A stretch of 29,193 bases of DNA, from the IMG/VR virus record IMGVR_UViG_3300035532_000265, positions 1-29,193 of that record; one strand, written 5' to 3'. The notes below the pieces were generated by a model, which was given only the letters and a program-made list of their open reading frames with translations, was not told the DNA's origin and ran no database searches. The translations under genes and the position numbers were made by a program. The stretch is from a virus. Its lineage: Duplodnaviria > Caudoviricetes. Below, in pieces: positions 1-29,193 of this stretch (position 1 is its first letter; each line of letters opens with the position of its first letter).

Positions 1-46
1 CTTGTTGAACATGCGCCAGTTTCTCTTCCCTTGTATATAATCTCAT
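1..46 (-). CDS. IS66 accessory protein TnpA-like, N-terminal fragment (MRLYTREEKLAHVQQ..., truncated by window edge)
   Basis: ATG at 46 after GGATGGTGA, first ORF inside the IS end. The Y-T-x-E-E-K start resembles IS66 ORF1 HTH proteins. Only 15 codons are visible. Confidence 0.5.
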   Translation of the reverse strand, partial: MRLYTREEKLAHVQQ

Positions 47-127
47 CGACTTCACCATCCTGCTAGAGTTTCCCCCAGTCTAGCAACCATGCTTGTTAGA
101 TGAAATATTGATTTATAGTACGCTTAC
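1..127 (-). mobile_element. IS66-family insertion sequence, left end (runs off the window)
   Basis: Minus strand from base 127 reads GTAAGCGTACTATAAATC; GTAAGCG is the typical IS66 terminus. The sequence turns AT-rich here, the tail ORF loses sense at this point, and a TnpA-like ORF start follows. Confidence 0.75.
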
Positions 128-689
128 AGTACACATGCCCCACTTCATACACCAATTGGTCCAGCAGCTCGCCGCAGGTGATGCTTCCATCCACGCTTCG
201 GGTGACAGGGGAAGTGAGGGAAATGCAATCGGGTGATACGGTGATGCCCGCCCTGCTGCAAATCGCCCCGATCGCCTCGCTGGCCGTGCAGTTGAATAAG
301 TGACGGCCGCTATCGATGAAGGCTTTTCCCAACAGCCGTGTGCCTGTGTCCTCGATGGTGATCGCCAGTGCTTGCTTTCCGCTGTGGGTCAGCGTCCAGT
401 TGTAGCTGGTCGAAAGATACCCGGTGAACAAGGTCTCTGTGCCATCGGTGAAAATGACCTTCACATCTCCTTCTGTGGCGATGATGTCCTCGATTGCAGG
501 GCAAGCCTTATCCAAGAGCAGATCAACCTGATTCGAGGCGCTCTTCAGTCCGGACAGCAGCTGCTGGTGGAAGGTGATCGACCTGCGTGCGATATGCTGT
601 TCGCCGATCGTCTGTACCAAGGAGTGTCCCGCCTCCAGGTCGCCTCCCAGGAAGGTGAGGGTGAGAGAGGGGCTGTGTATGATGCTCAT
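128..689 (-). pseudogene. Tail tip / baseplate hub-like protein interrupted by the IS
   Basis: ATG abuts the tape-measure stop codon. Hub-like segments (LFTGYL, ITIED, ELLDQLVYEVGHVY). The last ~10 residues (CKRTINQYFI) are read from IS sequence. Confidence 0.65.
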
Positions 690-3014
690 CTAGGTTGTCA
701 CTCCGTAGTAGTCCAGCCGCTCGAACTCGCCTCGGATCATCCGGGCGAAGGCGCGCATCCCGTCGCTGCCGACAACCGGTGCCTGCTGGTAGATGTTGAT
801 GGTCACTTGCGTCGCTCCCTGATACCCTGCGTTTCCCACTGCCGTGGTGGTGGAGACCGCGTCGGTTGCCACGCTCCCCTGGTCTGCGATCGCATCGATG
901 TTCGCCAGACGATCACCAAGGCCGCTGAAGGCGTCGCTGGAAAAGGATCCGGGGCTGGATGCATAGCTTTTTTTCCTGAACGGGTGCACCAGGTTGTAGG
1001 CCGCGGTGGCGATGACGGACCCGAGGTACTGCACCCAGCTTCCGAGCCAGGAGAGCAGGTCGGCAACGTACTGCAGCGGGCTCATGAGGATCGTGAACGC
1101 CTTGGCCACCAACAGCAGAATGGGAGAGAAAGCCATCATGATGCCGCTGATGACCTGGAAGACCGGGGCAAGGCTTTGCAATACAGGGGTAAGGACCGCC
1201 ATGAGGATGTTTCCCACCAAGGCGAAGGCTGTGTGCAGCACATCCAAGACCGGCAGGAACAGACTTGCCAAGGTAGTCCCGATCCAGGTGAACACGTCCA
1301 CCAGCGGTTGGAACACCGCCGTGAGCGCCGGCTCCATCACCGAGACGAACCCCTGGAGGATGGTGAGCAGGATGCCCAAGGGAGAGAGGGTATTGAAGAT
1401 GATGTCGATGATCGGCTGCAACGTTGATATAATCGCGGTAACCCCTCCCAGCATCTCGGTGGCCACCATGCCCATAAGGCCTCCGCTTACGTCCCCGAAC
1501 AGGCCGGTGAACACACTTGTCAATCCATCGGAGAGCATCGAGGCGATCTGAGAGCCCATGCGGGTGTCGGTCTGTTTCGTGTTATCGGCTGTCTCAGCAG
1601 TAGAGGCTGCCGTGCCCTCGCCACTGGAGGCGATCTGAGAAAGCAGCTTGGTCTGATTCGCCGCATCAGCCTTCTGGGCGATCGCCTCAAGATCAGGTGC
1701 GACAATCTCATCGAGTGCAGTCTTGAAATCAAGACCGATATCGCCGTACAGGGAAGAGACCATGTCGGCACTATTGAGCACGACCGTCTGGGCGGTATCG
1801 ATTGCATCGGTGAGCGCATCACGCAACAGCGGTCCCAGGTTCTCGAAGCTCTGGTCGGCTTGCTGCTTGTAGAAGGTTGCCTCATCCTTGCTCGCCTGTG
1901 CTCCCATATCAAGGTTTGCCAGCTTGTCACCCAGGCCGAAGAGCTTTCCCACCCAGGTGCCCTGGATCTTGTCCCCCGCCTTGTTGATCGCATTCTGGAA
2001 TGCCCCCAGGATCGCACTTTCGATGTTCAGCGCGATGTAGGTGACCCAGCTGATGATGCCGAGTACTGCATTGCCCAGCAGCTTGGGAATGCTTTCGAAC
2101 ACCGCCTTGAGCATGGTACTGATGACGATGCCGATATTCTGGGCTGTGGTGGTGATGATCAGCTTGAGCGAATCCCATTCGAAGGTACGCTTGAGCAATT
2201 CCCACACGGTCGAGAGCGTCAGCTTGAAAGCTTGGGGCAGGTTCTTCATCACCGCCCCTACGTAGTTGATGAGAGCAGTGAGGTTGGTCTTGATGCCGCT
2301 GAAGGCTACATCGAGGTTACCCAACCACGGACCGAAGTTGTAATCGATGATGCCGCCCACCTGCTGGCGGATGTCTCCCCAGGTGTTCTTCATGTTCGTC
2401 AGGTGCTGGGTGGTATCCCCATCGGCCATCATCGCCGAGTACTCTCCGAGCTTGTCGATCACCTTGTCGACTGCCGCCCCGTGTGCGAGCTCATCGGCGG
2501 TGAGGCCATCGAGCTCGATGCCAAGCTTCCTCAGCTCTCCGGTAGCTCCGGTGTACGAATCCAGCAGGTTCATCATCGAGCCGTTGAGGTCCTTGCCCGT
2601 CACGTTGGACAGGTACACTGCCGCCTCGGAGATGCTTTCAATTTCGTCGGCACTCTTGCCCAGGGCGGCCAACTGGGCGACCATGGATTCGATATCGCCC
2701 TTGCCCGAAAGCGTCTGGCTGCTCAGCCGCTCGACCACGGCGGTAACCTTCTCATACGAGGTGCTGTCCCCCAGAGCAAGTGCGAGTTGCTTGTAGGACC
2801 GTTCGGCTGCGGAGAACTCGGAGAATGTTGCCGATACTGCATTGCCCAGAGCCTTCACTGAAGCGATGATCGCGGTGGCGGCGAAGGCGCCTTTAAGCAC
2901 TCCACCCAGTTTGTTTGCAGCACCCTTGAGGCTTCCCAGGTCGGCTGCGGCTGATTTGACAGCCCCTCCGATATCGTTCTGGCCTTTGATGATGACTTTC
3001 GCTTGTGCTGCCAT
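690..3014 (-). CDS. Tail tape measure protein
   Basis: 774 aa, Ala/Gly/Leu-rich and helical, with amphipathic repeats in the C-terminal half and a VTINIYQ end. Follows the chaperone gene. Start moved to ATG 3014 (RBS AAGGGG). Confidence 0.9.
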   Translation of the reverse strand: MAAQAKVIIKGQNDIGGAVKSAAADLGSLKGAANKLGGVLKGAFAATAIIASVKALGNAVSATFSEFSAAERSYKQLALALGDSTSYEKVTAVVERLSSQTLSGKGDIESMVAQLAALGKSADEIESISEAAVYLSNVTGKDLNGSMMNLLDSYTGATGELRKLGIELDGLTADELAHGAAVDKVIDKLGEYSAMMADGDTTQHLTNMKNTWGDIRQQVGGIIDYNFGPWLGNLDVAFSGIKTNLTALINYVGAVMKNLPQAFKLTLSTVWELLKRTFEWDSLKLIITTTAQNIGIVISTMLKAVFESIPKLLGNAVLGIISWVTYIALNIESAILGAFQNAINKAGDKIQGTWVGKLFGLGDKLANLDMGAQASKDEATFYKQQADQSFENLGPLLRDALTDAIDTAQTVVLNSADMVSSLYGDIGLDFKTALDEIVAPDLEAIAQKADAANQTKLLSQIASSGEGTAASTAETADNTKQTDTRMGSQIASMLSDGLTSVFTGLFGDVSGGLMGMVATEMLGGVTAIISTLQPIIDIIFNTLSPLGILLTILQGFVSVMEPALTAVFQPLVDVFTWIGTTLASLFLPVLDVLHTAFALVGNILMAVLTPVLQSLAPVFQVISGIMMAFSPILLLVAKAFTILMSPLQYVADLLSWLGSWVQYLGSVIATAAYNLVHPFRKKSYASSPGSFSSDAFSGLGDRLANIDAIADQGSVATDAVSTTTAVGNAGYQGATQVTINIYQQAPVVGSDGMRAFARMIRGEFERLDYYGVTT

Positions 3015-3037
3015 ACTCGCTTTCCCCTTATGCAATG

Positions 3038-3060
3038 AAAAAGGCGCCCCATGGACGCCC
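3038..3060 (-). terminator. Intrinsic terminator-like hairpin between chaperone and tape measure genes
   Basis: Minus strand GGCGTCC-ATG-GGGCGCC-TTTTT. Confidence 0.5.
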
Positions 3061-3065
3061 TGTGA

Positions 3066-3688
3066 TTAGTGTTTCTGTGTCATTTTCTTAGCCTGCTCAT
3101 GCACATGCCTCCGGTAGTTGAGCTGAATCAGCTTGAGGATCTGCATGCTCATGTACGGCTGGTCCATGAGAGAACCAGCGAACGGTAGGTGCCTGAAGTC
3201 CCCGCTCTCAGAATCGCAGCAGGGAAGGAAGATATCGGTTATGTAGAAGAGCCAGTGGCCGTACTCGGCGTAGAGCTCTGCGCTTCTTCTTCCGTTGAAG
3301 ACCTCGCAGCAGAGGGATGCGATCTGCCTCCGCTGGTGTCCGCACGGGAAAAAAAAGCGGCATGGGTGTATTCGTTGACGACCTTCACCGTCAGATCCAG
3401 CGACTCGAATACCAGAGAGGCAACCTCGCGGTTGTCCATCTTCTTTTTGGCATCCGCATCCTCGTAGAAGTTGTGGTCAACCAGGATTGAGGGAAGCAGG
3501 TCGCGCAGCAACGTGAGCGTCTGGTTCTCCCCCTGCTCGGAGGCTTCCTTCAGACGGAGCATCTCCAAGGTGGGTAGCTCCTTGAGCACGATGTATGCCT
3601 CATCGTCGGCCTTGAGGCCCACCAGTGTTCCCACTTCAATGCGTACCTTCTGTATGCACGTGTCATAATGTCTTGTCTTGATGAACAT
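3066..3688 (-). CDS. Tail assembly chaperone, gpGT-like -1 frameshift product
   Basis: T8 run at 3349-3356 (GCT TTT TTT TCC). The -1 frame is open to TAA at 3066: FPCGHQRRQIASLCCEVFNG...RHLPFAGSLMDQPYMSMQILKLIQLNY...TQKH. Not in the ORF track. Confidence 0.82.
3239..3688 (-). CDS. Tail assembly chaperone, gpG-like (zero frame)
   Basis: Lies between major tail and tape measure genes. Low-complexity Ser/Thr tail after the slippery site. Confidence 0.85.
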   Translation of the reverse strand: MFIKTRHYDTCIQKVRIEVGTLVGLKADDEAYIVLKELPTLEMLRLKEASEQGENQTLTLLRDLLPSILVDHNFYEDADAKKKMDNREVASLVFESLDLTVKVVNEYTHAAFFSRADTSGGRSHPSAARSSTEEEAQSSTPSTATGSST

Positions 3689-3693
3689 GGTTC

Positions 3694-4653
3694 TTATCCT
3701 CCGTAGGGTGTCGAAATCTTGTCGGTGATCACGATGGTGATGGGCTCCTCGGTGCCCACACTGAGTGCCTCGCCTGCAACGGTGGAGCTGAGTATGCCCG
3801 TTCCCCCGACATTCGCATCCACCTCGCTGATCGCCACATGCGAGAGGGTGATGGTAATGCTGTGCCCTGCACCAGGGGATGAGAAGGTCAGCTGGACAGA
3901 AGCGTTCTCCTCGCTGGTCAGATACTCACCTCTGAGCGTTTCCACTTCGGCGCTGTAGGGGATTTCGAAGTTGATGGTGACGCTGCGTTTGCCATGCTGC
4001 GGTTGTCCTGCATACAAACCTGAGGCATAGGTTCTTGGCGCACTCTCCAGTGCATTGTCGATCTTCAGCGATGCGCTGGTGATGTCGTACGTGCTTCCGT
4101 TGACCGTGAAGGTCGCATTGGTGCACCGGTAGGAGGGGATGGAGAAGCTCTTCAGTGCCTCTTCAATGGTTCCGCTCTCCTCGGTGGTCCCCTTGATATC
4201 GATGCTGCCCTTCACATAATCGCCGGCCGCGCAATCCAGGCTGAGGGCGCTGATGGTGCACCCCGCGTAGCGCTTGATCGCCGCCTTGCGGTCGATGGTG
4301 AAGGTGAGGCTGGGAAGTGCCTCGTTCACATCGCAAAGGCCGATGATGTGGGTGTACGCATCCGTTTCTCCCACCTGGGCGCAGGTGTCTTCTCCCCCCA
4401 GGGCGGCGTGCAGGATGAGACCGGCCGATTCGGGTCGGAGGATGAAGCTCACCGAGCCCTCCACCGTCACCGCCAGAAGATCCCGGTTCGTTGCGGTCTT
4501 GCTTCCCAGCAGCGAGCCCTCATCCCCTTTCTCGACAGCAACCTTGATGCTTTCACTGGTCAGATCGACCAGTGTTGTGGGACTGGCAGCTTGGGCGAAG
4601 GAGCTTTCCTTGCCTGCCTGCAGCCGCGATCCCATTCCTGTGTAAAATGCCAT
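3694..4653 (-). CDS. Major tail (tube) protein
   Basis: MAFYTGMGSRLQAGKESSF start after RBS AGAGAGG (ATG 4653). 319 aa, Thr/Ser/Gly beta-rich, canonical position. Confidence 0.85.
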   Translation of the reverse strand: MAFYTGMGSRLQAGKESSFAQAASPTTLVDLTSESIKVAVEKGDEGSLLGSKTATNRDLLAVTVEGSVSFILRPESAGLILHAALGGEDTCAQVGETDAYTHIIGLCDVNEALPSLTFTIDRKAAIKRYAGCTISALSLDCAAGDYVKGSIDIKGTTEESGTIEEALKSFSIPSYRCTNATFTVNGSTYDITSASLKIDNALESAPRTYASGLYAGQPQHGKRSVTINFEIPYSAEVETLRGEYLTSEENASVQLTFSSPGAGHSITITLSHVAISEVDANVGGTGILSSTVAGEALSVGTEEPITIVITDKISTPYGG

Positions 4654-4676
4654 ATGCGTTTCCTCTCTTGTGGTTT

Positions 4677-5135
4677 CTAGAATTCCTTGGACCACTGCAA
4701 GTCGATGCTCGCCTCGATGGCGGTGACCGTCGCGTTTGCCGTGTCGGCAGGGTAGTAGTCCATGTCGGTGATGCGCGCGTCCTCGATGAATCCTCCCAGC
4801 GTGGGGTCCCCTCGTACGAGTAGGTACAGGGCTCCATACAGTGCGAATACACGTTTGACCAGAATCGCGTTGGGCGCACCCTTGCACAGGAGAAAGATGG
4901 TGGCGCGCATGGTGGCCAGGTCGCTGTTCATGCCCAGCGGCTCGAGGTTCTCATAATCGGGTTGGATGTAGAACATCGTGGGACGTCGCATATTGTCCAC
5001 ATCGGGAAAATCGATCTCAATGTTATTCTCATCGAAGTGCTCGATGGAAATCCCCTCTTCGCTCTCCTGCAAACCGATCAAATCAGTGGCAATCACCGCC
5101 TTGAGCCTTTCGAGCACCTGCATCTCAGTTATCAT
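4677..5135 (-). CDS. Tail terminator / tail completion protein
   Basis: Acidic 152 aa protein just upstream of the tube gene; DPTLGG motif seen in gpU-like proteins. Confidence 0.65.
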   Translation of the reverse strand: MITEMQVLERLKAVIATDLIGLQESEEGISIEHFDENNIEIDFPDVDNMRRPTMFYIQPDYENLEPLGMNSDLATMRATIFLLCKGAPNAILVKRVFALYGALYLLVRGDPTLGGFIEDARITDMDYYPADTANATVTAIEASIDLQWSKEF

Positions 5136-5650
5136 CGTTTACTCTCCTTTTCAATGCGCGCCACCTCCCGCTGTACCAGCTGATCGAGTTTCGTCTTGAA
5201 GGCGGTAGAGCTCAGGTACTTCTTCACCGGAGCGGCTACGAAATCGCGCTCGGGAAGCTTCACCGAGTGCACGCGCACCCATTTTCCGTCCTTCTGGAAT
5301 GTGAGGTATCCTCCATCCTTGGCAGTGATCCTCGCTCCCTTGGCCAGTGCGTAGCCGTAGAATACTTTGGTCTCTTGTGAGGAAGCCTTGGCTTCGACGA
5401 TGACCGCCTTGCCGCTACGGATCACACGGCGGCTGATGCTCTTGTACAGCGCCCCACTTCCTTTGGAGAGCCCGTGGGACTTGTAGGCCTTACGCACCTG
5501 GGCTCTTGCGGCCGTGCCGATGCCGCCCAGGATACGTCGCATCGCCTTGTGCCGCTTCGCCCCCAGACCCTCGAGGTAGGAGAGTGCTTCAGCCAGGTCA
5601 GTCTCGACCGATACGCTTTCAGTGCTGTATCGTTTCCGTCTCTCAAACAT
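5132..5650 (-). CDS. Neck / tail completion protein (HK97 gp10 / virion morphogenesis-like)
   Basis: Basic 172 aa protein, ATG 5650; SGALYKSI and LPERDF motifs fit the TG.L..SI / P.RPF pattern. Confidence 0.7.
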   Translation of the reverse strand: MFERRKRYSTESVSVETDLAEALSYLEGLGAKRHKAMRRILGGIGTAARAQVRKAYKSHGLSKGSGALYKSISRRVIRSGKAVIVEAKASSQETKVFYGYALAKGARITAKDGGYLTFQKDGKWVRVHSVKLPERDFVAAPVKKYLSSTAFKTKLDQLVQREVARIEKESKR

Positions 5651-5651
5651 G

Positions 5652-6197
5652 TCAGAACCCCAGGATGCGCAAGCTGTCCAGCGGTTGGAGGTACTTGCGG
5701 TAGTTGCTGTAATTGATGAACGTGCGGCTGTTGTCGGCAAAGCTCTTGCCTGTCAGGCCGATGTTCCCCCCGGTCTCGCTGAGCATGAGCGTGGCGATGC
5801 GTAGGATCGAGACGACGATCACCGAAGGCATCTGCTCGATTTCCCATCCCGCTGTGAAGCTCACCACGATATTGTCCTCACCGATTGGAAACTTGGTGGC
5901 ATGGTCCACAAAACGGATATGGTCGTCGCATGCGGTTACTAGGGCAGTGTCCACAGCGGTCGTTCCTACGGTGAGCGCTTGGACAGCGGTGATGTTGCGA
6001 CAGGGTAGGTACAGGCGACGGGAACCAGAGCCCGAGGCGACCACATCGGTATACTCCTGCTGCTTCGGATCGAAGCCCAGGTACGAGATCACGATATCCT
6101 CAGCAGTGGACAAGAAGGCGCCCTTGAGCTGCACAGCCTCGCTTGCGTCCTCGTAGTTGCCGCTGTAGGTGTTGAACATGGCGATACTGGCGATCAT
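5652..6197 (-). CDS. Head-tail connector (gp6/gp15-like adaptor)
   Basis: LSTAEDIVISYLG helix, VSFTAGW and MPSVIVVSILRIA motifs; position after capsid genes. Confidence 0.75.
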   Translation of the reverse strand: MIASIAMFNTYSGNYEDASEAVQLKGAFLSTAEDIVISYLGFDPKQQEYTDVVASGSGSRRLYLPCRNITAVQALTVGTTAVDTALVTACDDHIRFVDHATKFPIGEDNIVVSFTAGWEIEQMPSVIVVSILRIATLMLSETGGNIGLTGKSFADNSRTFINYSNYRKYLQPLDSLRILGF

Positions 6198-6222
6198 GCG
6201 CTTCCTCCATCATCAAGGTGAT

Positions 6223-6250
6223 GGACACCCCAGCTCTCACCGGGATGCCC
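6223..6250 (-). promoter_or_regulatory. Stem-loop with GAGA (GNRA) tetraloop after the capsid/decoration genes
   Basis: Minus strand GGGCATCCCGGT-GAGA-GCTGGGGTGTCC pairs over 12 bp including G-U pairs. No U tract, so more likely an mRNA stability element than a terminator. Confidence 0.45.
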
Positions 6251-6266
6251 CCATAATCGTTTACTA

Positions 6267-6515
6267 TCAGCTGGCCATCAGGCCCGCACTCCTGAGCTTA
6301 GCCAGCAGTGCATTGAAATCCAGCACCAGCTCTTCGATGGTGGTAGCCGTGCTATCTGCTTGGCTGGCAGCGGCATTGATGCTGCCACTGGGCAGCCCTT
6401 CGATGATCGCCGCAGGATCGATGGTTACCTTCGAGGTGGCAGCGAGGATCACCTCGCCGCCGATTACAGTTTTCTCACCGCCTTGCTCGCGGTAGTTCTT
6501 GGTGTTATATGACAT
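6267..6515 (-). CDS. Head fiber / capsid decoration protein
   Basis: MSYNTKNYREQGGEKTVIGG start and DFNALLAKLRSAGLMA end; RBS GGGAGG; directly after the capsid gene. Confidence 0.75.
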   Translation of the reverse strand: MSYNTKNYREQGGEKTVIGGEVILAATSKVTIDPAAIIEGLPSGSINAAASQADSTATTIEELVLDFNALLAKLRSAGLMAS

Positions 6516-6527
6516 CAATAACCTCCC

Positions 6528-7730
6528 TTAGGCCTTCTGCTGCAGGACCTTGACGGCCTCGCCGAGGATCAGTCGCCCATCCACACGCTGGGACCCGAGG
6601 AAGCCCACCTGTCCAGTCGGAGCAAACAGTTCGCCCAGGCGCTTGAAGGTACGTCCCTGGCGGTCGGCGATCCAGTAGTACGAGAAGTCCCCGAAGGCCA
6701 GCGTCTTGGCCCCGCTTGCAATTTCGGGCATGTAGGCCGAAGTCTTCACCGGACAGCTGAGGATAGTGTCGGGAGTGCCTGCAGTCAGCGAAGGCTGCCA
6801 GATGTACTGTCCGTTGCCGTCCTTGAGCTTGCGAAGTGCCTTGACGGTGGCATCATTGGTTACCCACACCGCGTTCTTGCGGTACGGACTACGAAGCGCA
6901 TAATACAGGTCGATGACCTCATCGGCATGCAGGGCGGTTGCGGAAGCCGCGTTGACGCCAATTTGAGCACCTCCGGTGGCCGCGAGGATACCCAGCGGCT
7001 TGCCCGATCCGTCCCCGGTGAAGAATGCTGCCTCTTCCTTGGCCCCGATGCGACGGGCGAACTCGGTGGCGATGTAGGATTCGATGTCGAACACGCTGTC
7101 GTTGATGAGCTCCTCGGAGACCTTGATGATCGTGCCCAGCTTGTAGGCGCTGATGGTCACCTGCCCGAAGCTGTCATCGCTCTCAGGATACGTTCCCTCC
7201 TCATCGATCCATGCCGCCTCGCCCTTGGATGCGGAAATGGGGATCTTTCGGTCTCCGCTGGCAGTCTGGATGATCCTGGCAATTGAGCGGAACAGGTTCT
7301 CCTCCTCCAACGCTGTCACGAGGGTGTGTTCGAATTCGTCGGGCACCAGGTAGCCGCCTTCGGTGTCGGTTCCCACCTGCAATGCGTTACGCAGTTCTGG
7401 TGCGTTCTCGCGGCGTCTGAGGTGGTTCCAGAATGCCTTTCGATACTCGTCCGAAGCACGTCCTGCTTTCTTCTCAGCCTTCTGTGCTCCATCGGGGCGA
7501 CTGGTGATCGGAGAGCCCACATGAGCGTTCAGCTCACGCTCGAACGCCTCGATGCGCTCCTGTCGTTCGATCTCGTGGCCCAAATCCACGATCTCCTCTT
7601 CCATCCGTTCGTAGGTGGTGGTATCCTCGGCGCTCAGGATGCCCTTGTCGTTGCGCCTGGAGTCGAGGAATGCCTTTGCCTGTTCCCAGGTCTTCGCGCG
7701 CTGTGCACGCATGTCGTTGATCTTTCCCAT
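6528..7730 (-). CDS. Major capsid protein, HK97 family
   Basis: N-terminal coiled-coil delta domain; GGYLVP, GDGSGKPLGI, LKDGNGQYIW, FGDFSYY, RVDG motifs. Confidence 0.96.
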   Translation of the reverse strand: MGKINDMRAQRAKTWEQAKAFLDSRRNDKGILSAEDTTTYERMEEEIVDLGHEIERQERIEAFERELNAHVGSPITSRPDGAQKAEKKAGRASDEYRKAFWNHLRRRENAPELRNALQVGTDTEGGYLVPDEFEHTLVTALEEENLFRSIARIIQTASGDRKIPISASKGEAAWIDEEGTYPESDDSFGQVTISAYKLGTIIKVSEELINDSVFDIESYIATEFARRIGAKEEAAFFTGDGSGKPLGILAATGGAQIGVNAASATALHADEVIDLYYALRSPYRKNAVWVTNDATVKALRKLKDGNGQYIWQPSLTAGTPDTILSCPVKTSAYMPEIASGAKTLAFGDFSYYWIADRQGRTFKRLGELFAPTGQVGFLGSQRVDGRLILGEAVKVLQQKA

Positions 7731-7741
7731 TGTGTCTTCTC

Positions 7742-8470
7742 CTATTGGGGTTTGATGAGATTCAGTCGTTTCTCGAGCTCGTTAAGCCCGGCTGTGCCTT
7801 CCTCAGGTGGCTCCTGGTCTTCTGCGATTGCATATGTTTCGGTGATCTTGTTCATCAGTGAGAGCTGCGAGGTGCGCATCGAGAATGCATACGATGCCTC
7901 ATTGGACGCTTTCTTCGCGTCCTCGAGGATCGCATCGGCGAAGCCCAACTCGATGGCCTTCTTCGCGTTCATCCACGTCTCGTTGTCCATCAGGTGGCTG
8001 ATCTTCGCCCGGGTGAGGGTCGTCTTGATCTCGTAGGCGTTGACGATGCTTTCCTTCACCTCGTCCAGCATACCGATGGCCTTTTGCATGTCCTGATGGT
8101 TGCCGTAGGCGAGCGTCATGGGATTGTGGATCATCATCAAGGCAGTGGGCGCCATGAGCACCCTCGTGCCAGCCATCGCGATGACCGAAGCAGCACTTGC
8201 TGCGATCCCGTCGATCTTCACCGTGATTGCTCCCGGATAATCCATGAGCATTGCGTAGATGCGACTCGCTGCGATACAGTCCCCACCGGGGCTGTTGATC
8301 CAGATGGTCACCTCGCCGCTGTCGGCGAACAGCTCATCCTTGAACTGCTCGGGGGTGACATCATCATCGAACCAGCTCTCCTCAGCGATCGTGCCCGAAA
8401 GCTCAAGGATTCTCGCTCTGCCTTCGTCTTCGCTCTGGTTTTTCCATTGCCAGAACTTCTTGTTCTTCAT
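7742..8470 (-). CDS. ClpP-type prohead maturation protease
   Basis: INSPGG, GIAASAASVIAMAG, MMIHNP, ETWM..AIELGFAD motifs. Start ATG 8470 with RBS AGGAGG. Confidence 0.95.
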   Translation of the reverse strand: MKNKKFWQWKNQSEDEGRARILELSGTIAEESWFDDDVTPEQFKDELFADSGEVTIWINSPGGDCIAASRIYAMLMDYPGAITVKIDGIAASAASVIAMAGTRVLMAPTALMMIHNPMTLAYGNHQDMQKAIGMLDEVKESIVNAYEIKTTLTRAKISHLMDNETWMNAKKAIELGFADAILEDAKKASNEASYAFSMRTSQLSLMNKITETYAIAEDQEPPEEGTAGLNELEKRLNLIKPQ

Positions 8471-9731
8471 TACTCTCCTCCTGGGATGTGTTGGTAACCT
8501 TGTCTGCGAATGCCCCTGCCCGAGAGAGGGGGAGCATGTTTCCGTTGATGAGGTAGAGGTTCCCTCCGTCCTCGTCGGTAATGAGATCCATGTCCTCCAG
8601 TGTTCGGATATCGTTGGCACTCATCCAACCGTTCTGGCGCGCGGTGGCATACCCGCCCATGCGGCTCTGGTAATCACCACGCAGCAGACCTTCGACGTTG
8701 AAGCGAAAGAAATGCGTCTGCTTCTCATCGGAGGCCAACAGTGCTCGCGAAAGCGCCTGCTCCCAGCGGATCACCCAGGGGTCGAGTGTGTACTTGACGA
8801 ACTCCAGGGACTGCTGCTCGATGTTGCTGAACGAGGACTTCTCCAGGTCCCCCACCATGTGAGGGGGGACGCGGAAGATGCGTGCGATCTCGTTGATCTG
8901 GAACTTGCGTGTCTGCAAAAACTGCGCCTGCTCGGGCGATATCGAGATGGGGGTGTATTTCATCCCCTCCTCGAGCACCGCAACCTTGTGCGAGTTGGAC
9001 GAGCCGCCGAATTGGCCCTGCCACGTATCGCGCAGGCGGGAAGGGTCCTTCACCGTTCCCGGGTGCTCCAGTACCCCGCTTGGGGCAGCCCCGTTGGCGA
9101 AAAACTTCGCCCCATACTCCTCACAGGCTATCGCCATACCGATGGCATTCTTTGCCATAGCAATCGGCGAGTAGCCCACCAACCCGTCAAAGCCCAGGCC
9201 CGGTATGTGCAGTACCTCTGAGGCGTCCAGTACCACCGAGTTTCCCTGCATGGTGGGAGCATCTTCGGCGCTGGTGGTGTATTGGTAGTAGAGCTTGCCA
9301 CTCTTGTCGCGGTCGACCTGCATGCGGTTGGGCATCAGCGGATAGAGCGCGGCAACCTGGCCCTTGCCGTTTCGGATGATCTGCGCATACGCATTGCCCC
9401 AGAGCAGCAGGTGGGTCATCAGCGTCTCGCGGAACACGAAGCTGGTCATCTCCGCATTGGGCTCGCTGTGCAGCAGGGTGTACAGCGGATGATCCTTGGC
9501 CTTGTGTTTGCTCGAGTCATCGTCGTGACGGTAGAGGTGAAGAGGCAGCCCTGCGATCGCCTCGGCGAGGATTCGCACGCATGCATAGACTGCGGTCATC
9601 TGCATCGACGATCGTTCGTTCACCGCCTTGCCGGATGTCGATCCTCCGAAGAGAAAACTGTATGAGGACCCGCTGGTCCTGTTTTGCGGCTTGTCACGCG
9701 TTCTGGTGACAAGCTTGGATATGAGTCCCAT
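8403..9731 (-). CDS. Portal protein, HK97 family
   Basis: AVYACVRILAEAIAGLPL, LLLWGNAYA, GYSPI, FANGAAP, IARIFRVPPHMVG motifs. Confidence 0.96.
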   Translation of the reverse strand: MGLISKLVTRTRDKPQNRTSGSSYSFLFGGSTSGKAVNERSSMQMTAVYACVRILAEAIAGLPLHLYRHDDDSSKHKAKDHPLYTLLHSEPNAEMTSFVFRETLMTHLLLWGNAYAQIIRNGKGQVAALYPLMPNRMQVDRDKSGKLYYQYTTSAEDAPTMQGNSVVLDASEVLHIPGLGFDGLVGYSPIAMAKNAIGMAIACEEYGAKFFANGAAPSGVLEHPGTVKDPSRLRDTWQGQFGGSSNSHKVAVLEEGMKYTPISISPEQAQFLQTRKFQINEIARIFRVPPHMVGDLEKSSFSNIEQQSLEFVKYTLDPWVIRWEQALSRALLASDEKQTHFFRFNVEGLLRGDYQSRMGGYATARQNGWMSANDIRTLEDMDLITDEDGGNLYLINGNMLPLSRAGAFADKVTNTSQEESNEEQEVLAMEKPERRRRQSENP

Positions 9732-9749
9732 ATGTGTATCTCCTGATTC

Positions 9750-11351
9750 CTAGATAAAGAGGATGCCTCGGTCCTCGTAGACCGATTCGCGCACTTCGTT
9801 GCCACACCTGATCGCCCGATCCAGTGCCATGATTGTGGCAACCGCGCCGTCGATCTTCTCGGTGGACTTCTGCTTGTCGGGCTTGATGTTTCCAGCCGGA
9901 TCGGTGCGGATGAAAATGTTGTCCATCATCCAGCGGAGCACCGGATGTCCCGCATGTGCTATGCTCTGCCCCAATACCAGCTTCATCAGCTCCTTGGTCG
10001 GGGGGCTCATATCTTTGAATCCCTGTCCGAAGGGCACCACTGTGTAGCCCATGCCCTCAAGGTTCTGCACCATCTGCACCGCTCCCCAACGGTCGAACGC
10101 GATCTCCCGGATGTTGTATCTCTTGCCGAGCTCGCCGATGAAGGCCTCGATGAAGCCGTAGTGGACCACGTTGCCTTCGGTGGTCTGTACATGGCCGGTT
10201 CGTTCCCATACGTCGTAGGGCACATGATCACGCCTCACACGCAGGCCCAGGCTGTCCTCGGGTATCCAGAACCAGGGAAGGATCACGAATTTGTCCTGCT
10301 CATTCCTGGGTGGGAATACGAGCACGAACGCAGTGATATCGGTGGTCGACGAGAGATCCAGTCCGCCGTAACAGACCCTGCCCTCGAGCTCCTCGGCATC
10401 GACGGGGAAGTTGCACAGGTCCCATTTCTCCATCGGCATCCAGCGTACCGCCTGCTTGACCCATTGGTTGAGCCTGAGCTGACGGAACACGTTCTCCTCG
10501 CCCGGGTTCTGCCTCGCGCTGTCACAGGCCGCCTTCACCTTCTCGAGGGTGATGGTATGCCCAAGCGACGGGTTGGCTTTCTTCCATGTCTTTGCATCGG
10601 TCCAGTCGTCGTCCTCCTCCGAGCCGTAGATCAGCGGGTAGAAGGTCTTGTCGTGTTTGCGACCTTCGATGATGTCCTTGGCCTTCTGGTGCTGCTCGTA
10701 GCAGATGGAGTGCTGGTCGGTGCCTGCGGTGGTGATCAGAAAGAACAGCGGCTGGGCCCTGGCATCGCCCGAGCCCTTGGTCATGACATCGAAGAGCTTG
10801 CGGTTGGGCTGGGTGTGCAGTTCGTCGAAGACCACCCCATGGATATTGAATCCGTGCTTGGAGTAGGCTTCGGCGCTCAGCACCTGATAAAAGCTGTTGG
10901 TCGGCAGGTACACGATGCGCTTGGTGGCGGCGAGGATCTTGACGCGTCGATTCAGCGAGGGACACATGCGTACCATGTCCGCTGCCACCTCGAAGACGAT
11001 CGATGCCTGCTGCCGGTCGGCTGCACACCCGTAGACCTCGGCGCGTTCCTCGAAGTCTCCACAGGTCAGCAGCAGTGCCACCGCGGCGGCGAGCTCGCTC
11101 TTGCCGTTCTTCTTGGGGATCTCGATGTAGGCGGTGTTGAACTGCCGATATCCATCGGTCTTGACGATACCGAACAGGTCGCGGATGATTCTCTCCTGCC
11201 AGGGAAGCAGCTTGAAGGGCTTTCCAGCCCAAACCCCCTTGGTGTGGCAGAGGCATTCGATGAACCCAACTGCACGGTCGGCCAGGGTCTTGTCGTAGGT
11301 TGATTCCTTTGCCATGAAGGATGTAGGGGTGTATTTCTTCGGTTTCGGCAT
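9750..11351 (-). CDS. terL: Terminase large subunit
   Basis: LLPWQ, Walker A IPKKNGKSE, Walker B VVFDELH, ITTAG coupling motif, GGLDLS and KIDGAVA nuclease motifs. Confidence 0.97.
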   Translation of the reverse strand: MPKPKKYTPTSFMAKESTYDKTLADRAVGFIECLCHTKGVWAGKPFKLLPWQERIIRDLFGIVKTDGYRQFNTAYIEIPKKNGKSELAAAVALLLTCGDFEERAEVYGCAADRQQASIVFEVAADMVRMCPSLNRRVKILAATKRIVYLPTNSFYQVLSAEAYSKHGFNIHGVVFDELHTQPNRKLFDVMTKGSGDARAQPLFFLITTAGTDQHSICYEQHQKAKDIIEGRKHDKTFYPLIYGSEEDDDWTDAKTWKKANPSLGHTITLEKVKAACDSARQNPGEENVFRQLRLNQWVKQAVRWMPMEKWDLCNFPVDAEELEGRVCYGGLDLSSTTDITAFVLVFPPRNEQDKFVILPWFWIPEDSLGLRVRRDHVPYDVWERTGHVQTTEGNVVHYGFIEAFIGELGKRYNIREIAFDRWGAVQMVQNLEGMGYTVVPFGQGFKDMSPPTKELMKLVLGQSIAHAGHPVLRWMMDNIFIRTDPAGNIKPDKQKSTEKIDGAVATIMALDRAIRCGNEVRESVYEDRGILFI

Positions 11352-11373
11352 AACTTATTTCATTCCTCAGGGC

Positions 11374-11402
11374 AAACAAAAAGGACCCGGTGTGGGTCCC
11401 TT
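11374..11402 (-). terminator. Intrinsic terminator-like hairpin immediately upstream of terL
   Basis: Minus strand AGGGACCC-ACACC-GGGTCCTT-TTTGTTTG. Confidence 0.6.
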
Positions 11403-11422
11403 CAAGTGGTGGGTGCTTGTTG

Positions 11423-11647
11423 TCAGTTGTATGTTTTCTTCAGGCTCTCAAGGGCCTGCCTGGTATCAGTGTCACGAGGCCTGATGTCCCAGCCGCGGTC
11501 GTAGTTGCATACGACGTTGCCATTCCTCTTGAGCATCAGCTTGGAGATCCTTCCCTCGTCGATCCCGTATTCCGAACCCTCCCCGTACACCTTGATGCAG
11601 TACCTGAAAACGCTCTTCCCGATCTCCACAGTTCCTTCTCTCCACAT
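11423..11647 (-). CDS. Small conserved prophage protein (GIDEGRISKL...YDRGWD)
   Basis: 74 aa, ATG 11647 with RBS GGAGG; motif recurs in terminase-region cargo of Firmicutes-type prophages. Confidence 0.75.
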   Translation of the reverse strand: MWREGTVEIGKSVFRYCIKVYGEGSEYGIDEGRISKLMLKRNGNVVCNYDRGWDIRPRDTDTRQALESLKKTYN

Positions 11648-11675
11648 GCTCTTGCCTCCGTGTCCGTTTTGTTGG

Positions 11676-11717
11676 TGTATATATCCCTCAAATCGGAAAC
11701 TATAGCAACTGTATATA
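11676..11717 (-). promoter_or_regulatory. Repeated promoter-like motif, copy 1
   Basis: TATATACAGTTGCTATAGTTTCCGATTTGAGGGATATATACA; 32/42 identical without gaps to 13425-13466. Confidence 0.6.
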
Positions 11718-11783
11718 GGGAAGAAATTTGAATATAGACACAATTGGTTTTTAGGTTTCTCGGCGGTAGGAGGGGATTCCCTG

Positions 11784-11963
11784 TCAGCCTTCGCCGGTGA
11801 GTATGAAGTGAGCGTATTCCCTTGAGTTGTCCCCATCAAGGTAGTCGACAAGTTCCATAAGTCCCATCTGGGAGGCGATCCACTGGACCGCCCCCGTGTT
11901 GAACATGTTCGTCAGACCGCTGTCACGTACCTTCAGGATCTGGTCCTTGATCTGCTCAGTCAT
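11784..11963 (-). CDS. DUF5049-like small protein
   Basis: MTEQIKDQILKVRDSGLTNMF...YAHFILTGE, 59 aa, start overlaps the GGCT stop. Confidence 0.75.
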   Translation of the reverse strand: MTEQIKDQILKVRDSGLTNMFNTGAVQWIASQMGLMELVDYLDGDNSREYAHFILTGEG

Positions 11964-12402
11964 CGCCGGCCTCCATCGATTCCATAACCGCCTGCTTGAG
12001 GATATCCTCATCGAAGCCGCAGTCGTAGTAACCATCAAGGATGGTCGAGTAATAGTATGCATCCGGCATAGCCAGCGGAGGTCCTTCGTTCATGACGTAG
12101 GCCATCGCCACCAGCTCATCACCGTCCAGATTCACCATCAGTTTCTTCTTTCGATACAGATGGGGGTGACCTTCGTAGCGGTCCAAGGCCTTCTCGCACT
12201 TCTCGGTGATCTGCCAAAGGAGCACCGGAACCCTTGCACCCCGTTTCATCTCGATGGTGGCCACTCCAGTATGTCGGCCTCCCCTAAACAACAGCTGATA
12301 ATCGTGCAGTACCGTTGTGCCGATGACTGCGGCATCGGGGCATCGCTCTCCCATCTGTTCGAGGTTCAGGTTGCTTCCATAGGCCAGGTAGACTTTCTTC
12401 AT
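11956..12402 (-). CDS. Gamma-glutamylcyclotransferase (AIG2-like) family protein
   Basis: YLAYGSNL and LDRYEG signature motifs. Confidence 0.92.
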   Translation of the reverse strand: MKKVYLAYGSNLNLEQMGERCPDAAVIGTTVLHDYQLLFRGGRHTGVATIEMKRGARVPVLLWQITEKCEKALDRYEGHPHLYRKKKLMVNLDGDELVAMAYVMNEGPPLAMPDAYYYSTILDGYYDCGFDEDILKQAVMESMEAGDD

Positions 12403-12482
12403 CGTTGTTACACTCCTTCACTTGGTCTTCTACCACCCCAAGGGCGGTCGTCCCGCCCTCAGAGCCTTGTCAGGTCGCCCCT

Positions 12483-13388
12483 TTAGGCGGCAACACGCCG
12501 TCTCCATGCCGCTGAGCCGGTGAGGCGCTTGGTCAGGTGCTCGCGGCAGGAGCGGAACTCGTCGCCGATGAAGCCGATGCGGTTGAGGTAGGTGCGCATC
12601 GCGAACTTCTCGTTCTCGGCCTGGGGCTTCCTGGTGCTCGCCGAGCTTTGTGTGAGCGCCTGGGTGTTCAGCGCAAGGGCAAGGACGATGTAGCTTCTGA
12701 CCTCTCCGGCATGGAGGGTGCTGTTGAAACCGCGTAGCTCGACGGTCTTGTGGCCGTGGAAGAAAGAGTGCAGGTTCAAGAAATGGTAGCGGCTTTCGTG
12801 GTAGTGAGCATCCCGGTTTCCCCGGTAGCCTTCGTACCAGATGCTCTCGATCTTGGCGAAGGTGGTCGGCTTGGCGCGGTTCATGGTTGCCACAAGGTGC
12901 TCGTCCATCCTCTTGCAGTAGCGTGCCCGGTTGGCTTCTATGCCGAGGGCCTTGTAGAACAGGTCGTTTCGGGAATGGATGATGTTCACGAAGTTTCTGA
13001 TCGAGCGCGGTGTGTGGTCCTGCCCATCGAGGTGGATGTGGATGCCGCAGGAGCTGTTGGTGAAGGCCCCGGCCTTTCTCAGTGTCCTGATGACCTCCTG
13101 CAGGTTCTCGATGTCCTCTTCGTAGGTGAGGATCGGGCTGACCAGCTCGACGCTGTAGAGCCGGGAGGCGCTTTCCTTGATCCTGCCCCGCTTGGTTTCG
13201 CATCTGATGCTGCCATCGTAGGTGAATTTCCATTTCCTTCCGTCGTAGGTCTTCAGCTCATAGGTGTCGTAGTAGGAACCACCGTAGAGCAGCTCTCCGC
13301 CGAGCACCGTCTGTGCAGCCTGTGCTGCCTCCCTGCGGGTGATGCCTGTCATCTCGATCTCGATTCCGAACCGTGTTGTCTTTTCCAT
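12483..13388 (-). CDS. Putative amidoligase (COOH-NH2 ligase, Amidoligase_2 type)
   Basis: FGIEIE, DGSI, ELVSPIL, SCGIHIH, RY..LN, TVELR motifs. ATG 13388 with RBS AGAGGT. Confidence 0.9.
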   Translation of the reverse strand: MEKTTRFGIEIEMTGITRREAAQAAQTVLGGELLYGGSYYDTYELKTYDGRKWKFTYDGSIRCETKRGRIKESASRLYSVELVSPILTYEEDIENLQEVIRTLRKAGAFTNSSCGIHIHLDGQDHTPRSIRNFVNIIHSRNDLFYKALGIEANRARYCKRMDEHLVATMNRAKPTTFAKIESIWYEGYRGNRDAHYHESRYHFLNLHSFFHGHKTVELRGFNSTLHAGEVRSYIVLALALNTQALTQSSASTRKPQAENEKFAMRTYLNRIGFIGDEFRSCREHLTKRLTGSAAWRRRVAA

Positions 13389-13424
13389 GCCGTCTACCTC
13401 TCTTTGGTGTGTTTTTCTTCGTAC

Positions 13425-13466
13425 TGTAGTAATCACTCAAAGAGGGATATATAGCAAGTGTATATA
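13425..13466 (-). promoter_or_regulatory. Repeated promoter-like motif, copy 2
   Basis: TATATACACTTGCTATATATCCCTCTTTGAGTGATTACTACA, upstream of the amidoligase. Confidence 0.6.
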
Positions 13467-13535
13467 TGCAAATAAGATACACTAATTTTATATTATGAAT
13501 GGATCGAATTTTTGTTGCCTTTTTGCGGACCCCGT

Positions 13536-14345
13536 ATGACAATGCATGAGGTTTCCAACCCGGATTCCATACCAGAAACAACCAAGGAGATCCTCTTGAG
13601 CAACACCAATTCGATATTCACGATGCATGATGTGCCCGTTTTCAGGGCACTGGACAGTGTCAGCATGAAAACCTTCCAGCTCCTCATGGGCTGCGGTACG
13701 ATCGACCCGGTCAATCCATCGCTCTTCGTGCTGGGCCTTGGAGAGACCGAACACCTGTATGAGGCTGAAATGCTCGTCCTGGAACTGAGCCCGCATTCAG
13801 TGCGAGTGATGGAGGTCGGCAAGGCAGCCCTGGGTGATCTTCCTACCTTCGAGATGAACCTCGAGCCTCTGTTCGCCCTGATGGGACAGGCCTGTCCGTC
13901 CCTGCTGCTCTCGCCTACGATGCTGCCTCCGATGATCGTGGAGAAGCTGTACCATCTGTACTTCCGTTCACGAAACGACGGCTGGCGGCTCCTTGAGGGT
14001 GTGAGATGCTATCCGGGTAACCCGTTCAAACGAGTGAGAAGAGAGCTTGGGGCACGATACAATGCCTCCGGCCCATTGAAGGACCGAAGGCTGGAAAGAG
14101 ATGAGGCAACGGAACTGGCATCGCTGTTGCTTGAAAAAAGGACCAGCGATATGGAATGGAAGACCTTCATCCTTTCATGGGGCGACGCCGCCAGCAATGC
14201 ACTTGATGAGGATCCGTCGACCCTTGTCATGAGCCTTGAGGATTTCCTTTCCCTTTACGACGACCTTCAGGAAACCTGCCGTCTCAAGTGGAAAAGGCAC
14301 ACTAGAAGATCTTATGCCGGGGGATCTCCTCACCCGGTTTCCTGA
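13536..14345 (+). CDS. Hypothetical protein (only plus-strand gene in the prophage)
   Basis: About 270 codons with coding-like codon use and no competing long minus-strand ORF. Start uncertain (13512, 13536 or 13542). No recognised motif. Confidence 0.7.
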   Translation: MTMHEVSNPDSIPETTKEILLSNTNSIFTMHDVPVFRALDSVSMKTFQLLMGCGTIDPVNPSLFVLGLGETEHLYEAEMLVLELSPHSVRVMEVGKAALGDLPTFEMNLEPLFALMGQACPSLLLSPTMLPPMIVEKLYHLYFRSRNDGWRLLEGVRCYPGNPFKRVRRELGARYNASGPLKDRRLERDEATELASLLLEKRTSDMEWKTFILSWGDAASNALDEDPSTLVMSLEDFLSLYDDLQETCRLKWKRHTRRSYAGGSPHPVS

Positions 14346-14550
14346 CCATGTCGACACCCGGCACCACACCCAGTGTCGAGCCGGTCTCCCAGGCAACGTG
14401 CATGGTCCCAATGTCGTCCACCTGGATCACGACTCCCTTGGTCCCCTTGGGTGGGGCTTGCTCGTCATCCATGTGCACCAGCTCAACCGTACATCCCTTT
14501 GGGTATTGGAGTTTGAGTACCTCAATTCGTTTCTTGTTCATCTCATCCAT
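14302..14550 (-). CDS. DUF4314 family protein
   Basis: YPKGCTVELVHMDDEQAPPKGTKGVVIQVDDIGTMHVAWETGSTLGVVPGVD pattern; RBS AGGAGG. Confidence 0.85.
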   Translation of the reverse strand: MDEMNKKRIEVLKLQYPKGCTVELVHMDDEQAPPKGTKGVVIQVDDIGTMHVAWETGSTLGVVPGVDMVRKPGEEIPRHKIF

Positions 14551-14571
14551 GGTGTACCCTCCTTGTCAGGC

Positions 14572-14606
14572 TGCATTGATTGCCTAGGTTTCCGCTAATA
14601 GCAAGT
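14572..14606 (-). promoter_or_regulatory. Repeated promoter-like motif, copy 3 (degenerate)
   Basis: ACTTGCTAT...ATCAATGCA with the same spacing as copies 1 and 2, upstream of DUF4314. Confidence 0.4.
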
Positions 14607-14614
14607 CCCATACC

Positions 14615-14977
14615 CTAAGGTTTTGACAACGCCTCCAAGATAAGGCCGATCTGGCGCAGGTATTGCTCGTAGCGGTGAGCGAAAAGCGGAAGTTCGTTCT
14701 CCCCGTAGTCCAGAAGCTTGTCGGCATCCGTTTCCGATATGCAGTACAATCCATTCTGGTATGTCCAGTTCAGGGTGGGGAAGGCCGGGATCGTCGGAGC
14801 CTCGGGTGCCATCGAGACCAGAACCTGGCGATATGGGTCATTCTCCTGTCCTGTTGGCACGCTCGTGCAGCCGGTTGAGACGATCAATGCGAGCAGCAGC
14901 ATCACCGCTTTCAGGAGGTTCGATCTTTTCAGGCGGTTTTTCTTGGGTGATGGTGGTGATCTTCTGCTGTACTTCAT
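14615..14977 (-). CDS. Lipoprotein, o-spanin (Rz1-like) candidate
   Basis: Basic n-region, hydrophobic h-region, IVSTG-C lipobox, Pro-rich APEAPTIPAFP. Starts 140 nt inside the upstream gene in another frame with its own GGAG RBS. Confidence 0.65.
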   Translation of the reverse strand: MKYSRRSPPSPKKNRLKRSNLLKAVMLLLALIVSTGCTSVPTGQENDPYRQVLVSMAPEAPTIPAFPTLNWTYQNGLYCISETDADKLLDYGENELPLFAHRYEQYLRQIGLILEALSKP

Positions 14978-15128
14978 CGATCTTCTCCAATTCCTGTTCT
15001 CGTTTCTTCACCGTAAATTGGGCTTGCTGGATATCCTTTTTCAGGTCCTTGGTCTTGTGTGCCTGCAATCGTGTGATCCCCAGCAACCCCAGGATGATGA
15101 GGATCAGCATCTGCATGATTTCATTCAT
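14838..15128 (-). CDS. i-spanin (Rz-like) candidate
   Basis: Single N-terminal TM helix, then a charged coiled coil, Pro linker and C-terminal helix. Confidence 0.62.
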   Translation of the reverse strand: MNEIMQMLILIILGLLGITRLQAHKTKDLKKDIQQAQFTVKKREQELEKIDEVQQKITTITQEKPPEKIEPPESGDAAARIDRLNRLHERANRTGE

Positions 15129-15432
15129 CGGCTTTTCTCTCCATAAACTTTTTGACCAGTGGTTTCCAGAATGCCATGCACGCAGGAAGCTGCAGCAGGT
15201 AGATCACAATGGTGTACAGGACCACCAGGTATGGCGTGGGGTTCAGGCCGCCGTCCATGCCGGTCCCCGCAACGATGCGGAATGTCACATACCCCAGGAG
15301 CGCCGAGCAGGCGAGGGCGACCAGCTTGATCTCGTTCTCGCTTGCCCTGTCACGGCGAAGGCTTTTCTTGTAGAGCTCCATCACCAAGCCTAAAAAGGCG
15401 GCGAAGGCAAGTAATATGGCACTGAGGATCAT
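15121..15432 (-). CDS. Holin candidate (3 TM, charged C-terminus)
   Basis: 103 aa, three hydrophobic segments, KKFMERKADE tail, translationally coupled to both neighbours. Confidence 0.55.
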   Translation of the reverse strand: MILSAILLAFAAFLGLVMELYKKSLRRDRASENEIKLVALACSALLGYVTFRIVAGTGMDGGLNPTPYLVVLYTIVIYLLQLPACMAFWKPLVKKFMERKADE

Positions 15433-15734
15433 GTATGCTCCCCCTTGCTACCAAGCAGCGACAGAAAGTAATCGTCCATCTTCTTTTCCTGCTCCTCGGA
15501 TTCTCCATTGATCTCATGGGTCCTAAGCGACTTGAAGATGACCTTGTCGTTCTCCAGTGCCATGACCAAGCCCATCTGGATCTTGGTGATGGTGGTCTTG
15601 ATTTCCTTAAGGTCCTTCGCATAGCCGTGGCGGTCGTCGCTCCGTTTTGCCAGTCGGTTGAGCAGCCACAGCACGATGCCTCCCGATCCGAACAGGCATA
15701 CCGCGAGAGTGGTGATCAGGGTGATTTCATCCAT
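15429..15734 (-). CDS. Single-TM coiled-coil protein (holin/antiholin or XhlA-like)
   Basis: ATG 15734, 101 aa: LAVCLFGSGGIVLWLL TM followed by a charged helix. Confidence 0.5.
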   Translation of the reverse strand: MDEITLITTLAVCLFGSGGIVLWLLNRLAKRSDDRHGYAKDLKEIKTTITKIQMGLVMALENDKVIFKSLRTHEINGESEEQEKKMDDYFLSLLGSKGEHT

Positions 15735-16971
15735 CCTGTGCCCCCTCGGTGGCGACTTCCTCGTAGGAGTAATCCAGTCCGTCGCGCTGCACGATGACCC
15801 CGGCTGAGGATCCGACAAGCTCGATATAGCGTTTGACGATGACGTCGCAATACTTCTCATCCAGCTCGATGGTGGCACAGCTCCGTTCGGTCTGCTCACA
15901 GGCGACGAGGGTGCTGCCGCTACCGCCGAACGGGTCGAGCACCAGCGTGTTGCTCATCGAGGAGTTCATGATCGGGTAGGCCAGGAGGGCCACCGGTTTC
16001 ATGGTAGGGTGTTCGCCGTTCTTCTTGGGTTTGTCGAATTCCCAGATGGTCGATTCCTTACGCCCGGTGTACCACAGGTGCTTGCCTTTCTTCTTCCATC
16101 CGAAGAGCACCGGCTCGTGCTGCCACTGGTAGGGCGAGCGGCCGAGCACCAGCGACTGCTTTTTCCAGATGCAGGTGCCCGAAAGGTAGAAGCCCGCCTC
16201 GCTGAATGCCTTGCGGAAGTTCAGCCCCTCAGTATCGGCATGGAACACGTAGATGGAAGCGTCGTCGGCCATATGATTTGCCGTGTTGGTGAAGGCATCG
16301 AGCAGGAACTGCAGAAAAGCATCGCCTGCCATATTGTCGTTCTTGATCTTGCCGGCCGAGCCCTCGTAATTGACGTTGTACGGCGGGTCGGTGACCACCA
16401 GGTTCGCCTTGGCACCTGCCATCAGCAGCTCGAAAGTCTCGGCCTTGGTGCTGTCACCACATACCAGGCGATGTTTACCCAGTTTCCATAGGTCCCCACT
16501 CTTGGTGAGCGCGGGCTTTTCCAGTTCTGCTTCCACGTCGAAGTCGTCGTCGTGCACGCCCTCGGCTAGCGAGTCCTTGAACAGGTCGTCGATCTCGGTC
16601 GGGTCGAAGCCGGTGAGCGATACGTCGAACTCCAGTCCCTGCAGATCGGTGATGAGCAAGGCCAGCTTGTCCTTGTCCCACTCGCCGCTGATCTTGTTCA
16701 GCGCGATGTTGAGGGCCTTCTCCTTGTCCTCGGAGAGATCCACGACCACGCACTCAAGTTCGGTATGACCCGCGTCCCTGAGAATTTTCAACCTCTGGTG
16801 GCCCCCTACGACCCGGCCGGTGGTCCTGTTCCAGATCACCGGCTCCACATAGCCGAACTGCTCGATGGAGCGCTTGAGCTTCTCATACTCGGCATCGCCG
16901 CTCTTGAGGTCCTTGCGCGGGTTGTAGTCAGCAGGTAGCAACTCATCGATGTGTTTCTGTTCAATGGTCAT
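15727..16971 (-). CDS. ParB-like N-terminal domain fused to an N6-adenine/N4-cytosine DNA methyltransferase (beta order)
   Basis: PADYNPR, FGYVEPVI, VVGGHQRL (ParB); TDPPYN catalytic motif precedes HPTMKP and LDPFGGSGST SAM-binding motif. Confidence 0.93.
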   Translation of the reverse strand: MTIEQKHIDELLPADYNPRKDLKSGDAEYEKLKRSIEQFGYVEPVIWNRTTGRVVGGHQRLKILRDAGHTELECVVVDLSEDKEKALNIALNKISGEWDKDKLALLITDLQGLEFDVSLTGFDPTEIDDLFKDSLAEGVHDDDFDVEAELEKPALTKSGDLWKLGKHRLVCGDSTKAETFELLMAGAKANLVVTDPPYNVNYEGSAGKIKNDNMAGDAFLQFLLDAFTNTANHMADDASIYVFHADTEGLNFRKAFSEAGFYLSGTCIWKKQSLVLGRSPYQWQHEPVLFGWKKKGKHLWYTGRKESTIWEFDKPKKNGEHPTMKPVALLAYPIMNSSMSNTLVLDPFGGSGSTLVACEQTERSCATIELDEKYCDVIVKRYIELVGSSAGVIVQRDGLDYSYEEVATEGAQDG

Positions 16972-18124
16972 GATCAAGTTCTCCCTTGAGCGCCTCTCTA
17001 TACCGCTCGCTCACCTGTTCCCATGCAAAGAGGGAGTTGCCGAAATGGCCGTAGCAGGAGGTAAGGTTGTATATGGGACTGCGCAGCCCCAACTCCTCGA
17101 TGATGTCCTTCGGCTTGAGGCTGAAGATTGTGCGAACCACCTCGGCGAGCTTTTCATCGTCCACCTTGCCGGTAGCGAAAGTGTGTACATTTACCGCGAC
17201 AGGTTCGGCCTTTCCGATTGCATACGAGATTGCTACCCCGCAGCGTTTGGCAAGGCCGGCTGAGACGATGTTCTTGGCGATCATGCGTGCCATGTAGGCT
17301 CCGCTCCTGTCCACCTTGGTCGCATCCTTTCCGCTGAAAGCACCGCCTCCGTGGAGTGCCAGACCTCCGTAGGTGTCCACCATGATCTTGCGACCTGTCA
17401 GGCCGGTGTCGGCACCAGGTCCGCCCTCAACGAAACGGCCGGATGGGTTGATGAGGATACGGGTGTGTGCATCGATGGGGAAGTGAATGAAGGCAGGCTC
17501 GAGCACCTTTTCGATGAGCTCGCCCTTGAGGGTGTCCAGATTCTTGTCACGCTCGTGCTGGACCGAGACGATGACGGCGGCAACCCTGACGGGAATGCCC
17601 TCATCGTACTCCACTGAAACCTGGGCCTTGCCGTCGCTGCGGATACCCATGATGGTTCCGTTCTTCCTGCACTTGTCCAGGATGCTGCAGATGCGGTGGG
17701 AGAGTTCAAGAGGCAAGGGGATGCAGGTGGGTGTCTCGTCGGTTGCATATCCGTACACCGTGCCCTGGTCCCCGGCTCCCAATTCATCCACCTTACCCTC
17801 GGCATCCCTGATCTCCAGGGCGGTATCGACGCCACCTGCAATATCCGAACTCTGGTTGTGGAGGAACACGCTGATGGTGAATTCCTTGGGGTTGTAGCCA
17901 CACTCTGCAAGGGCGGTCCGTACGGTTTGGCGTATGTTGACCTTGGTACGGCTGGTGATCTCTCCGGCGACGATGATCCGGCCCTTGGTCGCCATGACCT
18001 CGCAGGCCACGCGCGAATATGCATCGCTGCTTAGGCAGGCATCGAGTATCGAGTCGGCGATGTAGTCGCACAGCTTGTCGGGATGTCCCTGGCAGACACT
18101 CTCGGATGTGAGGTGGTTTTTCAT
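16961..18124 (-). CDS. metK: Methionine adenosyltransferase (SAM synthetase)
   Basis: SESVCQGHPDK, GAGDQG, DGKAQV, GGPGADTGLTGRKI, GGGAFSGKD..KVDRS and YGHFG all intact. Confidence 0.97.
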   Translation of the reverse strand: MKNHLTSESVCQGHPDKLCDYIADSILDACLSSDAYSRVACEVMATKGRIIVAGEITSRTKVNIRQTVRTALAECGYNPKEFTISVFLHNQSSDIAGGVDTALEIRDAEGKVDELGAGDQGTVYGYATDETPTCIPLPLELSHRICSILDKCRKNGTIMGIRSDGKAQVSVEYDEGIPVRVAAVIVSVQHERDKNLDTLKGELIEKVLEPAFIHFPIDAHTRILINPSGRFVEGGPGADTGLTGRKIMVDTYGGLALHGGGAFSGKDATKVDRSGAYMARMIAKNIVSAGLAKRCGVAISYAIGKAEPVAVNVHTFATGKVDDEKLAEVVRTIFSLKPKDIIEELGLRSPIYNLTSCYGHFGNSLFAWEQVSERYREALKGELDHDH

Positions 18125-18152
18125 GTTTGAATTCCTTTGATTGTTTGATTTC

Positions 18153-18692
18153 CTAGCGGCTGCGCCTGGAAGTGAGCAGCCGTTCCATCAGGTCGTCCTG
18201 AGGATTTGCTCCTTGGTAGGAGGTGGCATTGTTCTCCTTCACGATCTGGAAGATCTGATACCAGATCTGGTTCACCTGTTTCATGTATTCACGGCTCATC
18301 GCCACGTACGGAGAAGCGATCGCAGCACCGGTGGTCGGGTGCTTTGCGAGGAAGCCGTACTCGCTGACTGCCATCTCGCACTGGATCCATCGCGCCACTG
18401 CCATTGCGTACTGGTGTATGATCTGGCTGCTGACTAAATTCTCACAGCGTCTGGTCTTGAGCCAATCCCATGTCTCCTGGAAGACCTCCGCAGCATCAAG
18501 CTCGATGCCACTCTTCTGGGTGACCGTCATGTAATATTTGACCTCAGGCATGTCCGCGCCTTCGAGCTCGGGAGCCTCGGGCAATTGCACCACGCTGGCC
18601 GCTCTGCCTTCGTGGATTTTCTCTGAAAGAGCCTTGGGTTTCCTCCCTGCACCGACGCGGGCACCGCCACGGTTGGTACCGTCTTTTGCCAT
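18153..18692 (-). CDS. terS: Terminase small subunit (P27-like)
   Basis: MAKDGTNRGGARVGAGRKPK start, QYAMAVARWIQCE, HPTTGAAIASPYV, DDLMERLL; follows HNH and the putative cos region. Confidence 0.88.
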   Translation of the reverse strand: MAKDGTNRGGARVGAGRKPKALSEKIHEGRAASVVQLPEAPELEGADMPEVKYYMTVTQKSGIELDAAEVFQETWDWLKTRRCENLVSSQIIHQYAMAVARWIQCEMAVSEYGFLAKHPTTGAAIASPYVAMSREYMKQVNQIWYQIFQIVKENNATSYQGANPQDDLMERLLTSRRSR

Positions 18693-18827
18693 GTCGCACC
18701 GCCTTCGTATGATGAGGGGGTCAATCCCCCGTTTGAATTCCAATTTTTTCGCGTGATTGCCCCTGCCCGTTGTACACCACATATGGTGTAGAGATTCAGG
18801 CACCCCTAGGGTTGGCGCTACTAATAG
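18693..18827. other. Putative cos / packaging initiation region
   Basis: HNH-terS intergenic region with CCCTAGGG palindrome (18804-18811), TACACCA-N4-TGGTGTA inverted repeat (18773-18790) and G-rich boxes. This is the usual cos position in HK97-like phages. Confidence 0.5.
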
Positions 18828-19190
18828 TTACCTTTTAACGTTCCATCGGTCTCTCTGGCGCCCGTGGAGGGCTGAGTGGCACCTGTTGCATAGTGCCATG
18901 AGGTTCTCCTCGTCATCCGTACCACCATATCTAGTGGCAGTGATATGATGGGCAACCGTCGCTTGTGTAAGTCGTCCCTGCCTCCGACACAGCTCGCAGA
19001 AGGGATGCCCTTCAAGGAATATTTTCCGAGCCTTCCTCCAAGAGGATCCGTAGTGCTTGTGGGTGCCGGGATCTCGTTGGTTGCGTTCGTAGGTGCTCGC
19101 AGCCTCTTTCGCATGCTCCTCACAATACCGACCTTCGGTCAGCCTCGGGCATCCCGGATGGCTGCACGGTCGCTTGGGCTTGTAAGGCAT
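18828..19190 (-). CDS. HNH endonuclease (terminase-associated, gp74-like)
   Basis: CSHPGC...YCEEH, HPFCELC, VAHHI...GG...NLMALCNRCHSALH. Confidence 0.93.
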   Translation of the reverse strand: MPYKPKRPCSHPGCPRLTEGRYCEEHAKEAASTYERNQRDPGTHKHYGSSWRKARKIFLEGHPFCELCRRQGRLTQATVAHHITATRYGGTDDEENLMALCNRCHSALHGRQRDRWNVKR

Positions 19191-19203
19191 AGAGAGTACT
19201 CCT
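19159..19203 (-). repeat. Direct repeat copy A (RBS plus first 10 codons of HNH)
   Basis: 40/45 identical to 19859-19903, exactly 700 bp away. Confidence 0.9.
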
Positions 19204-19220
19204 GTGGAAATGAAAATTTC

Positions 19221-19727
19221 TTATTGGTTAGGGATAATGGATAATACTGGGATATTCACAGCAATGTATGCGATGAGGAGTATCGCAAGGATGATTTTTT
19301 CTGATGCGATGAACCTTACTGGCTTCCAAAATTCCTTGCTGATCAGATATCTGTGTCGAAACAAACCGTATAACAACAGTAGCACGACTCCCGCTAACAG
19401 GAGGGACATCTGGAGGATCAAGAAACCCTCATAAAACAAGCCCGTGAATTCCGAGAGCATCTTGACCATGATGAAGATCAATATCCATGAACCGTAGGAA
19501 TTCAGTTCATTATCTCGTTGAGAGCGGTGTATGCTCTTTGAGAGAATCAGGAAGGCAGCAAGGGTAAGGATGTTGATAACGAGTATGCGTATGCTCAGGA
19601 GAAAAGTCTTCCCTGCCTCGACTCCTCTCAACACAGGAATAACTAGTGGAATGTTGTTATAAAGGACCACATTGAGTACTAAAAGAATAATAGATAGAAC
19701 GCTAGCTCCGACAGCAAGTTTTCTCAT
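19221..19727 (-). CDS. Polytopic membrane protein (moron, about 5 TM)
   Basis: 168 aa, hydrophobic, lower GC than the flanks, strong RBS AGGGAGG. Confidence 0.8.
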   Translation of the reverse strand: MRKLAVGASVLSIILLVLNVVLYNNIPLVIPVLRGVEAGKTFLLSIRILVINILTLAAFLILSKSIHRSQRDNELNSYGSWILIFIMVKMLSEFTGLFYEGFLILQMSLLLAGVVLLLLYGLFRHRYLISKEFWKPVRFIASEKIILAILLIAYIAVNIPVLSIIPNQ

Positions 19728-19848
19728 GATTCCTCCCTAATCTCACGTGTACGGAATTCGAACAAATTCTCCGACACACCATCATACAGAATCTTCGTGC
19801 TGATAGTTCAAACGCAAAAGTACTCAAGAATATGTTTTCGGGCAATTC

Positions 19849-19903
19849 TTAACTCCACTGGCTGCACGGTCGCTTGGGCTTGTAGGGCATGAGGGGTACT
19901 CCT
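19849..19903 (-). pseudogene. Direct repeat copy B: truncated HNH start (MPYKPKRPCSQWS*)
   Basis: RBS AAGGAG, ATG 19890, same first 10 residues as HNH, TAA at 19849. Confidence 0.8.
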
Positions 19904-19909
19904 TCTGGC

Positions 19910-19940
19910 AAAAAGAAAGCCCGGGAGGAATTCCCGAGCT
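19910..19940 (-). terminator. Intrinsic terminator-like hairpin in the late-operon leader
   Basis: Minus strand AGCTCGGGA-ATTCC-TCCCGGGCT-TTCTTTTT. Confidence 0.6.
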
Positions 19941-20159
19941 CTCGATTGGACTTGTCTGAGTGTACAGTAGCGTGGAACGCGAACTGAGCACAACTGTTAT
20001 TTTCTGATAATTTAACGATTGGGTTTCATGCATATCGTGAACATTCCAGCGCAGTTCATGCACCCTGTGATAAAGGCACAGCACCTTGTTCGCTTAGTCC
20101 CCACAATGGAATCAATCTTGTGGTTGAGTCTTCTCCTTGTTTTGTGTGGTTTAGACTGT

Positions 20160-20560
20160 GAACGTAACGTAAAAGGCCTCCCCAGCGGTACCCTCGGGCG
20201 TTACCTGCCAAGAAGAGCCCTTGTGGCGTGACGATCCGAATGGCGTGCCGAACCACAGGCAAAACCGGAGAGGCTCCGCCACCGGGGCTCAAACCGCCCA
20301 AAAACCTAAAAAGGTAACGTAAAACTGGTGCTACGCTACCACTACGTTACCCTATCCATGTGTTATCATTGAAAGCAATTAGAAAGAAGAAAACTCTAGG
20401 TAACGTAAGTAACGTAAAATTGATAAGCTCGTATAGGGAAAAAAAGAAAGTATACTCCCACCCGCCATTTTTCACCTGTGGCGTGGCGTGTGGCACCCTC
20501 ATGTTTTTTTTTCTCCTATAGCATGGGTATATGTGAAAAAACCGCGTTACTGCGTTACCC
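20160..20560. repeat. GTAACG(T/C)A iteron-like array in both orientations (second, foreign origin-like region)
   Basis: GTAACGTAA at 20164, 20314, 20400, 20409; inverted copies at about 20198, 20331 (1 mismatch), 20342, 20543, 20551; A/T tracts between them. Confidence 0.7.
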
Positions 20561-20710
20561 TACCTGTTGGAGGGCGAAGAAACTCTCACCCGACTCAAGA
20601 AATTCCGAGCAATCATCCTCAACATCACCCAGCTCGATATTGGCACACACCACGCGGGTGTTCACGTCGTTTACCCTTTTCTGCAGCTGATAAGTGCTTT
20701 TTGAAGCGAA
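20555..20710 (-). pseudogene. Startless 3' fragment resembling the C-terminus of a mobile-element helicase (DUF927/Cch-like)
   Basis: KSTYQLQKRVNDVNTRVVCANIELGDVEDDCSEFLESGESFFALQQVG*, with its stop inside the first iteron. Family assignment is by resemblance only. Confidence 0.35.
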
Positions 20711-20809
20711 GGAATACGCTCTCCATCTGATTGAATGACTGCATGGATTGTGTAGTGTGATGGGGTGCGAGCCTCCATTGTGGATTATTGAATCTCATAG
20801 GAGAATCCA

Positions 20810-21220
20810 TCAGGATCCAGGAACCCTCACCAATGCCAACGCCTTCCGATGCAGGTGGTAGATGTAGTCCTGGCTATAATTCAGTTGGGATGCAATTTGG
20901 TCCCAGCCCAGGAAGGTGAGGTACCGCATCTCCAGCAGAGTCTCACACTCCATGCTGTTGACACTTCGGATCGCATCAGCGATCTCAGCCTTGAGCCGCA
21001 TCAACTGAGTGATACTGGTGTTGATCTCTGTCTCCAGTTCCACGATGCGCACCACGGCCTCCTCCACAGGAGAGCGCCGGATCGATGGGGCCTTGGGGAC
21101 CTCGGTGAGTTTGGGGGAGACGTAGACGGCATGGCTTTTGAGCCAATCGAGCTGGCGTTCCTTGGTCTTGATGCGTTTGTCCAGATACCATGCCTGCGAC
21201 AGATATTCCTTTGTTTTCAT
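20810..21220 (-). CDS. DUF1492 / RinA-ArpU-like late transcriptional regulator
   Basis: MKTKEYLSQA start; LLEMRYL..LGWDQIASQLNYS..IYHLHRKAL sigma-region-4-like HTH; last early gene before HNH. Confidence 0.85.
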   Translation of the reverse strand: MKTKEYLSQAWYLDKRIKTKERQLDWLKSHAVYVSPKLTEVPKAPSIRRSPVEEAVVRIVELETEINTSITQLMRLKAEIADAIRSVNSMECETLLEMRYLTFLGWDQIASQLNYSQDYIYHLHRKALALVRVPGS

Positions 21221-21438
21221 GCTCTTGCCTCCTGTAGGTGAATCTTGGTGAAGTCGGGGTTGATGTCGCACAGGAAATCAAACCACTCACTCTCGAAAAA
21301 CCGCTCGATCTCATCCTTGTCTGCCCATGCGTATAGGTAATCGGGGTTGTCTTCCAGCTGGGACATCGCCTTGTGCCAGTCGGTGACTGCACGTTCCACG
21401 ATGGCCGCTGCCAGATGTCTCATACTTGCCTCGGTCAT
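21217..21438 (-). CDS. Hypothetical phage protein
   Basis: 73 aa, LAAAIVERAVTDW...EIERFFESEWF, 4-bp overlaps with both neighbours. Confidence 0.75.
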   Translation of the reverse strand: MTEASMRHLAAAIVERAVTDWHKAMSQLEDNPDYLYAWADKDEIERFFESEWFDFLCDINPDFTKIHLQEARA

Positions 21439-22808
21439 CGGCTACCCCCTGTAAGTTCGGCCTTCACCGCTTCGATCAACGCATCCTGAGTTTGTGCCTT
21501 ACCCGAAAGGACTTTCATGATGCGCTCATCAATGGTCTTCTCGGTGATGATGTGCTGAACCACCACAGTCTCGGACTGCTGCCCCTGACGCCACAGGCGG
21601 GCCACCGTCTGCTGGTACAGCTCAAGACTCCACGTGAGGCTGAACCAGATCAGGCAGTTGCCACCACTTTGGAGGTTCAGCCCGTGCCCAGCCGATGCAG
21701 GGTGGAGCAACCCGACCGGCAGGTTCCCTTGGTTCCACATCCGGATGCTTTCGCTCGAGTCCAGATTCGAGAATGAAACCCCTAGCTTTTCCAGCCTCCC
21801 TGTAATGCGTTTGAGGTCATGCTTGAACCAATAGACCACCAGCACACTTTGCCCGTTGGCTGACTCGATGAGGTCCTCAAGCGCATCGAGCTTGCGATCA
21901 TGGATGCCGATCGTCGCCCCATCGTCGGTGTACGCAGCCCCATTTGCCAGTTGCAGCAGTTTGCCCGACAGGCTTGCTGCATTGGCAGCCGTCACTTGTC
22001 CGCCCGAGGAATCCAGGACCAGATCATTCCTTAGTCTCTCATAGACCATCCGTTCCTCATCACTGAGGGTAACCTTATACTCATTGGTCATGAGCTCGGG
22101 CATCCTGATATGGTCCTGAGCCTTCATAGAGATCGTGATGTCTTCGATTGCCTGGTAGATCCTTTCCTCCGCACCGGGGGCGGGTTTATAGCTGAACACG
22201 ATCTGTCCATTGCGTTTGTCTGGGGAGAAGTACGCATCACGGTAAGCTCCGATGAACCTTCCCAGTCTCACTCCATTGTCCAGCAGCTTGAACTGGGCCC
22301 ACAGGTCGATCAGGCCGTTGCTGGCCGGGGTTCCTGTGAGCCCTACGATGCGCTTTACCACGGGACGGCGCTTCATCAGAGCCCTGAAGCGCTTGGAGCG
22401 GTGGTTCTTGAACGACGAGAGTTCGTCGACGACGACCATGTCGAAGTCGAAGGGCAGGGTAGTCTCCTCAATCAGCCACTGAACGTTCTCGCGGTTGATG
22501 ATGTACAGGTCAGCCTTGCGCTCCAAAGCAGTAAGGCGCTCGGCGGTACTTCCCACGGCCACTGACGGAATCAAATCCCCAAGGTGATCCCACTTGCCGA
22601 TTTCCGTAGGCCAGGTATCCCGTGCAACCCGAAGGGGCGCGATGATCAGTATTTTGCGTACCAGAAACGAATCGAAGAGGAGGTTGGAAAGGGCCGTCAG
22701 GGTGATGACCGTTTTGCCAAGTCCCATCTGCAGCAAAATCACTGCTACGGGGTGTTGCTCAATAAAGTCGCTTGCATACTGTTGGTAGTCATGCGGTGTA
22801 TATGTCAT
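21435..22808 (-). CDS. SNF2-family (SF2) helicase
   Basis: PHDYQ, MGLGKT, VVVDELS, GLTGTP, SAGHGLNLQ, QTVARLWRQGQ motifs. Confidence 0.93.
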   Translation of the reverse strand: MTYTPHDYQQYASDFIEQHPVAVILLQMGLGKTVITLTALSNLLFDSFLVRKILIIAPLRVARDTWPTEIGKWDHLGDLIPSVAVGSTAERLTALERKADLYIINRENVQWLIEETTLPFDFDMVVVDELSSFKNHRSKRFRALMKRRPVVKRIVGLTGTPASNGLIDLWAQFKLLDNGVRLGRFIGAYRDAYFSPDKRNGQIVFSYKPAPGAEERIYQAIEDITISMKAQDHIRMPELMTNEYKVTLSDEERMVYERLRNDLVLDSSGGQVTAANAASLSGKLLQLANGAAYTDDGATIGIHDRKLDALEDLIESANGQSVLVVYWFKHDLKRITGRLEKLGVSFSNLDSSESIRMWNQGNLPVGLLHPASAGHGLNLQSGGNCLIWFSLTWSLELYQQTVARLWRQGQQSETVVVQHIITEKTIDERIMKVLSGKAQTQDALIEAVKAELTGGSR

Positions 22809-23070
22809 TGATGATCTCCTCTATCTGCTCTTTTGCATCCAGCACGTATGCCTTGAATCCCAGGGCCCTCAACATTTCATGCCTTACCCGTTGGAGTGCC
22901 CTCATCTTTTTGCCTGGGGCCTTCACTTCCACAAAACCGCACCGTCCGCCCGGCAGCAGCACCAATCGGTCCGGCATCCCATCGAAGCCCGGGCTTATGA
23001 ATTTCACAGCCCGGCCTCCCATCTTTTTCACAGCCTTAAGCAGCTGCAACTCGATCTCTTTCTCAAGCAT
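22789..23070 (-). CDS. VRR-NUC domain nuclease
   Basis: EKEIE, GMPDRLVL, FVEVKAPG, LQ motifs; ATG 23070. Confidence 0.92.
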   Translation of the reverse strand: MLEKEIELQLLKAVKKMGGRAVKFISPGFDGMPDRLVLLPGGRCGFVEVKAPGKKMRALQRVRHEMLRALGFKAYVLDAKEQIEEIINDIYTA

Positions 23071-23084
23071 TCCAAATCTCCCTA

Positions 23085-23377
23085 TGGAACGACGGAACGA
23101 CCGGAACAAGAATTCCTATATATTTATACGCGTGCGTATAGGCGTCTCCATGTTTCCCATTCCCTCTGTTCTTCCTCAAAAAGTCTTTTTGGTATATTCT
23201 TGTTCCATCGTTCCAAAACCTTGAAAACCTGCATTCTAGAATGGTATTTCGTCGTTTTCTTGTGGAACGAGCTCTGGAACAAGCTTGGAACGAGCTGATT
23301 CTTGTTCCACATCCTGTAGAACGAAGGCTCGCTGCTTGCCGTAGATCGGGAAGTACCTTGTTCCATTCTTCGTTCCA
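23085..23377. repeat. Iteron array YGGAACRA x11, probable phage replication origin
   Basis: Forward copies at 23085, 23093, 23102, 23263, 23275, 23286; inverted at 23200, 23208, 23302, 23358, 23370; palindrome TATACGC-GT-GCGTATA at 23125-23140. Confidence 0.75.
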
Positions 23378-25656
23378 CAATATTTGGTCCAACCTCCGAT
23401 TTTCTGCATGATGGCAGTGATACCATATGAGTCGTTCTTGCTGATCGTAGAGGGGTCCTTTGCATAGCACTCGCACCAGATTTCCATGTTGCATACAGCC
23501 GTTCGTCTGACAGTTCCCTTCGCCACCATGCCGCTGCCCCTCTCTGAGAAATATGCGCGTCGTTCGTACATGTCCATCGCATCCCAGTTCTCAGGCAGCA
23601 AGGTGTCGAGATACTTTCTGACAAGACCTTCGCGGTCATCAGTTTCCATGGCTTGAGTCTGGACATCTTCTGCCTCATACAGAAGATCACCTTCGAGGTA
23701 CAGCCTTTCCCCTGCTTCCCAGATGGCTTTGGCCTCCGCCCAGAATTGTGATCGGAATTCCTCGGTGCATCGCCAGGTCATCTTATGACGCGGCTGGTTG
23801 GATTTGACGATCCAGTATCGTCGGTTCCCGGTGACATCCCGAAGGTATCCATGTTCCCCGTTGACCGTCGCGATGATCACACATTGGCGGGGATGGCTTT
23901 CGACCGTCCTGCCATAACTTGGACGATATTGATCGTCCGAGGTTGAGAAGAATGCCTTGACCTTCTCAATGTCGGCCTTCTTCATTCCTGCAAGCTCGCC
24001 TATCTCCACAATCCAGAAACCCTGCAACTTCTCAGCAGCCGACTTGTCATTCACATCGGTCAGAGAGAGGGACTCTGAGTAGTAATCGCTACCTACCAGA
24101 TCCTTCACGATCGTACTCTTACCGATTCCCTGTTCGCCATCGAGCACGAGAACGCTGTCGAATTTGATTCCGGGGTGGTAGACGCGGGCCACCGCTGCAG
24201 CAAAGGTTTTTCGGGTTATCGCCCGCGTGTATGGAGTGTTGTCGGCTTTCAGAAAACGAATGAACAGTTCTTCGACCCGTGAAATACCATCCCATGGCGG
24301 CAAGCAATCTAAGTAATTACGGATGGGGTGGAACCGACGGTCATCTGCGACCTTGGTGAAAGCAACATCATGGTTGCGACCAGAGAACGCGAGATAGCGT
24401 GAATCGATGAGGGATTTCAATTGGGCTGTATCGGCATCGCGCCAGAAGTGGTTTCCCACCGGTCTTCCCCAAGGCATCTTGGAGGTGACTTGGATGCGTC
24501 CCGCCATTTCGTTGAAAGCGAAGCCGACGAAGTCAGGATCGTTGTTGAGGATCAGGTTGAGGTTCCATACGCTGTTCTCCAACAGGCTGCTTCGGGGCAT
24601 GTACCGCAGTTGTTTTTCCCAATCCCCCTCGGGTGCAAAGTCGGCATCAGCCTCCGCACGGCGCTCCTGGGTAATCAGCAACTTAACCCTTTCATCCTTG
24701 CTGGCATGCTCGGCCATTGCGTTAAACGATTTTTTCGGATCGTCATCCCCAAAGCGATGGATCCTCACCAGATCAAACGCATTGAGGAGTTTGCCTGAGG
24801 CGGGGTCGGTAGCATGATGTGAGTAGGCGAATTTTTCATCATAGATCACCACACCGGCACTTGAGTCAGCAGGAATGTAGTCATATCGGCCAGGGGTAAT
24901 TGAGGGTTCATAGATATCTGAAAGAAATTGTTCAATTGCTCCCTGGATGGTGTATGTCCGACAAAAAGCTCCAATCACCCCCGGTTTTTTCAGAGGGTCT
25001 TCTGCATTTCTTCCCGTGGCATTATGCACTGTACTTTCCCGGCTGGAAGTAGGCAGAAGTGAGCAGTCGTTCCAATGCGGGTGGTACGCAAGGTAAGTAT
25101 CTGGATCAAGCCATTGCCCATCGGTCTTAAGGAAAATGAATTCCCCGTTTGATGGGGTGGTTGGCCAATACATCAATTGGTGCGGACGATAGGAACATTC
25201 ATCGAATTGGTCGATTCCAAGACTATCGGTGAAGTAGCGTGCGATCGCGATATACTCATCGGGTGTGGCATCACGGACCATCGGTACGATAATCCGTGCT
25301 CGAGGAGCTTCATGGGTATGCCCGTGCGTGGTATAAAGGCACGCAGCGTATGGGCAAGAGGTCTTGAATGAGGAGATCAGTTCTTGTGTTGCGTGGTCGG
25401 CATCGAGAGTGAGCATGGAGCGGCTTGCTACGGTTTCCCGCTTTCTGCGGTTATCCCTTAGCTGTCCCCCGACGAATCCACCTTTGTCCTTGATGCGGTC
25501 GCGCTCTGCTTTCAACAGCTTTGGGTATTCCTCCACTGATTCTGTGGTGCGTATGGTTTCAGACAATCGCATGCAGAGTTCATCGAATGTCGTGGTCTTG
25601 TTTGTCCAGGTTTTCGCATAACAGCTGTTGCCATAGGCTATGGGTAGGTTACGCAT
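23236..25656 (-). CDS. Primase/helicase with virulence-associated protein E (VapE) P-loop domain
   Basis: N-terminal GGFVGG, LTLDAD, YTTHGH..PRAR (prim-pol-like); Walker A GEQGIGKST, WIVEIGEL, YRPSYGR, TGNRRYW. ATG 25656 with RBS AAGGAG. Confidence 0.9.
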   Translation of the reverse strand: MRNLPIAYGNSCYAKTWTNKTTTFDELCMRLSETIRTTESVEEYPKLLKAERDRIKDKGGFVGGQLRDNRRKRETVASRSMLTLDADHATQELISSFKTSCPYAACLYTTHGHTHEAPRARIIVPMVRDATPDEYIAIARYFTDSLGIDQFDECSYRPHQLMYWPTTPSNGEFIFLKTDGQWLDPDTYLAYHPHWNDCSLLPTSSRESTVHNATGRNAEDPLKKPGVIGAFCRTYTIQGAIEQFLSDIYEPSITPGRYDYIPADSSAGVVIYDEKFAYSHHATDPASGKLLNAFDLVRIHRFGDDDPKKSFNAMAEHASKDERVKLLITQERRAEADADFAPEGDWEKQLRYMPRSSLLENSVWNLNLILNNDPDFVGFAFNEMAGRIQVTSKMPWGRPVGNHFWRDADTAQLKSLIDSRYLAFSGRNHDVAFTKVADDRRFHPIRNYLDCLPPWDGISRVEELFIRFLKADNTPYTRAITRKTFAAAVARVYHPGIKFDSVLVLDGEQGIGKSTIVKDLVGSDYYSESLSLTDVNDKSAAEKLQGFWIVEIGELAGMKKADIEKVKAFFSTSDDQYRPSYGRTVESHPRQCVIIATVNGEHGYLRDVTGNRRYWIVKSNQPRHKMTWRCTEEFRSQFWAEAKAIWEAGERLYLEGDLLYEAEDVQTQAMETDDREGLVRKYLDTLLPENWDAMDMYERRAYFSERGSGMVAKGTVRRTAVCNMEIWCECYAKDPSTISKNDSYGITAIMQKIGGWTKYCGTKNGTRYFPIYGKQRAFVLQDVEQESARSKLVPELVPQENDEIPF

Positions 25657-25893
25657 ATCGTATTCTCCTTGGTAGATAGGTAGAGAGTTTTCATGACGAA
25701 TAGACACTCCTTACCTACCACCGAAAAACCGTACCCATGATTGTGGAAGATTAGCTATTACTTAAGCTCAATTCTGATAGGATGAGTGATAAATAGTACT
25801 GTTGTCGAAAAAAAGATTGAGTTTGGTCTGATTGCGCTGTAATCTTTATTTGTTAACAATTTAATGAATTAATTAATTTTAGGTGGCCGAATC

Positions 25894-28047
25894 ATGTCAG
25901 AAGGTTTAGATGAGAGAATTTTGAAGTCTTGGAAGTTGAATTCGAATATTGATGAAGTTAATTTTAAACAAAAGAATATTATATTTGGTCTAAACGGTTC
26001 AGGGAAAAGTTCTCTTGCGAATATACTACAAGCCAATTTTTTCAGAAAACATAATCCAAAGCATTTCCGAATTTTCAGTGAGAACTATGTGAAGGAAACC
26101 CTTTCACTGAAGGATGGCAGAATCCGCGGTGTAATCTCAAATTTTGGAAAGAAGAATGTAGATATTGAGCAGCAAATCGAAGGTAACCTGAGTGCAATCA
26201 ACGACCGGAAAGTACAGATGAACCGATATGATGAAAAAATAAAAGATTCTATTCAGACCACAGAAAAGTTCATGGAAGATGTTTTAAATCGAAGGAGGGG
26301 AACAAATAATAAAATTCACAATAAGCCTAAAGCAAAGACGGTACATGAGAAAGTCAATTTATGGATTAAGGATTATGACGACAGCATAAAATTATTTCCA
26401 GATGAAAATTATAATGAAATTACTGGTGATGCAAATTTTTCTGTGGAGAGTGAGAATGTTAATTTATGTATAGTTCCTGATACTATAGATATTAATAAGC
26501 TGAAGATTGAAAATTTGAGTGAGCTGCTCAGCAAAAATTTCAAGGATATTGATATTCCTAGCCAAGAAATAATTTCTTGGTTGGAAACGGGACTAAAAAT
26601 TCATAAGGGAAAAACAAAGTGCGAATTTTGTGGATCCTCAATCCATTACGATGATATTTATGATCATATAACCTCATATTTACAGAATGAGAAACAAAAG
26701 GCCTCTAGGCAGCTAACAGAGATTCATCACGAACTAGTGGCTATTCAACAAGTAGTTGAGGAATTAAAAAGGAATTTTGGTAAATATAGAGACTTGTTTC
26801 TTCAACAAGAGGATGACAATCATTTTAATGTAATAAGTGCCGCGGAAAGAGAGATTCATAATGCTCTCTCTGCTGTTGATTTGAAAACTGATAGGATGGA
26901 TTTATCAGTTTCAATTGAGATTGACTCACTTAAGAAAGCAATTCTAGATGTCAACAATAGCGTTAGATTCATAAAAGATTCTAAGATTGCCTACTCACAA
27001 AATATTCTTGAAAAGGTAAACCGGTTAGAGCTTCTTGTCAAAGGTGCTATTGGGTATGAATTAAAGAATTCAAAGATCGTTAATGAAAATTTAACAAAGA
27101 TTGCTGAGTGGGAAGATGAGGTCCAAAGACTTAAAAAGGAAAAGGCAGACCTTGAGAATAAGAATGAGATCCTTACAGCGGAAAAATCGGATTTGTCTAA
27201 TTTCGCCAGATTTTTGAATGCGACATTGAGGGATATGAACCTGGATTTCTTTCTCAAGTTGGATGGGGATGTATATCGTCTCGAACATAATGATGGAACC
27301 ACATTGCGACTAGATGATGTCAGTGAAGGAGAACGGAATTTGCTTTCATTGATTTATTTCTACTACGAAATGCTTGATGACAACGAAATCTCGTTGAAGG
27401 AAGATATTGAAGGCATTGTATTGGATGATCCAATATCCAGTTTAGATGACAATAATAAATTCTATATATTAGAACTAATAAAATCTCTGCTGGATTATGA
27501 TTTGCCTAAGATCTATATTCTCACTCACTCTTGGGATGATTTTTGTGCCATGACATATGGTCGGAATGATAGAGATACCTATGCATTTTTTGAGATTAAA
27601 AAGGAATCTCAAGTAAGCAGGATTAATGAAATTGAAGGATCCAAGCTACTAAGTCCATATATGCAAATGTATTGCGAGGTGGACGCTTTCTGCAACAAGA
27701 AAGTTGAAGAAATTCCTCCCCAAGAATCACTTCACATGCCAAATACGATGAGAAGAGTTTTGGAGGAGTATGTCAAATTCAATGTAAACCTAGACTATGC
27801 TACTGCAACTCATACTGGGGACATCGCTAAAGCCTTGTTCAAGTGTGAGATTAGTGATTTGTCAAATAGTAAGAAACAAAAACTTGATTTACTCCTTTCT
27901 GTTTGTAACATCTTATCACATAAGGCCACACATCCTCACAATCCATCGGAGATACATAAAGCAGCCAAATTTTTACGAAATACAATTAGAGAGTGTGATA
28001 AATACCATCATCTGAAAATGACTTGTTATAGTGCAAGAACTTCCTAG
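25894..28047 (+). CDS. RloC-like AAA_13 ABC/SMC-type ATPase with zinc hook and C-terminal HEPN-like domain
   Basis: Walker A GLNGSGKS, coiled coils around CEFC, signature VSEGER, Walker B/D-loop VLDDPISSLD, H-loop ILTH, NTMRRVLE and NILSH. AT-rich. Confidence 0.82.
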   Translation: MSEGLDERILKSWKLNSNIDEVNFKQKNIIFGLNGSGKSSLANILQANFFRKHNPKHFRIFSENYVKETLSLKDGRIRGVISNFGKKNVDIEQQIEGNLSAINDRKVQMNRYDEKIKDSIQTTEKFMEDVLNRRRGTNNKIHNKPKAKTVHEKVNLWIKDYDDSIKLFPDENYNEITGDANFSVESENVNLCIVPDTIDINKLKIENLSELLSKNFKDIDIPSQEIISWLETGLKIHKGKTKCEFCGSSIHYDDIYDHITSYLQNEKQKASRQLTEIHHELVAIQQVVEELKRNFGKYRDLFLQQEDDNHFNVISAAEREIHNALSAVDLKTDRMDLSVSIEIDSLKKAILDVNNSVRFIKDSKIAYSQNILEKVNRLELLVKGAIGYELKNSKIVNENLTKIAEWEDEVQRLKKEKADLENKNEILTAEKSDLSNFARFLNATLRDMNLDFFLKLDGDVYRLEHNDGTTLRLDDVSEGERNLLSLIYFYYEMLDDNEISLKEDIEGIVLDDPISSLDDNNKFYILELIKSLLDYDLPKIYILTHSWDDFCAMTYGRNDRDTYAFFEIKKESQVSRINEIEGSKLLSPYMQMYCEVDAFCNKKVEEIPPQESLHMPNTMRRVLEEYVKFNVNLDYATATHTGDIAKALFKCEISDLSNSKKQKLDLLLSVCNILSHKATHPHNPSEIHKAAKFLRNTIRECDKYHHLKMTCYSARTS

Positions 28048-28537
28048 CAAGTAGCTTCAGTACAGATCGTGTCGCAAAGTTTAAGGTGGATACTCCCTGC
28101 AATCATCCCTGAAATATCTAACCTTTTATCCGCTACAACGAGTCCCATAAATCTCGATTTTCATTGCGTTTAGATGGAGCCTATTCATGCCGGGTATGCA
28201 CTTCTTATCTACCAGCAAGAACGCCTCCCTTTAGAATTGCAAAAAAGATGATCCCCTGTACCACAGTACGTCATTGTGTGCGAAGATGGTAAAAATATTG
28301 TAAGGATATAAAATTATTCACCCAGATTTCTAATCAAGAACTTATTTTCCCGGAGATATTTAGTAGATGAGGTTGTTTAGATACTGTAGAGTATGGGTAG
28401 TAAATTGTTTAAATATTCAGTAGGGACAGATAATGAAATGCTAATGCTGTGAAAAACGAAGGCAGTGTTTCAATGAATATTAACTTCAGCTGTATCGGAT
28501 GATGTGATAGGAGACAATATTTGACGTAGGGGTTGTT

Positions 28538-29193
28538 ATGATATTTGATCGAGAACCGAAAGACTGGAAAGAACTCCAAAAATTTGTAGGGCAATTGTTC
28601 AGTGAATGTGGATTTAACGCTGAAGTTTCAAAAGTAGTTGAGCTTGTACGGGGCAAAAAAGAAATTGATGTGTTTGCCCAAGATGTTGAAAGTGAGTATA
28701 AACCTGTAATACTAGTTGAATGTAAGTTTTGGAATAGGCCAATTGATCAAGAGGTAATTCATTCTTTCCGAACAGTATTGAATGACTATGGTGCTAACCT
28801 TGGTTATATCGTGTCAAAGGTGGGGTTTCAGCAAGGATGCATCGATGCAGCCATGAAAACTAACATTAAACTTGTGACGTTGAAAGATATTGAGAATCAG
28901 TATTTTGAGAGATGGAAAAAAGCTCTGGCAAGAAAATATAGGAAGTATGCTGACCCCTTATTTCCATATTGGGATTACCCTGGTAAACGGGTAGCTGATG
29001 GTGGAGCAATAGACTCAAAGAAATGGATTTTGGTTCATCAAGCATATCGACCAATATGTGAACTTGGCCCAGGTGATGACTTGGTAAGTACGTATACAAA
29101 GAATCTTCCTTTCGTTTTGCCAATTATCAATGATAGTCTTGAAGTAATTGGATCTTTGACAATAACCACCTATAGGGAACTATTTAATTTTAT
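28538..29193 (+). CDS. Mrr-like PD-(D/E)XK restriction endonuclease domain protein (3' end outside window)
   Basis: Own translation: MIFDREPKDWKELQKFVGQLFSECGF...KEIDVFA...ILVECKFWN...GYIVSKVGFQQG..., open to the window end. Absent from the ORF track. Confidence 0.85.
   Translation, partial: MIFDREPKDWKELQKFVGQLFSECGFNAEVSKVVELVRGKKEIDVFAQDVESEYKPVILVECKFWNRPIDQEVIHSFRTVLNDYGANLGYIVSKVGFQQGCIDAAMKTNIKLVTLKDIENQYFERWKKALARKYRKYADPLFPYWDYPGKRVADGGAIDSKKWILVHQAYRPICELGPGDDLVSTYTKNLPFVLPIINDSLEVIGSLTITTYRELFNF

Follow-up and report, generated by a model that had tools for sequence, protein, structure and literature searches.

Four small overlapping membrane genes of a tailed phage, ORF1 to ORF4, probably make up the whole lysis system of a Sphaerochaetaceae prophage, one without a phage-coded endolysin. 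When tailed phages lyse walled bacteria, an endolysin is regarded as always being involved. Natural spanins accompanied by a holin-like gene and no endolysin would make the timing of spanin fusion without a peptidoglycan mesh testable in culturable, free-living hosts, and the amount of wall in spherical spirochaetes likewise (Sphaerochaeta pleomorpha and S. associata carry members of the ORF3 cluster). Virion formation by these prophages is putative.

The phage and the setting of the cassette

The window, that is, the whole stretch of DNA analysed, is the whole of a virus record of 29,193 bases and a fragment of a phage, which breaks off inside the tail genes. The prophage occupies the minus strand in the order VapE-type primase/helicase, SNF2, HNH, terS, MetK, ParB-methylase and ORF1 to ORF4, followed by DUF4314, amidoligase, GGACT, terL, portal, ClpP, capsid, tail tube and a tail gene cut by the window end. 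The initial annotation placed the four genes between terS and terL, which is true but approximate: MetK and the ParB-methylase (15727..18124, minus strand), part of the backbone common to monoderm relatives, intervene on one side, and DUF4314, amidoligase, GGACT, DUF5049 and DUF7678 (11423..14550, minus strand), a backbone partly common to those relatives, on the other. ORF1 overlaps the methylase gene by 8 nt, and the ORF1/ORF2, ORF2/ORF3 and ORF3/ORF4 overlaps measure 4, 8 and 140 nt. The description of four overlapping membrane genes in a row holds for the window, which was compared with 54 distinct complete cassettes. Pooled dN/dS, computed for the window against 39 same-length relatives and, for ORF3 and ORF4, over their non-overlapping parts, lies between 0.11 and 0.33; the four ORFs are real genes under purifying selection.

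A nucleotide search with the cassette against 50,697 GenBank phages gave no match, and a scan for promoters and terminators gave counts no different from chance expectation (5 vs 3.9 and 9 vs 6.4). Contigs from RNA libraries (four runs) were considered as evidence of expression and set aside, the region being evenly covered and possibly DNA. The prophage ends tried in G077 and G083 showed no att-like repeat, and those of G001 nothing longer than a 12-mer. Elsewhere in the window, on the plus strand, lie a low-GC gene for a 717-aa AAA_13 ATPase (25894-28047), probably defence cargo and present also in G005, and a 277-aa ORF without a family (13512-14345) that is found in only part of the relatives.

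The rest of the phage had been likened to Firmicutes-type prophages, and TerL is indeed 79-84% identical to the proteins of Streptococcus, Gardnerella and Clostridia-type phages. Javan422 (Streptococcus), vB_Gva_AB1 (Gardnerella) and the Clostridia-type sister prophage G001:C20 have SNF2, HNH, terS, methylase, TerL, portal, ClpP and capsid in common with the window phage; vB_Gva_AB1 also has the VapE-like primase/helicase, and a recombinase block is common to AB1 and G001:C20. Their tail genes, however, are unlike those of the window phage, and all three carry a holin with an amidase or muramidase after the tail and lack ORF1 to ORF4. That a monoderm phage was refitted for a diderm host, as had been proposed, is likely, although the TerL tree (20 rows) does not settle monophyly or direction, the grouping of the three endolysin-bearing phages having a p-AU of 0.49. 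G001:C20 (L136-L138) itself carries Phage_holin_4_1, an Amidase_2-SPOR protein and a block of resistance-like cargo genes; it has no host flank, its TerL and methylase group with proteins from Dehalobacter, Proteiniclasticum and Desulfosporosinus, and it may be misbinned.

A probable overlapped spanin pair

ORF3 (96 aa; 14838..15128, minus strand) is an i-spanin candidate composed of an N-terminal membrane helix (the single hydrophobic stretch, at 3-19), a coiled coil, a Pro linker and a conserved RLDRLN helix. ORF4 (120 aa, 9% Pro; 14615..14977, minus strand) is an o-spanin candidate with a 36-residue signal, Cys37 in the context VSTG-C37 (codon starting at 14869), a Pro-rich region, a beta-hairpin and a long C-terminal helix. 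Their non-overlapping parts have dN/dS values of 0.33 and 0.15, respectively. The genes overlap by 140 nt (14838..14977, minus strand), with ORF4 in the +1 frame of ORF3, and a GGAG Shine-Dalgarno-like site (14985..14988, minus strand) stands within ORF3, 7 nt before the ORF4 ATG. A Pro-rich lipoprotein starting 140 nt inside the preceding gene had been read from the window alone; across the cassettes both the +1 frame and a Cys after the hydrophobic stretch recur in 54 of 54, and the overlap is 140 nt in 44, with 122, 113 or 110 nt in the remaining ten. The exact [LVI][ASTVI][GAS]C lipobox occurs in 14 of the 54 ORF4 proteins; the window's STG-C departs from it at -3, a position at which 40 of the 54 have Ser, and the signal peptide is long (32-36 aa). 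The window's STG-C presumably fits the looser spirochaetal lipobox rule.

Matches to Rz-like PHROGs are weak for the window proteins (ORF3 to phrog_739, E 7.6e-4, with 3.5e-7 for the best homologue; ORF4 to phrog_12081, E 8.4e-5) and recur among the homologues of both, three of the spanin-position homologues tested being without one. Co-folding, which had been suggested as a check on the pair, predicts a complex of the ORF3 soluble part with mature ORF4, at 0.67 against 0.02 for the best control; runs agree in at least 96% of contacts, and partner pLDDT is at least 82. Among solved pairs 116 of 157 attain the mark applied, and among mismatched pairs 2 of 215; for alignments of our own making these counts are valid only roughly. 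The predicted interface joins ORF3 residues 46-87 to mature ORF4 residues 13-22 and 46-83, so that binding is predicted to run through the C-terminal halves, as the lambda model requires (PMC6139136). With these matches, the conserved frame and lipobox and the co-fold, the Rz/Rz1 architecture first assigned to the pair is borne out: by the sequence tests for two-component spanins, ORF3 and ORF4 look like an overlapped i-/o-spanin pair.

The ORF4 model (pLDDT 88) shows a Pro-rich arm, a hairpin and, at the C-terminus, a helix of 37 residues. Foldseek searches with it against viral structures gave nothing at E <= 0.001, the named top rows including o-spanins and lipoproteins, none of them significant. 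One database protein, P0043, has ORF3 joined to mature ORF4; it is a single record and probably a product of frameshift or assembly.

The candidate holin genes

ORF2 (103 aa; 15121..15432, minus strand) is a holin candidate of an unnamed family. Its three membrane helices, seen as three hydrophobic peaks, its small size and its charged C-terminal end (KKFMERKADE) fit the holin shape of one to four membrane helices with a charged C-terminus, and its dN/dS is 0.20 (39 same-length relatives, pooled). The Pfam and PHROG searches matched no curated holin family. In a full profile search ORF2 has 44 relatives, counted at the 50% cluster level, and among the 31 scanned there was one weak Holin_LLH match (E 0.022); the ESM Atlas offers Phage_holin_5_2 (PF16079) at 0.88, as a lead only. 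ORF2 homologues also occupy the tail-end lysis position in unrelated phages. The holin that had been named in the window is therefore upheld in the shape and position of ORF2 and not in family membership, and ORF2 is best called holin-like. A database protein, P0412, has a terminase piece joined to an ORF2 homologue, again a single record and probably a frameshift or assembly product.

ORF1 (101 aa; 15429..15734, minus strand) has an N-terminal membrane helix (a single hydrophobic stretch, residues 6-22), a coiled coil and a conserved C-terminal helical hairpin. Its model is all-helical (pLDDT 82), its dN/dS is 0.11 over the same 39 relatives, and it has no Pfam match at E 0.01; the ESM neighbour, DUF7365 at 0.91, belongs to a family that the tool flags as probably wrong. 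In other, podovirus-type phages its place is taken by an unrelated XhlA/hemolysin-like protein. ORF1 is a candidate holin partner or timing regulator. For both genes a role in lysis is suggested by their coupling to the spanin pair and by their position in other phages.

The search for an endolysin

No peptidoglycan hydrolase was found among 42 ORFs of the window searched with Pfam or 38 searched with PHROGs, in agreement with the initial annotation. Because the record ends in the tail and the monoderm relatives place the endolysin after the tail, this fragment alone says nothing about endolysin absence. More telling are seven complete sister prophages (G001:C4, two on G002:C20, G002:C18, G077, G083 and G085), which run from regulator or polymerase genes to the recombinase block, two of the seven on single contigs of 3.55-3.59 Mb. 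The proteins of G077 and G083 are mostly about 87-99% like the window's, and G005 to G008 cover the tail end in part.

The Pfam/PHROG scan of cluster representatives and gap ORFs took in 24 of 25 core and 170 of 184 other cluster representatives, with 30 in PHROGs; the 14 left out comprise four ORFs of the window and ten shorter than 115 aa, most of which lie at flanks. A further 132 and 45 ORFs were scanned, mainly from 205 listed, those omitted lying mainly in host flanks, and of the ORFs shorter than 60-70 aa, or overlapped by others for most of their length, some were scanned. No amidase, muramidase, lytic transglycosylase, CHAP, NlpC/P60, M15 or M23 domain appeared in any scanned cassette-bearing prophage, tail proteins included, and the same scan detected the amidase of the positive control, G001:C20. 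Six-frame tblastn of 18 regions with 16 queries (11 amidase, lysozyme, GH25, SLT, M23 and SH3 proteins, three tail proteins, one lipase and one host amidase) likewise found a hydrolase only in that control. The search for an endolysin in full prophages, which had been named as a possible refutation, thus leaves the seven sisters without one: complete relatives carry no recognisable peptidoglycan hydrolase, and the canonical three-part cassette is not found in them.

Across 151 genomes of the family, TerL_ATPase occurs in 34 and the ORF2 family in 22; of the endolysin families searched for, Amidase_2 occurs in 4, phage lysozyme in 4, SLT in 5, and GH25 and M15_4 in none. Most of the Amidase_2, lysozyme and SLT matches lie on short contigs, several of which we judge to be foreign- or plasmid-like from gene content and GC, and in the case of G001:C20 from taxonomy as well.

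In the sister prophages the slot after the tail is taken up by variable cargo or by a Cys-rich ORF accompanied by a radical SAM gene. The latter block follows a 1105-aa fibre gene and consists of a 104-aa ORF, a 215-aa protein whose tail is a long Cys-rich repeat, and a radical SAM enzyme of 418 aa (L088:10294-12513; also L092, L107, L109, L110, L140 and L145); it resembles a peptide-modification cassette attached to the tail module. Between tail and recombinase G001 carries IS66, a lincosamide nucleotidyltransferase-like gene and an ABC ATPase (L088:12875 to L089:5253), and G003 has riboflavin, pantothenate, NAD and pyridoxal synthesis genes in place of the tail (L102:16180 to L103:12077). 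Two neighbours of the cassette, GGACT and amidoligase, were weighed as possible stand-ins for an endolysin and rejected: relatives that do have an endolysin also possess amidoligase-like genes, and some relatives with the cassette have them broken or not at all.

The cassette in other phage types

The genes recur in phages unrelated to that of the window. An SPP1-like prophage (G009:C1) has a tail that ends with ORF1-like and ORF2-like genes, followed by no spanin pair, and with a 78-aa SH3 ORF (L046:10353-10589) overlapping the holin-like gene. This ORF matches only positions 271-333 of the 336 of a phage amidase profile (E 6e-9) and is probably an endolysin stump that has lost its catalytic part. 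The podovirus-type prophages G089 and G157, the latter cut by a contig end, finish with an XhlA-like gene, an ORF2-like gene and spanin genes, and no hydrolase was found in G089. The cassette further accompanies tail genes or an integrase in G061, G057:C60, G009:C40 and G012:C3. G061 is a tail-only remnant in which a class 3 lipase stands directly upstream of XhlA-like, ORF2-like and spanin genes (L151:17340-19114), possibly a lipid-cutting stand-in at the endolysin position.

An element of about 9.5 kb (L157:11332 to L158:785) combines an integrase, an HTH gene, three tail/fibre genes and the four-gene cassette without head genes, and is satellite-like or a remnant; another four-gene cassette (L131:15026-16259) has an integrase and a HipA-like gene close by, and the 18.5 kb examined there contain neither head nor tail genes. 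ORF1-ORF2 occur without a spanin pair alongside at L041, L079, L081 and in G009:C1. The notion that spanin loss follows outer-membrane loss was rejected, the genome of L041 having BamA and G144, in which BamA was not found, having a full cassette.

The host and its wall

All 20 genome loci with ORF2 belong to Spirochaetales/Sphaerochaetaceae, their record titles reading Spirochaetales, Spirochaetae, Spirochaetaceae, Sphaerochaetaceae, Sphaerochaeta or Pleomorphochaeta. One has an ORF2 100% identical to that of the window and another a TerL 99.4% identical, and both S. pleomorpha Grapes and S. associata have proteins in the ORF3 90% cluster; the best DNA holders come from oil field, sludge and wastewater. 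We infer that the window's own host is one of the Sphaerochaetaceae. BamA was present in 5 of 5 genomes tested and in 3 of 4 more, and on this gene content the hosts are diderm. The Sphaerochaeta-like diderm host, offered at first as a guess, is supported.

Their wall genes are few. A class B PBP transpeptidase (FtsI), almost always single, occurs in 92 of 151 family genomes, with none seen in G002 or in 59 of the 151 (incomplete or further reduced); the motifs SxxK, SxN and KTG are intact in all three proteins read. The ftsI gene lies near ftsZ and, in G003, also near ftsW, ftsA, mraY and murG. At three of three host loci read it is divergent from a LysM-M23 gene (L129:11985-14874, L130:6757-9578, L132:8472-11381). 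A class A transglycosylase is found in 1 of 151 genomes and a single Amidase_3 in 96, and in five genomes of five there is a single SEDS gene (FtsW) and no MreC. The available part of PMC8406291 defines peptidoglycan-intermediate bacteria by at least one SEDS protein and a class B PBP with no class A PBP, describes their walls as of minimal abundance where tested, and in two Sphaerochaeta rows of its Table S1 gives ftsW 1, ftsI 1, rodA 0 and aPBP 0. On that gene-content definition, the hosts are peptidoglycan-intermediate.

PMC3372971 describes Sphaerochaeta as resistant to ampicillin, with a wall that is not rigid and without PBP genes, and electron microscopy there showed a cell wall. Because FtsI is intact and a wall was seen by electron microscopy (PMC3372971), some peptidoglycan is probably present, and the common occurrence of a single intact FtsI corrects the often-cited claim of that paper that Sphaerochaeta lack all penicillin-binding proteins. 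The initial annotation suggested that lysis may proceed without an endolysin in a host with little cross-linked wall and pointed to host taxonomy and PBP content among its checks. The endolysin-free relatives, the family assignment and the near absence of class A PBPs agree with it; the single class B PBP, intact in its motifs, and FtsW do not. Since one intact FtsI and FtsW are retained, 'no cross-linking' is too strong; the prediction is of a reduced wall and not of one without cross-links, and it may be septal or patchy.

Proposed mechanism and alternatives

Late in infection, ORF2, probably with ORF1, would build up in the inner membrane and at a set time kill or permeabilise it. ORF3, anchored in the inner membrane, and the predicted lipoprotein ORF4 would join by their C-terminal halves, bridge the periplasm and fuse both membranes in the manner of lambda Rz/Rz1, through a wall too sparse to block them. 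No enzyme would be needed, given that the predicted host wall is no more than sparse and of the division type, with one FtsW-FtsI pair, no class A PBP and no MreC. Several findings count against so simple an endolysin-free picture: the intact FtsI and the cell wall seen by electron microscopy; the lack of a curated holin family for ORF2; the host Amidase_3 and LysM-M23 proteins, which a phage could use; the four loci without an adjoining spanin pair, one of them (L041) in a genome with BamA; the class 3 lipase of G061; an endolysin-bearing sister of uncertain host in the G001 assembly; and the many phage ORFs without a family.

A broader proposal, towards which we are inclined to be sceptical, is that the tailed phages infecting an entire free-living diderm family have lost the endolysin, in at least three unrelated types and each time independently, so that membrane fusion is their sole means of exit. 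There would then be no peptidoglycan mesh holding the spanins back, and a new brake would be needed for timing, most likely ORF1/ORF2 acting directly on the spanin complex. If true, the phages report that Sphaerochaetaceae have only septal or patchy peptidoglycan.

The alternative that survives best, though we consider it unlikely, keeps the holin and spanins and has the wall cut by a borrowed host enzyme, with ORF1 or ORF2 switching on the division amidase (Amidase_3) or its LysM-M23 partner. The single Amidase_3 occurs in largely the same genomes as FtsI, LysM-M23 adjoins ftsI wherever that locus was read, and ORF1 has a soluble C-terminal part that is strongly conserved. Yet the cassette is present in G072, G078 and G144, which have no FtsI or Amidase_3 among the matches listed (the assemblies may be incomplete), and ORF1 is replaced in podovirus-type phages by the unrelated XhlA-like protein.

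An endolysin of an unrecognised family among the unannotated genes or tail proteins is improbable. Several conserved or variable ORFs do lack a Pfam or PHROG family, and the shortest and most overlapping ORFs were covered in part, as noted above. However, the unannotated core ORFs occupy positions in the head-tail and tail regions, only some relatives have the block after the fibre, which is the Cys-rich protein with its radical SAM enzyme, orf277 and orf168 are absent from many relatives, and the predicted fold of ORF1 is of helices only; moreover, each of three unrelated phage types would require its own unknown enzyme.

Very little probability attaches to an endolysin supplied in trans by a co-resident prophage such as G001:C20, which has holin and Amidase_2-SPOR genes, or to the prophages being defective: of the 22 genomes with the ORF2 family just 1 gave an Amidase_2 match, the G001:C20 contig, given its missing host flank and the clustering of its TerL and methylase, may be misbinned, and the cassette is under purifying selection beside intact head and tail genes. 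Equally remote is a non-lytic role for ORF1 and ORF2 (superinfection exclusion or membrane morons, for example), with only ORF3/ORF4 acting in exit, which the lack of a holin family match and the unusual place among methylase-amidoligase genes might suggest, but against which stand their translational coupling to the spanin pair, their relocation along with that pair to the tail end of unrelated phages and the ESM lead from ORF2 to a holin family.

Relation to known lysis systems

The four-gene system without an endolysin can be set beside several described ones, and a literature search (spanin or holin with absent endolysin or with Sphaerochaeta), whose coverage excludes most subscription papers, returned no paper on it. 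Overlapped spanins of the P2 LysB/LysC type, for which lambda Rz/Rz1 is the model, have in common with ORF3/ORF4 an N-terminal membrane helix and coiled coil, an overlapping Pro-rich lipoprotein gene in the +1 frame and a predicted C-terminal interaction, as far as the accessible sections of PMC6139136 describe them. In the spanin model of the same sections, the peptidoglycan mesh restrains the spanins until the endolysin removes it. The Sphaerochaetaceae phages, unlike the phages of those sections, have no endolysin and hence not that trigger, and a full mesh is probably absent. The long signal of ORF4 and its frequent Ser at -3 also differ from what these sections of PMC6139136 give for overlapped spanins.

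Phage WO of Wolbachia is the nearest precedent in the part of PMC9203015 available: a tailed temperate phage of a reduced-peptidoglycan host, with no endolysin and with a small 1-TM coiled-coil holin-like protein, reported there to lack a canonical three-part system and proposed to use a patatin phospholipase. In contrast to WO as so described (PMC9203015), the phages considered here keep classical two-component spanins, mostly have no lytic enzyme (the class 3 lipase of one remnant being the exception) and belong to free-living hosts. The peptidoglycan-intermediate bacteria in the available part of PMC8406291 have SEDS and class B PBP without class A PBP, as in these hosts, and are mainly intracellular, whereas the Sphaerochaetaceae are free-living and known here from gene content. 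The transposable prophages of Leptospira (PMC8705779) are spirochaete phages with a predicted holin and spanins and a lysis module often near the head genes; unlike the Sphaerochaetaceae phages, they have a putative endolysin, which is an M23 peptidase or a cysteine protease (PMC8705779).
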